Shown in pieces: positions 1 to 56,283 of a stretch of 56,283 nt of DNA. Location of the stretch: IMG/VR virus record IMGVR_UViG_3300038825_000737, positions 1-56,283 of that record; one strand, 5' to 3'. Position 1 is the first letter of the stretch; the number at the start of each line of letters is the position of its first letter. The stretch comes from a virus. Its lineage: Duplodnaviria; Caudoviricetes. The translations under genes were made by a program, and so were the position numbers. The notes under the pieces are model-generated. The model did no database searches and was not told where the DNA came from. It worked only from the letters and a program-made list of their open reading frames with translations.

Positions 1-1
1 A

Positions 2-691
2 TTTACAGGAGCACCATCAAGTAACTCAGGTAATAACATTTTTGTGTACTACTTGTTTAGAACAGTGGGTACAGTAAGCCATCCAAGTAATAATGCGTTA
101 CAGGCAACGAGTGGTACATTTACGGGTAATGTAATCATACCTAATGCAGGTAATATTGGTAGTGCAAGTGATACAGATGCCATATCTATATCAAGTGGTG
201 GTGTTGTTACTTTTAGTCAAAATCCCGTTGGTGCATTTATTTCTGAAGCTGATATGTTTAGATTAACTGCTAATAGTGGTGCTGCAGACCCAGTATCATC
301 TAATTTAGAAAGAGTTGATGATGCTTCATTTTCCAAAATAGGCACTGGAATGTCTCTTAATAGTGGTATATTTAGTTTTCCAAGAACTGGACTATATTTA
401 GTAAGAGTAAATGCTACTGGTCAAGCCATTAATAGTGATAATATAGAGATAGATATATATGCTACTCAAAATAATTCCTCTTATGACTTGATTGCAATAT
501 CTGTTGGTAGTGGAGATGATGCTGTAGGAACTACAAGTATTTCTGCTGAATCATTTGTCAATGTAACAGATACCTCTAATGTAAAAGTAAAGTTTGGTTT
601 TTCAAGTATTAGTAGTGGAAGTGCAATACAAGGTGTAACAGACTACAATGTAACTTCTTTTCAATTTATAAGATTAGGAGAAAGTCAATGA
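2..691 (+). CDS. Tail fibre/spike protein, cassette gene A copy 2 (5'-truncated), C1q-like C-terminal domain
   Basis: Frame is open from position 2; first ~100 nt nearly identical to 54257-54355; C-terminal GIFSFPRTGLYLV motif. Confidence 0.7.
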   Translation, partial: FTGAPSSNSGNNIFVYYLFRTVGTVSHPSNNALQATSGTFTGNVIIPNAGNIGSASDTDAISISSGGVVTFSQNPVGAFISEADMFRLTANSGAADPVSSNLERVDDASFSKIGTGMSLNSGIFSFPRTGLYLVRVNATGQAINSDNIEIDIYATQNNSSYDLIAISVGSGDDAVGTTSISAESFVNVTDTSNVKVKFGFSSISSGSAIQGVTDYNVTSFQFIRLGESQ

Positions 692-987
692 TGAAAAAAG
701 ACTATTTTCAATTAGCCTTACATACTTTTAATGGTGGTAATTGGTATGGTTGGAAAAAAGAAGATGATGATGGTAACAAGATACCTAATAGTGAACGGAT
801 GCAATATAAATATATTGAGATTATAAAAGAGGGTGCAACTATGCCAAGTGAAGCAGATATAAATGCAAAGATACAAGAATTTAAAGATGCAGATACTGCA
901 AAAGTAAATGCTAAAATATCAGGTAAGAAAAAACTGAAAGACTTAGGTTTATCTGATGATGAAATAAATGCATTGATAAGAGGATAA
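688..987 (+). CDS. Small tail-fibre partner/assembly protein (cassette gene B copy 2)
   Basis: Overlaps the stop of the upstream fibre gene; ~99 aa; same position as 55044-55343. Confidence 0.55.
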   Translation: MMKKDYFQLALHTFNGGNWYGWKKEDDDGNKIPNSERMQYKYIEIIKEGATMPSEADINAKIQEFKDADTAKVNAKISGKKKLKDLGLSDDEINALIRG

Positions 988-990
988 ATA

Positions 991-1557
991 ATGGCATTAA
1001 CAAAAGTAATAGGAGCAGGTGCAGAGGGTTTAACCTTATCAAGCACTAGTCTTACAATAGCAAATGGTTTGACCCTTACTGATGGTGATGTAACTTTAGC
1101 ATCAGGTCATGGATTAAATTTTGCTGCGACTGGAGATAGTGGTGGCAGTATGGCATCAGAGCTTTTCCATGACTATGAAGAGGGAAGTTGGACACCAACA
1201 GTACCTACTGCTACTGGCTATTCAAATCAAACTGGTCGCTACACAAAGATTGGTAGAATTGTACATTTAATGTTCAACATACAAACATCATCCACTTCTG
1301 CTGCAACTAACGAATTACAAGGACTTCCATTTGCTTCAGCTAATACTGGTCAATCAAATGGTGCAGTCAGTATAGGTTATTATTCAAATCTTAGCACATC
1401 ATTTACTTGGATATCAGGATATTTACCAAATAATTCAAGTGTAGTTTATTTTAGTGGTAATAGTGCAAATAATGCAACCATACAACATAATTCTGTAAAT
1501 GTTTTTGCAGGTACTTCAAGAATATTAGGAACAATAATATATCAGACAGCAGATTAG
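991..1557 (+). CDS. Tail fibre-like protein (cassette gene C copy 2)
   Basis: MALTKVIGAG start, HDYEEGSWTP and GRYTKIG motifs shared with 55353-55892. Confidence 0.7.
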   Translation: MALTKVIGAGAEGLTLSSTSLTIANGLTLTDGDVTLASGHGLNFAATGDSGGSMASELFHDYEEGSWTPTVPTATGYSNQTGRYTKIGRIVHLMFNIQTSSTSAATNELQGLPFASANTGQSNGAVSIGYYSNLSTSFTWISGYLPNNSSVVYFSGNSANNATIQHNSVNVFAGTSRILGTIIYQTAD

Positions 1558-1567
1558 GAGTTTTAAA

Positions 1568-1858
1568 ATGGCAATAACAAAAGAATCACAACTACCAAAA
1601 ATAGAAGTTGTGAACGAATGGAACATACAAGTTGTAACAGATACTGTTATAAAAGAAAATGGCACTGAAATTAGTAGGTCAAGACATCGCCATGTATTAG
1701 TACCTTTTACGTCATCAAGAAATGAAGATGATACATGGACACATACTGATACAGATATAAGTGGAGAAGCAACTAGTGTTCAAGCGATTGCAAATGCTGC
1801 ATGGACAGAAGATGTAAAGACTGCGTATAAGACGTGGAAAGAATCACAAGAGGTATAA
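1568..1858 (+). CDS. Small tail-associated protein (cassette gene D copy 2)
   Basis: Paralog of 55902-56153 (KIEV, GTEISRS, RHV, VQAI motifs); AGGAG RBS. Confidence 0.65.
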   Translation: MAITKESQLPKIEVVNEWNIQVVTDTVIKENGTEISRSRHRHVLVPFTSSRNEDDTWTHTDTDISGEATSVQAIANAAWTEDVKTAYKTWKESQEV

Positions 1859-1861
1859 ACA

Positions 1862-3808
1862 ATGGCATATATAGGAGTCAGTCCATCTAACGGAGTTCGT
1901 AGGGTTCACACCTACACTGCCACAGCATCGCAGACCACATTCAGTGGTGCAGGTGCAGAGGGTACATCTTTAAGTTACAAAGACAGTAACTTCGTAGATG
2001 TGTACCAAAATGGTATCAAGTTAGGTGACGCAGACTATACATCAACAAGTGGTACATCAATCGTACTCGCACAAGGAGCATCCGTAGATGACCTCGTAGT
2101 GGTCGTGGTATTTGATGTATTCTCGGTAGCAGACACTGTAAGTAAAGCAGATGGTGGTACGTTTGATGGTATAATAAGCACAAGCTCTGCAGGAACAAAC
2201 AATTTAAGAATAGGTGCTAATGCAGGTGATGCCATAGCAAGTGGTGGTAATTATAATGTGGTTCTTGGAGATGAAGCAGGAACAGCAATAACTACAGGAG
2301 ACAACAACGTAGCAGTGGGTTACAATGCTCTTGCAACAAATACTACAGCATCTACCAATACAGCAGTGGGTTATCAAGCAGCGTATAGCAATCAAACTGG
2401 TGTAGGTCTCACTGCATTTGGTGCTAATGCTTTGTACTCTACAACTGCAAGTGATAACTGTGGTATTGGAACAGATAATCCCGGAAACTATGCCGCTGCG
2501 TTAGAGAATAATACTACTGGTCGTTTTAATACTGCTGTTGCTACAGGTGCTTTAGGTTCAAATACTGAAGGAAATTATAACACAGCAGTTGGACACAGTG
2601 CAGGTGGTTCTGTTACTACTGGAGACAACAATGTAGCAGTAGGATTTGAAGCACTAACAACTGAAGATACTGGACAAAACAATGTAGCTATTGGATATCG
2701 TGCTATGAAAGTAGCAAATTATGATGGTGCAGGAAACAATGTAGCTGTCGGTGCTGATGCAGGATTATCAATGACTACAGGTATTTTTAATACGTTTGTT
2801 GGAGCTTTTGCAGGAGATGCTCACACTGTAGGATATAACAATGTAGCAATAGGTACTAATGCTTTAGGTGCTGATGTTTCTAGTAGAGGAACTATTGCAA
2901 TAGGTGCTGCAGCTTTATCTAGTCAAAATACGACAAATACAGATGCTTACAATGTAGCAGTAGGATTTGGTGCAGGAGCAGACCTTACAACTGGTGAAAG
3001 AAATGTATTGCTTGGTGCTATTGCAGGAGAAGAAATAACTGATGCAGATGATTGTGTCGGAATAGGTTTTAGGTCTTGTGGTGGTAATGCAGGTTCAGCA
3101 ACAACTGGACATGATAATATTTGCATAGGCACAGATTCAGGAGAAGCGTTAACATCAGGAAATAAAAATTGTTTCATGGGAAAAGGTGCAGGAAATGTTT
3201 ATACTACAGGCTATCAAAATATATGTGTAGGACATGGTTCAGATGGTAGTGCTGCTGATAGATACTTAGAATACGTTATTGGTGTTGATTGTACTTCGGC
3301 AGGATATGATGGTCTTATTACGATTGGTGTAAGTAATGGTTCTGATAGAATTTATAATAATTTTAAGAGTAATGCTACTTGGACAAGAGTTTCTGATGAA
3401 AGATATAAAAAAGATATAACCGACAACACAGATTGTGGTTTAGATTTTATAAATGATTTAAGACCAAGAACATTTAAATGGAAACCTTTAGCAGATGTAG
3501 ATGAAACATTACCTGATTATGACCCTACCAAAACCACTCATAGTTACCCAAATAAACATTATGGATTAATTGCACAAGAAGTTAAAGCAACTCTTGAAGC
3601 ACATAATATAACAGATTTTGGTGGACATGATGTAATTGAAGATAGTGGTATTCAAGCCATATCAGAGCAAATGTTTGTACACCCACTAATAAAAGCAGTT
3701 CAAGAATTATCAGCTAAAGTAACTGCACTTGAAACAGAAAATGCAACACAAGCAACACAGATTGCTGATTTGATTAGCAGAGTGACAGCATTGGAGAACG
3801 CAGAATGA
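1862..3808 (+). CDS. Tail fibre with Gly/Asn-rich beta repeats and C-terminal intramolecular chaperone (peptidase S74-like); cassette gene E
   Basis: MAYIG start, many GxxNVAVG repeats, SDERYKKDI...GLIAQEV followed by a terminal coiled coil. Confidence 0.85.
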   Translation: MAYIGVSPSNGVRRVHTYTATASQTTFSGAGAEGTSLSYKDSNFVDVYQNGIKLGDADYTSTSGTSIVLAQGASVDDLVVVVVFDVFSVADTVSKADGGTFDGIISTSSAGTNNLRIGANAGDAIASGGNYNVVLGDEAGTAITTGDNNVAVGYNALATNTTASTNTAVGYQAAYSNQTGVGLTAFGANALYSTTASDNCGIGTDNPGNYAAALENNTTGRFNTAVATGALGSNTEGNYNTAVGHSAGGSVTTGDNNVAVGFEALTTEDTGQNNVAIGYRAMKVANYDGAGNNVAVGADAGLSMTTGIFNTFVGAFAGDAHTVGYNNVAIGTNALGADVSSRGTIAIGAAALSSQNTTNTDAYNVAVGFGAGADLTTGERNVLLGAIAGEEITDADDCVGIGFRSCGGNAGSATTGHDNICIGTDSGEALTSGNKNCFMGKGAGNVYTTGYQNICVGHGSDGSAADRYLEYVIGVDCTSAGYDGLITIGVSNGSDRIYNNFKSNATWTRVSDERYKKDITDNTDCGLDFINDLRPRTFKWKPLADVDETLPDYDPTKTTHSYPNKHYGLIAQEVKATLEAHNITDFGGHDVIEDSGIQAISEQMFVHPLIKAVQELSAKVTALETENATQATQIADLISRVTALENAE

Positions 3809-4905
3809 CCAAAGCAGCAGAATTAGCAAAGATGGGTGAAGTCATAACCAACGACCAAATAGGAGGTCGTAGAAACGTCATAATTAATGGAAGTCAACAG
3901 GTGTCACAAAGGGCAACCTCAGTAGCTGATGTCGGTGGTTCTCAAGGTTACTTTTGCACAGATAGATTTAAAAGTACACTTTCAGGAACTGCTGCAAGAT
4001 ATACTGTTTCTCAAGACTCTGATGCTCCTGCAGGTTTTAGTAAAGCCTTAAAATATGATGTAACTACTGCTGATACTTCCGTAGCTGCTGATGAGTTTCA
4101 TGCAATATCATATAGAGCAGAGGGTCAGGATATTTCTCATTTTGAATGGGGAACAAGTGATGCAAAGAAATGTACTTTTAGTTTTTATGCAAAAGCAACT
4201 ACTGCACAAACTGTTGTTGTAAATTTTGTTAGAGCAACAACAAGTGGTACTTCAAGAAGTGTGTCAAAAGCATTTAGTATAACAACTTCTTACCAAAGAT
4301 TTACTTTTACTTTACCTGCTGATACAGGTGGTGATGCACAAGTAGAAACTAATGCTGAAGGATTCGCAATACATATTGGATTAAATATGGGTAGCAACTT
4401 TACAAGTGGCACACTAAACGAAACATGGGCAAATTTTACAAATGCCAATAGATTTGTAGGTGTTGGAAATTTAGCATCTAGTACAGACAACAACTTTTTT
4501 ATCACAGGAATACAACTGGAAGTAGGCTCACAAGTCACACCATTTGAGCATAGGTCATTTGGGGAAGAACTAGCTTTGTGTCAGAGGTATTATCAGTTAT
4601 TTGGTTCAGGAACTAACAAGCCAATTTCCAATGCTTCGGCTTATAATGCTGGTCAGATGTCAGGAGTGATACCACTTCCAACTCCAATGAGAGCTACACC
4701 AACTATAGACGAAACAAGTGGTTCTAATTATTTTAGATATGTTTCTAATGCAACAAACTTTCATGTTAACGACCTTGACCTTGATATCTCTACTAATGAA
4801 CGAGTTATTTGGTACAAAGGAACTTCAGGTTTAACAGGTGGTAGTGCAGGTTGGATGCAGACAGCCGATGCAAGTTCTTATTTTGCTTTAACTTCTGAAT
4901 TATAG
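3805..4905 (+). CDS. Tail fibre/carbohydrate-binding-like virion protein
   Basis: RNVIING...TGIQLEVG...FEHRSFGEELALCQRYY pattern typical of phage tail proteins. Confidence 0.7.
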   Translation: MTKAAELAKMGEVITNDQIGGRRNVIINGSQQVSQRATSVADVGGSQGYFCTDRFKSTLSGTAARYTVSQDSDAPAGFSKALKYDVTTADTSVAADEFHAISYRAEGQDISHFEWGTSDAKKCTFSFYAKATTAQTVVVNFVRATTSGTSRSVSKAFSITTSYQRFTFTLPADTGGDAQVETNAEGFAIHIGLNMGSNFTSGTLNETWANFTNANRFVGVGNLASSTDNNFFITGIQLEVGSQVTPFEHRSFGEELALCQRYYQLFGSGTNKPISNASAYNAGQMSGVIPLPTPMRATPTIDETSGSNYFRYVSNATNFHVNDLDLDISTNERVIWYKGTSGLTGGSAGWMQTADASSYFALTSEL

Positions 4906-4914
4906 AGGTAATAA

Positions 4915-5091
4915 ATGATAAATACAGTTAAAAAAAATACTAGTCCAATTACAGGACAATTATGTAGTTATAGGGTTACACAAACCAATTCTGACATAAT
5001 TAAATCTGTACCACTAGACCCTGCCAACACAGACTACCAAGCAATCCAAGAATGGGTAGCTGAAGGCAATACAATACAAGAAGCAGACTAA
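4915..5091 (+). CDS. Small tail-fibre partner protein, 58 aa (not in ORF track)
   Basis: GAGG RBS; C-terminal PLDPANTDYQAIQEWVAEGNTIQEAD motif commonly seen after phage fibre genes. Confidence 0.7.
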   Translation: MINTVKKNTSPITGQLCSYRVTQTNSDIIKSVPLDPANTDYQAIQEWVAEGNTIQEAD

Positions 5092-5093
5092 TC

Positions 5094-5327
5094 ATGGAAA
5101 TTGACGCAATGTTATTTTGGAACATAATCCTGACTATGGTCGTTGTACCCTTCGGTTGGGCATTTAACAAGATGTTCCAAGAGGTCAAGCGTATACAGAT
5201 ACTCCTTAACAAGACACGAGAAGAGTATGCACGTAAGGATGACGTTAAGGATGATGTCCACGAGATAATGGATGCGATGAGAAGATTAGAAGATAAGTTA
5301 GACAAGATATTGATGGGAACTAAATAA
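5094..5327 (+). CDS. Small protein with N-terminal transmembrane helix and coiled coil
   Basis: Hydrophobic residues ~6-25, then heptad pattern; stop overlaps the next start. Confidence 0.6.
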   Translation: MEIDAMLFWNIILTMVVVPFGWAFNKMFQEVKRIQILLNKTREEYARKDDVKDDVHEIMDAMRRLEDKLDKILMGTK

Positions 5328-6661
5328 TGGCAGTCATACGTACAGACGAACAATTAGAAACGGAAATCGGTAAACTAGCAAGTGGACAACAGGGTGGAGT
5401 TCCTCAAGTAACTGCATCAACTCAAGATGTTTCTGATACTACCATTCAAGGCACACAAGACACTATGCTCGGCACAGCACCTGTTGCATCGACAACCGTT
5501 GCAGTTCCTGAAAATATAAGACCTGACGCACCAACAGCAACAGTAGGTGCAGGACAACTTACACAACCACAAGCAACCATACAACCACAAATAGGAACTA
5601 TGGACACTGCACAAATAGCAGAAAGAACCTATGTGGGTGACATACAAGGAACAGTTAGTCAAGGGTCTATAGCAACAGCACCGACACAAGAGCTTGATGA
5701 AAAAGCAACCACAAGATTCCAACTAAAAGAATTACTTTCTAGTCTAGACGAAGGCACTGATGTACCTGCTTGGGCATCCCCTGCAGTCAGAAAAGTAACA
5801 GCTATCATGCAAGCGAGAGGACTTGGCTCATCAAGTATGGCTGCAGCGGCAATGACACAGGCTGTGTTGGAATCAGGAACAGTGATTGCAACTCAAGATG
5901 CGAACAAGTATGCCACTATACAATTACAAAATTTATCAGGACAACAAAAGGTCTCATTACAAAACGCACTGACTTATGCAGCTATGGACAAAGCTAATCT
6001 ATCTGCAAGATTACAAGGTGCAGTAACAAACGCACAGTCTTTACTAACAGTAGATGTAAAAAACCTTGATTCTCAACAAAAAACAAACACAATAAACTTC
6101 AATGCTTTGACTCAAGCGTTATTTAAAGATTCTGCTGAAACAAATGCAAGACAACAATTCAATGCAAAAAATCAGTTACAGGTTGATCAATTCTTTTCTG
6201 AACTTGAAGCACAAGTTGAAACAGCAAACGCTAACAGAGTATCAGCACTCGCACAGTTTAACGCAGGTGAAGCTAACGCACAGACACAATACAACACAAC
6301 GTTACAAGATGCACGGGATAAATTCAATGCAAACATGCAATATGCAATAGATCAATCAAACGTGCAGTGGAGACGACAAGTAAACACAGCCAACACAGCG
6401 TTACAAAATGAAACAAACAGATTAAACGTGCAAAATTTGTACAATGCAAATCAAAATTCACTCAATAATCTCTGGCAAAAGTACAGAGACAATGCTTCTT
6501 GGAATTTTCAAAAGTCAGAGTCATACTTGCAAAGACAACACGAGATTGGTATAATGGCTATGGAGTTTGCAAATTCTAAAGAGATTTACGATAAACAACA
6601 AAAAGATAATCTGGCTGCAGGTGTAGGAAACTGGATCGCAGCGTGGATGGGAAGTAGTTAA
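5327..6661 (+). CDS. Putative internal virion/ejection protein
   Basis: Gln/Asn/Ala-rich helical protein located after the tail genes. Confidence 0.55.
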   Translation: MAVIRTDEQLETEIGKLASGQQGGVPQVTASTQDVSDTTIQGTQDTMLGTAPVASTTVAVPENIRPDAPTATVGAGQLTQPQATIQPQIGTMDTAQIAERTYVGDIQGTVSQGSIATAPTQELDEKATTRFQLKELLSSLDEGTDVPAWASPAVRKVTAIMQARGLGSSSMAAAAMTQAVLESGTVIATQDANKYATIQLQNLSGQQKVSLQNALTYAAMDKANLSARLQGAVTNAQSLLTVDVKNLDSQQKTNTINFNALTQALFKDSAETNARQQFNAKNQLQVDQFFSELEAQVETANANRVSALAQFNAGEANAQTQYNTTLQDARDKFNANMQYAIDQSNVQWRRQVNTANTALQNETNRLNVQNLYNANQNSLNNLWQKYRDNASWNFQKSESYLQRQHEIGIMAMEFANSKEIYDKQQKDNLAAGVGNWIAAWMGSS

Positions 6662-6663
6662 TA

Positions 6664-7125
6664 ATGAATTTAGGAACTATGGTTGCAATAGGTGCAACAC
6701 TTTTAGGTACATTTGGTGGTGGATCTGGGGAATCTGCAAGTACAAGTGGCAGTGGTGGAACTAGTGATGCTTTAGGTTTTATTAAAAAGGGAGCAAAAGC
6801 TTTTAATTTAATGAGACAGGGTGGATCAGGTTATGGTGACACACCTGCTCCGTTTGCAACAGATGTTGCTTTTAAAGATAGTGGCTCATACTATAAAAAA
6901 TTTGGCTCATCAAAAAGTGCATCTGTATCAACACCCCAGTTTTCTCCGTACAGAACTCAAAATGTAGACGTAAATTCAGCAATAACAAACTTGTATGCTA
7001 ACGCACAAAATCAACAGATGAGACAGCTTTTAGCACAATATGGTGGGCCAGTGCCAACCACGTTGCAACAAGGTAGAAAAACACAAGCTTTAGAACAAGC
7101 ATCATTAGGCACAATAAACGTATAG
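6664..7125 (+). CDS. Putative ejection protein
   Basis: Hydrophobic Gly-rich N-terminus; position in the operon. Confidence 0.45.
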   Translation: MNLGTMVAIGATLLGTFGGGSGESASTSGSGGTSDALGFIKKGAKAFNLMRQGGSGYGDTPAPFATDVAFKDSGSYYKKFGSSKSASVSTPQFSPYRTQNVDVNSAITNLYANAQNQQMRQLLAQYGGPVPTTLQQGRKTQALEQASLGTINV

Positions 7126-7134
7126 AGGTGTAAC

Positions 7135-7677
7135 ATGGAAAATATGCCTGCAAAAGGGTCTATAGAAGCCAAAGATCCGTTTGCTTCTGCACCCCCCGGA
7201 CATTCACTTACAGAAGATATATCTAAATGGGCATGGGGTAAACCACCACAAGATGTAGATCCTGAAGTTGTACTACAAAAAGCTGTAAACTCTTTGAAAC
7301 AACCGATGGTAAAAGAAGAAATGATGAAGCTTCTTATAGTCGGTGTATCTGTTGAAGTAATGGTGGAAGGATACATACTACAAGGATTTCAAGACGGCAG
7401 GTTTAATCCTGACGTAGGGTTATTAATTAAAGGTCCTTTATCCTTGTACATAGCCAACATGGCTGAAGAAGAAGGTATACCATACAGGTTGTTTGAAAAC
7501 GCAGATGCTCTAGAAGAGGGTAAGATGGATGACAAAACGTTCTTCAGAATGATGCAACAAAACAACCCAGAGATGTTTACTTACGTTAGGGAGACTATTA
7601 ACGCAGGTATTAGAAAAGGTTTATCACCTTCTGCACCAGACGAAGAAAGTTTTATAGAAAAGAAGGAAACTAAATAA
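7135..7677 (+). CDS. Hypothetical virion-associated protein
   Basis: GAGGTG RBS; coupled to the next gene. Confidence 0.55.
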   Translation: MENMPAKGSIEAKDPFASAPPGHSLTEDISKWAWGKPPQDVDPEVVLQKAVNSLKQPMVKEEMMKLLIVGVSVEVMVEGYILQGFQDGRFNPDVGLLIKGPLSLYIANMAEEEGIPYRLFENADALEEGKMDDKTFFRMMQQNNPEMFTYVRETINAGIRKGLSPSAPDEESFIEKKETK

Positions 7678-9827
7678 TGGGTTTTGCATCAGCATTTGCA
7701 TCAGGTCTTGTCAAAGGTTTTCATCAAAACATTTTGAACGAACAGAAAGCACGAGCCAAAGACGAAGAAAAACTGGATGGCTACAGACAACTTCTAATGA
7801 AGTCTGTGTTGTCAGGTGATGACGTTAACACAAGTGCTATCAATGCTGTGAAAGACATGATTAAGTCTGGCGAGAAGCAATTAGAAGATAGAGAAGGCAT
7901 AGATATATTTGGTCGACCGAGTGAAAGACTCAAGATTGATATGTTGGATATGGCAGGATTTGTAAACAACACGAATGATACTATAATGATAGGTAGTGTT
8001 GCATTTCCTAAACCTAAAAACTACGATGACAAAGCTGTGGTAGGTAAGCCGGGTGTAAGAGCATCCATGATTTTTGACAAATTGAATAGTTTAGGTAAAA
8101 ATAAAATACAAACTATGTTTTCTAATTCTGAAGATTTAATGGCTCTTAAAAACTTTTATGATGCTAACGTTTCTTTTTTCTTAAAAGATCAAGTGTTTGT
8201 AAAAGATCAAAAAGGCATTGTTTTACATAAAGGACCTAGTGAATTAATACCTGTACACAACTGGATGAAAACTTTAGTTCCTACAAAAAGTGATTATCAA
8301 AGTAAAGTAGAAACTTTAAAAGGTAAAAATATATTAGCTAACAGCGAGTTTTTATTACCAACAGGTTTTAAAGATGTTCTTGGAGACGCAGACGCTGTAA
8401 CAACCCCTGAAAAGTTAGGCTTAGATAATCAAGAATTAAAATCTTTGAGTGGTTTAGCAGAGTTACAGGGGTATACAGATTTAGGTGAGTTTATATACAC
8501 AAGTGCCAGTCTATATACAAAGCCTGCAGATTTTATTGAAGGCATAAATCACACTGCTGCACTTTTTAAAATGAACGCACATCAACCACGATCTATGCAA
8601 GAAAGAAGTGAGATAGGTAAATACTTAACCGACAATGGGTTTGGTGATGATCCCCTCAAAGCTGCATATATAATGTCACCTTTAGTTGTTAACAAGGCTG
8701 ATTTGGCAAGTATGGAATTAAAAAAATATGGCATGATTCCTAAAATGAATAAAGATAATTTTAATGAAAATTGGAAAAAACTAACAGGTAAAACACTTGA
8801 TAAATTTGATGAAATATACAAAGCAACAGGTGAAGCAGAAGCAAAGTTAATTAGGTTTAATAAACTTTTATCACAAGCAACTTTAAAACCTGAAAATTTT
8901 GTAACAGAAACTTTTAAATTTGTCAGATCTATATTTGGAGAAACAGGTACAATAGATCAAATCTTAGGTTTGATAAAAGGTGTAGATGACACAAATAGAT
9001 CAGCTATAAAAGAAAGATTAACTACTGAATTCGCAAATTACGATCAAACTACGGATCAAGGTAAATTACTGGCACAATTAGCTGTTTTAAAATATACAAT
9101 CGCTGCTGATTTAGCTAGAGCCGAAGATGATCAGGGAAGATTGTCAGATCAAGATTTACAACGTAACTTAAATAAACTGGGTACATTTGGATTTGGTACG
9201 TTAGAGGATGCTAGAACATCAGCCAAAGAAGTTCTTTTTGATGTACAAAGAAGGTTGAAAAACTTAGATGTAATTAATGAAGTTAGAACTAGAAGTGAAA
9301 GTTCTAGATTTGTAAATTTAGCTGACAGAAAGCTTTTACAGGGCGATAGAATGGCTAGAAACTCAATATTACAATACAAGAGAGATAACCCTGATTTAGC
9401 TAAAATGGCAGAAGTAGCTTCAGGAATAAACTACGATGATCTATTTGACGAAGAAAAGTATGAAGTTGATTTAGATTTAAAAGGTAAAGAGGGTGGAGTT
9501 GTTTATCAAAATAAACAAACAGGTAATTATATAGTAGCTGACCCTAGCACTAAAAAAGTTTTAAAAGTTTTAACTAATGAAAATCAATACTTTGAACACG
9601 TAGAGATGAAATCCATGTCAGACCTTGAACCTGAAATAGATTCAGGAGGAGAGGTAACATCTACAACACCATCGCCATCACCTAATTTACCTAGTCAAAT
9701 AGAAATACAAAATCAAAATCAAATCGTAACAGATAATGATGGCAATCAGACAGTTAATGGTCGCAAGGGTAGATTAGAAGTACAGGGTCAACCACCCAAT
9801 GAAAAATTAATTTTTATATTTGAGTAA
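7677..9827 (+). CDS. Putative internal virion/ejection protein
   Basis: 716 aa; MGFASAFASG amphipathic start; position. Confidence 0.55.
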   Translation: MGFASAFASGLVKGFHQNILNEQKARAKDEEKLDGYRQLLMKSVLSGDDVNTSAINAVKDMIKSGEKQLEDREGIDIFGRPSERLKIDMLDMAGFVNNTNDTIMIGSVAFPKPKNYDDKAVVGKPGVRASMIFDKLNSLGKNKIQTMFSNSEDLMALKNFYDANVSFFLKDQVFVKDQKGIVLHKGPSELIPVHNWMKTLVPTKSDYQSKVETLKGKNILANSEFLLPTGFKDVLGDADAVTTPEKLGLDNQELKSLSGLAELQGYTDLGEFIYTSASLYTKPADFIEGINHTAALFKMNAHQPRSMQERSEIGKYLTDNGFGDDPLKAAYIMSPLVVNKADLASMELKKYGMIPKMNKDNFNENWKKLTGKTLDKFDEIYKATGEAEAKLIRFNKLLSQATLKPENFVTETFKFVRSIFGETGTIDQILGLIKGVDDTNRSAIKERLTTEFANYDQTTDQGKLLAQLAVLKYTIAADLARAEDDQGRLSDQDLQRNLNKLGTFGFGTLEDARTSAKEVLFDVQRRLKNLDVINEVRTRSESSRFVNLADRKLLQGDRMARNSILQYKRDNPDLAKMAEVASGINYDDLFDEEKYEVDLDLKGKEGGVVYQNKQTGNYIVADPSTKKVLKVLTNENQYFEHVEMKSMSDLEPEIDSGGEVTSTTPSPSPNLPSQIEIQNQNQIVTDNDGNQTVNGRKGRLEVQGQPPNEKLIFIFE

Positions 9828-9829
9828 TC

Positions 9830-12800
9830 ATGCAACAAAATTTACAAGTACAAAACGTTCCTGAACAATTTCAAGAAGCCGTAAAAGCAGATATTGAAAA
9901 AAGAAAAGCAGATCCTGTAGATTTAAGGTCTGAGTTTGAAAATATCATAAATAGTACCAACATTCAGGATATACAAAATAAAGGTGTGGACATGATAGGT
10001 AAAACTATCGTGACTCCTAATTTATTAGATAAAGCAAGAAAAGATAATTCTTTAAAAACAAAGCTATTTTTAGACTACAAAAAATCTAAAAAACCATTTG
10101 TACAAGATCCTACAAAACCTGTAGTTGGATTAAGTGGTGTAGATTTTTCTAAGATAGATACATCTTCGTTTGATTCTGAATTAAAAACTACCGATGATTT
10201 TAAGCAACTTATAGATTCTGTAAAAGATAGACAAGCTATTGCAAAAGTATTTGGGCCTAACTCTTTAATACCTTTAAAAGGTAAACAGATGATTGTTGAC
10301 ATGTTTCAGACAGGTAGCATGTATGATGAGTTGTCTAGAGCAGTTAAGTCTATTCCGGGGGATGTGTTAAGATTACCTAACCTACTATACATGATACAAG
10401 CAGGAGGAAGAGCAGCAGTTCATGGTGCTTTAAACAAAGAAGATGGAGCTACAGGTGCTAAATTTGCACAGTTAATGAATAACCCTATGCTTGTAAAATA
10501 TAATGCGGCCCTAAATTCAAACGTTGTAACAAGAGACGCAGCCAGTAGAATACAACAGTGGTACAAAGACACTTATGTAAAACAGTTTGGTGAAGATGCT
10601 TACAAAGCAGATCATCAACAAATGTCATACAAAACAGTGGAAGGCAGGATAACACCTGAATTTGATCAACAAGGTAATATTGTGTATACCACACGTGACT
10701 TAGATATGGGTGTTGCAGCAGATCTGCTAGATTTAAGTTACAACAAATTAACTGGCACAGAAAAATCAGCTTTGTTTTTTAGTTCGATCGCACCTTTAAC
10801 TATGCCGTCTAGGATAATGAGATCATATGGTTCTTTAAAATTATATGAGAAAGTATCTAACGAAAGAGAACAAAACGCTGAAGGCACACGTGGTAAAAGT
10901 GACTATGAAGTTTTAAATGATATAAAAAATCAAAAAGGCAAAACTGCTTGGAAGTATTGGCGAAAAGGTTGGCAAGCAATATCCATATCTGGAGATAAAC
11001 AAAGACTTGTAGAAGCAGACAATATCATGGAACACACTGCTAATATAAGCAGATATGACAACGATATTACATCATATACAGATGAAATAGCTTCTTTAAA
11101 CACAAGAATAAAAAGAGAAAACTTAGCTTTAAAACAAGCTCCTAACGAATTAAAAACTGATATAAAAAATAATATTAATTTGTTAAATGAAGATCTTAAT
11201 AAAACTACTCTTCTTCTAGCAAAAACAAAAGACGCACGAAAATCTTATGTAAGAAAAGCAGGAACAGGAAGATTTGACAATCCATATCTTAGAGCAGTTG
11301 CTGTGGATGATGTTCTTATATCTTCAGCAATGGGTTATGGTAGTGAATTTTATGGGTGGATGAATCAAGAGTATTTTGGTTCAGATCCTGATAGTGAACG
11401 ATACGCTGAAATGATGATAGGTCTATTTGCTCCTTTCGTCACACCAAGTCTTATACCTCTTGCAGCAAAAGGAACTGTTGCCATAGCTAATATAGCATCA
11501 GGTGGTGAAGGCGTAAAAGATATGGCTATGGCTTTACAAAATTCAAAGTGGTTGCCTATGATAAAGCCGGGGGATTTATACAACGGTGACGAAGTACGAT
11601 TTGGAAAGATAATAGAAGAAATAAATATACGAGAAGGTAAGCAACTTACAAAACCAACCAAAGAACAGATGGAATCTTTTCGTATATTCTCAAATATATT
11701 CAGAAATATGCGACCTGAGTTTAGAGAAAAAGCGTATTCATCTATATTAAGATACAACAGATCTATGGACACGTTTGAGTCAGAAATGAAAAGAATATTT
11801 TTGAAAGAAGATGGCACTGTAGATGACCAATTAGTTGCTCAAAACATGTCCTCACTACAGTTGAGTATGGCAGAAGTCACAGGACTAGCACCCTTAATAT
11901 CATATTATAACAGAGTCGGAAATAGCTTTTCATCTAGTGAAGCTGTAAAGAACATAGATGAACTAACAGCTATGGCTCTTGCACAAGAAGATAAGTTGAA
12001 TGGTGTAGGTGTTTTATTGAACACAATAAAAGAAAGTATACGAAAAACAACAGGTAGTGACATAGACGCTAACACAGAATTATCTCAAACGTTTACGTTC
12101 ATGGAAAACATGATTGCTAACAACAAAACTAGATTAAACAAAGAAAAGCAACATATTACGACAGCTATAGAAATGTTTGAAAAAGATATAGGTATATCTG
12201 AAATAAATACAGATACTTTAAATACAGTTGTAAGATTGAAAGGATTTTTAAGAGAAGGTAGAGATTTTGCAAACGAAGCTGAAAGAGGAAACGCTATCGT
12301 AGAAACTTATAACAACATAATGACTTCTGCAAATCAAAAGCTTGAAGAGATAAAAGCAAACGCTGCAGACTTGAATGAAAAAGAAATGAAGTTTCAAATA
12401 CGAAGAGTTGCCGATGTCATGTTTGATATGGAGTATGGTCGTAAAAGAGCCGAAGCAAGTGGATTTTACAAAGACATAGATAAGTTTGCTGCAGATAATA
12501 ATATAAAAATAGATTTTACAGATTTGTTAGAAAAATTTATAAACGCATCAGATGAATTAAGAGACAAACCTCTCACAGAAATATTTGGGAGTGGCACTGA
12601 TTTTATGAACACAGTCGGCATGCCAATGAAAAAAGCTTTTACTAAAATGGCTACAAACGCTTTGATGAAAACATACAGTCCAGATGCTCTCAAAGGCATT
12701 AGACTTACGTTGCAAAAACAAGGCATAAATGTTGGAACAGATTTAGATTTAGCTCTGTACTTAGCTCAACAACAAAGAGACGTAATAAAAGGTGGTGGCA

Positions 12801-14632
12801 TAATAGCACCTGAAAACAAACTTAATTTCTTTGACGGCACAGTTAGTGAAGCAGAAGATATGATGAGATACTTTAGGGATAGAGGTCTGTATTCTGCACG
12901 AGTAAAAAATGCTGACGGTAGACAGATCATATCAGATCACATGAGATTAATTGATGAAGCCGTATTAAAAGCAGGTGGTCAAGAGTTATTAGATAAAGTT
13001 AAACTGGCTAGAAGTAAATACAGTTCCATTATGGGTGAAACCAATGATGCAGGTTTGAGCTATGGCTTTGACGTTATACAAAACAGAACAAGCAGATCAG
13101 GTAGAACTAGAAAAGATAGAGAAAGAATAGACGTAGAGACAGAGGGTAATTATAAGGTTCGTGTAAACAGTAAAAGACCTGAAGCTGTATTTTACAACAT
13201 AGCAAACTTGTCAGAAAAATTTGTAAAAGCAAAAACTGTAACAGAGAAAGCAGATATACTAAACGACATAGCAGATCAGAAAAATAGATTCATGCACTTC
13301 TTGGGTGCTACAATGGTGCGACCTGATGGCAGTGGAAAACCAACATACGCTTTTGATTTAACTAAACCTAGACAAGCAAAAGTAGCCGAGATGGCAGAAA
13401 ACATACTTACCCTAGCCGTAAACAGGACTTTACGTGGTGGTTTAGAAGAAGATGCAAAAACAATAAAACAAATCGTTGATGCAGGAAAAGGTAACAAGTA
13501 TGCTAACTTTGATTCACTAGCTCCTGAAAACTATAATTTTGTTCAAGCTATGAATATAACTGAAATAGAAAACAAACTAACTGTTCCTGTTTTAAAAGGA
13601 TACGAAGCTGACGGAAGACCTATTATAGAAAATAGAAAACTATTGACAGTGACAGATGTCGATGATCTTACTATAGATTTAAAAGACAGACTAAAATCAA
13701 GTCAAAAAATGAGATCAGAATATTTAGATTTAAAAAAAGAAATAGAGGATAAAAGCAGTGCAACTAGAATTGCAGGACAAAAGTTAGTTGATGATCAACA
13801 GGATGTTCTTTCAAAACTAGAACGAACCACATCTTTTGTTAGAGATCCAAAAAGATTTTTTAAAGAACATTTTGAAAACAGAACTGCCGATGACATAGAC
13901 AATTTTGTAGATGACTTAGTGTCTCAAGGTATGAAAAGAAGTGATGCGAACCGTGCCTTAAAATACATGTATATGAGAGGTCTGTTTGAGATATCAGGTG
14001 AAACTAAAACTTTAAATGCTCTTTCAGAATTTGAAAAATCTCCTGTAAGAAGTGAAATAACAGATGTTCAAAAGTTTGTAAACGCTGTCATAGACGGTAA
14101 ACAAAAAGAAGTGGCTACACGTGTATTAGGACACGATACTGGACACGTTAAGTTTCTTGAAGAGATGGCTTCGTGGGTAACACAAGCAGGTGGTAATCCA
14201 AGAGGATTTGCACCACGAGGAGACACAAAGGGTATGACAGTTGACAACATATTCTCTCGTGTGTTTAACTTAGCAAGAGGTATGGTTAGTCCATTGTACG
14301 TTGGAACAGAAATAGCCACACGTTTATTATTAGAAAAGAATCAAACACTTTTATCCATTGCACTAAAAGATAGAGAGTCTGCAAGAGTTTTAGCAGAAAT
14401 ATTAAAAAGACCTGATAGTGTACAAGACACAGATATTAAAACATTAGCTCAGCGAATTAAAATATACGTGGCTGCAGAGATAATACAAAACAAAAATACA
14501 CAAGGAATAGTTCCAACGTTATCTGAATTTATAGGTTCAGACGATGAAACTGTAATAGGGTCTGAAGAAGATCTAGCTAAACAACAACTAGGTATACCTT
14601 CAGAAAGATTTACAAAACAAGAGGTACAGTAA
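9830..14632 (+). CDS. Large internal virion/ejection protein
   Basis: 1600 aa helical protein at the end of the structural arm, where podoviruses place their largest core protein. Confidence 0.6.
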   Translation: MQQNLQVQNVPEQFQEAVKADIEKRKADPVDLRSEFENIINSTNIQDIQNKGVDMIGKTIVTPNLLDKARKDNSLKTKLFLDYKKSKKPFVQDPTKPVVGLSGVDFSKIDTSSFDSELKTTDDFKQLIDSVKDRQAIAKVFGPNSLIPLKGKQMIVDMFQTGSMYDELSRAVKSIPGDVLRLPNLLYMIQAGGRAAVHGALNKEDGATGAKFAQLMNNPMLVKYNAALNSNVVTRDAASRIQQWYKDTYVKQFGEDAYKADHQQMSYKTVEGRITPEFDQQGNIVYTTRDLDMGVAADLLDLSYNKLTGTEKSALFFSSIAPLTMPSRIMRSYGSLKLYEKVSNEREQNAEGTRGKSDYEVLNDIKNQKGKTAWKYWRKGWQAISISGDKQRLVEADNIMEHTANISRYDNDITSYTDEIASLNTRIKRENLALKQAPNELKTDIKNNINLLNEDLNKTTLLLAKTKDARKSYVRKAGTGRFDNPYLRAVAVDDVLISSAMGYGSEFYGWMNQEYFGSDPDSERYAEMMIGLFAPFVTPSLIPLAAKGTVAIANIASGGEGVKDMAMALQNSKWLPMIKPGDLYNGDEVRFGKIIEEINIREGKQLTKPTKEQMESFRIFSNIFRNMRPEFREKAYSSILRYNRSMDTFESEMKRIFLKEDGTVDDQLVAQNMSSLQLSMAEVTGLAPLISYYNRVGNSFSSSEAVKNIDELTAMALAQEDKLNGVGVLLNTIKESIRKTTGSDIDANTELSQTFTFMENMIANNKTRLNKEKQHITTAIEMFEKDIGISEINTDTLNTVVRLKGFLREGRDFANEAERGNAIVETYNNIMTSANQKLEEIKANAADLNEKEMKFQIRRVADVMFDMEYGRKRAEASGFYKDIDKFAADNNIKIDFTDLLEKFINASDELRDKPLTEIFGSGTDFMNTVGMPMKKAFTKMATNALMKTYSPDALKGIRLTLQKQGINVGTDLDLALYLAQQQRDVIKGGGIIAPENKLNFFDGTVSEAEDMMRYFRDRGLYSARVKNADGRQIISDHMRLIDEAVLKAGGQELLDKVKLARSKYSSIMGETNDAGLSYGFDVIQNRTSRSGRTRKDRERIDVETEGNYKVRVNSKRPEAVFYNIANLSEKFVKAKTVTEKADILNDIADQKNRFMHFLGATMVRPDGSGKPTYAFDLTKPRQAKVAEMAENILTLAVNRTLRGGLEEDAKTIKQIVDAGKGNKYANFDSLAPENYNFVQAMNITEIENKLTVPVLKGYEADGRPIIENRKLLTVTDVDDLTIDLKDRLKSSQKMRSEYLDLKKEIEDKSSATRIAGQKLVDDQQDVLSKLERTTSFVRDPKRFFKEHFENRTADDIDNFVDDLVSQGMKRSDANRALKYMYMRGLFEISGETKTLNALSEFEKSPVRSEITDVQKFVNAVIDGKQKEVATRVLGHDTGHVKFLEEMASWVTQAGGNPRGFAPRGDTKGMTVDNIFSRVFNLARGMVSPLYVGTEIATRLLLEKNQTLLSIALKDRESARVLAEILKRPDSVQDTDIKTLAQRIKIYVAAEIIQNKNTQGIVPTLSEFIGSDDETVIGSEEDLAKQQLGIPSERFTKQEVQ

Positions 14633-14970
14633 TGAAACAATATAATAACGGACAACGCCCACAAAAGATGTATGGTGGTGGTATGGCAATGCCACGTAAA
14701 CCAATGATGGTTGGTGGACTTGCTCAAAAAAACAGAACTCAAAGTTCAGCTATGCCTAAAACACAAGACGCAATGGGCATGATGACTCAACAAAAAAAGT
14801 TTGATATGGGTTATAATCTTGGTGGATCGATTAAAAAGTTTGAAAAGAAAAGCAATGGTGGTAAAGCAGGTGGCATACCTAAGACACCAAAACAAAAAAA
14901 GTTTGCGGCCCTAGCAGAACCAAAAGACAGAATAACTTTAGCAGATAGAATAAAAGGTGCTAAAGGCTAA
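14632..14970 (+). CDS. Small basic protein with repeated xxGG motifs
   Basis: MYGGG, MMVGG, YNLGG, SNGG repeats; Lys-rich; GAGG RBS. Confidence 0.6.
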   Translation: MKQYNNGQRPQKMYGGGMAMPRKPMMVGGLAQKNRTQSSAMPKTQDAMGMMTQQKKFDMGYNLGGSIKKFEKKSNGGKAGGIPKTPKQKKFAALAEPKDRITLADRIKGAKG

Positions 14971-15188
14971 ATATAATTCCGTGATCCACTCATTATATCA
15001 TCACCACATTTCCTAAGATAACGAAGCAATGACGCAACCTGACTTGTGCCACTGTACATAGGCAAACCAGTATTCAACTCTCGTTCGAGATCTTCAGGTT
15101 TGACTGCTTCGTAATTCATCTCCACATTCCCCTCTTTATTTAAATACGCTTCTAACACAAATAGCTTTGCTCTAGTTTTTGATTTCAT
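14967..15188 (-). CDS. Hypothetical protein, last gene of the replication arm
   Basis: Overlaps the upstream gene; converges on the structural arm. Confidence 0.6.
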   Translation of the reverse strand: MKSKTRAKLFVLEAYLNKEGNVEMNYEAVKPEDLERELNTGLPMYSGTSQVASLLRYLRKCGDDIMSGSRNYI

Positions 15189-15657
15189 GGCAAGGACTCA
15201 ACTGACTTATCTGTAAATTGTAACAGTCGGCTTTGAATGTATAGCCGTTGTTATAATCAATATCCCCTTTTCTGTATAGGGTGGCTTCTTTGTAAAAGTT
15301 ATGCTTGGAGATGCCACCAAGAATCCAAGCCTTACTCATATCTGTAAGTATGCGAACAAACACATACGCATCACAATCTTGTTTAGTTCCATGCAACGCT
15401 ACAGAACAATCATAGTGGGGTTGTGGTTTAGAGTTGCAACGCTTAGTCTTAACATCTATACGCATCCCATCTTTAACTAGATCATAATCGTATGTATTTA
15501 TTTGCTTTGCATTAATACTATCAGCAACGACTAACTCACCTATCGCACCTACAACGTTGCTAGTGCCACCTGTAATACTTCCCTGCAATATGCCCACAGT
15601 AGAAGCTTTTTCCCTCGCACGGTTCATATAGTCGTTATTGATCGGTATCTCTATCAT
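15172..15657 (-). CDS. Hypothetical protein, possible PD-(D/E)xK nuclease fold
   Basis: GE...YDL...IDVKT pattern. Confidence 0.45.
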   Translation of the reverse strand: MIEIPINNDYMNRAREKASTVGILQGSITGGTSNVVGAIGELVVADSINAKQINTYDYDLVKDGMRIDVKTKRCNSKPQPHYDCSVALHGTKQDCDAYVFVRILTDMSKAWILGGISKHNFYKEATLYRKGDIDYNNGYTFKADCYNLQISQLSPCHEIKN

Positions 15658-17585
15658 CAGCTTGCACTCAAGTCCACGACTTCACAGGCATCTGCAGTGC
15701 ATGCTAACTCACGAGATCCACTTGTATTATCTTCCTTTTCATACATAGAGAACTTAGTCCAGTCGAGTGATGTTGGCACACGCCCATTCCATTCGAGATA
15801 TTCATCTGCATCTATGTCCTGATAAGGAGCTTGTTGATAGGTGTGATCGGAGAACGGTAAGAATGATACCCCTGATGCAATATCAAAGTTATCATACAAC
15901 CATGCACCCACTTCCATCCACTCTTCTTCCTTTACAGAAATAGTAACGGATGGTTTGTGTTCACACCAGTTAAGTGCATAGAGTTTCCATAACTCTAGTT
16001 GCTCTATTGCACTCATCTCTGTTCTAGTGACTGCACCACTAGGAGATTTCATAGGAAACGAAAACACAGTAACACTATCAGGTTTTGTGATATCAGCTTC
16101 AAAAGGTATGCCTTCCTCTTTCATAAATTGTGTGAGTGGATCTTTGTTATCTCCACGCACAGTCCTTATATAAAAAGGATTGTGTCTAGCGTGTATACCT
16201 GACGCTGAATCAGTGAGTTGAGATACTGTGCCACTTGGCTTCACGCATGTGATAGCCGAGCTTCTTGGTATGCCAATAGCATCTGCGTACTCTCTGTTTG
16301 TATCGATTGCAACTTGTTTCATTTCTTGTAACCAAACCTTTGAGTCTGTCATCTTTGACAGTACACCGTGATCCATGATACCAGTTAATGATACACCAAG
16401 CAACCTTTCTTCTTCTGTATTTGTTTTCCAAACTCTACGTAAATATTTTAGGTCTGTAAGAGTAGATTGAAACGTACCTAAGATTGTTGCAACTCTTACC
16501 TTTGATCGTAAACTCAATAAGTCATCGCCCTCACGAACTACAACCTCTGATAGATTACAGAACTGATATGGTCTAAGGATAATCTCACTACATGGATTAG
16601 TACCCCACATGTGACCAGTCTGTCGTCTACCATTCTTTGCAACTTGTTCATCTGCAGCCTTACGGTTGAACATACCACGTTCGCCTGACTTTGACTCATA
16701 CAGAGCTAACCACTCTCTCATGTAAGTTTCCATAGCAGGCTTGCCTTTATAAGCCACAGAGTTGTTTGCTAACGCTCTTTGACCGTTGTTGTTCCACCAC
16801 TCTCCTGCTTTTGCATGAGCCATTTGGTCATCGTTCAAATTAGATAGACTGATTAGTGCAGATCTACGTACTCCACCTACAACAACAACCTCTCCAACTT
16901 TGCACATAATATCGTGACATTCTACTGGAAACAACTTTCTTCCTTTTGCACCCTTGAATTTATCAATAGTGAACTTAAATAAGTTAACAAGAGGATCAGG
17001 TCCTGATGCTCTCCCACCCATAATCTTCAGCTTTGCACCTGCAGGGCGTATCTTAGATACATCCCAAGAAGGTATCATTCCTGAATAAAGTAAAGCCACA
17101 AGCTCACGAAATGCTTTTGCCCACCCTGCTTTACTATCATCCACAACAATCACTACATCAGACTCTTGCATGTTTTCGCTAATGATAGGTAGCTTATCAA
17201 CGTTCTCTCGTTCAACGCTGAACCCTACACCAGTGCCACACATAAGAATGTACATAGCTTCATCGAAAGATCGTGGACTATCCACTGGCAGATAACTACA
17301 GTTGTAACCACAAACGTTATCTCGCTTTAGTGCAGGTCCTGCAGTCATCAATGCTCTCATGGATGGCATGACGCTTAGATTAGTTATATATTCTTCTATG
17401 GCGTGCTTATCGTCTTTTTTCATTTTGTAGTTGTGCTTTTCTAACAAAGCTTCTTCCATAAAATCTACATACCTAGAAACTGTTTCACCCCAGTTCTCTC
17501 TTCTTCCCTCTTCTTCGAGCCAACGAGCATATCTAGATTTGTGTATGAACTCTTGATAGGATGTTGGTAACATGTTAGACGACAT
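15657..17585 (-). CDS. nrdJ: Class II (adenosylcobalamin-dependent) ribonucleotide reductase
   Basis: PSMR, YNCSY, GTGVGFS, GGVRRSA, TNPCSEI and CVKPSGT motifs; C-terminal CxxxxC; no beta-subunit gene. Confidence 0.9.
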   Translation of the reverse strand: MSSNMLPTSYQEFIHKSRYARWLEEEGRRENWGETVSRYVDFMEEALLEKHNYKMKKDDKHAIEEYITNLSVMPSMRALMTAGPALKRDNVCGYNCSYLPVDSPRSFDEAMYILMCGTGVGFSVERENVDKLPIISENMQESDVVIVVDDSKAGWAKAFRELVALLYSGMIPSWDVSKIRPAGAKLKIMGGRASGPDPLVNLFKFTIDKFKGAKGRKLFPVECHDIMCKVGEVVVVGGVRRSALISLSNLNDDQMAHAKAGEWWNNNGQRALANNSVAYKGKPAMETYMREWLALYESKSGERGMFNRKAADEQVAKNGRRQTGHMWGTNPCSEIILRPYQFCNLSEVVVREGDDLLSLRSKVRVATILGTFQSTLTDLKYLRRVWKTNTEEERLLGVSLTGIMDHGVLSKMTDSKVWLQEMKQVAIDTNREYADAIGIPRSSAITCVKPSGTVSQLTDSASGIHARHNPFYIRTVRGDNKDPLTQFMKEEGIPFEADITKPDSVTVFSFPMKSPSGAVTRTEMSAIEQLELWKLYALNWCEHKPSVTISVKEEEWMEVGAWLYDNFDIASGVSFLPFSDHTYQQAPYQDIDADEYLEWNGRVPTSLDWTKFSMYEKEDNTSGSRELACTADACEVVDLSAS

Positions 17586-17850
17586 TCTTTTCCCCTTTTT
17601 TTATTTTGATTAGTTTGTTTAAATACCATCGTGCTTTTTCTAAATCTTCTACGCCATTCTTGTATGGGTATCTACAAAGATACTTCATAATGTTTCCTTG
17701 TAGATAAAATTCAAATCCATCTCCAGTTACAGAAGCTATCATGTCTATAGTTTCTATATTGGTTGCGTTATAATGTGGTGGATGGTCAACCATATTATTC
17801 ATATCTTCTTCTTTCAATCTCTTTAACATATAATCATAGTACCCTATCAA
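17575..17850 (-). CDS. DUF3310-like protein
   Basis: VDHPPHY...IETID...GNIMKYLCRYPYKNGVEDLEKARWYL. Confidence 0.8.
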   Translation of the reverse strand: MIGYYDYMLKRLKEEDMNNMVDHPPHYNATNIETIDMIASVTGDGFEFYLQGNIMKYLCRYPYKNGVEDLEKARWYLNKLIKIKKGEKNVV

Positions 17851-18194
17851 TTTTTGTTACCAAAATCAACTTTAATTACGTTGTCTTTATATTTTATCTT
17901 TTCACCGTTTTCATCTTTTATCTCACCGAATATTCTTCTGCTTGTATAATTAAAGGCAAGCTCTGACATACCAAAGTTAAATACTTCTTCACTTTTACCA
18001 GTAAGTATCCCTACAAGACCCTCATGTATAATTGATCCAACACTGTGATCCGTTTCGTTTTCATACTTGTTGCCAGTTGTATCGTATGCGTGCATTTTGA
18101 ACTTATCATCGCCTACATCAGTGAGTATGATGTAATAATGACCTTTTTTTAAATCCATTTGCTTTACAAATTCTCTTATCTCATCTTCATCCAT
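17847..18194 (-). CDS. Hypothetical protein
   Basis: Likely start MDEDEI overlapping the endonuclease stop; ends NVIKVDF. Confidence 0.6.
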   Translation of the reverse strand: MDEDEIREFVKQMDLKKGHYYIILTDVGDDKFKMHAYDTTGNKYENETDHSVGSIIHEGLVGILTGKSEEVFNFGMSELAFNYTSRRIFGEIKDENGEKIKYKDNVIKVDFGNKN

Positions 18195-18558
18195 TTTTAA
18201 ACCACTCCACAGGTATTGACTTCTCTGCCCATCTGAAATCATGCTTGAGACACCAGTCAGCATAGGTTGTTTTACTGCCTTTGTAAATTTTATTACGTGC
18301 GTTCATAAAAACAAATCGTATATCAAGATCTTTGTGTTGTTGCTTGACCAAAGCCATTTTCACTCTGTCTGCCTTATCTAGGTGACCTTTCGCTTCTATA
18401 TAGATATCACTCTCGACTAGATAGAAATCAGGTGTGTAAGTTCTTGGCTTCGGCACATACAAAAACTTCTTGGACTCATACTCAAACTTGACTTTATTAT
18501 CAGCCAAACCTTTTGCAAGTTGCAACTCGAACCGTGATCTAAATCGTAATCGTTTCAT
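18187..18558 (-). CDS. T7 endonuclease I-like Holliday junction resolvase
   Basis: RSRFE, YTPDF, IEAKG motifs; ATG overlaps the upstream stop. Confidence 0.85.
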   Translation of the reverse strand: MKRLRFRSRFELQLAKGLADNKVKFEYESKKFLYVPKPRTYTPDFYLVESDIYIEAKGHLDKADRVKMALVKQQHKDLDIRFVFMNARNKIYKGSKTTYADWCLKHDFRWAEKSIPVEWFKNG

Positions 18559-18941
18559 AGTGGCATCCTCAATCCTAACGACTGTATCCGTTTGTTCACG
18601 TACCCTGCCAGTTTGGGGGATTGTTTTTCTATTGTAATAAGTTCGTTTGTTAATTGGAATATCGGCAGGCATATCACTTTGCCTTGATTAGTAACGTATC
18701 GTATTGTTTGAAATTCATTTTCTACTTTCATTATATCTCGTTGTTCAGTGAGAGAGGTGAGAGTTCCATTGTCTGAAAAGTTTTCACGAAGAGTAAGGGG
18801 AATACCTCTTTCATGTTGACGTAAAAAAACAATATCTCTCCCACCCCCAGTCTCCACATGGGAGTCTATATAAACGTGGTACAAGTCCTCGTTTAAATCC
18901 ATAAGATCTTTTTGATATTCACGAACGTAAATAATTGACAT
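18555..18941 (-). CDS. Hypothetical protein
   Basis: Translationally coupled on both sides. Confidence 0.6.
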   Translation of the reverse strand: MSIIYVREYQKDLMDLNEDLYHVYIDSHVETGGGRDIVFLRQHERGIPLTLRENFSDNGTLTSLTEQRDIMKVENEFQTIRYVTNQGKVICLPIFQLTNELITIEKQSPKLAGYVNKRIQSLGLRMPL

Positions 18942-19831
18942 TACAATGCTTTCTTCTTCAATTTAGAGTACCAAACTTGTGGTGGCTGTTTAGCCTTTGA
19001 TGTTATTCTCTCATGCAACACTGCATCTTTCCAACAGTGTGCCTTAAAACTACACATAGTACAAGGCTTGGGTAATACTTTATTTCCAGTTCTTACCTCT
19101 TGTCCATCTAACTTATATGTTTCAAACACATCCTTAAATGGTACTTTGAACTCTAATGACTCATCGGTCAATACTTTAATTCTTTTCTTAGCATCAGCTA
19201 AATATTCTTTTCTGTCATCTCCTTGCCACTCAGGTGCTTCAACAACAGCAACTTCTCCACTTGATTTGTTTATAACTATCCACCCACCAAACGGCAATCC
19301 AGTTGCTTCTCCATACAGATGACCTTGCATGATGTATCCAAATGGATCATCTTCTTTAATCTTTTCATATCCACCATAACCAGTATATTTAAACTTGTAT
19401 GCCCACTCACTTGCAGACTTTATATCCCAAACTTTCTCTTGTCCAAACTCATCACGTATAATTAAATCCAACGTGCCACTTACATCTGTTCCATCTATTG
19501 TGAGTTTGACTGCTTTCTGTTTAGCCACGATATCAACCCCTGCCTGTTCAAGCACAAGCACAGCAATAGACTCTACTATATCTCCGAATAGAAATCTGAA
19601 TAAAAGGTTGTAGGGTGTTTCTTGTTCGATGCCACGTTTCTCAAGAAGTTGTTGACAGACTGGTCTGCCTAAACCTGACATACGTATCTTATAACTTTTC
19701 TCTTTGTTTAGCTGTACAGTCACAGCATCTTTGCACGAATTGGCAAAGTCCAAAACGGCTTCAGGGGGAAGAGTTACTTCCCCCCTACTAGCACGTTCCA
19801 TATAGTCTTGGATTTTAAACTGGAGTAGCAT
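18941..19831 (-). CDS. Cas4-like PD-(D/E)xK exonuclease
   Basis: GTLD...DIKS and QxxxY motifs; N-terminal Cys plus C-terminal CxxC-x5-C (Fe-S ligands). Confidence 0.8.
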   Translation of the reverse strand: MLLQFKIQDYMERASRGEVTLPPEAVLDFANSCKDAVTVQLNKEKSYKIRMSGLGRPVCQQLLEKRGIEQETPYNLLFRFLFGDIVESIAVLVLEQAGVDIVAKQKAVKLTIDGTDVSGTLDLIIRDEFGQEKVWDIKSASEWAYKFKYTGYGGYEKIKEDDPFGYIMQGHLYGEATGLPFGGWIVINKSSGEVAVVEAPEWQGDDRKEYLADAKKRIKVLTDESLEFKVPFKDVFETYKLDGQEVRTGNKVLPKPCTMCSFKAHCWKDAVLHERITSKAKQPPQVWYSKLKKKAL

Positions 19832-20669
19832 TGAAATCGTTCGCTAAATTATCATCTGCTTCTACGATTTGTAGTTTAGATGAATCTCTGCTCTGTTCTA
19901 GTACAGACTGATTGGCTGCCTTGACAGTATCAGCAAACTTTTTCATTAACTCCTTATCTTCGTTTGAGATATCAGTTTCGCTTTTGAGAGTTGGCACTGG
20001 TGTCCAGTATGTTACCGATCCTCTCTTTTGCTTAGCCGTAGCCATGTTGATCCAACATTTCTGCATGATCTTTTTCTGTTTGGTTAGGCTTTCAATAAAA
20101 TTCTTCATTGGTACGAACCCTGACTTCTTGAAGTAAGCGACTACTGGGTGGTTCTCAATCTTGACTGGTTCTTTGTTGGCTTTTGTAAAATCGCCACTAA
20201 TAACACAGTACAATACCTGATTACACACTGCAGTACGTGATCTTAGTTTGACTGGATCATCGTCACTTAGTTTCTCTTCCTCTTGTGCAGACAGACGACC
20301 ACACTTGTTGCCACCCTCTGTATCAGGAAAGTCGCCTGACATGGTAGGCTTTTGTACAGACTTGCAGGAAAAGTTACCTAGCTCCTGATCAAAAACGCTC
20401 CACTCATAGGTTCGTAATATTGGTCTAATTAAAACTGTTTTGGCGTAGACCATTTCGCCTTCATACATCATTTTCCAATCGCCACGAGTAAGTGTCTGAC
20501 CATCTTCAGTCTCTACATCGTAGTTTATGTTTAGTCTTGATAGACCTTGATTAGACTTTGACGTGGTTGATTGACCAGTCAAGTTCATCAAAGATTCTAT
20601 ATCATCATTACTGAAAGATCCAACAATGTTATCAATTTCAGTATTCATAGTTTGTACGTTTGTGTCCAT
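19815..20669 (-). CDS. Putative single-stranded DNA-binding protein
   Basis: Lies between polymerase and exonuclease; acidic tail with late Phe; strong RBS. Confidence 0.5.
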   Translation of the reverse strand: MDTNVQTMNTEIDNIVGSFSNDDIESLMNLTGQSTTSKSNQGLSRLNINYDVETEDGQTLTRGDWKMMYEGEMVYAKTVLIRPILRTYEWSVFDQELGNFSCKSVQKPTMSGDFPDTEGGNKCGRLSAQEEEKLSDDDPVKLRSRTAVCNQVLYCVISGDFTKANKEPVKIENHPVVAYFKKSGFVPMKNFIESLTKQKKIMQKCWINMATAKQKRGSVTYWTPVPTLKSETDISNEDKELMKKFADTVKAANQSVLEQSRDSSKLQIVEADDNLANDFNATPV

Positions 20670-20715
20670 AAAATTTATCCTTTTCTATTTAAATTAAGGT
20701 TAACGTAATCAGAGG

Positions 20716-22245
20716 TTACAGACTTACTTCAGATAAGTCAAGCCAATTATTTCCTATTTTTAATTCTATACCAACTGGCATGTCATACTCTATGCCATAC
20801 CTACGTTTCGTCTCACTTGGCAAACACAACATAGCTTCAGATAATACTTTGATACATTGCTCTTCTTCGCTTGGATGCACATCAAGAACGATGGAATCAT
20901 GGACTGTGTTGCATATAACTGACTTCATTTCTTGCTTTCTCATCAGTCTATCTAGCCTTACCAACGCAATAGGCAATAGATCAGCCGTAGCGAACCCCTG
21001 AACAGGGTAATTACATATAGCAGTACGATTGGTAGCTGAACCCCATTCTGTCCACCTAGCGTCAGGAAACGAGTATTCTCGACCAGACGGCAATTTAACG
21101 AGTTTTGTAGTTACGGCTTCTTTCTCTAGCTGTTTGTGCCACTCACTGACTTGTTCGTACTTTTCTTTGAACCTTTGATAGTATTGTTGCTGACTACGTG
21201 TGCCACTCACACCACCGTACAAAGGTTTGAATGTGTGTGCTTTTGCTTCTTGTCTAGAGCAACCTATAATGGATGCTGTATAGCTGTGAACATCTGTGCC
21301 TTTTTCTACATCATCATACACTTGTTTATCTTTTGCAAGAAAGCCTGCCACCCTAAACTCTAACTGTGAGTAATCGCCCTCAAGTATTTTGCCACCATCA
21401 AATCTACTTTCAACAACCTTACGTATGGCAAACGTTGAACCACGTGGCATGTTTTGAAAGTTAGGATTACGACTAGATAGCCTACCAGTTGCAGTTACAC
21501 ATTGCATGAACTCAGGATGAATAAAGCTATCATCGTCTACATTGTTTTTCATGCCTTCAACAAACGTAGACAGATAGGTACGCAAAGCATTGTATCGTAC
21601 ATACGCTTCACAGAACTCACGAGCATTACCGTCTAGTTCAGATAGCCTATCTTCAAGAGTTACCTTGTCTGTCTTGAAACCTGCAGATGCAGTATCCCTA
21701 ACTGTGCGTGGTATAAGCTTGAACCCTGCCACCTCGCCAGTAGATGTGTAGACCACGCCCTTGCCTATACAGTCCTTGCATATACGCTTGGCTTTACCAA
21801 TGCTTCCGTCTTTCTTTAGTGGTGTTACTCTCCCTGATCCGTTGCACGGCTGACACTGACGACCGATAGTTTTGTACACAATGTCAGTCATACGCCTAAC
21901 CGACCGTACAAAATCTGTATTCTTCATGCGAGTTCGCATCTTTGGTTTGATTGTGTTGCCACGCATCTCGTGTCCTAGATTGAATGTCATCGACCACAAT
22001 GCTTTGTCTTTTACTTTGCGAGAGTAAAGCAACATGCTTTTGTCGTCAGGACTGGCTAGGTTGATAGGTGTGTCACCCATAGCTTCTTTTGCCAACTCAT
22101 TCAGTCTGTTCTCCAAGACGTGCATTTCATCTTCGTATTCTTTTTCTATTTGGTCTAAGGTATCTAGATTAATCTTCAATCCGTTGTGTTCTATCCTAGA
22201 TAGCACATCAGTCATTTCAAATGACAGTTTCAGTGTCTGTTTCAT
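20716..22245 (-). CDS. polA: DNA polymerase family A, polymerase part with DnaJ-like zinc-finger insert
   Basis: TATGRLSS, DYSQLEFR, RxxxKxxxFxxxYG, NYPVQG, VHDS; CQPCNGSG and CKDCIGKG; GAGGA RBS before ATG 22245. Confidence 0.92.
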   Translation of the reverse strand: MKQTLKLSFEMTDVLSRIEHNGLKINLDTLDQIEKEYEDEMHVLENRLNELAKEAMGDTPINLASPDDKSMLLYSRKVKDKALWSMTFNLGHEMRGNTIKPKMRTRMKNTDFVRSVRRMTDIVYKTIGRQCQPCNGSGRVTPLKKDGSIGKAKRICKDCIGKGVVYTSTGEVAGFKLIPRTVRDTASAGFKTDKVTLEDRLSELDGNAREFCEAYVRYNALRTYLSTFVEGMKNNVDDDSFIHPEFMQCVTATGRLSSRNPNFQNMPRGSTFAIRKVVESRFDGGKILEGDYSQLEFRVAGFLAKDKQVYDDVEKGTDVHSYTASIIGCSRQEAKAHTFKPLYGGVSGTRSQQQYYQRFKEKYEQVSEWHKQLEKEAVTTKLVKLPSGREYSFPDARWTEWGSATNRTAICNYPVQGFATADLLPIALVRLDRLMRKQEMKSVICNTVHDSIVLDVHPSEEEQCIKVLSEAMLCLPSETKRRYGIEYDMPVGIELKIGNNWLDLSEVSL

Positions 22246-22792
22246 ATAGTTCCTCAAATGTTAAGCCAAAGGCTTCTAGTTGTTTTACTGCAACCTCTTC
22301 TGTTGCAATCACGTCTGCTATTCCATACTCTTCTACTATCTCTGCAGGGATGTCGAAGAACGTTTTCCCCTCTTTAAGATACGGTGTAACCAAGTCCGTT
22401 TCTTTTTGGGTAACGTTATAGCGTTTTGCAAGAGCATCAAGTGCCAAAGACCAACGCCTTCCTTTCGACCGAAGATATTCTGCAACCATCGTATCATATA
22501 TCACTCCATCATATTTAAATCCACATGCACGTAACCACATGATGTCGAACTTTATGTTTTGTCCGACAAGCACGTCAGTTTTGTCCAAGTCATTTTGTAT
22601 TTTATTTACGGTTTCTGAATTGTACCACGTGTCTTTATCTTTGTGGTAGAAAAATTCATAGTTAACATCTTGGTTTAACAACCACTTCCAACCTATTGAT
22701 ACCAAACGGTTATTGAAGTAAGGCAAAGCAGTAGTACCACCACCTTGTCTGTCCTTGTGAGTAGTTTCTACATCTAAAGTTAACACGTTCAT
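22217..22792 (-). CDS. 3'-5' proofreading exonuclease (separate N-terminal part of PolA)
   Basis: LDVET (ExoI), GQNIKFD (ExoII), YDTM, YGIAD (ExoIII). Confidence 0.88.
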   Translation of the reverse strand: MNVLTLDVETTHKDRQGGGTTALPYFNNRLVSIGWKWLLNQDVNYEFFYHKDKDTWYNSETVNKIQNDLDKTDVLVGQNIKFDIMWLRACGFKYDGVIYDTMVAEYLRSKGRRWSLALDALAKRYNVTQKETDLVTPYLKEGKTFFDIPAEIVEEYGIADVIATEEVAVKQLEAFGLTFEELYETDTETVI

Positions 22793-24018
22793 TAGTAGTA
22801 AACTCCTCTTGCGATATCTATTTGGGCATTGATCATACCATGCCACCCATTGATTTTATTTTTAGATATACAGATATGTCTGACCACGTTATCCACTTCA
22901 CTTGAACCAGTCTTACCTATGCCGATTATTATGTCGGCTTCTCCTGCCTTGCCAGTCTTTGAGTTATCTAGCATAGCATAGTCAATGAACTGTCTGTCGT
23001 GAGCATCGTAACTGGCTTGACTTACTGCCCAAACAAGACACGTGTTACGCTTAGCTATCTCCCTTGCAGATACATAAGTTTCCTTGAGACGCTCATCGCC
23101 ACGATTGTATTCGCCTTTTATTCTGAACTTATCTAGCTGATCACAAAACATTATGTCAGGTTTGTTTAGCTTAGCGTACTCATCTACCTCTTCGATAGAT
23201 GTACCCACCGAATCCATGATAGTCAGATATGGTTCTATCTCTCGTTTGTACACCTCAAGCAATTCAAACCGTTGTGCTACCATATCTTCTTTTGTCAGTT
23301 CAAAGTATGACTGTATTATTCTTAATTTTATGCGTGCAGCAGGTTCTTCATTTGCCCAATACACCACTTGAAAACCCTGCTTTATGTAAGATGATGCAAG
23401 AAAGCAACAAAACGTTGTCTTACCTACTTCAGGTCTTGCAAACAAGATACCTAAGTTGCCACGATCTAAACCTTTGATGTTCTCATTTATTAAGTTGAAT
23501 GTGAATGGAAAATCATTGTCGCCTGCCACTTCTGTCAGCAGTTCGTTTAGATCTTTGTCAACCACAGTGTAAGTTGTTTTGTCACCTATCCTGCCGTCAT
23601 CTACACTTTCGATCAGCTTCTTTAACTCACCGAACTCATCACTGTCACCAGTGAATATGTCTAAGGCTTTCTCACCTATCTGTCTAGCTTTGTCACGTAA
23701 CCACAGATTGTTTACTATGTCAGTATGTAACTCATCACTTTCTCTTGGTGCAACGAGTTGTTCAACCATCTCTTGTACACGCTTACGTGCAGAGTCAGGC
23801 ATGGCAGGATTACGATCATTAAATATTGTTGATAGTTCAGACACAGATAAACTACGATTGTACTTCGTGTGTGAATAGACTATCGTGTCAAATATATCTT
23901 TTAGTTCATTGTCGAACATAGTCCGATCAATTTTATTTTTTACTTTGTTGAAGAAGTCAACGTTGAGACAGAAACCTAATACTTGTCTGTCAATCGATAT
24001 AACGCCTGATGAACTCAT
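22792..24018 (-). CDS. DnaB-like SF4 replicative helicase
   Basis: ARPEVGKT Walker A, NEE, DQL, SQ, EAD and KNK motifs. Confidence 0.88.
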   Translation of the reverse strand: MSSSGVISIDRQVLGFCLNVDFFNKVKNKIDRTMFDNELKDIFDTIVYSHTKYNRSLSVSELSTIFNDRNPAMPDSARKRVQEMVEQLVAPRESDELHTDIVNNLWLRDKARQIGEKALDIFTGDSDEFGELKKLIESVDDGRIGDKTTYTVVDKDLNELLTEVAGDNDFPFTFNLINENIKGLDRGNLGILFARPEVGKTTFCCFLASSYIKQGFQVVYWANEEPAARIKLRIIQSYFELTKEDMVAQRFELLEVYKREIEPYLTIMDSVGTSIEEVDEYAKLNKPDIMFCDQLDKFRIKGEYNRGDERLKETYVSAREIAKRNTCLVWAVSQASYDAHDRQFIDYAMLDNSKTGKAGEADIIIGIGKTGSSEVDNVVRHICISKNKINGWHGMINAQIDIARGVYY

Positions 24019-24772
24019 TTCTTTCCCCTCTTTCCATATCTTTCAAATCTTTGTTTAAAACAATTAATTTAGTTGGAACATAGTTCCGTAGTTTTCTCAT
24101 CATAATGTATGCCTTAGATGTTGCATCTTTGTCAAGAGCAACAAATACTTTTTCATATTTTTTTATTACATCTACATGCTCATTTAGTAATGTAGTTCCC
24201 ATTAGGGCGATCCCCTGACCAATACTTGCCACACTGCAAGCACTAGGGCAATCTTCCACAACAAAGGCAATAGTACCTCGACCACAAATATAAGGATACT
24301 TGCTATTTCCATATCTTCTCCATTTTGGTTTCCTTTCATTTAAACTCCTACCAGTTGCATCAACAATCTTGTTGTTGTGTTTAACTAGATAGACTACTCT
24401 CTCTTGTTGAAAGTCGTATCGTATGTCTGCTAATCCATTTAGGTAAGCATCATACGATCCAACTCTCTTAACATATGCTTCAGCTTCTTTGCTACGTGAA
24501 AGCGAAACAAACGTATCTGGAACGACAAACTCTGTGTCGCTTGTCTGTTTAGTAAAGCGTTCCTTAAATGCAACCTTTGAGTTCTCTTTTGTAAGTTGCA
24601 CTCCAGTTGAACCTTTTGTGTGGCAATCAGCGTGAAAGCAGTACCACAATCTTTCAAATCCTGTATCTGTTACACTAAAGGTGTTATGCCTATGACACAT
24701 AGGGCAATCACCCCTATAACGCCCATAAGATACAACATGTAAGTTTCCCACATAATTTCTTATCCATTCCAT
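23990..24772 (-). CDS. DNA primase (zinc-binding domain + TOPRIM)
   Basis: CPMC...CFHADC, VVED, ALDKDA; likely start MEWIRNY. Confidence 0.85.
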   Translation of the reverse strand: MEWIRNYVGNLHVVSYGRYRGDCPMCHRHNTFSVTDTGFERLWYCFHADCHTKGSTGVQLTKENSKVAFKERFTKQTSDTEFVVPDTFVSLSRSKEAEAYVKRVGSYDAYLNGLADIRYDFQQERVVYLVKHNNKIVDATGRSLNERKPKWRRYGNSKYPYICGRGTIAFVVEDCPSACSVASIGQGIALMGTTLLNEHVDVIKKYEKVFVALDKDATSKAYIMMRKLRNYVPTKLIVLNKDLKDMERGERNEFIRRYID

Positions 24773-24779
24773 TTCTGAA

Positions 24780-24850
24780 CCCTTACTACACAATAAAAAT
24801 AGTGTCAAACAAAAAAATAATTTGACGTAATTTTAAATCCGTGATATGTG
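24780..24850. promoter_or_regulatory. Divergent sigma70-type promoter pair (replication vs early regulator operon)
   Basis: TTGACA on minus strand (24808-24803) and TTGACG on plus strand (24822-24827), with an A-tract between; -10 boxes are degenerate. Confidence 0.55.
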
Positions 24851-24875
24851 TGTGAAACCCTTTGGGAGATACGCT

Positions 24876-25088
24876 ATGCCTAGACCAAATAAATTATTTA
24901 AAGAAACAATGTCATACAATTTGACAATAGAAAAAAAAGATTACGAGGAGCTAAAAAACTTCTCGACAAAAGAAACAAACACGTTTAACATGCAAGTAAG
25001 TATTGCAGATCTTATTCGTACATCTGTTAAACTTTACATAGAGGATTTACGTAAAGAATATGAAAGAAAAGAAAGACACAAAGACTGA
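24876..25088 (+). CDS. Ribbon-helix-helix-like transcription regulator
   Basis: MPRP start, beta strand SYNLTI, helix, then SIADLIR; next to the divergent promoters. Confidence 0.6.
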   Translation: MPRPNKLFKETMSYNLTIEKKDYEELKNFSTKETNTFNMQVSIADLIRTSVKLYIEDLRKEYERKERHKD

Positions 25089-25335
25089 CATAACACAACG
25101 TAGCGATGGTATGTGGATAGTCGATGCCAAGTTGTCAGCAGTAAGAATAGGATTACAAGATAAAGAATTTGTCAAGCGAGGACACAATCTAGATTACAGA
25201 TTATGGATTACGTGTTTTGTCGCTAAGTCAAAAAAGGCTTGTGTTGATTGGCAAAGAAACAACATGGATTACCTAGATAGGTTAAGTCAAAAGTATTCTG
25301 TGAATGTCAAACAATATAAGCAAAGCATCGGTTAG
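25060..25335 (+). CDS. Hypothetical protein
   Basis: ORF overlapping the regulator gene. Confidence 0.55.
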   Translation: MKEKKDTKTDITQRSDGMWIVDAKLSAVRIGLQDKEFVKRGHNLDYRLWITCFVAKSKKACVDWQRNNMDYLDRLSQKYSVNVKQYKQSIG

Positions 25336-25429
25336 TTTTTTCCTTTCGACTAATCGATGTTTTGAAAGCTATGTTTTCTCCTTAATGCTAGAGGGGAGTG
25401 ACCGTTAAAAGTCACTCCTCTTTTTTTTT
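25321..25429 (+). ncRNA. Candidate 3'-UTR RNA with anti-Shine-Dalgarno loops
   Basis: 16-bp stem with loop UUUUUCCUUUCG; second weak hairpin with UUUUCUCCUU; then a terminator. Confidence 0.45.
25391..25429 (+). terminator. Intrinsic terminator
   Basis: GGAGTGAC/GTCACTCC stem followed by T9. Confidence 0.8.
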
Positions 25430-25430
25430 G

Positions 25431-25460
25431 TTGACAGATGTTTTTAGTTAGTTGTATAAG
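25431..25460 (+). promoter_or_regulatory. Sigma70-type early promoter
   Basis: TTGACA-18-TATAAG directly after the terminator. Confidence 0.65.
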
Positions 25461-25489
25461 TTACCCTGAGTCAACAGAAAGGAAATATT

Positions 25490-25711
25490 ATGGCTAGGAC
25501 ATACAAAAAGAAAATACCAAACGTAACACACAACGGTATAATAAATGTGTGGGATTTTGTTTCATTTGAGGAATACCCAAACGAATATGGTAAAAGGATT
25601 TATCTAGATATACAAGGATTAGTAGATGCTTCGGAGCATGAACTACAAAGTAATAAAAGATATAAGAATTTTGAAGTTGAATCTTATGGTGTTAAAAGGT
25701 GGGGATGTTAA
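25490..25711 (+). CDS. Hypothetical early protein
   Basis: AGAAAGGA RBS. Confidence 0.6.
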   Translation: MARTYKKKIPNVTHNGIINVWDFVSFEEYPNEYGKRIYLDIQGLVDASEHELQSNKRYKNFEVESYGVKRWGC

Positions 25712-26860
25712 ATGAATTGGCTTAATTTATGTAGTGGTGGCGAGATAGGTCGCCAAGCAGTAAAAGAACTAGGACTACCAGTAACTAACTGGTTTAGTTC
25801 TGAGATAGATAAGTTTGCTATCAAGGTAGCCAAAGACAATCACGATGACATAACTCATCTAGGTGACATAAAAAACATAATGAAGTTTTGGGATTGGAAT
25901 AGGTTTCCAAAGATAGATGTCATTCTATGTGGGTCACCTTGTCAGGGATTTTCTGTGGCAGGCAAAGGTTTGAACTTTGAACACCCTCAATCGAAGTTGT
26001 TCTTTGAGTTTGTCAAGATATACAAATATCATTACAAACGTAATCCAAAGTTAAAACTGTTGTTTGAAAATGTCAGGATGAAAAAAGAATGGCAAGAGAT
26101 TATTGTCAGCACATTACAAGAGATAAATCCTAAACTAAAAATGCACATGATCAATTCATCTATCGTGTCTGCACAGAATAGAGTACGTATGTACATAACT
26201 GATTTTGAGTTTGATATACCTAAAGATAGAGGTATCAAGTTAAAAGACATAATCGAGTGTGGTTGTGTAGACAGAGAAAAGTCATACTGTCTAGATGCTA
26301 ACTATTGGAAAGGTGGCAACTTGCGAACTTACTTCGAGAAGTCACGTAGACAGTTGGTATTCAAAGATGGTTGTCAACAAGTTGGTGTAGCTGATCTGAA
26401 TGGACATGACATATTAAAGCGTGTCTATTCTGTCGAGGGAAAGTCACCTACATTGAATACTTGTGGTGGTGGCAATCGTGAACCCAAAATACTTTGCAAG
26501 TCTGCTTCGGTAAAAGGTAGACGTATTGATCAAGATGGAGTACGAAAGGATAACGACAAGTCTATTCCACTTGTACAGACACTTGAAGTTTACGACAACG
26601 ATAAGTCACGGTGTCTATCTACAGTAGACAAAGATACAGTAGTTTCACCATTACCTGTTGGTCGCTATCCACACGCTTATACAGATAGTGCTTTACAATG
26701 GCGTAAACTTACTGTAAGGGAATGTTGTAGGTTACAAACGTTACCTGATGATTATTGTAAATCTGTAAGCAACAGTCAGGGATACAAGATACTTGGGAAC
26801 GGTTGGACTAACGAAGTCATTAAGTTTATATTGAAAGGAAAAGCTAATGAAAGTAAGTAA
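25712..26860 (+). CDS. C5-cytosine DNA methyltransferase
   Basis: GSPCQGFS (IV), FENV (VI), QNRVR (VIII), RECCRLQT (IX), GNGW (X); motif I atypical (LCSGGEIG). Confidence 0.9.
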   Translation: MNWLNLCSGGEIGRQAVKELGLPVTNWFSSEIDKFAIKVAKDNHDDITHLGDIKNIMKFWDWNRFPKIDVILCGSPCQGFSVAGKGLNFEHPQSKLFFEFVKIYKYHYKRNPKLKLLFENVRMKKEWQEIIVSTLQEINPKLKMHMINSSIVSAQNRVRMYITDFEFDIPKDRGIKLKDIIECGCVDREKSYCLDANYWKGGNLRTYFEKSRRQLVFKDGCQQVGVADLNGHDILKRVYSVEGKSPTLNTCGGGNREPKILCKSASVKGRRIDQDGVRKDNDKSIPLVQTLEVYDNDKSRCLSTVDKDTVVSPLPVGRYPHAYTDSALQWRKLTVRECCRLQTLPDDYCKSVSNSQGYKILGNGWTNEVIKFILKGKANESK

Positions 26861-27593
26861 ATTAATTCATGATTTACATGAAAAGGTAGAATGGCTTGAG
26901 AAAGAAAATATCAAGCTTAAATCTAATGTTTCATATTCTGAAGATGATCTGAACAGACAGATTACTAATCTAAGAATTAAACAAAGAGAACTAGAGAAAG
27001 AAAATGTCAGGCTTGTCGCCCAGTTGGAAAATGATGAACATAACGTTGGGCATCTAGACGAGAAGATGAAGAGGTTAGACTATCTAGAAAAGGTATTTGC
27101 TTCTAATCGTTATGTCTTTACTGATATACCTAACACACCTGAGAACTTAAAGATGGTCAAGATGATGAAGAAGTATGTCAACAAAAGAAGATACAATCTA
27201 AGATGGCGTGGTCAATATCTTGTCGATGGAGAAAACTGGAAACAATATCAGTATGGACAACCACTGTCTAAGTCGAAATGTATTCGTGTCTACATAGATA
27301 GCTTAACTCATGCAATCGACACAGTTGAAGGATTTAACAGATCTGAAGTTGGCGTGATTACTGAGGGTTTGTGTTTGCTCATTGATTTATGTCAGGAGAA
27401 CATTAGGTCATGGGAAGATGGAGAACCTAACGAAGATGTCGATAACGAAAAGAAAACTTTAGAAATGTCAAAGCAATTACTTTCTTATTTTGAATCTATG
27501 CGACTACACCTTGAGAACTCTGCTTCAACACCTATCAAAGATCTTGTCAATATAGTTATACCAAAAGGTGACAAACCATGTCACACCAAATGA
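26847..27593 (+). CDS. Hypothetical early protein with N-terminal coiled coil
   Basis: GAAAGGAAAA RBS. Confidence 0.6.
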   Translation: MKVSKLIHDLHEKVEWLEKENIKLKSNVSYSEDDLNRQITNLRIKQRELEKENVRLVAQLENDEHNVGHLDEKMKRLDYLEKVFASNRYVFTDIPNTPENLKMVKMMKKYVNKRRYNLRWRGQYLVDGENWKQYQYGQPLSKSKCIRVYIDSLTHAIDTVEGFNRSEVGVITEGLCLLIDLCQENIRSWEDGEPNEDVDNEKKTLEMSKQLLSYFESMRLHLENSASTPIKDLVNIVIPKGDKPCHTK

Positions 27594-27772
27594 ATGACAA
27601 AGTGTTCGACACTATAAATGACAAATGGTTTATGTTGGGTCTAGATGAATTTAAAGATTGGCTAAAAACACATAGGCAAACAGATGATGTTGCTGATAGA
27701 GTTTATCTAGCTCTAGATTATCTAGAGGAGAAGTGGAAACAAGAAATGCTTGACAGTTATCCACACATTTAG
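27578..27772 (+). CDS. Hypothetical early protein
   Basis: AAGGTG RBS; overlaps the upstream gene. Confidence 0.55.
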   Translation: MSHQMNDKVFDTINDKWFMLGLDEFKDWLKTHRQTDDVADRVYLALDYLEEKWKQEMLDSYPHI

Positions 27773-27778
27773 TAACAC
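27750..27778 (+). promoter_or_regulatory. Putative early promoter
   Basis: TTGACA-17-TAACAC. Confidence 0.45.
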
Positions 27779-27808
27779 TCTTAATCTAAACAGAAAAGGG
27801 GAAACTTT

Positions 27809-27982
27809 ATGCAAGTTAGAGATCTAATTAAATTATTACAGAAACACAATCTTAATAATGAGATTGTGTTTTATAATTTAGAAAACCATAATCTATCACA
27901 GTACAATTTAGAAAGCATAATTGAGTGTACACTATCTAAACAAACTGAGATCACTACAACAAAGGAGAAAGTTGATGAGTAA
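27809..27982 (+). CDS. Hypothetical 57-aa protein (not in ORF track)
   Basis: AGGGG RBS; MQVRDLIKLLQK start; fills the gap and overlaps the next start. Confidence 0.6.
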   Translation: MQVRDLIKLLQKHNLNNEIVFYNLENHNLSQYNLESIIECTLSKQTEITTTKEKVDE

Positions 27983-28577
27983 TACAGATAGAATAAGAGC
28001 TTATTACAATCTGCACAAAAAGTGCTTCTCTGTACAAGATTACAAAACTGGTTTGGTTATCGAGCATACTGATAAGTTGTTCATGACCAATGCTATGTTT
28101 GTTGTCAGGAAATCAGGAAACGAAAGAGTAAAGAAAGAGGGCAAGAAGAATGTCCACGCTTTTGTAAATGGAATACGCCATGACAAACCAATCGACACTA
28201 ACCATTGCAATAACTATGAGGTTAAATACAATCCATACACAATGGACTTTTTCCACTACAAAAGAGTGATGCTTGAATTTAACGCTTGGCTACCAGTTGA
28301 TCGCCATTGGATCGGTAACGTTTGGCTTTTTATGTACGATAACAAACCAAACATCTATGCAGATATAGATAAGTTAGTATCACCAATTAGCTATGACAAA
28401 TCAAACGACACTAAAGGTGAACCAATTAAGGTAATCCAAGATGGTAATTGCACCAAAAAATACTATGAGGGTGGTGGCTTCGCTATGAGTATAGATCTTG
28501 AAAAATCAGGATATAATGAATTTTTAAGGAAGAAAAGAAAGCAGATAGAAAATAAAAAGAAACTTCTTGCTATTTAA
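27975..28577 (+). CDS. Hypothetical early phage protein
   Basis: AAGGAG RBS before ATG 27975; YYNLHKKCFSVQ...KKNVHAFV...YNPY. Confidence 0.65.
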   Translation: MSNTDRIRAYYNLHKKCFSVQDYKTGLVIEHTDKLFMTNAMFVVRKSGNERVKKEGKKNVHAFVNGIRHDKPIDTNHCNNYEVKYNPYTMDFFHYKRVMLEFNAWLPVDRHWIGNVWLFMYDNKPNIYADIDKLVSPISYDKSNDTKGEPIKVIQDGNCTKKYYEGGGFAMSIDLEKSGYNEFLRKKRKQIENKKKLLAI

Positions 28578-28637
28578 TCTAGATAGTTTAGAAGAATAAA
28601 TATGTTCAATTTAAATAGATAATGAAAGGAAACTTAA

Positions 28638-29645
28638 ATGAACTATATTGCTAATAACTTCAATCATGAAGTAAAAACTCATAGAGATTATACTGATGTT
28701 AGTTTTTATGAAGATAATTCCAAAATAACTAAAGTTGATATTGAATGTCTAACACCAATGTACGGTGGTGATGCTAGTCAGGATATATTAAAACCTACTA
28801 AATTAGAGGGATATTTTGGTTTATATAATTCTAGTTTGGATAAGTTATTAAACACTCGACCAGTTTCAAGTACTTATCAATTAGTTGCCCATCATGAGTT
28901 GTTTTCTGAACAAGCAAAGATACTTAGCCAATCTGATTTGCCACTAGATAACGTTACTATTAAAGATCAGCTTTACAAAGATGGATTACAAGCTCATAGA
29001 ACTATATTTTTTCATGATCTAGAAACTACAGTTTCCAATAATAAAGATAAGGTTTTATCTAGAATAGATATTTTTAATAGTTGTGATATGTCTTGGAGCT
29101 TTCAAGTTTTCTCAGGTGCGTATCGTGATCTATGTAGAAATACTTTAGTCTTTGGTGGGCAAAAAGCATACCATCAACAAGCTAAGCATACTAGAAACTT
29201 ATCTACTACTGCTCTTATGACTAAGGCAAGTATAGGTTTGGAGTTTTGGAATAACCAAAAGGATACTATGCTAAATTGGAGAGCTAAAGATATGAGTTTG
29301 GAACAGTTTGGACAGATCTTAAAACAAACTATCTGTAAAAAGAAATCCAAATCAGCAGAACTTAATTTAACCAATCCTGTAAATGAAACTAAGCTTAATT
29401 ATTTATTGGATAGGTTTGAAAAAGAAACGCCTGATCTAGGTAAAACTATGTGGGCAGGATATAATGCCTTAACACATTGGGCAACTCATACTGATGAAAC
29501 TATCGAGAAAGAAATCGATAATAAGTTAGTCAAGATTAGATCAGGTAAATCTACTGCTGATAAACCAAGCGTTCAAAGAACAAGAAATGATGAAGTAAGA
29601 ACTGTCATTGAATGTGATGCTTGGAAAGAAATGGAGATAGCTTAA
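28638..29645 (+). CDS. DUF932-like protein
   Basis: NSCD.S......GAYR.LC.N and WAGYNALTHWATH motifs. Confidence 0.7.
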   Translation: MNYIANNFNHEVKTHRDYTDVSFYEDNSKITKVDIECLTPMYGGDASQDILKPTKLEGYFGLYNSSLDKLLNTRPVSSTYQLVAHHELFSEQAKILSQSDLPLDNVTIKDQLYKDGLQAHRTIFFHDLETTVSNNKDKVLSRIDIFNSCDMSWSFQVFSGAYRDLCRNTLVFGGQKAYHQQAKHTRNLSTTALMTKASIGLEFWNNQKDTMLNWRAKDMSLEQFGQILKQTICKKKSKSAELNLTNPVNETKLNYLLDRFEKETPDLGKTMWAGYNALTHWATHTDETIEKEIDNKLVKIRSGKSTADKPSVQRTRNDEVRTVIECDAWKEMEIA

Positions 29646-29646
29646 C

Positions 29647-29745
29647 GTGAAAGGCTTAACTGAAACTATGGGAGTATTAATGTTCATTTGGAGAATATTA
29701 ATACTTCTTCTTATCGTAATTATTTTGTATGCAATTTTTATTTAA
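29647..29745 (+). CDS. Small membrane peptide, 32 aa (not in ORF track)
   Basis: GGAG RBS, GTG start, long hydrophobic run. Confidence 0.4.
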   Translation: MKGLTETMGVLMFIWRILILLLIVIILYAIFI

Positions 29746-29759
29746 TGAAAGGAAACAAA

Positions 29760-30005
29760 ATGAAAAGTAATCATGTAGATAAATCACAAATTAAAGTTTG
29801 TGTTATTTGTGCAGAAACTATTAAACCAAAGTTTCTTGGTTTGGATAATGACGGCAATAATCATTATTGGTATGGTGGAAACAATGCCCAACCAGTCGCT
29901 GACGGTGTGTGTTGTGATCATTGTAATAAGACTGTTGTTATTCCTGAAAGAATGACAAATATTCTGATGTCAAGAAACTTAGATAATTTTAATAAATTGA
30001 TATAG
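29760..30005 (+). CDS. Small zinc-finger protein
   Basis: CVIC...CCDHC; GAAAGGAAA RBS before ATG 29760. Confidence 0.65.
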   Translation: MKSNHVDKSQIKVCVICAETIKPKFLGLDNDGNNHYWYGGNNAQPVADGVCCDHCNKTVVIPERMTNILMSRNLDNFNKLI

Positions 30006-30013
30006 GAGTTAAC

Positions 30014-30364
30014 ATGAATACATTAACCAACATTGACACAACTATTGATGCCATCAAAGAAGTGTCAAGTAATGCACTTTTAAAGCATGGCTTCAGCAGA
30101 TCACGTCAACGTATATTTGACCTATCAAAAGAACTGGATCAGGCTTGGCAGAACTACAAAGTTATACATGGTAGGACATATTACAAAGAGCTAGTACTAT
30201 TTGTAATTACACGTTCTACAAATGGCTTACGCTATAACACCATAGCAAGAAGATCAGGATTAAAAAAGGTTGTAGTTCATGATTGTTTAACTGAGTTATT
30301 AAGAGAGCAATTAATTTATAAAAACTTGAATGGAAAAAAGCTTTTATACTGTGCAAAAAAATAA
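30014..30364 (+). CDS. Hypothetical protein, possible C-terminal winged helix
   Basis: AGGAG RBS; GLRYNTIARRSGL...CLTELL pattern. Confidence 0.5.
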   Translation: MNTLTNIDTTIDAIKEVSSNALLKHGFSRSRQRIFDLSKELDQAWQNYKVIHGRTYYKELVLFVITRSTNGLRYNTIARRSGLKKVVVHDCLTELLREQLIYKNLNGKKLLYCAKK

Positions 30365-30365
30365 C

Positions 30366-30395
30366 TTGCATTAAATAAAAAAATAAATTTATAAT
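30366..30395 (+). promoter_or_regulatory. Sigma70-type promoter
   Basis: TTGCAT-18-TATAAT. Confidence 0.6.
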
Positions 30396-30396
30396 C

Positions 30397-30428
30397 AGGC
30401 TAGGTTAGGAATTAATCTAGCCTTTTTT
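30397..30428 (+). terminator. Intrinsic terminator overlapping the predicted start site of the adjacent promoter
   Basis: AGGCTAGGTT/AATCTAGCCT stem plus T tract. Confidence 0.7.
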
Positions 30429-30449
30429 AATAAGAAAGGAAGTCCAACG

Positions 30450-30797
30450 ATGGAAACAAGAACTTATTTAATAAATACAGTTTGGGATTATTTTAATAAA
30501 GAACTCAAACAAGTAGATGGAAACGAAGTAACTATTCAATTTAAAGTTATGGATAAATATACGATGATTGAAATTATCGGTATTAAGAAAAGTATCGGCA
30601 AACAATTTACGTTTCAAATCATATGCCATAAAGACCAAAACATAACCATACTTGAAAATAAAAACGATCAAGTAGAATTTGAAAAACAACCTATTAATTC
30701 AAATGTGGATAGGGTGCATTTTAACCAATCATTCGAGCCAAACGCAACGTTTGGTTTGCATGGTCAATTAGAATTATTTGAAGAGGAAGTAAACTAA
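30450..30797 (+). CDS. Hypothetical early protein
   Basis: AGAAAGGA RBS. Confidence 0.6.
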   Translation: METRTYLINTVWDYFNKELKQVDGNEVTIQFKVMDKYTMIEIIGIKKSIGKQFTFQIICHKDQNITILENKNDQVEFEKQPINSNVDRVHFNQSFEPNATFGLHGQLELFEEEVN

Positions 30798-30964
30798 TGG
30801 CTTATTATTTTCAATGCAAAGAATGTGGAAAGAAACAAACTTTCGGATTAACCAAACTATTTGAAGAAATACCTGAGGGCAAGAAACAAGAAGAAGAAAC
30901 TGTTATTTGCTTTAACTGTATTTCAAAGAAAGTTAGGTTAAAAGGCAACTATATAATCATTTAA
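30797..30964 (+). CDS. Small zinc-ribbon protein, 55 aa (not in ORF track)
   Basis: GAGGA RBS, TAATG coupling, CKEC...CFNC. Confidence 0.65.
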   Translation: MAYYFQCKECGKKQTFGLTKLFEEIPEGKKQEEETVICFNCISKKVRLKGNYIII

Positions 30965-30978
30965 GAAAGGTATTTAAA

Positions 30979-31176
30979 ATGCGTAATAATTTTAGTAATT
31001 TAATCCCAATATCAGTAATAACAACTATAGCAATTTGTATTGCATTATTAAGAACTATGATTTTAGATTTAAATGAGTTCTTCGGATATCGTGATATAAT
31101 ATTATTTATGGTTGTACAATTCGTATTAACTTTTAATATATATTTAACAATCGTACTAAATAGAAAGGGAAGATAA
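30979..31176 (+). CDS. Small two-TM membrane protein
   Basis: Two hydrophobic segments; AGAAAGG RBS. Confidence 0.55.
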   Translation: MRNNFSNLIPISVITTIAICIALLRTMILDLNEFFGYRDIILFMVVQFVLTFNIYLTIVLNRKGR

Positions 31177-31503
31177 ATGAGTTTAGTTTATGAAAATATG
31201 CCAAGTAGAGAAAAGAAATTAAAAGGTATTGCAAAGGTAAATAATTTCTTATCTCCAAGAAGTAATAAACCAATAGCAAATCAATTTAAGATTGTAATGC
31301 AAAATGGTTTAGAAGTATTTCAAAGTTATGAAACAATCATTGTTTTAAAAGATAAAAAGAACAATGAAATATATTTGGATAAAAACGCTTGGGATTATTC
31401 AAATACAACTTCAAGATATAGAAAGTTATATTTGAATGAAGATACCAAAACGACTAAAGAAAAGATTAAAAAAGGTATTTACATTCTTGAAGATCTGAAT
31501 TAA
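31177..31503 (+). CDS. Hypothetical early phage protein
   Basis: ANQF...FQSY...WDYSNTT motifs. Confidence 0.65.
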   Translation: MSLVYENMPSREKKLKGIAKVNNFLSPRSNKPIANQFKIVMQNGLEVFQSYETIIVLKDKKNNEIYLDKNAWDYSNTTSRYRKLYLNEDTKTTKEKIKKGIYILEDLN

Positions 31504-31524
31504 TACTTTTTAAATACCTCCATT

Positions 31525-31560
31525 AAAACGCCTTAGATTAGTTTCTAGGGCGTTTTTCTT
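31525..31560. terminator. Probably bidirectional intrinsic terminator closing the early region
   Basis: AAAACGCCTTAGA/TCTAGGGCGTTTT stem flanked by A and T tracts. Confidence 0.8.
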
Positions 31561-32034
31561 TTAAACTGTCTGATATATCCTTAAATGATTGTTTCTTTTA
31601 TGTATTCGCTTTTAATGGCGTTTGGTTTATTACTCGCAATAGTACGCTAGAAAGGTATAATCAAGGGTTTAGTTGTACAAGTTATCAATGGCAAAGCTTC
31701 AAACGTGTACACGTGCGTATTATGTGAAGATATTATAAAAGGTATTTGTCAAAGGTTTAGTTTATTGGGTGTGATTGTATGCCTACGGCTTAAATAAGAT
31801 TATCAATGATAAAAAAGATATATTTTTATTGCGTGACGCACGCATGGGTCACCGGGGGCCCCCCTGTATTTGCATGCAATGTCGCCATATTTTTATGTGA
31901 AATAGTTACTTGTACAAGTTATGGTGCATCCCTTTGGGATAGCGTGCAAGGAATACCCTACGGAGGAGCGTACCTCTATACTAAGAACGGTTAATTTGGG
32001 GGGTATGGTGTATTTCCCGGAGGGTTACACTCCG

Positions 32035-32063
32035 ATTGTACCCACCAATTCCTATTCTGTCAA
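32035..32063 (-). promoter_or_regulatory. Near-consensus leftward sigma70 promoter
   Basis: TTGACA-17-TACAAT on the minus strand. Confidence 0.7.
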
Positions 32064-32079
32064 CAAAATAATTATTTTC

Positions 32080-32108
32080 TTGACGTAATTATGCTAAGTC
32101 ACTATTAT
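32080..32108 (+). promoter_or_regulatory. Promoter for the packaging/structural arm
   Basis: TTGACG-17-TATTAT. Confidence 0.7.
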
Positions 32109-32217
32109 TAAAGTAACAAAAGGTCAACTAAAGCACATGCAACCAAGTATTATCTGAAGAATTAGTGTATTTGGCTTTATTTCTTTGATTTTTTGTCTAA
32201 TTTAACAAGGAAACTCC

Positions 32218-32439
32218 ATGTATGAAGCATTTGTACTGATTTGTTTGGCAGGAAAGCCAATGGCAGACGAATTTTGTAATCAATTACAAGACACAAGAGG
32301 GCCGTACATGACTCACGATCAGTGTTTAACACGAGTATATGAGATTCAAAGGGATTTACCCTTGTATAAACCAAGCATGGAAGCACGAGCATACCGTTGT
32401 GACAAATTTACTCCCAAAACAGAGAAGCAAAGAACGTGA
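32218..32439 (+). CDS. Hypothetical Cys-containing protein
   Basis: AAGGA RBS; four spaced Cys. Confidence 0.6.
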   Translation: MYEAFVLICLAGKPMADEFCNQLQDTRGPYMTHDQCLTRVYEIQRDLPLYKPSMEARAYRCDKFTPKTEKQRT

Positions 32440-32809
32440 AATAAGTCCTCAACAAGAGGAGTTTCTAGAAAATCTCTTTGAAAATGGTGGTAACGTAACT
32501 GATGCAGCCCTCAAAGCAGGCTATGCAAAGGGATCAGTGACGTGGCTACGCAATAGTTTAGCAGATGAAATAATCAGACGCACACAAAACGTGCTGTCTA
32601 TGAACGCATTTAAGGCGGCTACACGCCTTGTAACAACAATAGACAACCCAGTGCCTGAAAGAGGAGACGATCTACGCTTCAGGGCTGCAGAATCGCTTTT
32701 AAACAGGGTTGGTCTAGGAAAACAAGAAACAACTAACGTAAATGTACAGGCTGTACACGGTATTGTCCTGTTGCCACCCAAGAAAGACGTAGTAATTGAT
32801 GGAAATTGA
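32399..32809 (+). CDS. terS: Terminase small subunit
   Basis: SPQQEEFL...GNVTDAALKAGY HTH pattern; upstream of terL; start uncertain (frame open from 32339). Confidence 0.75.
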   Translation: MTNLLPKQRSKEREISPQQEEFLENLFENGGNVTDAALKAGYAKGSVTWLRNSLADEIIRRTQNVLSMNAFKAATRLVTTIDNPVPERGDDLRFRAAESLLNRVGLGKQETTNVNVQAVHGIVLLPPKKDVVIDGN

Positions 32810-32918
32810 GTGGTGGCAAGCACTCTTGGTCACAATGGTATCGATTAACACAACAATCAACCTTATTGTGTTCTTCAAGGGTAGGAAAGTATTTAAAAAA
32901 GTAAATGACAGAAGTTAA
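32799..32918 (+). CDS. Small hydrophobic peptide, 39 aa (not in ORF track)
   Basis: Bridges terS and terL, overlapping both. Confidence 0.4.
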   Translation: MEIEWWQALLVTMVSINTTINLIVFFKGRKVFKKVNDRS

Positions 32919-34590
32919 AAGGCGTGGTCGACCAAAGAAAGACCCCAACGCTCCCAAACAAAGATACAACTATTCCTCTGCAGTAAAAGCTCGTAAGCAA
33001 ACACAACGTAGACTTACTGAAGCAAAGAAACGAGCAGCAAAGATAACAAAGCAAGCAGAAAGTAAAAGACGCTATGCCAGAAAACTCGAAGAAAAAATCA
33101 CAAAAGTCGACAAAGCACTCAATCAAGACACGACTGCTGTTATCGACAAAACGGATCTGCAAGAGTTGCCAGACGTTGTTGAGCAACTGGTGGATGGGCG
33201 TGAAATTATTTTTCAGCCAAACGAAGGACCTCAAGAAGAGTTTCTTTCCTCAAGTGAAAGAGATGTTCTGTACGGTGGCTCAGCAGGTGGGGGAAAAAGC
33301 TTTGCACTTCTCGCAGACCCTCTTCGGTATTGCCACAATAGCAATCATCGTGGGCTTCTTCTTAGGCGTACTCTGGATGAGCTAACAGAACTTATTGACA
33401 AGTCACGTCAACTATACCCCAAAGCTTTCCCCGGTGCAAAGTTCAGGGAATCAAAGTCAACGTGGCATTTTCCGTCAGGTGCAACAATTTGGTTTACGTA
33501 TCTTGACAAAGACAAAGACGTAACAAGATTTCAGGGTCAGTCGTTTAATTGGATAGGCATTGATGAGATAACCCAATATCCCTCGCCTTACGTTTGGGAT
33601 TATCTCCGTTCACGACTAAGAGCAACTGATCCTGAACTGCAACAGAACCTGTACATGCGTTGTACAGCAAACCCCGGAGGAGTCGGAGGTTGGTGGGTCA
33701 AGAAGATGTACATCGATCCATCAGAACACGGTTCGACTTTTCCTGCAGTAGATATTGAAACAGGCAGACCTTTCTTGTGGCCCAAAGGTCACGAAAAAGA
33801 AGGCGAGCCACTTTTCTATCGTAGGTTCATCCCTGCACGTTTGACTGACAATCCATACTTGTTGGCTGATGGACAATACGAAGCGATGTTAAGATCACTA
33901 CCTGAAGTCGAGCGTAAGAGACTTCTTGAGGGTGACTGGGAAGTGACAGAGGGTGCAGCCTTCCCTGAATTTAGTAGGAGTAAACATGTTACACCGAGTT
34001 TCGAGCTTCCACCGAATTTCCCCAGAATACGTGCCGCTGACTATGGGTATGCGAGTCCTTCTTGTGTCCTGTGGGGTGCTATTGACTGGGATAACAATAT
34101 ATGGGTTTATCGTGAACTGTACGTAAAACAGTTGACAGCAGAGCAACTAGCCGATAGAATACTACAAGTAGAACAAGAAGATCCGACACCACACTACACT
34201 GTACTTGACTCCTCGTGTTGGAACAAGACAGGGTTCGGCCCATCAATAGCAGAGACAATGATGAGATGTGGCGTACGTTGGACACCATCAGACAGGAACA
34301 GACTTCAAGGAAAAATGGAAGTACATCGTAGGCTTGCTGATGACCCAAGAACAGAAGAACCTAGACTACGAATATTTCCGAACTGTGTTAACCTTATCAA
34401 ACAATTATCAGGTATACCTCTTAGCAAAACAAATGCAGAGGATGTGGACACAAAGGCAGAAGATCACGCATACGATGCACTGCGATATATGTTAATGACA
34501 AGGATGACAGGGTATGTGTCAATTCATAAAACACTTAATGGTATTAAGAGTCAAGTCTATCAAATGCAAGACCAAACATTTGGATATTAA
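32905..34590 (+). CDS. terL: Terminase large subunit
   Basis: YGGSAGGGKS Walker A, IGIDE Walker B, TANPGG, ADYG and DHAYDALRY nuclease motifs. Confidence 0.95.
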   Translation: MTEVKRRGRPKKDPNAPKQRYNYSSAVKARKQTQRRLTEAKKRAAKITKQAESKRRYARKLEEKITKVDKALNQDTTAVIDKTDLQELPDVVEQLVDGREIIFQPNEGPQEEFLSSSERDVLYGGSAGGGKSFALLADPLRYCHNSNHRGLLLRRTLDELTELIDKSRQLYPKAFPGAKFRESKSTWHFPSGATIWFTYLDKDKDVTRFQGQSFNWIGIDEITQYPSPYVWDYLRSRLRATDPELQQNLYMRCTANPGGVGGWWVKKMYIDPSEHGSTFPAVDIETGRPFLWPKGHEKEGEPLFYRRFIPARLTDNPYLLADGQYEAMLRSLPEVERKRLLEGDWEVTEGAAFPEFSRSKHVTPSFELPPNFPRIRAADYGYASPSCVLWGAIDWDNNIWVYRELYVKQLTAEQLADRILQVEQEDPTPHYTVLDSSCWNKTGFGPSIAETMMRCGVRWTPSDRNRLQGKMEVHRRLADDPRTEEPRLRIFPNCVNLIKQLSGIPLSKTNAEDVDTKAEDHAYDALRYMLMTRMTGYVSIHKTLNGIKSQVYQMQDQTFGY

Positions 34591-34593
34591 TAA

Positions 34594-36432
34594 ATGGCAG
34601 AAGTAACACAAGATATGACACTAGGGCAGGCTTTGGATCTTGCTCAAAGTAGAGCAACTGAAGCTAATGAAAAAAATGCAGCTAAAAATGTTGGTCAACT
34701 TAAAAATGCTATATCAAAAGGTAAACTAGGTGAAAACGTAAGTTTAGAAAGTCCTTACTTTAGCACAGTAAAAGGTAAAGATTATCTAACTAATATACAA
34801 GCAGGTAAAGGTAAAGTAGAGACTGACTTCTATGTGAAAGCTCAAGCTCTAGAAAAATACACTAATCAAGCATTAGTTGAATCTGGTCTTACTGATCTTA
34901 CCACTAATGTCACAGGTGCTACAGGTCTAGCAAAAGATGTTGGTGCTAAAGGACAGCTTCGTGGTGAACAAGCCATGAGAGGTATGATACCTTTTGAAGA
35001 GATAGATAAAATCTACGCTCAAGGTTTCAACGAAATGAAAGGTGACAAAGCAGTAAGTGATGCCACCAAAGATTTTCTTATATACCATAGATACACAAGT
35101 CACAGAGTTGGAACTATTTTAAATGACACGGAAGATTACAAATCTTTAAGATTGTCTGATGTATCGATAATCACAGGTAAAGATGGTGAAACCTCAGTTT
35201 CAATAAAAGGCGAAGTCAGAGGTAAAAAGAAAAGATATGCTACAACTTACACTGGATCATTTGCAGAATTTTTAAAAGGTGTATATAACAAAGCTAAGTC
35301 AGCAAACCCTGACATGCCAAACTCCGAAGTCAAGTTGTTTAATACAAGTCAAACAAAAGTAAATCAGGCGTGGAAAAAATATTTACTTCCTAAATTTTTA
35401 GATCAACATGAAATATCTCTACCTGTGGATAGAAAAGGTAAGGTAGTCACAGGTCTTACAGAGATAATACGATCAGCGAATATTGAAGCACTTGAAAGTG
35501 ATTTAGGACTTGCAAGCAATCTTGGTGACGATTTCATGGGTCACACAGCACAAGGAACAAAAGCAAAGTCATACAAAGTAAACACACCAGAGTCAAAGGC
35601 TATTGGTTCTATTACTGAAAACATGGTGAAAACTTCTGCATTTAATTTAGGAGCAGGTACAACTAACAACTTGTTTTCAGGGTATGGTTTAAATATACCT
35701 ACACTTGACGTTGCAAATGAAGGTGTAAAAGTATATGACGGTCATAAATCTGAATTTAGATTTAATGCAGATGCACTCAAAGAAGTTGTAAAACCTAGAC
35801 TTGCTACAAAAGAAGAAATAGAATTACAAAAACAAAAAGCTATAACAGGTGCAAAACAAGAAACAGTTTCACAGTTAGATCTTGATATACAGGCTCAAAA
35901 AAAGGGTTTAGAACTAGATGAAATAAAAGCAGCTAGAATACCTAAACAACAAGAAGCTTTAGTAAAAGAGATACAAGAAAAAGAACTAAAAAGTAAATTA
36001 AAGAAGCAATTAAAAAAAGAAGGTAACTTAATTCCTAATCCTGAACTTACGATACCTGAAGACGATGTAAAAAAATTAAAAGCACAGGGTCTTTGGGATG
36101 TTATAACAAAAGGATTAAAGATGTTACCACCTGTCGCTGCAGGCATTGTATACGCAGAACAAAAACAAGCAGGTGCATCAACTGGTGAAGCGATAGCGTA
36201 CGGTGCTAGTGAATTTTTGCCTATATCAGCTTCTGATGTGGACATGGCAGGTGCATTTGCAAGAGAAGCACGTGAAAAAGGATTACCTGAAGCATTAGGC
36301 ATAGATACAGAAAAAACACAAGCTATGAATGTGATAAGGAAACGAAGATTAGCTGATAGAGTTAGACAAAACACATCAGTTACACCACCCCCTCAAGAGG
36401 GATTTATAAATAGAAACCAAATGGGAGAATAA
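34594..36432 (+). CDS. Tyrosine-recombinase-like domain protein with a virion-protein-like C-terminal extension
   Basis: R171 (TSHR..IL...LRLSDV), K211-213, ExxR293, MGH317, Y327. Confidence 0.55.
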   Translation: MAEVTQDMTLGQALDLAQSRATEANEKNAAKNVGQLKNAISKGKLGENVSLESPYFSTVKGKDYLTNIQAGKGKVETDFYVKAQALEKYTNQALVESGLTDLTTNVTGATGLAKDVGAKGQLRGEQAMRGMIPFEEIDKIYAQGFNEMKGDKAVSDATKDFLIYHRYTSHRVGTILNDTEDYKSLRLSDVSIITGKDGETSVSIKGEVRGKKKRYATTYTGSFAEFLKGVYNKAKSANPDMPNSEVKLFNTSQTKVNQAWKKYLLPKFLDQHEISLPVDRKGKVVTGLTEIIRSANIEALESDLGLASNLGDDFMGHTAQGTKAKSYKVNTPESKAIGSITENMVKTSAFNLGAGTTNNLFSGYGLNIPTLDVANEGVKVYDGHKSEFRFNADALKEVVKPRLATKEEIELQKQKAITGAKQETVSQLDLDIQAQKKGLELDEIKAARIPKQQEALVKEIQEKELKSKLKKQLKKEGNLIPNPELTIPEDDVKKLKAQGLWDVITKGLKMLPPVAAGIVYAEQKQAGASTGEAIAYGASEFLPISASDVDMAGAFAREAREKGLPEALGIDTEKTQAMNVIRKRRLADRVRQNTSVTPPPQEGFINRNQMGE

Positions 36433-36433
36433 A

Positions 36434-36652
36434 ATGGCAGACAATCTTAATCAAGGTGCAGCCTATATAATGGGATCAGACAAAGTATCAGTTGATGATG
36501 CTCAAGGTTCTGACAAGCTATATAGAGAAGGTCTTGAGTTTACTACTGAAGTAAAACAAGATGCGTTGCAAGTTGACATGCCAAAGAAGCAATCAAAAAC
36601 AACAGTTGATCCTGCTTTATTTAAAATGGCTGACGACAGAAACTACTTCTAA
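36434..36652 (+). CDS. Hypothetical protein
   Basis: GGGAG RBS; directly before the portal gene. Confidence 0.6.
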   Translation: MADNLNQGAAYIMGSDKVSVDDAQGSDKLYREGLEFTTEVKQDALQVDMPKKQSKTTVDPALFKMADDRNYF

Positions 36653-36665
36653 TTTGAGGTAAATC

Positions 36666-38777
36666 ATGGCTGATGATAATTTTCTTCAACCAGAAGATGA
36701 CTCAAGCGTATCCGTAAATAATCCTTCCGAGCAAATGCCCGGACTTGCAGGATTTATTAAGACACGATTTGAGGATTCTGAAAACGGTAGAAGATCATAC
36801 GAGTTAAGATGGTTACAAGCTTATAAAAACTTTAGAGGTATATACGACTCCACGACACAATATCGTGACTCTGAAAGATCTAAGGTATTTATAAAAATAA
36901 CTAAAACAAAAGTGCTTGCAGCATACGGACAGATAGTAGACATACTATTTGCAAACAAAAAGTTTCCGTTGGTTGTAGAACCCACTCCAATACCAGAAGG
37001 TATTGAAGAGTTTGCACATATGAAAACACCTCTTGACGAGATGACAGATCCGTATGGATTTGAAGGAGACGGCAACGAGTTGATGCCGGGTGCTTTGTCG
37101 ATCAAACAACCACACAAGCTAGGAACTTACGGTGATGAGTTTCCTGACATGTTGGCAAAAGGTCCTGCAAAGTTAGGTGAACCCCAAGTCAAACCTGCAC
37201 AGAAAATGGCGATGCGTATGGAAAAGTGCATACACGACCAGTTGCTTGACAGTAACGCAGTCAGTGTATTTCGCAAAGCTATATTTGAATCAGCTTTACT
37301 TGGCACAGGTATCATAAAAGGTCCATTTAATTTTTACAAACGAGTACACAACTGGGGTAAAGATGAAAATGGTAACAGAGTTTACGAGCCGTACGAAAAG
37401 GTAGTACCTCGTGTTGAAGCTGTATCTGTATGGGATTTTCATCCTGATCCATCTGCAACAAGCATGGATGACTGTGAATATGTAATACAAAGACACAGAA
37501 TGAACAGACAACAGTTACGTTCTCTTGTTAAAAGACCTTACTTCGATGCCCAAGCCATAGAAGAATGTCTCGCAGAAGGTCCTAACTACGAGGACAAATA
37601 CTACGAAGATACTATTCGTGAAGATGATACTGAGCCATACTACCAAGAAAATAGATTTGAAGTTCTTGAATACTGGGGATCTATAGATAAAAAGTACGCC
37701 AACGAAGTTGGACTTGAAGGATCAGAAACAATGTCTGAGTTTGATCAAGTTCAAGTAAACGTTTGGGTATGTGGTGGTATGATACTTAGATGTGTGATGA
37801 ACCCATTTACTCCTGCGAGATTACCATTTCAGGCGTTTCCGTTTGAGATAAACCCATATCAACTTTGGGGTGTAGGTGTCGCAGAGAACATGGAATATTC
37901 ACAAAAGCTCATGAATGGTCACTATCGTATGGCTATTGACAACTTAGCACTTGCAGGTAATCTTGTATTTGATGTCGATGAAGCAAGTTTAGTACCCGGT
38001 CAAAATATGGATATATTCCCCGGTAAGATATTTAGACGACAGTCTGGTGTAACTGGTACAGCGATCAACGGACTAAAGTTTCCAAATACTGCACCAGAGA
38101 ATATACAGATGTATCAGATATCACGACAACTTGCCGATGAAGATACAGGTATACCATCCATACTACACGGACAAACAGGTGTGACTGGAACTGGTAGAAC
38201 TGCTGCAGGACTATCTATGTTGATGGGATCAGCAGGATTGGCTATGAAAACAGTCATAAAGAACATAGACGATCATTTACTAAAGCCACTAGGAGAATCA
38301 CTCTTTCAGTGGAACATGCAGTTTAATGAAAGCATGGAAGATATACAAGGGGATCTTGAGATTAAACCTCGTGGTGTTGCTGCAGTCATGCAAAAAGAAG
38401 TACGCACACAAAGACTAACAGCACTACTACAGACAGTTGCAAATCCTATGCTTGCACCTTTTATAAAGATACCAAACTTAATAAAAGAGTTAGCTATAGC
38501 ACAAGATATTGATCCTGACACATTAGTCAACGATCAAAACGAAGCACAACTGTATGCAGAAATGTTAAAAGGAATGATGGCAAATGCTCAACAAGGAACA
38601 GGCGAAGATGGTGTCGCCAGTGGTCAACAGCAAGGAATGGAACAATCTGGTGGAGTACCTCAACAGCCTGAAGGAACTGACAGTCAAGGGAATGGTAACG
38701 GCACAATCGGAGTCGGAGCTACGCCAACTGCAGGGGAAACTGGCTTTACTGGAAATGCTCCTCAACCTGAAGAGTAA
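36666..38777 (+). CDS. Portal protein
   Basis: 703 aa after terL; GTGIIKGP, PDP, WGVG, IFPGKIF, RTAAGLSMLM motifs. Confidence 0.88.
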   Translation: MADDNFLQPEDDSSVSVNNPSEQMPGLAGFIKTRFEDSENGRRSYELRWLQAYKNFRGIYDSTTQYRDSERSKVFIKITKTKVLAAYGQIVDILFANKKFPLVVEPTPIPEGIEEFAHMKTPLDEMTDPYGFEGDGNELMPGALSIKQPHKLGTYGDEFPDMLAKGPAKLGEPQVKPAQKMAMRMEKCIHDQLLDSNAVSVFRKAIFESALLGTGIIKGPFNFYKRVHNWGKDENGNRVYEPYEKVVPRVEAVSVWDFHPDPSATSMDDCEYVIQRHRMNRQQLRSLVKRPYFDAQAIEECLAEGPNYEDKYYEDTIREDDTEPYYQENRFEVLEYWGSIDKKYANEVGLEGSETMSEFDQVQVNVWVCGGMILRCVMNPFTPARLPFQAFPFEINPYQLWGVGVAENMEYSQKLMNGHYRMAIDNLALAGNLVFDVDEASLVPGQNMDIFPGKIFRRQSGVTGTAINGLKFPNTAPENIQMYQISRQLADEDTGIPSILHGQTGVTGTGRTAAGLSMLMGSAGLAMKTVIKNIDDHLLKPLGESLFQWNMQFNESMEDIQGDLEIKPRGVAAVMQKEVRTQRLTALLQTVANPMLAPFIKIPNLIKELAIAQDIDPDTLVNDQNEAQLYAEMLKGMMANAQQGTGEDGVASGQQQGMEQSGGVPQQPEGTDSQGNGNGTIGVGATPTAGETGFTGNAPQPEE

Positions 38778-38805
38778 TTATGAAAAGGTAATTAAAAATG
38801 GCTGA
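38584..38805 (+). CDS. Small helical protein overlapping the portal 3' end
   Basis: W..LVEYL...ELRQLQGKL pattern typical of the post-portal gene in podoviruses; stop overlaps the next start. Confidence 0.65.
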   Translation: MLNKEQAKMVSPVVNSKEWNNLVEYLNSLKELTVKGMVTAQSESELRQLQGKLALLEMLLNLKSNYEKVIKNG

Positions 38806-40648
38806 AGAAGATAATAAAACTGTAGATAGTGGGTTTGTACCCGGTCGTGCTTTATCACAAGATCAATATACTTTTGGTAGACCTGATTTCTACAAAGATT
38901 ATCTTAGCTTGTCAGGTATTGATGTACGAGATCCTGTGGATGATGGTGATGACGATGACAATGATGATACATACACTGCACCACGAATTATACCTACAGA
39001 AGGTGGTGATAGTGAGCCAACAAACTTGTTATCAACACAACTTACAACTGGACTTAGAGGTGATGTAACTGGTACGTCAGGTAATTATTATGATGCAAAA
39101 GTAAAATCTGCAGACTTACAGTCTATGGATTTAACATCTAAGTCTTGGCAAGATTACAAAAAAGCAAGTGGTCTTGGAGACAAGTCGACCTTAACACGAG
39201 ATGCAAATATAACAGGTTTGGGTTTGGCTGTGGCAGGCACATCAGGTGCAATGATAGGTGGTGCGTTACTTGGAGAGGGTGTAAATACTCCGTGGGGTAT
39301 AGAAAATCCGGGTGCAGGTATGTTTACTGCAATAGGTAATTATGCCATATCAGAAAAGTACAATGCAACAAAAGAAGTTATTGCGGCCCAAGCAGCGTTT
39401 GCAGATCCTGATGGTAGTTTGGGTGTGGCAGGTGAAATATTTGCAGGACAAGATGTGGGTAACGCTTTTTACGTAGATGACACTTACTTAGTTAGACGAC
39501 CGGGAACTACACAGTATATTGGAACGTTACCTAGTGGTTTAAGTAATCAACAAGTTTTAAATCTTGAAGCAATAAGAAATAATAAATTACCCAAGTTAAA
39601 TGGTATCGGTGATGAAGATGGTTTTGGTGTTGGTGGAACAGGTGGTTACAAATTTAACGGTTTCTTTGTAGATGCCAATGGTCAAACATCTTTCTACGGT
39701 CCTCTTGCAGGAATAGAACAATTAGCTAAAAAAGACTTCAATGGTGATAAGAAAAAAGCAGAGCAATGGCTTACAGAGGTAAGAAGTTACAGAAACATGT
39801 TTGGTAGCACCATAACAAAAGAACAAGCACAAGCAATTAAAGATAGGTTGAACGCAGAGTCTGATGATATAACTACAACTACAACTACCACTGATGGTTT
39901 TAAGAAGGCAGGAGGTCCTCCGACTTCATACAGTCCTACTGCTAAAGTAAATATAACTCAAATTGATAGTTTTGACGATAATAGATTTAGTCCTCCTGAC
40001 TCACGTTTAGATCCTAAATTTAGTGACTTTGCTCCTACCATGACGGTTTTTGATTCTGATGATTATGATAGACCAGTAGATCAAGTATATGATACAGACA
40101 CAAGATTTTCTCCATCAATAGATGATACAGAGTTCACAGGAGTAACTAAAGGAAAAGCTCAAGAAGCTTTAAGAGAAGCTGCTGATCGTTCAAAAAGACA
40201 ACAAGAGCGAGAGAAAGCTGATGCCAAAGCAGCACAAACTTATAGCTTTAGTGATGACGATTATGAAGCTCCTGCAGTGCAAGCTGATGATGTGATGGGT
40301 CCGGGGTACGGAGCAGATGAAGATGATAGTGGTGGTAAAATAGTTTGTACCATGATGAACCAGTCATACGGCTTTGGATCATTTAGAAATGCAATTTGGT
40401 TGAAATATGCAAAAGACAACTTATCTGAAGAATACCAAAAAGGTTATCACAGAATATTTTTACCACTTGTTGCATACGCAAAAGGCACTGGCGTATCAAA
40501 CAAAATTGTTCGTAACACACTAGAACACATAGCTAAACACAGAACACTCGATCTACGACAGGAAATGAGAGGTGCAAAAAGACACACACTTGGCAGACTG
40601 TACAGGTCTGTTCTTGAGCCAATCTGTTACATTGTAGGAAAAGTATGA
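38798..40648 (+). CDS. Putative internal virion protein with a KIVCT-initiated C-terminal domain
   Basis: Acidic low-complexity body, then GGKIVCT...GYH...EPIC. Confidence 0.55.
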   Translation: MAEEDNKTVDSGFVPGRALSQDQYTFGRPDFYKDYLSLSGIDVRDPVDDGDDDDNDDTYTAPRIIPTEGGDSEPTNLLSTQLTTGLRGDVTGTSGNYYDAKVKSADLQSMDLTSKSWQDYKKASGLGDKSTLTRDANITGLGLAVAGTSGAMIGGALLGEGVNTPWGIENPGAGMFTAIGNYAISEKYNATKEVIAAQAAFADPDGSLGVAGEIFAGQDVGNAFYVDDTYLVRRPGTTQYIGTLPSGLSNQQVLNLEAIRNNKLPKLNGIGDEDGFGVGGTGGYKFNGFFVDANGQTSFYGPLAGIEQLAKKDFNGDKKKAEQWLTEVRSYRNMFGSTITKEQAQAIKDRLNAESDDITTTTTTTDGFKKAGGPPTSYSPTAKVNITQIDSFDDNRFSPPDSRLDPKFSDFAPTMTVFDSDDYDRPVDQVYDTDTRFSPSIDDTEFTGVTKGKAQEALREAADRSKRQQEREKADAKAAQTYSFSDDDYEAPAVQADDVMGPGYGADEDDSGGKIVCTMMNQSYGFGSFRNAIWLKYAKDNLSEEYQKGYHRIFLPLVAYAKGTGVSNKIVRNTLEHIAKHRTLDLRQEMRGAKRHTLGRLYRSVLEPICYIVGKV

Positions 40649-42141
40649 AACCTGAAGATATACAAAACTTACTAAAAGAAAGATACAGCAAAATGTCAGA
40701 GAATGATAAAGAAGTCATTCGTGATATGTATTACGGTGATGTATCAGGTCCTGTCCTTCGTAGGTTTATGGGTGGTGCTATAACAAATGGATTTAAATTA
40801 CGTAAACCAAAAAACATGAGATTAGGTTCTATGGTAGTCAAAGCACCAAGAGTAATTGGTGGTTATGATCCCAACGCAAAACCACAAGAAACAGTAGCTG
40901 ATGACAGACCATTTGAGGGTCAAGAGGGTGACTATATAATAAATGCTGCAGCAGTAGAATTTGCAGGAAAACAAGATATAGAAACAATGGTAGGCAAAGC
41001 TTTAACAAATTTACAAGAAAAAGGGGTTGACGTAGAGTTTGGAAACCCTAGAATAAGTATGAGAGACAAAGTAGATTTACTTTTATCAAAGAATGAAGTT
41101 TACATTCCAAAAGTTCTTGCAAAAGAAATAGGCTACGATAGATTAGAAAAGATAAACAATCGTGGTAAAAGACGAACACAAGAGATACAAAAACAAACAC
41201 AACAGAAAGCTTATCTAGGCGGCCCAGTTAAAATGGCAAGTGGTGACGGTGTTACCAAAGCAGGAGCAAGTTTACAAGATATACTGCGATACTTTGGAAT
41301 AGGTGGACAGGGGGATTTACCATCAGAAAAGTATACTCCTAGACCTAAAAAAGTAAAAAAAGATGGATTTATACCTAAACCACCAGTTATGCCAGAGGGT
41401 ATGCGTCAACAAAGAGACAAAGAAACTGAAATTTTACGGTTGACTGAAGGTGCTGTAAATTTATCTGAAGGTGAAATTAAAACTACAGGATATATACCAA
41501 AATATAAAAGTGGTAAGGTTATAGGAATAAGTGGTGTTACAATAGGAAGAGGTGTTGATTTAGGTCAACATAGTGCTGTTGATTTAAAAAGAGCAGGATT
41601 TACAAATGATTTAATAAAAAGATTTAAACCTTATCTTGGTTTGAAAAAAGAAGCTGCTCAAAAAGCTTTGAGTAAAAAGCCTTTAAATATTTCTTCAGAT
41701 GAAGCTAAATTCATAAGTGATCAAATGTTGCAATACAAAATTGATGAGTACAACAGAATATTTAAAAATTTAAAAGATGTTCCAGATCCTAAAGTAAAAG
41801 CTGTATTAGTTGCAGAACATTTTGCAGGAAGATTAGGCACAAAAGATTATAAAAAATTTAGACAAACTCTAGTAGACACAAATTATAATCTTGAGCAAGC
41901 CTATAGAGTGGGTGTTTTTGAAAATCCTAAAATAAAAGGAAGTGTATACAAGAACGCAGCGGAAAATTTATTAACGTGGTTTAACGAAGGCAGATCTAAT
42001 ATAGTTGAAAAACCTTTTCCAAAACCACCACAAGTTGAAACAAAAACAAAGAAAAAAGCATTACCTAAACCTAAACCAGAAGGTTTTATTAAACAAGATT
42101 CTTACGGAAACCCAATGATAGATCAGGGTTTCAGAGCGTAG
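40645..42141 (+). CDS. Virion-associated peptidoglycan hydrolase (pesticin C-terminal/T4-lysozyme-like domain)
   Basis: EG....GYIP...SGVTIGRGVDLGQ...PYLGLK; two EG(D/E)Y(I/V)I-type repeats in the N-terminal part. Confidence 0.7.
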   Translation: MKPEDIQNLLKERYSKMSENDKEVIRDMYYGDVSGPVLRRFMGGAITNGFKLRKPKNMRLGSMVVKAPRVIGGYDPNAKPQETVADDRPFEGQEGDYIINAAAVEFAGKQDIETMVGKALTNLQEKGVDVEFGNPRISMRDKVDLLLSKNEVYIPKVLAKEIGYDRLEKINNRGKRRTQEIQKQTQQKAYLGGPVKMASGDGVTKAGASLQDILRYFGIGGQGDLPSEKYTPRPKKVKKDGFIPKPPVMPEGMRQQRDKETEILRLTEGAVNLSEGEIKTTGYIPKYKSGKVIGISGVTIGRGVDLGQHSAVDLKRAGFTNDLIKRFKPYLGLKKEAAQKALSKKPLNISSDEAKFISDQMLQYKIDEYNRIFKNLKDVPDPKVKAVLVAEHFAGRLGTKDYKKFRQTLVDTNYNLEQAYRVGVFENPKIKGSVYKNAAENLLTWFNEGRSNIVEKPFPKPPQVETKTKKKALPKPKPEGFIKQDSYGNPMIDQGFRA

Positions 42142-42150
42142 AGAAGATTA

Positions 42151-42213
42151 GTCAGCTACCCACATGTGTGGCCCTGACAAACCGAAGCAGCTACCCACAG
42201 CCAGTGGCACTGC
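42151..42213 (+). promoter_or_regulatory. Tandem structured RNA element in the scaffold gene leader
   Basis: Two hairpins sharing CAGCTACCCAC...GTGGC(C/A)CTG, just before the GAGG RBS. Confidence 0.65.
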
Positions 42214-42231
42214 AATATGAGGTAAAAAACT

Positions 42232-43137
42232 ATGGCAACACAAGTAAAGGGCGTAAGAGCCAACAAACCAAACGATTCATTTGGAGTAACAAATAACAAA
42301 AATCTTTATCGTGGTAAGTACCGTGACGATGTGTACAATGATGATGAAGAGCAAGTAGAAGAAACTCAAGACCCCACAGAAGAAGTGGCTACTCAAGAGA
42401 ATAACACTTCAGGCGACAGTTTTGTAGAAGCAAAACAACAAGAAGATCACGACTACAAAAAACGTTATGATGACTTAAAAAAACATTATGACACAAAACT
42501 CAACGAGTTTAAAAGTGAGCGTGAACAACTTGCAAGCGAATTAGAAGCTGTAAAACAAAGGGCATACGAATTGCCTAGAGGTACTAGACCTCCAAAAACT
42601 ATGGAAGAACTTGAAGATTTTAAAGAGAGATATCCTGATGTTTTTGAAGTTGTACAAACAGTCTCTAGTGTTCAAACTGAAGCACAAATTGCAAAGTTAA
42701 GACAGGATTTAGAAACTGTAAAGAAAAGAGAAAAAACTTTAGAAAAAGAAAAAGCTTCTGAAGAACTTCTCAGATTACATCCAGATTTCAACGATCTTAA
42801 ATCAAATGAAAAGTTTTTAAAGTGGCTAGATGATCAGCCTGAACAAATTAGCGATGGTATATATAAGAACAATACTGATGCTAAATGGGCAAGCAAGATA
42901 ATATCCCTTTACAAAGCAGAGATGGGAATCTCTAACAAGAAGCCTACTAGGTCAAAAGAATCTGACGCTGCCATGTCTGTAACAAGACAACAACCTAAAG
43001 AAGTCGCAACAAAAGATTCTACTAAAAAGATTTGGAAGGGTTCTGACATCGCCAGACTTAAACCGTGGGAGTTCGAGAAGGTGGAAGCCGAAATCGACTT
43101 AGCACGGCAAGAAGGGCGAATTGATATGAACAGCTAA
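42232..43137 (+). CDS. Capsid scaffolding protein
   Basis: Before the MCP; YKKRYDDLKKH coiled coil, LHPDF, C-terminal ARQEGRI. Confidence 0.8.
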   Translation: MATQVKGVRANKPNDSFGVTNNKNLYRGKYRDDVYNDDEEQVEETQDPTEEVATQENNTSGDSFVEAKQQEDHDYKKRYDDLKKHYDTKLNEFKSEREQLASELEAVKQRAYELPRGTRPPKTMEELEDFKERYPDVFEVVQTVSSVQTEAQIAKLRQDLETVKKREKTLEKEKASEELLRLHPDFNDLKSNEKFLKWLDDQPEQISDGIYKNNTDAKWASKIISLYKAEMGISNKKPTRSKESDAAMSVTRQQPKEVATKDSTKKIWKGSDIARLKPWEFEKVEAEIDLARQEGRIDMNS

Positions 43138-43160
43138 AACCTCAAAAAAGGAGAGAGAAA

Positions 43161-44138
43161 ATGGCTTTCGGAACTGCTGCAGGATACGGAAATTTACCTT
43201 CTGGTAATTTCGCTCCTCAGATATTTAGCCAAAAAGTTCTCAAATTCTTCAGACGTGCTTCGGTTGCAGAAGATATTACGAATACTGATTACACAGGAGA
43301 AATTGAAAACTTTGGTGACACTGTGAATATTATCAAAGAACCAACAGTAACTGTATCCAGTTATACAAGAGGTTCTGTGGTAAACACTCAAAACTTGGCT
43401 GACGATCAAATTACATTGACCGTTGACCAAGCAAACGCATTTGCATTTAAAATCGATGACATCGAAGAGAGACACTCTCATGTCAACTTTGAAGCATTAG
43501 CAACTTCATCAGGTGCTTTTTCTTTGAAGAGAAAATACGATGCAAACGTGTTACAAACTTTATCAGACGGTGCAGGTATTGCAGGTGCTGATGATGCAAG
43601 TTTATCAGGTGGTCTAACAACTACTAACTCAGCTTTAGGTACAGCATCTGCTCCTATTAACGTAGAGACAGATGACGCAGGTATCAACCTCATGCTATTA
43701 ATGGCAAGAGTGCTTGACGATCAGTCTGTACCAGAAGAGAATAGATGGTTTGTTGCACCTCCAATCTTCTACGAGAAGATGTTTCAAGCAGGTAATAAGA
43801 TTGCAGAAGTACAGGTAACTGGCGATGCTTCTTCTAACCTAAGAAACGGACTTGCAACTCCGGGTACACTTGCAGGCTTTACATGCTACAAGTCTACAGC
43901 TTTAAACAGCACAGGTGGAACTGACCAAGTAACATTATCAGGTGTCGCAACAGATGCTTCTGAAAATATTATTATGGCAGGTCACATTTCTGCTGCGGCT
44001 ACAGCGTCTCACATCGCAAAGACCGAAGTGGTACGTTCAACTGAATCATTCTCTGACGTTGTTAGAGGACTACATGTTTTTGGTAGAAAAGTTCTTAGAC
44101 CAGAAGCATTAGTTCGTGGCGTCATTGACTTCGCTTAA
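43161..44138 (+). CDS. Major capsid protein
   Basis: 325 aa; GEI...GDTVNI, LTVDQ, VRGLHVFGRKVLRPEAL. Confidence 0.92.
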   Translation: MAFGTAAGYGNLPSGNFAPQIFSQKVLKFFRRASVAEDITNTDYTGEIENFGDTVNIIKEPTVTVSSYTRGSVVNTQNLADDQITLTVDQANAFAFKIDDIEERHSHVNFEALATSSGAFSLKRKYDANVLQTLSDGAGIAGADDASLSGGLTTTNSALGTASAPINVETDDAGINLMLLMARVLDDQSVPEENRWFVAPPIFYEKMFQAGNKIAEVQVTGDASSNLRNGLATPGTLAGFTCYKSTALNSTGGTDQVTLSGVATDASENIIMAGHISAAATASHIAKTEVVRSTESFSDVVRGLHVFGRKVLRPEALVRGVIDFA

Positions 44139-44153
44139 TAGGGGGAATAAACT

Positions 44154-44627
44154 ATGGCTACATATGATTTAACTCCTAATGGAGGAACTGCAGGTCATCC
44201 GGGTAATGTCGCAAGACCTTACGTGATGACTTCAAAAGTTCATGACACTGCAGATGGTGGTGCAGGAGGAGACGTCATTCAGTTGATTGATGTTCCTGCT
44301 GATACTATGATCGTTGCAGGTGTTCTCGAAGTTTTAGAAGCTAGAGGTAACACGCAGATTACTATGGATATAGGTATCACAGGTGGTGATGTAGACTGTT
44401 TTGTTGACGGTTCTACATTAGCTGCAGGTTTTACACCATTCTTAGAAGCTGCGACAGGTGCTTCAGGTTCTAATGCTAGAGTATTAACTTCAGCAGACAC
44501 AATCGATGCGTTAATCATCGATGGTGGATCATCAGGTGAAAGTGCTGCCAGATTTAGAATACACGTTGTTCTAGCTGACATATCTGTAAACCCTGTTGAA
44601 ACTGCTACAGTTTCTACTGGAACTTAA
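44154..44627 (+). CDS. Putative capsid decoration/minor capsid protein
   Basis: Co-transcribed with the MCP before a terminator; beta-rich. Confidence 0.55.
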   Translation: MATYDLTPNGGTAGHPGNVARPYVMTSKVHDTADGGAGGDVIQLIDVPADTMIVAGVLEVLEARGNTQITMDIGITGGDVDCFVDGSTLAAGFTPFLEAATGASGSNARVLTSADTIDALIIDGGSSGESAARFRIHVVLADISVNPVETATVSTGT

Positions 44628-44639
44628 AAAAAATAGATT

Positions 44640-44660
44640 GGGGTGGGCAACCACCCCTTT
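44640..44660 (+). terminator. Intrinsic terminator after the capsid genes
   Basis: GGGGTGG-GCAA-CCACCCC-TTT. Confidence 0.7.
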
Positions 44661-44701
44661 CATATCTTATAGGGGAAGATTTTTAATGATAAAGGCGAGC
44701 A

Positions 44702-45331
44702 ATGTTATTACAAATACTAACCAAACAAGATGTGGACAAGTGTTTAAAACTTTGTCCAAAGATGGAAGATGGTAATAAGACACAACCATTAGAAAGTGTT
44801 AAGAAGAATACAGAGTCAGTAAAAGTTGCAGATGAGGTAAGAAATCTTGTAGCTTCACGAATTGTTAATAATCCATTTGTTGACTCAGTAATATGTCCTA
44901 ACCGTGTATCAGTAAACTTTTACAATAACTACACAGAAGGTGACTATTACAACAAGCACATAGATAGTTTTAAGGCAGAACCTAAAATGAATCATGTGTA
45001 TTTTGATTATGGTTTTACAGTCTGTTTATCAGACGACTACGAAGGTGGAGAGTTTGTACTTGACAATGAAATAGGTGAAATACCTTTTAAATTAAAATCA
45101 GGTCAAGTTTTATTCTTTCCAATTATATACCCTCACAGTGTTAACAAAGTAACAAAGGGATCACGAAAAGCATTGATAGGTTGGTTATCTACCAATGTTA
45201 GTTACGAACAAAGTTTTGTGTTGCGTAACTTGTATGAAGTAAACGCTCATGCAATAAACAACAAACAACACAATTTAGCTGTTAAGTCTACACTCGTACA
45301 AAATTATTTAAAGAAACAGTGGGGTAGATAA
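44702..45331 (+). CDS. 2OG-Fe(II) oxygenase (PKHD/prolyl-4-hydroxylase-like)
   Basis: HID, DYEGGEF, H.V..V..G.R motifs. Confidence 0.88.
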   Translation: MLLQILTKQDVDKCLKLCPKMEDGNKTQPLESVKKNTESVKVADEVRNLVASRIVNNPFVDSVICPNRVSVNFYNNYTEGDYYNKHIDSFKAEPKMNHVYFDYGFTVCLSDDYEGGEFVLDNEIGEIPFKLKSGQVLFFPIIYPHSVNKVTKGSRKALIGWLSTNVSYEQSFVLRNLYEVNAHAINNKQHNLAVKSTLVQNYLKKQWGR

Positions 45332-45332
45332 A

Positions 45333-46013
45333 ATGGCATATTTGATAAGTAACATACCACATTTTAAATGTTGGGTAAGAAAAGAGTTTACACACAATCA
45401 CCAAATGTATCATGGTGAATATTTACACGGACTAGCAATAGCCGTAAACACAGTGCCAGACAGATGTCTAAGTTTTCAAGTTGTATTTACAGGATGTGAA
45501 AGTGATGACGATGAAAACGAACCGAACGTACACGGTGGTGCAATGTGGGCAAGGATGCCAATAACAGCACTCGTTGCTGATATACCGTACGAAGAGTGGC
45601 CGCAGAAAATGCCAACGCATTTAGCTCAGCCGTGGGATTGTAGCTCACATCATCACTCGATAGTGCGATTAGATAGAGTTAGTTCATCTCCGTGGATTTG
45701 CAAGATAGACGGAGAGTTTCATAAAGGACAATATCTATTTACTGTAGATTATACCGAAAGTGACATAGCAGATGATCCTGCACAACACAAACAAAGTCAC
45801 GTATTGCAGTTGATAGACGCAGGAGATTGGACAGGCAACATCGTTGCTTTGCCAAACAACAGAGTAAGGGCAACAAGTCCTGCACTTTGGGAGACTGGGG
45901 AAGGTCCACCAGACTTTAGACCGAGCCAGTATATACACAATGCAGAAATTCACGAAACTTATCTTGATCCTGCAATAACATTTGATAATTTATATTCGGA
46001 GGATGACGAATGA
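45333..46013 (+). CDS. Conserved hypothetical phage protein
   Basis: GGAMWARMP, QPWDC, HKQSH, PNNR motifs. Confidence 0.65.
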   Translation: MAYLISNIPHFKCWVRKEFTHNHQMYHGEYLHGLAIAVNTVPDRCLSFQVVFTGCESDDDENEPNVHGGAMWARMPITALVADIPYEEWPQKMPTHLAQPWDCSSHHHSIVRLDRVSSSPWICKIDGEFHKGQYLFTVDYTESDIADDPAQHKQSHVLQLIDAGDWTGNIVALPNNRVRATSPALWETGEGPPDFRPSQYIHNAEIHETYLDPAITFDNLYSEDDE

Positions 46014-46231
46014 AAAAGAAAAAAATGATGAAAGGTGGCGGCAAAACTAAAAAGTATATGGCTAAAGGTGGTGCTGCAGGTGGCATGAAAAAGAAGAAAA
46101 TGATGAATGGTGGTGCTGTTGCCAAGAAAAAGAAGATGATGGGTGGTGGAGCTGCTATGAAAAAGAAGAAAATGATGGCAGGTGGTGGCAAAACCAAAAA
46201 GTACATGGCTCGTGGTGGTAAGGCTAGATAG
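46010..46231 (+). CDS. Lys/Met/Gly-rich repeat protein
   Basis: KKKMMxGG and KKYMAxGG repeats; GGAGG RBS. Confidence 0.65.
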   Translation: MKKKKMMKGGGKTKKYMAKGGAAGGMKKKKMMNGGAVAKKKKMMGGGAAMKKKKMMAGGGKTKKYMARGGKAR

Positions 46232-46233
46232 TC

Positions 46234-46524
46234 ATGACCAAGAAACGTGGGAGCATGAAAGGCTACACCATAAAGAGTGGTGACAAACGCCCTACCAAAA
46301 AGGGTGCAGGCATGACTGCTAAAGGTGTTGCCAAATATCGCAGAGAAAACCCCGGCAGTAAACTCAAGACTGCTGTAACTGGCAGGGTAAAGCCGGGGAG
46401 CAAAGATGCAAAGAGACGTAAGTCCTTTTGTGCTAGATCTGCAGGTCAAATGAAAAAGTTCCCCAAAGCAGCCAAGAACCCAAACAGTAGATTGCGACAA
46501 GCAAGGAGACGATGGAAATGTTAG
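46234..46524 (+). CDS. Small basic phage protein
   Basis: GMTAKGV...NPGSKL...RRKSFCAR...WKC. Confidence 0.7.
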   Translation: MTKKRGSMKGYTIKSGDKRPTKKGAGMTAKGVAKYRRENPGSKLKTAVTGRVKPGSKDAKRRKSFCARSAGQMKKFPKAAKNPNSRLRQARRRWKC

Positions 46525-46624
46525 CTTCAATAAACTTTTGTATGTTTAAGATATTAAACAAAATAAGTAACAAATTCTATACAAACTATGTAAAACAACT
46601 GCATAAGTCTCAAGGGAGGTTTTA

Positions 46625-47020
46625 GTGTTTACTGCTCTCATAGGTCCTATAGCAAATCTAGCAGGCACTTGGTTTGAAAACAAACTTGCGAAAACTAAAG
46701 CAGACGGAGAAGCAAAGGTTGCAGAAGCTAAAGCTCGTGCGACTGTTGCAGAGAAAGTCGCAGCAGGTGAAGTTGCATGGGAAGGTAAGATGGCAGATGC
46801 TACGGTGGATTCTTGGAAAGACGAATTTGCGTTAGTTGTATTACTTGCTCCTGCTATACTTGTGTTCATTCCCGGAATGAGAGAATATGTACAAAGTGGC
46901 TTTGAGGTTCTTGCCACGTTACCTGATTGGTATCAGTATCTATTATATATAGCTATATCTGCATCGTTTGGCATAAAAGGTGTAGGTCAAGCAGCAAAAA
47001 TGTTAAAAAAAGGAAAGTAA
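46625..47020 (+). CDS. Putative holin
   Basis: GGAGG RBS; SWKDE followed by TM segments; near the endolysin. Confidence 0.65.
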   Translation: MFTALIGPIANLAGTWFENKLAKTKADGEAKVAEAKARATVAEKVAAGEVAWEGKMADATVDSWKDEFALVVLLAPAILVFIPGMREYVQSGFEVLATLPDWYQYLLYIAISASFGIKGVGQAAKMLKKGK

Positions 47021-47021
47021 C

Positions 47022-47192
47022 ATGGCAGCAAAAAAGAAACCAACTAAAAAGAAAAGTGGCTCAAAGCCAAAGAACCCAAAGCTTTACGCTTCAGTAAAAG
47101 CTGCGGCCAAGAAGAAATTCAAGGTATATCCATCAGCATATGCAAATGCTTGGCTTGTGCGTGAGTATAAGAAACGTGGTGGCACTTACTAA
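47022..47192 (+). CDS. Small basic protein, 56 aa (not in ORF track)
   Basis: KFKVYPSAYAN...YKKRGG.Y; TAATG coupling. Confidence 0.7.
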   Translation: MAAKKKPTKKKSGSKPKNPKLYASVKAAAKKKFKVYPSAYANAWLVREYKKRGGTY

Positions 47193-47458
47193 TGAGTTTA
47201 ACCAAGTGGTTTAAAGAGGACTGGCGTGATGTCAAGACTGGCAAGAAGTGTGGTCGATCTGGCAAAGAAAAGAAAACACGCCCATACCCTGCGTGTAGAC
47301 CCAAAGCCGTTGCAGGTAAGATAAGTAAACAAGAAGCAAAGAAAAAGACAGGTCCCAAAGCTGTTAAGTGGTCTGTTACGGCATCAGGTAGAAGAAGAAA
47401 GAAAGTTGCAGAAGGTGGCATGATCCACAGAGGTAGAAGAGCAGAATATGAAGTATGA
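47192..47458 (+). CDS. Small basic phage protein
   Basis: LTKWFKEDW.DVKTGKKCGR...YPACRP. Confidence 0.7.
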   Translation: MSLTKWFKEDWRDVKTGKKCGRSGKEKKTRPYPACRPKAVAGKISKQEAKKKTGPKAVKWSVTASGRRRKKVAEGGMIHRGRRAEYEV

Positions 47459-47939
47459 GTTAAGTGAATTTGTGAAGATGGTTGCCAAGCATGAGGGTAT
47501 GGTGCTTGAACCTTACAAAGATAGTTTAGGCATAAGCACGATTGGCATCGGAAGAAATCTTGAAGATCGTGGTATCACAGATACCGAGTTAGACTACATA
47601 GGTAAGACACTTGAAGATATTTTAGAGGTAGGTCTTACTGAAGAAGAAGCTTATTATCTTTGCATGAACGACATAGCTATTGTAGAAAAAGAATTACTTG
47701 AAAGAAAACCTATTGTAAACCAACTTGACAAAGTGCGACAAATGTGTCTCGTAGATATGGGATTTAATATGGGTGTTCCTCGTCTTATGAAATTTGTTAA
47801 GATGTGGGGAGCTATCGAGGTGGGTGATTTCTACGAAGCAAGCGAACAGATGCTTGACTCACGTTGGGCAAGACAAGTTGGTAAACGTAGTAAACATTTA
47901 GCAGAGATGATGAGGGCAGGCTATGAGTGGACAGGATAA
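47448..47939 (+). CDS. Endolysin (GH24/T4-like lysozyme)
   Basis: HEG....PYKDSLG..TIGIGRN, MGFNMG, LDSRWARQV. Confidence 0.9.
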   Translation: MKYELSEFVKMVAKHEGMVLEPYKDSLGISTIGIGRNLEDRGITDTELDYIGKTLEDILEVGLTEEEAYYLCMNDIAIVEKELLERKPIVNQLDKVRQMCLVDMGFNMGVPRLMKFVKMWGAIEVGDFYEASEQMLDSRWARQVGKRSKHLAEMMRAGYEWTG

Positions 47940-48072
47940 GAAGCGATGCGAAACTTGCGAATGTTACGAGTGCGACTGCGAGGATTGCTCTTGCGATTGC
48001 CATCATAATGATAGAGTTTCTACTGATCTTCATGATAGACGACAGGATAGTGAATCAGACACAAAGGTTTAA
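47923..48072 (+). CDS. Cys-rich metallothionein-like peptide, 49 aa (not in ORF track)
   Basis: CETCECYECDCEDCSCDCHH; purine-rich RBS; overlaps the endolysin stop. Confidence 0.55.
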   Translation: MSGQDKKRCETCECYECDCEDCSCDCHHNDRVSTDLHDRRQDSESDTKV

Positions 48073-48184
48073 AAGTGTCGATGATTGTTTGTATTTTGCA
48101 GAACGTCTAACTAGACAACCTGCAATACCACACGAGGATGGAAACAAAAAGATAACAGCATATTGTAAACCAATAAACAGGTAA
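48008..48184 (+). CDS. Hypothetical protein
   Basis: Likely start MIEFLLIF; F.SVDDC...AYCKP. Confidence 0.5.
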   Translation: MIEFLLIFMIDDRIVNQTQRFKSVDDCLYFAERLTRQPAIPHEDGNKKITAYCKPINR

Positions 48185-48194
48185 GGGGAATACC

Positions 48195-48638
48195 ATGTTA
48201 GCAGAATTAGCTGCGGCCAACGCTGCTTTCAGTGTCATAAAACAATTCGTGTCCAACGGAAAAGAACTTTCAGGGTGTGCGAAACATATAAGCGATTTTG
48301 TATTTTCAAAGGAAGAAATAGAAAAAAATTTGAAAAAGAAAAAAGCTAGAGGTGCAGGTGGTGCAGACTTAGATGAATTTATGGCTCTTGAACAGATAAG
48401 AGAAAAAGAAGAAGAACTCAAGAAGATGATGATTTATCTAGGAAGACCCGGACTTTGGCAAGATTGGCAATCTTTTCAAGCTGAAGCTAGAAAGTCTAGA
48501 CGATATCAAGAAAAGATGGCACAAAAGCGTAAAGAAGAACTTATGGAGTATTTAGGGTACGGTATCGCTTTTATAATTATAGTGTTCTTTGCAGGTTTAT
48601 TAGCATGGTTTGCAGGTAAGTGGGTAGGTAGATTTTAA
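48195..48638 (+). CDS. Hypothetical protein with C-terminal TM helix
   Basis: AAGGGG RBS; coiled coil plus hydrophobic tail. Confidence 0.65.
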   Translation: MLAELAAANAAFSVIKQFVSNGKELSGCAKHISDFVFSKEEIEKNLKKKKARGAGGADLDEFMALEQIREKEEELKKMMIYLGRPGLWQDWQSFQAEARKSRRYQEKMAQKRKEELMEYLGYGIAFIIIVFFAGLLAWFAGKWVGRF

Positions 48639-48648
48639 CAGGTAAATG

Positions 48649-48677
48649 TTGACAAATCAATAGTCTATCTGTATAAT
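48649..48677 (+). promoter_or_regulatory. Perfect-consensus sigma70 promoter
   Basis: TTGACA-17-TATAAT. Confidence 0.8.
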
Positions 48678-48696
48678 CCTAAAAAGGAGTACCCCT

Positions 48697-48912
48697 ATGA
48701 AAAAACTAGCCGCACAAGCACTAGCTTTTCAATATCAACTACAAATTGAAAATGCACAAGCTGTATTAAACAACAATAACGCAGCTTTAAATTTGATCGA
48801 TCAAGCACTACACGAAGTCATAAATGCAAACGAAAAATTAAAAGTTTTGAATACTATGATGCAGAACGTAGTGAAAGAAGTAGAAAGTGAAAAAGAAGAA
48901 AAGAGATCCTAA
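48697..48912 (+). CDS. Small coiled-coil protein
   Basis: AAGGAG RBS right after the promoter. Confidence 0.65.
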   Translation: MKKLAAQALAFQYQLQIENAQAVLNNNNAALNLIDQALHEVINANEKLKVLNTMMQNVVKEVESEKEEKRS

Positions 48913-49180
48913 AGTTGGCACAGGCAAAAAGCCAAAAGGTAGCGACAGACGCTTATACACAGATGAGAATCCCAAAGACACAGTTAGCATCAAGTTCGCT
49001 ACACCTGCTGACGCTAGAGCAACGGTTGCAAAAGTTAAAAGAATCAAGAAACCGTATGCGAGAAAGATACAAATCCTTACAGTCATGGAACAACGAGCAA
49101 AAGTGATGGGTAAGACAGAAGTCGTGGCAATAGCAAGACGAGCAAAAGAACAATTAAAGAAAGCACGTAAGAGTGGGTAA
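48887..49180 (+). CDS. Small basic phage protein
   Basis: DPKVGTGKKPKGS.RRLYTDENPKDTV. Confidence 0.65.
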   Translation: MKKKKRDPKVGTGKKPKGSDRRLYTDENPKDTVSIKFATPADARATVAKVKRIKKPYARKIQILTVMEQRAKVMGKTEVVAIARRAKEQLKKARKSG

Positions 49181-49437
49181 GTACCAAGTAATCAAACTAA
49201 AAAAAAAATTTACGATTACTGATACCAACTGATACCAAACCTTACAAACTACTGACTCCACAACAAGTAGCAGATATCAACAAAAAACTAAATAGTCCAA
49301 TTCGTAAAGCTAAAAAAAGAAAAGATTATTTAGAAACTAAAAAAGTCCAAGAGAAGCTAAAACATGGCGAGCAGTTATCTAGTATTAATCAACAACGTAC
49401 TAAGAGATCTAAACGAGGTAGAGCTAACAAGCTCTAA
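49173..49437 (+). pseudogene. Possible small gene interrupted at an A10 run
   Basis: Removing one A at 49199-49208 joins MGKYQVIKLKK to a long open frame ending at 49437. Confidence 0.35.
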
Positions 49438-50050
49438 CTTTTCTGCATCAAGAGGTATACAAACTGCAGTAAAAGACTATGTTAATCGTGCAATAGATGA
49501 CATAATAAATGCAGATACCGAATGGCCCTTCACAGTTGTTAACAAAACTTTTACAACTACTGCAGGCACACGTCTTTACACTAGATCTGCACTAAGCACA
49601 ACAAACACAAAGACAGTAGACTTTGATAGCTTTACATTTCTTGAAGCTGCAGACAAGAAAGAGATTACACTTGAGTTTATAACTTACAGTGAGTATCTTG
49701 ACAACTACCACGAACGAGATACAGATCCAACAGGTAACTCACGAGCCATACCAGTGTATGTCTACGAAGATCCACAGAATAATATTGGTCTGTCTCCTGT
49801 GCCTGACAAAAGCACATACACTGTAAAATATTATTACTATGCTACACACACAGCATTAAGTGCATCAACAGATGAGTCATCTATACCTGAAAGATTTGAA
49901 AACGTAATAATAGAACGAGCAAAGTATTATGCGTTTACTTTACGTGGCGAAGTGCAAAACGCACAACTTGCACAGATGCAGTTTGAAAGATCAATCAAAC
50001 GTATGCGTGTAGAACTAATTAACAAACAACTATATATGAGAGCCGTCTAA
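49364..50050 (+). CDS. Tail adaptor/tubular protein A
   Basis: YLVLINNVLRDLNE start, W.F, PVPD; position. Confidence 0.7.
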   Translation: MASSYLVLINNVLRDLNEVELTSSNFSASRGIQTAVKDYVNRAIDDIINADTEWPFTVVNKTFTTTAGTRLYTRSALSTTNTKTVDFDSFTFLEAADKKEITLEFITYSEYLDNYHERDTDPTGNSRAIPVYVYEDPQNNIGLSPVPDKSTYTVKYYYYATHTALSASTDESSIPERFENVIIERAKYYAFTLRGEVQNAQLAQMQFERSIKRMRVELINKQLYMRAV

Positions 50051-51576
50051 TGCCAGAGCTAAGTCAGACAGGTGCGTTTCCATTTGTATGTGAAGGTGGG
50101 TTAGTTCTTAACCAATCTACATTTATAATGAAACCCGGTCAAGCACTTGAGCTTCTCAACTTTGAGCCTGACATCGAAGGTGGCTACAGAAGAATAACTG
50201 GCTTTAGCAAATACGTTACAGCCGTTGTACCACAGACAAGTGCATCAAGTGAAGAGGTCTTGATGGTCGCAACATTCGGATCAAGTGTTGTTGCAGCGAG
50301 AGGTGAAAAGATATTCAGTGCTACTCCGGGTGGATCAAGTTGGACAGAGCGTGATACTGGTAGAACAAGTGCAGGAACATACACATTCCAAAGATTTAAC
50401 TTTGATGGTAACGATAAATTAATTGTTGTAGATGGTGCAAATGCACCGACAGTGTTTAACTCATCATTTAGTGCAACAGATGTAAGTGAGAGTTCTGTGT
50501 CTGGTGCAAAGTTCGTAACTGCATTTAAAGATCACATGTTTTATGCAGGTAAGTCAAGCACACCACAAGAGGTTGTATTTAGCCAACCGTTTGATGAAGA
50601 TGCGTTTAGTAGTGGATCTGGTGCAGGTAGCATCAAGGTTGATGATGTTGTAACAGGACTCAAGGTATTCCGTGATAACTTATTTATCTTTTGCGAAAAC
50701 AGAATATTTCAACTTACTGGATCATCACTATCTGACTTTGCAGTCAAACCTGTAACAAGAAACATAGGTTGTGTAAATGGACAGACTATACAGGAATTTG
50801 CAGGTGATCTTATATTCTTAGGTCCTGATGGATTACGTACCATCGCAGGTACTGCAAGAATTGGTGACGTTGAGTTGGGTACAATAAGTTCTAATGTGCA
50901 AAGTCTATTTGATGCTAACTTATCTAACTCTGGTAGTTTTACATCTATAGTTATACCAAATAAAACACAGTACAGAATATTTTTTACAAAATCGGCTGTT
51001 GCAGAAAATTCTACAGAGGGCGTCATTTGTGTGCTTAGAGGACAGCAGTTTGAATTTGCAGAGATGAAAGGGATAAGACCAACAGCCACAGACACATTTG
51101 TATCTTCAGGAGATGTTATAGCTATACACGGATCAGGCGATGGATTTGTGTACAGACAAGAATCAGGCAATGACTTTGATGGCACTGCTATTTTAGGAAG
51201 ATATCGCAGTCCAGATTTAACGATGAATGATCCGGGGATACGAAAAAACATGCAAAGGGTAATAATAAACTATGCACCTGAATCATCCATTGATGCAGAC
51301 TTGTTTGTTAGATACGACTATGAAAGTAAAGATTCGGCACGACCTGCAGCCTACCCACTAGACTCAGGAGACATAGCGGCCTTATATGGAACAGCCACCT
51401 ACGGAACAAGTTCGTCTGTATCAGGAACGTATGGTGGTTCATCACAACCTCTTGTAAGACAACCAGTAGAAGGATCTGGATTTGCAGTAGCTTTACGAGT
51501 GAATGATGGGGGAACAACTGCACCTTATTCGTTAAAAGGATTTCAGTTAGAGTATCAACTAGGAGCGAGAAGATAA
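50050..51576 (+). CDS. Tail nozzle/stabilisation protein (tubular B-like)
   Basis: Beta-propeller-like; GGL, GCV, FLGPDGLR; follows the adaptor. Confidence 0.7.
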   Translation: MPELSQTGAFPFVCEGGLVLNQSTFIMKPGQALELLNFEPDIEGGYRRITGFSKYVTAVVPQTSASSEEVLMVATFGSSVVAARGEKIFSATPGGSSWTERDTGRTSAGTYTFQRFNFDGNDKLIVVDGANAPTVFNSSFSATDVSESSVSGAKFVTAFKDHMFYAGKSSTPQEVVFSQPFDEDAFSSGSGAGSIKVDDVVTGLKVFRDNLFIFCENRIFQLTGSSLSDFAVKPVTRNIGCVNGQTIQEFAGDLIFLGPDGLRTIAGTARIGDVELGTISSNVQSLFDANLSNSGSFTSIVIPNKTQYRIFFTKSAVAENSTEGVICVLRGQQFEFAEMKGIRPTATDTFVSSGDVIAIHGSGDGFVYRQESGNDFDGTAILGRYRSPDLTMNDPGIRKNMQRVIINYAPESSIDADLFVRYDYESKDSARPAAYPLDSGDIAALYGTATYGTSSSVSGTYGGSSQPLVRQPVEGSGFAVALRVNDGGTTAPYSLKGFQLEYQLGARR

Positions 51577-53694
51577 ATGGGAGCAACCTACACAAGACAA
51601 TCTTCTTACACTGACGGAGACGTTATAACTGCGGCTCATACCAATGATGAGTTCAATCAGTTATTAGCAGCCTTCCAAGCGAGTAGTGGACACACTCACG
51701 ATGGCACAGCCAACGAAGGAGGTCCTATAACTAAGCTGTTGGGCAACACGCTTACGTTCGGTGCAGGAACTGCAGGAACAGATATAACTGTTACATTCGA
51801 TGGTGAAAGTAACGATGGTGTCCTTAAATGGATGGAAGATGAGGATTATTTTGAGTTTAGTGACGACATACTTGTTGCTTCTACAGAGAAGTTACAATTC
51901 AGAGATACAGCTATATACATCAATTCAAGTACCGATGGACAACTCGACCTTGTAGCAGATACAGAGATACAGCTTGCAGCCACAACAGTTGACTTAAACG
52001 GTAACTTAGATGTATCTGGATCACTAACATTAGGTGGCACTGCGATAACATCAACTGCTGCAGAGTTAAATATCCTAGATGGAGTTACTGCCACTGCTGC
52101 AGAACTAAACGCACTAGACGGTATAACCTCTACAGTTGCAGAACTAAACATTCTTGATGGTGTAACATCTACGGCCGCAGAGTTAAATTTAGTAGATGGT
52201 ATAACTGCAGGAACAGTATCTGCTTCAAAAGCAGTTATAGCAGATTCAAATAAAGATATAACAGGGTTTAGAAATGTAACTACAACAGGAGATGTTGTTG
52301 TAGGTGGTGACCTAACAGTTTCAGGTGATGACATCACTATGGGAACTAACACATCAGGTAATTTACTTGTTGCAGACGGAACAAACTTTAACTCTATAGC
52401 AGTTGGTGACTTATCTGAAATATCCACAGTGGCAAATGATGATGTGTTCTTAGCAGTAGATACTTCAGGTGGTGGTCTTAAAAAGATTACAAGAAGTGCA
52501 GTCGTTGCAGGACTTGCTACATCAAGTGCTATATCAAACGTATCAGAAGATAGCACACCACAATTAGGTGGAGACTTAGATGTAAATGGTAATGGTTTAG
52601 TATCTACATCTAATGGTAATATAGCACTTACACCAAACGGAACAGGTGTCGTAAGAATAGATGGTTCTAATGGTATTGATATGCAGTCAGGCTCTATATC
52701 CATTAAGAACTCAGGAACTCAGTCTTATGTAGACTTTTACTGTGAATCATCAAATGCACATTATGCAAGACTACAAGCTCCTGCACACTCAGCATTTTCA
52801 GGAAATATAACATTAACTTTACCTGCTACCACAGATACAATTACAGGTATTGCAGCAACACAAACCCTTACAAACAAAACACTAACAGACCCTGTAATAA
52901 CAAACATGACAGGTTCTACAATTACACTAGATTCTGCAGGAGATATAACTCTTGATGCAGATGGTGCAGACGTTGTATTAAAAGATGGTGGAACAACTTT
53001 TGGTTCTATGACAAATAGCAGTGGTGAGCTTGTAATTAAGTCAGGTTCTACACCAACAACTGCTATGACCTTTAGTGGTGCTAACGTAACCCTAGCAGGA
53101 AACTTAACTGTATCAGGTACAACTACTACAGTAAACTCAACAACAGTAAATCTGAATGACCACAATATTGTATTAGATAGTGGTAATGATACAAGTGCAG
53201 TTATCAACGGTGCAGGTATTACAATAGAAGGTGGTTCAGGTGATGATGCTACATTTAGCTATAACACATCAGGTCCTAAATTTGAACTAAAGCTAGGCTC
53301 AAGTCACGAAGATTTACAAGTTGATCAACTTATTGCAGCATCACTAGACATATCAGGAAACGTAGATGTAGATGGCACACTAGAGACAGATGCTTTATCT
53401 ATAAATGGAACAACAGTTACGTCAACTGCTGCAGAGCTAAACATTTTAGATGGAGTTACATCAACTGCTGCTGAATTAAACATCTTAGATGGTGTAACTG
53501 CAACAGCAACAGAGCTAAACATCATGGATGGTGATACGGCTGCTTCTTCTACGACACTGGCAGATGCAGACAGGCTTGTAACTAATGACGCAGGCACAAT
53601 GAAACAAGTAGCATTAACAGATGTAAAAACATATTTAACTAGTGCAGGTTTTACTACGGATGACCCAACTGCACTTGCAATAGCGTTAGGATAA
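51577..53694 (+). CDS. Tail fibre protein with T(S/A)TAAELNILDG repeats
   Basis: NDEFNQL..AF...GHTHDG anchor; PQLGGDLDVNG; two repeat clusters; ALAIALG end. Confidence 0.8.
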   Translation: MGATYTRQSSYTDGDVITAAHTNDEFNQLLAAFQASSGHTHDGTANEGGPITKLLGNTLTFGAGTAGTDITVTFDGESNDGVLKWMEDEDYFEFSDDILVASTEKLQFRDTAIYINSSTDGQLDLVADTEIQLAATTVDLNGNLDVSGSLTLGGTAITSTAAELNILDGVTATAAELNALDGITSTVAELNILDGVTSTAAELNLVDGITAGTVSASKAVIADSNKDITGFRNVTTTGDVVVGGDLTVSGDDITMGTNTSGNLLVADGTNFNSIAVGDLSEISTVANDDVFLAVDTSGGGLKKITRSAVVAGLATSSAISNVSEDSTPQLGGDLDVNGNGLVSTSNGNIALTPNGTGVVRIDGSNGIDMQSGSISIKNSGTQSYVDFYCESSNAHYARLQAPAHSAFSGNITLTLPATTDTITGIAATQTLTNKTLTDPVITNMTGSTITLDSAGDITLDADGADVVLKDGGTTFGSMTNSSGELVIKSGSTPTTAMTFSGANVTLAGNLTVSGTTTTVNSTTVNLNDHNIVLDSGNDTSAVINGAGITIEGGSGDDATFSYNTSGPKFELKLGSSHEDLQVDQLIAASLDISGNVDVDGTLETDALSINGTTVTSTAAELNILDGVTSTAAELNILDGVTATATELNIMDGDTAASSTTLADADRLVTNDAGTMKQVALTDVKTYLTSAGFTTDDPTALAIALG

Positions 53695-53698
53695 TAAC

Positions 53699-54058
53699 AT
53701 GGCAAATACATTCAAAGTAGTCACATTCGCTGCCGAGCCTGCTAGTGCAGGAACTCCGTACACAGTGTATACAACTCCGGGTAGTACAACTACAGTAGTG
53801 ATTGGACTCATACTTACAAACATACATACTGCTCAAGTAACAGCCGATGTAAAACTCGTATCTGATACATCAGGTGGTGGTAGGGCTGCAACCAACGGAA
53901 CAGCGTTTCTAGCCAACGATGTGCCTATACCTGTAGGTTCATCACTAGAACTGCTATCAGGTGGTAAGGTTATACTTGAAACAACAGATGCTATACAGAT
54001 AGATTGCTCTGTAGCAGATAAGATATCAGGAACACTAAGCATAATGGAGATAACATAA
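53699..54058 (+). CDS. Small tail-associated structural protein
   Basis: MANTFK...LSIMEIT pattern; follows the fibre gene. Confidence 0.6.
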   Translation: MANTFKVVTFAAEPASAGTPYTVYTTPGSTTTVVIGLILTNIHTAQVTADVKLVSDTSGGGRAATNGTAFLANDVPIPVGSSLELLSGGKVILETTDAIQIDCSVADKISGTLSIMEIT

Positions 54059-54059
54059 G

Positions 54060-55004
54060 ATGCCATACATAGGACCTCCTGCTCCAGATAGATTTGTAGC
54101 ACCCAAAGCAGCCAAGCAGTTTTCAGGTGATGGTTCTACAACTGCATTTACACTAGACCATGCAGTAGGGTCTGATGAGGACATACTTGTATCTGTAGAT
54201 GGTGTTATACAAGAGCCATCTGTAGCATACGCAGTGAGCAACGGAACTACACTTACATTTACTGCTGCACCATCAAGTAACTCAGGTAATAATATTTTTG
54301 TGTACTACTTGTTTAGAACAGTGGGTACAGTAAGCCACCCAAGTAATAATGCGTTAAGTGCGTCAACAGGTACGTTTAGTGATAATGTTACACTAACAGG
54401 AACTACTCCTACACTCACCATAGGTGATGCAGGTGCTGAAGATACAAAGATAGTGTTTGATGGTAATGCACAGGACTTTCACATAGGATTAGATGACAGT
54501 GCAGATTCACTAACAATAGGGTTGGGTTCAACACTCGGCACAACTTCACATATGGTGTTTGATGCGAATGGTCACATAACTCAACCATTGCAATCTGCTT
54601 TTTTAGCACATCCAACTACTACTATTACTAACCTTTCTTCAGGTCAAAATACTTTAACATTCGGCACTGAAAGATTTGACCAAAATTCAGATTATAATAC
54701 TTCTAATGGAACTTTTACTGCACCAGTAACTGGTCGTTATAAATTAGATGTACACTTTTATATGTTAGCTTTGGATACTGGAGCAACATACTATGAAAAT
54801 TTATTAATAACTTCTAACAAAACATATGCCACAATCATTGACCCAAATTTTAGTTCTGACTTAGACTATTATGCAATGTCAATTTCTACACTAGCAGACA
54901 TGGATGCAGGAGATACAGCAACTCTGCGTGTAGACCAACAGAGTGGTACAGCACAAACAGATTTAAGTGCTAACTGTTTATTTTCAGGCTACTTAGTAGC
55001 ATAA
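54060..55004 (+). CDS. Tail fibre/spike protein, cassette gene A copy 1, C1q-like C-terminal domain
   Basis: MPYIG, FSGDGSTTAFTL, VDGVIQEP; FD...YN...GTFTAPVTG.Y and FSGYLV. Confidence 0.75.
   Translation: MPYIGPPAPDRFVAPKAAKQFSGDGSTTAFTLDHAVGSDEDILVSVDGVIQEPSVAYAVSNGTTLTFTAAPSSNSGNNIFVYYLFRTVGTVSHPSNNALSASTGTFSDNVTLTGTTPTLTIGDAGAEDTKIVFDGNAQDFHIGLDDSADSLTIGLGSTLGTTSHMVFDANGHITQPLQSAFLAHPTTTITNLSSGQNTLTFGTERFDQNSDYNTSNGTFTAPVTGRYKLDVHFYMLALDTGATYYENLLITSNKTYATIIDPNFSSDLDYYAMSISTLADMDAGDTATLRVDQQSGTAQTDLSANCLFSGYLVA
54257..54355 (+). repeat. Near-identical direct repeat of 1-99
   Basis: Only a few substitutions; similarity drops after AATGCGTTA. Confidence 0.88.
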
Positions 55005-55043
55005 GCCAAGAGTGAAACAACTCAATCATAAAGGAGATAAAAA

Positions 55044-55343
55044 ATGGCAAATCACACAAAAACAATAACATTAACAGATTTACAACAAAAGATTCTGTCT
55101 AATGATTTATACAATGACGTATCAGACAATGCAGGTGTAGATGCTTGGATTGATGGTGCGATTACAGGTAAGATAAACAACTGTTGGAAGCGTATGCAAC
55201 AAGAGTGGACTACAAAGTTAATGAACGACAGTAGCTTCACAGACCCCATACCAAGCAACCAAGCAGACTTTGTTGCACTTGTAACTGCAAGAAGTGACTA
55301 TAAGACACGCAAACAAAGAGATGATGCAAATAGCATAGGCTAG
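55044..55343 (+). CDS. Small tail-fibre partner protein (cassette gene B copy 1)
   Basis: AAGGAG RBS; same slot as 688-987 but unrelated sequence. Confidence 0.6.
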   Translation: MANHTKTITLTDLQQKILSNDLYNDVSDNAGVDAWIDGAITGKINNCWKRMQQEWTTKLMNDSSFTDPIPSNQADFVALVTARSDYKTRKQRDDANSIG

Positions 55344-55352
55344 GAGTAACGA

Positions 55353-55892
55353 ATGGCACTAACAAAAGTAATAGGAGCAGGTTTAGGTAATCTTGATGAA
55401 AACATTACCTTTAGCACAGCAGGTAAAGGTGTTCATCTTGGTGTAACTTCTGCTACTGCATCTAATTTAATTCATGATTATGAAGAAGGTAGTTGGACAC
55501 CTTCTTGGTCAGCAAGTGGTGGTGGAAGTGGTACTTATAATTATCAAGTAGGTAGATATACAAAAATAGGTAATAGAGTTTGTATTAATGGATATTTAAG
55601 TCTAACAAATAAAAATACATTATCGGGAACTCTTTCAATGGCAGGACTTCCTTTTACTTCATCAAATATAAGTCAAGGCTATTATTCTGTTGCTATTTGG
55701 TGTAATTCAATGACTAATGGTGGCAGTGCTGATGGAGATTTTTTTCTCGAAGCGTTTATTGACCATAACGAAGCTAATAGCATTTTCATGTACACTTTAG
55801 ATGGTGATGGAGGTGTTGCAGGAATAACAGATTCTATGCTCACTAACACAAGTGATTTTATGGTTAATTGTATGTATCAAACAGATTTATAG
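55353..55892 (+). CDS. Tail fibre-like protein (cassette gene C copy 1)
   Basis: Paralog of 991-1557. Confidence 0.7.
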   Translation: MALTKVIGAGLGNLDENITFSTAGKGVHLGVTSATASNLIHDYEEGSWTPSWSASGGGSGTYNYQVGRYTKIGNRVCINGYLSLTNKNTLSGTLSMAGLPFTSSNISQGYYSVAIWCNSMTNGGSADGDFFLEAFIDHNEANSIFMYTLDGDGGVAGITDSMLTNTSDFMVNCMYQTDL

Positions 55893-55901
55893 GAGAAAAA
55901 A

Positions 55902-56153
55902 ATGGCATTAACAGAAGAAACAGTACAAGACAAAATAGAAGTAACAGGTGATTACAAAATAGTTCATGTGAGAACTGCTACAGTTATTAAAAGAGATGGC
56001 ACAGAGATAAGCAGAAGTTTCTCAAGACACGTTGTAGCACCTAATGCAGACATAAGTGGTGAAAGCACAGAAGTACAAGCAATATGCAATGCAGTTCATA
56101 CAGATGCAATTAAGACAGCTTATGCAAAACACTTGGAAAATTCAGGGATATAA
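55902..56153 (+). CDS. Small tail-associated protein (cassette gene D copy 1)
   Basis: Paralog of 1568-1858. Confidence 0.65.
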   Translation: MALTEETVQDKIEVTGDYKIVHVRTATVIKRDGTEISRSFSRHVVAPNADISGESTEVQAICNAVHTDAIKTAYAKHLENSGI

Positions 56154-56156
56154 ACA

Positions 56157-56283
56157 ATGCCGTACATAGGAACAAGTCCATCTAATGGAGTACGTAGGGT
56201 TCACACCTACACTGCCACAGCATCGCAGACCACATTCAGTGGTGCAGGTGCAGAGGGTACATCTTTAAGTTACAAAGACAGTA
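56157..56283 (+). CDS. Tail fibre cassette gene E copy 1, 3'-truncated
   Basis: MPYIGTSPSNGVRRVHTY matches the start of 1862-3808. Confidence 0.75.
   Translation, partial: MPYIGTSPSNGVRRVHTYTATASQTTFSGAGAEGTSLSYKDS
56193..56283 (+). repeat. Exact 91-bp direct repeat of 1898-1988
   Basis: Base-by-base comparison. Confidence 0.92.

Follow-up and report, generated by a model that had tools for sequence, protein, structure and literature searches.

Does the 3' end of a short two-gene phage operon serve only to end a message, or does it also carry an RNA that acts on the translation of other phage genes? This question is raised by a locus in the window, i.e. the whole stretch of DNA that was analysed, which is a complete virus record of 56,283 bp. 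The DNA polymerase encoded in the window is nearest to that of Pelagibacter phage HTVC033P (49.8% at the amino acid level), followed by those of Puniceispirillum phage HMO-2011 and of Roseobacter CRP phages. The phage was therefore assigned to the HMO-2011-type podoviruses, and because these are its nearest cultured relatives, the host is probably a marine alphaproteobacterium. The phage is apparently a lytic podovirus, and no tRNA genes were found in the window. The features of the locus and of the early genes that follow it are compiled in Table 1.

Table 1. Coordinates of the features discussed in the text (positions in the window; duplex and opening energies in kcal/mol, predicted).
Feature	Position	Strand	Remarks
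Replication genes	up to 24808	-	followed by the divergent promoter region
Putative ORF1-ORF2 promoter	24822..24850	+	TTGACG, 17 nt, TGaTATGTG (extended -10 type); consensus match only
ORF1	24876..25088	+	70 aa, possible ribbon-helix-helix regulator
ORF2	25060..25335	+	91 aa, no known family; 29-nt overlap with ORF1
Hairpin 1	25321..25364	+	16-bp stem (17 with closing U-G pair), loop 25337-25348
Single-stranded linker	25365..25389	+	CU-rich core UUUUCUCCUU (25374-25383); no conserved pairing
Intrinsic terminator	25390..25429	+	13-bp stem-loop 25390-25423, then T9 (predicted)
Putative early promoter	25431..25460	+	TTGACA, 18 nt, TATAAG; adjoins terminator; consensus match only
GAAAGGAAA RBS	25477..25485	+	first early gene 25490-25711; loop 1 duplex -11.4; opening 2.6
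GAAAGGAAA RBS	26833..26841	+	gene 26847-27593; loop 1 duplex -13.9; opening 1.1
GAAAGGAAA RBS	28624..28632	+	gene 28638-29645; loop 1 duplex -11.4; opening 0.3
GAAAGGAAA RBS	29747..29755	+	gene 29760-30005; loop 1 duplex -11.4; opening 3.3

The putative promoter block upstream of ORF1 is kept in 12 of the 15 relatives listed; in L027, L042 and L045 a different gene takes its place. At the other end, TTGACA follows the T tract of the terminator in every one of the 24 loci extending to this point (CTTGACA in L016, TTTGACA in L023; L018 ends earlier). Downstream of this putative early promoter lies a run of small plus-strand early genes, among them a C-5 cytosine methylase gene, to which DNA similarity to cultured phages is confined. 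The element studied here thus has the regulator operon on one side and the early promoter on the other, and it lies beside the replication module.

The earlier note on this DNA had described the element as the end of a transcript encoding a ribbon-helix-helix (RHH) regulator. Its location at the end of the operon formed by ORF1 and ORF2 stands, and the label given to the regulator is to be read with the following in mind. ORF1 gave no significant match in Pfam and no profile match in the PDB; a weak match to an Arc-like repressor was found in PHROG (E = 0.072), and the nearest named clusters in the ESM Atlas, which are leads only, were DUF3950, RHH_1 and MetJ at 0.89-0.91. The AF2 monomer, a single long helix with a pLDDT of 76.6, was uninformative, and none of the 118 homologues carries a protein name. 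ORF1 may be an RHH-type regulator, though the assignment is weak. ORF2 belongs to no family in Pfam or PHROG and had no Foldseek match at E <= 0.001; its AF2 model is mixed alpha/beta and of low confidence (pLDDT 62). Its 81 homologues are all of marine or viral origin, again without a protein name. No relative was detected in cultured phages, where two chance matches at E 7-8 were obtained, and none among the 185,579 species genomes searched. Judging from these searches, neither family extends beyond this uncultured clade.

On direct reading of the sequence, the arms 25321-25336 and 25349-25364 of hairpin 1 form 16 pairs. On the minus strand, the two G-U pairs (25325-25360 and 25331-25354) turn into C-A mismatches. 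Within the 5' arm, which is built from the last codons of ORF2, lies the stop codon TAG (25333-25335) of this gene. The plus strand of the element folds with -45.0 kcal/mol (z = -5.9), a value matched by none of 200 shuffles; for the minus strand, -32.9 kcal/mol (z = -3.8) was calculated.

Relatives of ORF2 were collected from 25 viral contigs and 70 metagenome loci. The alignment used for covariation consisted of 16 distinct copies of the element, and pooling of both collections yielded 31 unique copies. In the 16-copy alignment, 94.2% of the cells are paired and 7 of the 16 stem pairs have changed on both sides. The covariation score of hairpin 1 is 0.295, compared to 0.179 in shuffles (reached in 0 of 500), and sliding the partner by 1-3 columns lowers the pairing to 41-60%. 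The outer 13 stem pairs are paired without exception on the plus strand, with 21 G-U cells and no A-C cell. Among the 31 unique copies, 11 different arm pairs occur; the stems are contiguous throughout, comprising 13 or 17 pairs, and 70 of the 467 pair cells are G-U. Seven A-C cells were found, all of them at the loop-closing pair of group-2 copies. Furthermore, a shift of the ORF2 C-terminus from IG to TN is matched by a change in the non-coding 3' arm. These data are strong evidence that hairpin 1 is a plus-strand RNA structure under selection. Since the 3' arm tracks changes of the ORF2 C-terminus and the G-U pairs exist on the plus strand only, a DNA palindrome or a minus-strand RNA is disfavoured. 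The stem with strand-specific G-U pairs that the earlier note had proposed is thus borne out by reading, folding and covariation alike, and the covariance comparison it had suggested came out positive, with a single copy of the element per genome according to covariance model R1.

The arrangement of hairpin, CU-rich linker and terminator recurs 3' of the same 91-aa gene in the relatives. In clades A, B and C, a hairpin embedding the ORF2 stop codon is kept despite differing sequence and size. In clade D, the ORF1-ORF2 pair is present without hairpin, CU tract or terminator, and the element is therefore dispensable there. In clade E (47% amino acid identity), the gene order differs. Model R1 detected nothing comparable in Pelagibacter phage HTVC033P; a weak match of 18.1 bits comprised the terminator only. 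All 4227 Rfam models (including AbcR, cuckoo, RF00519 and C4) were without a match at gathering thresholds in the window and in the relatives L019, L021 and L011. In a permissive Rfam scan of positions 24000-27000, the best match was mmgR/suhB RF00519 with 21.8 bits versus 41 (E = 0.2), and L20_leader scored 19.6 bits versus a threshold of 58.7. An internal promoter in front of the hairpin was also considered and rejected: in roughly half of the copies from clade A, namely 6 of group 1 and most of group 2, CATAAG stands in place of the TATAAG at 25315-25320, and no -35 box was found.

The loop of hairpin 1 (25337-25348) reads UUUUUCCUUUCG and contains the invariant core UUUUCCUUUC (25338-25347). 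The core is unpaired, with a predicted opening energy of 0.01 kcal/mol. The earlier note had made its reading depend on conservation of this loop, and the core is indeed the same in all 31 unique copies, in which the 3' arm, the flanks of the linker and the loop of the terminator all vary. Exact complementarity exists between the loop and the 9-mer GAAAGGAAA, which occurs six times in the window (0.93 expected; six reached in 0 of 100 shuffles). Four of these matches are on the plus strand, each 4-5 nt in front of a start codon; they are exactly the RBSs of early genes that had been named before (Table 1). The remaining two are the loop itself and a site within the primase gene (24329), both on the minus strand. 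Partial matches that had been noted at 30434, 30965 and 31163 are likewise present in the list of start regions. The element hence has one of the features expected of an anti-Shine-Dalgarno (anti-SD) RNA, namely an unpaired, accessible pyrimidine motif complementary to the SD region of putative targets, here four early RBSs. On steric grounds, formation of the 9-bp helix in full inside a loop of 10-12 nt would require opening of the stem.

Over the start regions of the window, loop 1 has a mean interaction energy of -9.4 kcal/mol for early genes (n = 13) and of -5.9 kcal/mol for the others (n = 42; Mann-Whitney p = 2.8e-4). Early start regions are likewise favoured by a generic 16S 3' tail (p = 1.3e-3). 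Part of the match between loop and RBSs is therefore what any anti-SD-like sequence gives.

How specific the match is can be judged from the relatives. On the plus strand, GAAAGGAAA is found only in the early-gene region just downstream of the element, with 4 sites in the window and, in the two full-length relatives that possess the loop, 7 in G002 and 6 in G001. With respect to called start regions, it is present in 4 of 70, 7 of 63 and 5 of 63, respectively; one of the seven in G002 belongs to a minus-strand gene. The early region of G003, which lacks loop 1, contains no GAAAGGAAA. In the set of viral contigs, the word occurs downstream in 19 of 19 loci with loop 1 and in 0 of 5 without. For the pooled set, which was de-duplicated by the first 400 nt downstream and for which at least 1 kb of downstream sequence was required, the corresponding numbers are 25 of 26 loci with loop 1 versus 0 of 9 in clades B/C and 0 of 2 in clade D. 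Exceptions are the shorter clade C loci L093, L114, L119 and L120, which carry GAAAGGAAA without loop 1, and the clade A locus L072, which has loop 1 yet no GAAAGGAAA in 1.4 kb. The GAAAGGAAA RBS appears to travel with gene cassettes, and its association with the loop essentially amounts to about one evolutionary split, clade A versus the rest.

A cross-table of motifs and early start regions points in the same direction. Loop 1 pairs best with the early start regions of clade A (-10.4 versus -8.6 to -9.1 kcal/mol). For the CCUCC tracts of clades B and C, the GGGGAAAA or GGAGAAAA RBSs found in these clades are better partners than the RBSs of clade A. Matched pairs are better than mismatched ones by 1.5-1.8 kcal/mol. 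In contrast, the generic 16S tail shows no clade-matched preference in this table.

The second pyrimidine motif of the element is located in the linker. The earlier note had placed it in the loop of a second, weaker hairpin, which did not hold up: it is a 3-bp helix in the MFE fold and is absent from the RNAalifold consensus, such that UUUUCUCCUU lies in the single-stranded linker. In a 3' fragment, the opening energy of the CU core is 1.0 kcal/mol. Clades A, B and C all retain a CUCC or CCUCC core between flanks that vary; since the indels in these flanks are not multiples of three, the region is non-coding. The linker CUCC is a generic anti-SD sequence and the most widely conserved motif of the element. 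With up to one mismatch, the complement of UUUUCUCCUU has 17 matches in the window compared to 9.2 expected. The site near 27962 that had been cited for this complement reads AAGGAGAAAG and agrees with it in 9 of 10 positions only, and the exact 10-mer occurs nowhere else.

The interaction of the linker with the start regions of the window has a mean energy of -11.6 kcal/mol, compared to -7.8 +/- 0.7 kcal/mol in shuffles (reached in 0 of 200), and 10 of 57 start regions attain -16 kcal/mol or less with the 25-nt linker (0.4 expected). Pairing is better with late than with early start regions (-12.8 versus -9.8 kcal/mol); a purely early-gene silencer therefore fits poorly with this part of the element. 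If the core is kept and the flanks are shuffled, the mean is -9.24 +/- 0.68 kcal/mol versus the observed -11.57 kcal/mol (reached in 1 of 200), and 1.5 start regions are expected at or below -16 kcal/mol instead of the 10 found. In the window, the 5' flank contributes by pairing with AUGGC starts (SD plus AUGGC). However, a linker generally directed against start regions was rejected as a conserved property, because the effect of the flanks is non-significant in G002, G001 and G003 (p = 0.20, 0.11 and 0.19). It is thus only the CU core that is a conserved property of the linker.

The terminator that had been expected after the element is present, with 13 pairs and a T9 tract. In the alignment, 99.5% of its cells are paired, two pairs are compensatory, and 31 G-U cells are valid on the plus strand only. 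The window contains four strong terminators, and this is the only one with a CU tract upstream. The element reaches from the last codons of ORF2 to the sole terminator of the operon; it is thus located in the 3' UTR and shares the terminator with the mRNA. An anti-terminator, in which the CU tract would pair with the G-rich arm of the terminator, was rejected, as conservation of this arm does not extend to clades B and C. Four RNA-library runs contain parts of 24642-25485 in the form of assembled contigs, which were obtained in a search seeded with this stretch and from which strand, ends and level are not readable. Contig X3 (25093-25429) ends at the T tract of the terminator, X2 (25132-25485) crosses the terminator, and X6 stops at 25381.

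As the best-supported explanation, which we rate slightly below an even chance, we propose that the operon mRNA ends in an anti-SD riboregulator whose loop 1 is aimed at early phage RBSs. The last ~110 nt of the ORF1-ORF2 transcript (25321-25429) would form a regulatory RNA module of three parts: a long hairpin that includes the ORF2 stop codon and exposes the loop UUUUCCUUUC, a single-stranded CU-rich tract, and the intrinsic terminator. The module would act by anti-SD pairing, either as part of the mRNA or as a processed small RNA derived from the 3' UTR, provided that such an RNA accumulates. Loop 1 would pair in vivo with the GAAAGGAAA RBSs of early genes transcribed from the promoter directly downstream, which are thus the presumed targets; the predicted duplexes have energies of -11.4 to -13.9 kcal/mol at a cost of 0.3-3.3 kcal/mol for opening of the target. 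Pairing is expected to block binding of the 30S subunit, so that the direction of the effect would be repression and the RNA would help to end the translation of early genes. A 5' hairpin, a single-stranded pyrimidine tract and a U-tailed terminator constitute the usual layout of base-pairing small RNAs, which the layout of the element resembles.

A more far-reaching version of this proposal is conceivable, although we hold it to be rather doubtful. The early genes would share a private RBS word, GAAAGGAAA, and a loop that outcompetes the 16S tail for this word would bring about a class-wide early shut-off by RNA only. In that case, loop and RBS word would have co-evolved, with CCUUUC accompanying GAAAGGAAA in clade A and CCUCC accompanying GGGGAAAA or GGAGAAAA in clades B and C.

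The pyrimidine loop and the CU tract could also be binding sites for a protein, such as an Hfq-like protein, S1, a cold-shock protein or the product of ORF1 or ORF2, with the hairpin acting as a 3' stabiliser or insulator, which would insulate the terminator and keep exonucleases away from the operon mRNA. The stop-codon hairpin persists in clades A, B and C although its sequence and size vary, and it may be the older feature. A U-rich tract in front of a terminator with a U tail is the usual Hfq-binding module, which the element matches, and ORF2, being without a known fold, could bind RNA. On the other hand, this leaves unexplained why the loop is exactly complementary to a 9-mer that each genome uses at 4-7 early RBSs and why the motif types match by clade, and profile and fold searches found no RNA-binding family for ORF1 or ORF2. 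We therefore regard a protein-binding stabiliser as unlikely.

Alternatively, the CU tract, and perhaps the loop, might pair with RBSs of the host, whose translation would be reprogrammed or shut off. The phage RBSs would then match merely because their SD chemistry is the same. It is the generic anti-SD core CUCC/CCUCC that is kept in clades A-C, and the generic 16S tail acts alike on start regions, both of which would suit such a function. However, a generic anti-SD RNA would strike the late genes of the phage too, for which the linker has the mean of -12.8 kcal/mol given above. Moreover, the match of loop 1 extends two A's past the part covered by the generic 16S tail, and loop 1 tracks the early RBS type of the phage itself. 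An RNA directed against the host is thus improbable.

Similarly low is the probability that the element regulates its own operon in cis, with the CU tract of the 3' UTR folding back on the SD of ORF1 (GGGAGA) or of ORF2 and limiting translation. The tract and both SDs are on one transcript, and the ORF1 SD, which is kept as TTGGGAGA in clades A and C, offers UCUCCU a site to pair with. Yet the linker reaches only -10.6 and -10.7 kcal/mol with the start regions of its own operon, the mean over all 57 being -11.6 kcal/mol, and the ORF1 SD of G001 is of a different type. For loop 1 and the start region of ORF2, energies of -5.6 to -9.9 kcal/mol were calculated in a register that differs from relative to relative; pairing of loop 1 with the start codon region of ORF2 was rejected for being weak and inconsistent among the relatives.

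The earlier note had itself raised the possibility that the loop is an RBS on the minus strand, read as GAAAGGAAAA, for a small ORF of 13 codons in the window. This strand reads GAAAGGAAAAAACTAACCGATG and continues to a start codon, ATG or GTG, in each of the 15 relatives inspected. The ORF comprises 13 aa in 10 of them, 5 aa in one and at least 34 aa in four, though, and its start alternates between ATG and GTG and lies within the stem. The spacing to the 9-mer is 9-10 nt, compared to 3-8 nt (mostly 4-5 nt) at 17 real early RBSs. In addition, the 70 G-U pairs testify to selection on the plus-strand RNA, no conserved minus-strand promoter was seen on the right-hand side, where the neighbouring genes are all on the plus strand, which makes an RBS for this ORF very improbable. 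Least credible of all is an inverted repeat acting as DNA, for example as an operator of the ORF1 protein or an origin-related cruciform: it is long and located near promoters and beside the replication module, but G-T, a mismatch in a DNA palindrome, nevertheless persists in 70 of 467 cells and alternates with Watson-Crick pairs, and the arms change their sequence freely at constant RNA pairing, which an operator would not tolerate.

Among the phages that infect marine alphaproteobacteria, the HMO-2011-type podoviruses are abundant, and to our knowledge little is known about the timing of gene expression in them. If the riboregulator reading is true, the locus contributes an RNA motif outside Rfam that is supported by covariation and located between a regulator operon and an early promoter. 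It would also be a rare example of control over the phage's own programme by a phage small RNA that uses a shared RBS word instead of a single target. A short RBS word together with a matching loop would be a simple, portable design for class-wide translational control, and it is amenable to reporter assays although the phage is uncultured.

A partial search of the literature found no description of an anti-SD RNA in HMO-2011-type phages or pelagiphages; related principles exist elsewhere. In phage T4, the repressor RegA and the endoribonuclease RegB shut off early mRNAs via their start regions or SD sequences. Like them, the element is proposed to silence early mRNAs as a class, recognised by an RBS feature that they share; the effectors in T4 are proteins, whereas the proposed effector here is RNA. 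Shut-off by RNA only, if true, would be the RNA counterpart of RegA/RegB. In icaR mRNA of S. aureus, an anti-SD motif of the 3' UTR acts in cis on the SD of the same mRNA. The element shares with it the anti-SD pyrimidine motif in the 3' UTR of a regulator mRNA; unlike icaR, its pairing with start regions of its own operon is no better than average.

The small RNAs AbcR1/2, NfeR1 and cuckoo act by an anti-SD mechanism. AbcR1/2, NfeR1 (alpha-r14) and the cuckoo family are alphaproteobacterial small RNAs (PMC8844928, PMC10746234, PMC4615179). They resemble the element in layout, with one unpaired pyrimidine motif in the loop of a hairpin, another in a linker and a terminator thereafter, and also in the likely host class, as deduced from the nearest cultured phages. 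In contrast, they are chromosomal and independently transcribed, whereas the element is the 3' end of a phage operon. Of the parallel to AbcR and cuckoo RNAs drawn earlier, the analogy in layout is therefore retained; membership in these families is not, as no Rfam model reaches its threshold.

The c4 antisense RNA of phages P1 and P7 is a structured RNA whose loops pair around an RBS and block translation of phage genes (PMC12197685). To this extent it is comparable to the element, which is likewise a phage-encoded structured RNA and has a loop sequence complementary to RBSs. However, c4 addresses one operon (ant) by long, specific complementarity and serves immunity in temperate phages (PMC12197685). 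The short motif of the element would instead act on 4-7 early genes as a class, and the phage is apparently a lytic podovirus; the Rfam C4 model had no match in the window. RNAIII of Staphylococcus aureus is a dual-function mRNA with C-rich anti-SD hairpin loops. Like the element, it encodes small protein(s), carries 3' hairpins with pyrimidine loops complementary to the SDs of several targets and ends in a terminator hairpin. The two have no homology in sequence or structure; the element is phage-encoded, its motif is UUUUCCUUUC and not UCCC, and repression is a prediction.

The first early gene, of 73 aa, is a cassette. Contigs from two of the RNA-library sequencing runs join position 25489 directly to 25712 and thereby skip the gene. 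It is likewise missing from two of the relatives' loci that carry an ORF2 homologue (L002 and L003), in which the methylase gene lies directly 3' of the promoter. Many relatives carry, after the early promoter and ahead of the first RBS, a conserved insert of about 33 nt that includes CACTCCCTATACTAAGAACAG. No match to this insert was found in the window with up to three mismatches allowed. In L023, the insert is located upstream of the promoter, where it occupies the place of the RNA element.

Clade D (L121-L124) is devoid of the hairpin, the CU tract and the terminator, and the -35 box of its promoter is about 20 nt away from the ORF2 stop codon. In clade E (L129-L133; 47% amino acid identity), the gene that comes after ORF2 is primase-like and has the same orientation.

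The early-promoter spacer, which contains TTTTTAGTTAGTTG, is unusually conserved across clades, in the window as well as in the relatives. The ORF1 protein, a possible RHH regulator, could use this spacer as its operator. The putative promoter block 5' of ORF1 is conserved and common to most relatives; three loci contain another gene there instead.

Features of the window and of related loci
Feature	Position	Details
First early gene	25490-25711	73 aa
Early promoter spacer	25437-25454	contains TTTTTAGTTAGTTG
Promoter block 5' of ORF1 (putative)	24822-24850	TTGACG, 17 nt, TGaTATGTG; extended -10 type
Sigma-70-type promoter match	48649-48677	TTGACA-17-TATAAT, near-consensus; late region
CACTCCCTATACTAAGAACAG insert, ~33 nt	just 3' of early promoter	L004, L005, L008-L010, L012-L015
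DNA polymerase	20716-22846 (minus)	overlapping ORFs 22217-22846 and 20716-22257

The GAAAGGA-type RBS is the early-gene type. It occurs in five of the 70 called start regions of the window, and a comparison of the early stretch (25400-31600) with the remainder placed all of them within 25490-30450. RBSs of the AGGAG or GAGG types belong to late and replication genes. The gene start AUGGC[A/U] was found in 18 of 57 genes.

The two ORFs of the DNA polymerase could stem from a gene that is naturally split, from a frameshift or from an error in the assembly. The DNA polymerase of Pelagibacter phage HTVC033P is encoded by one gene of 678 aa.
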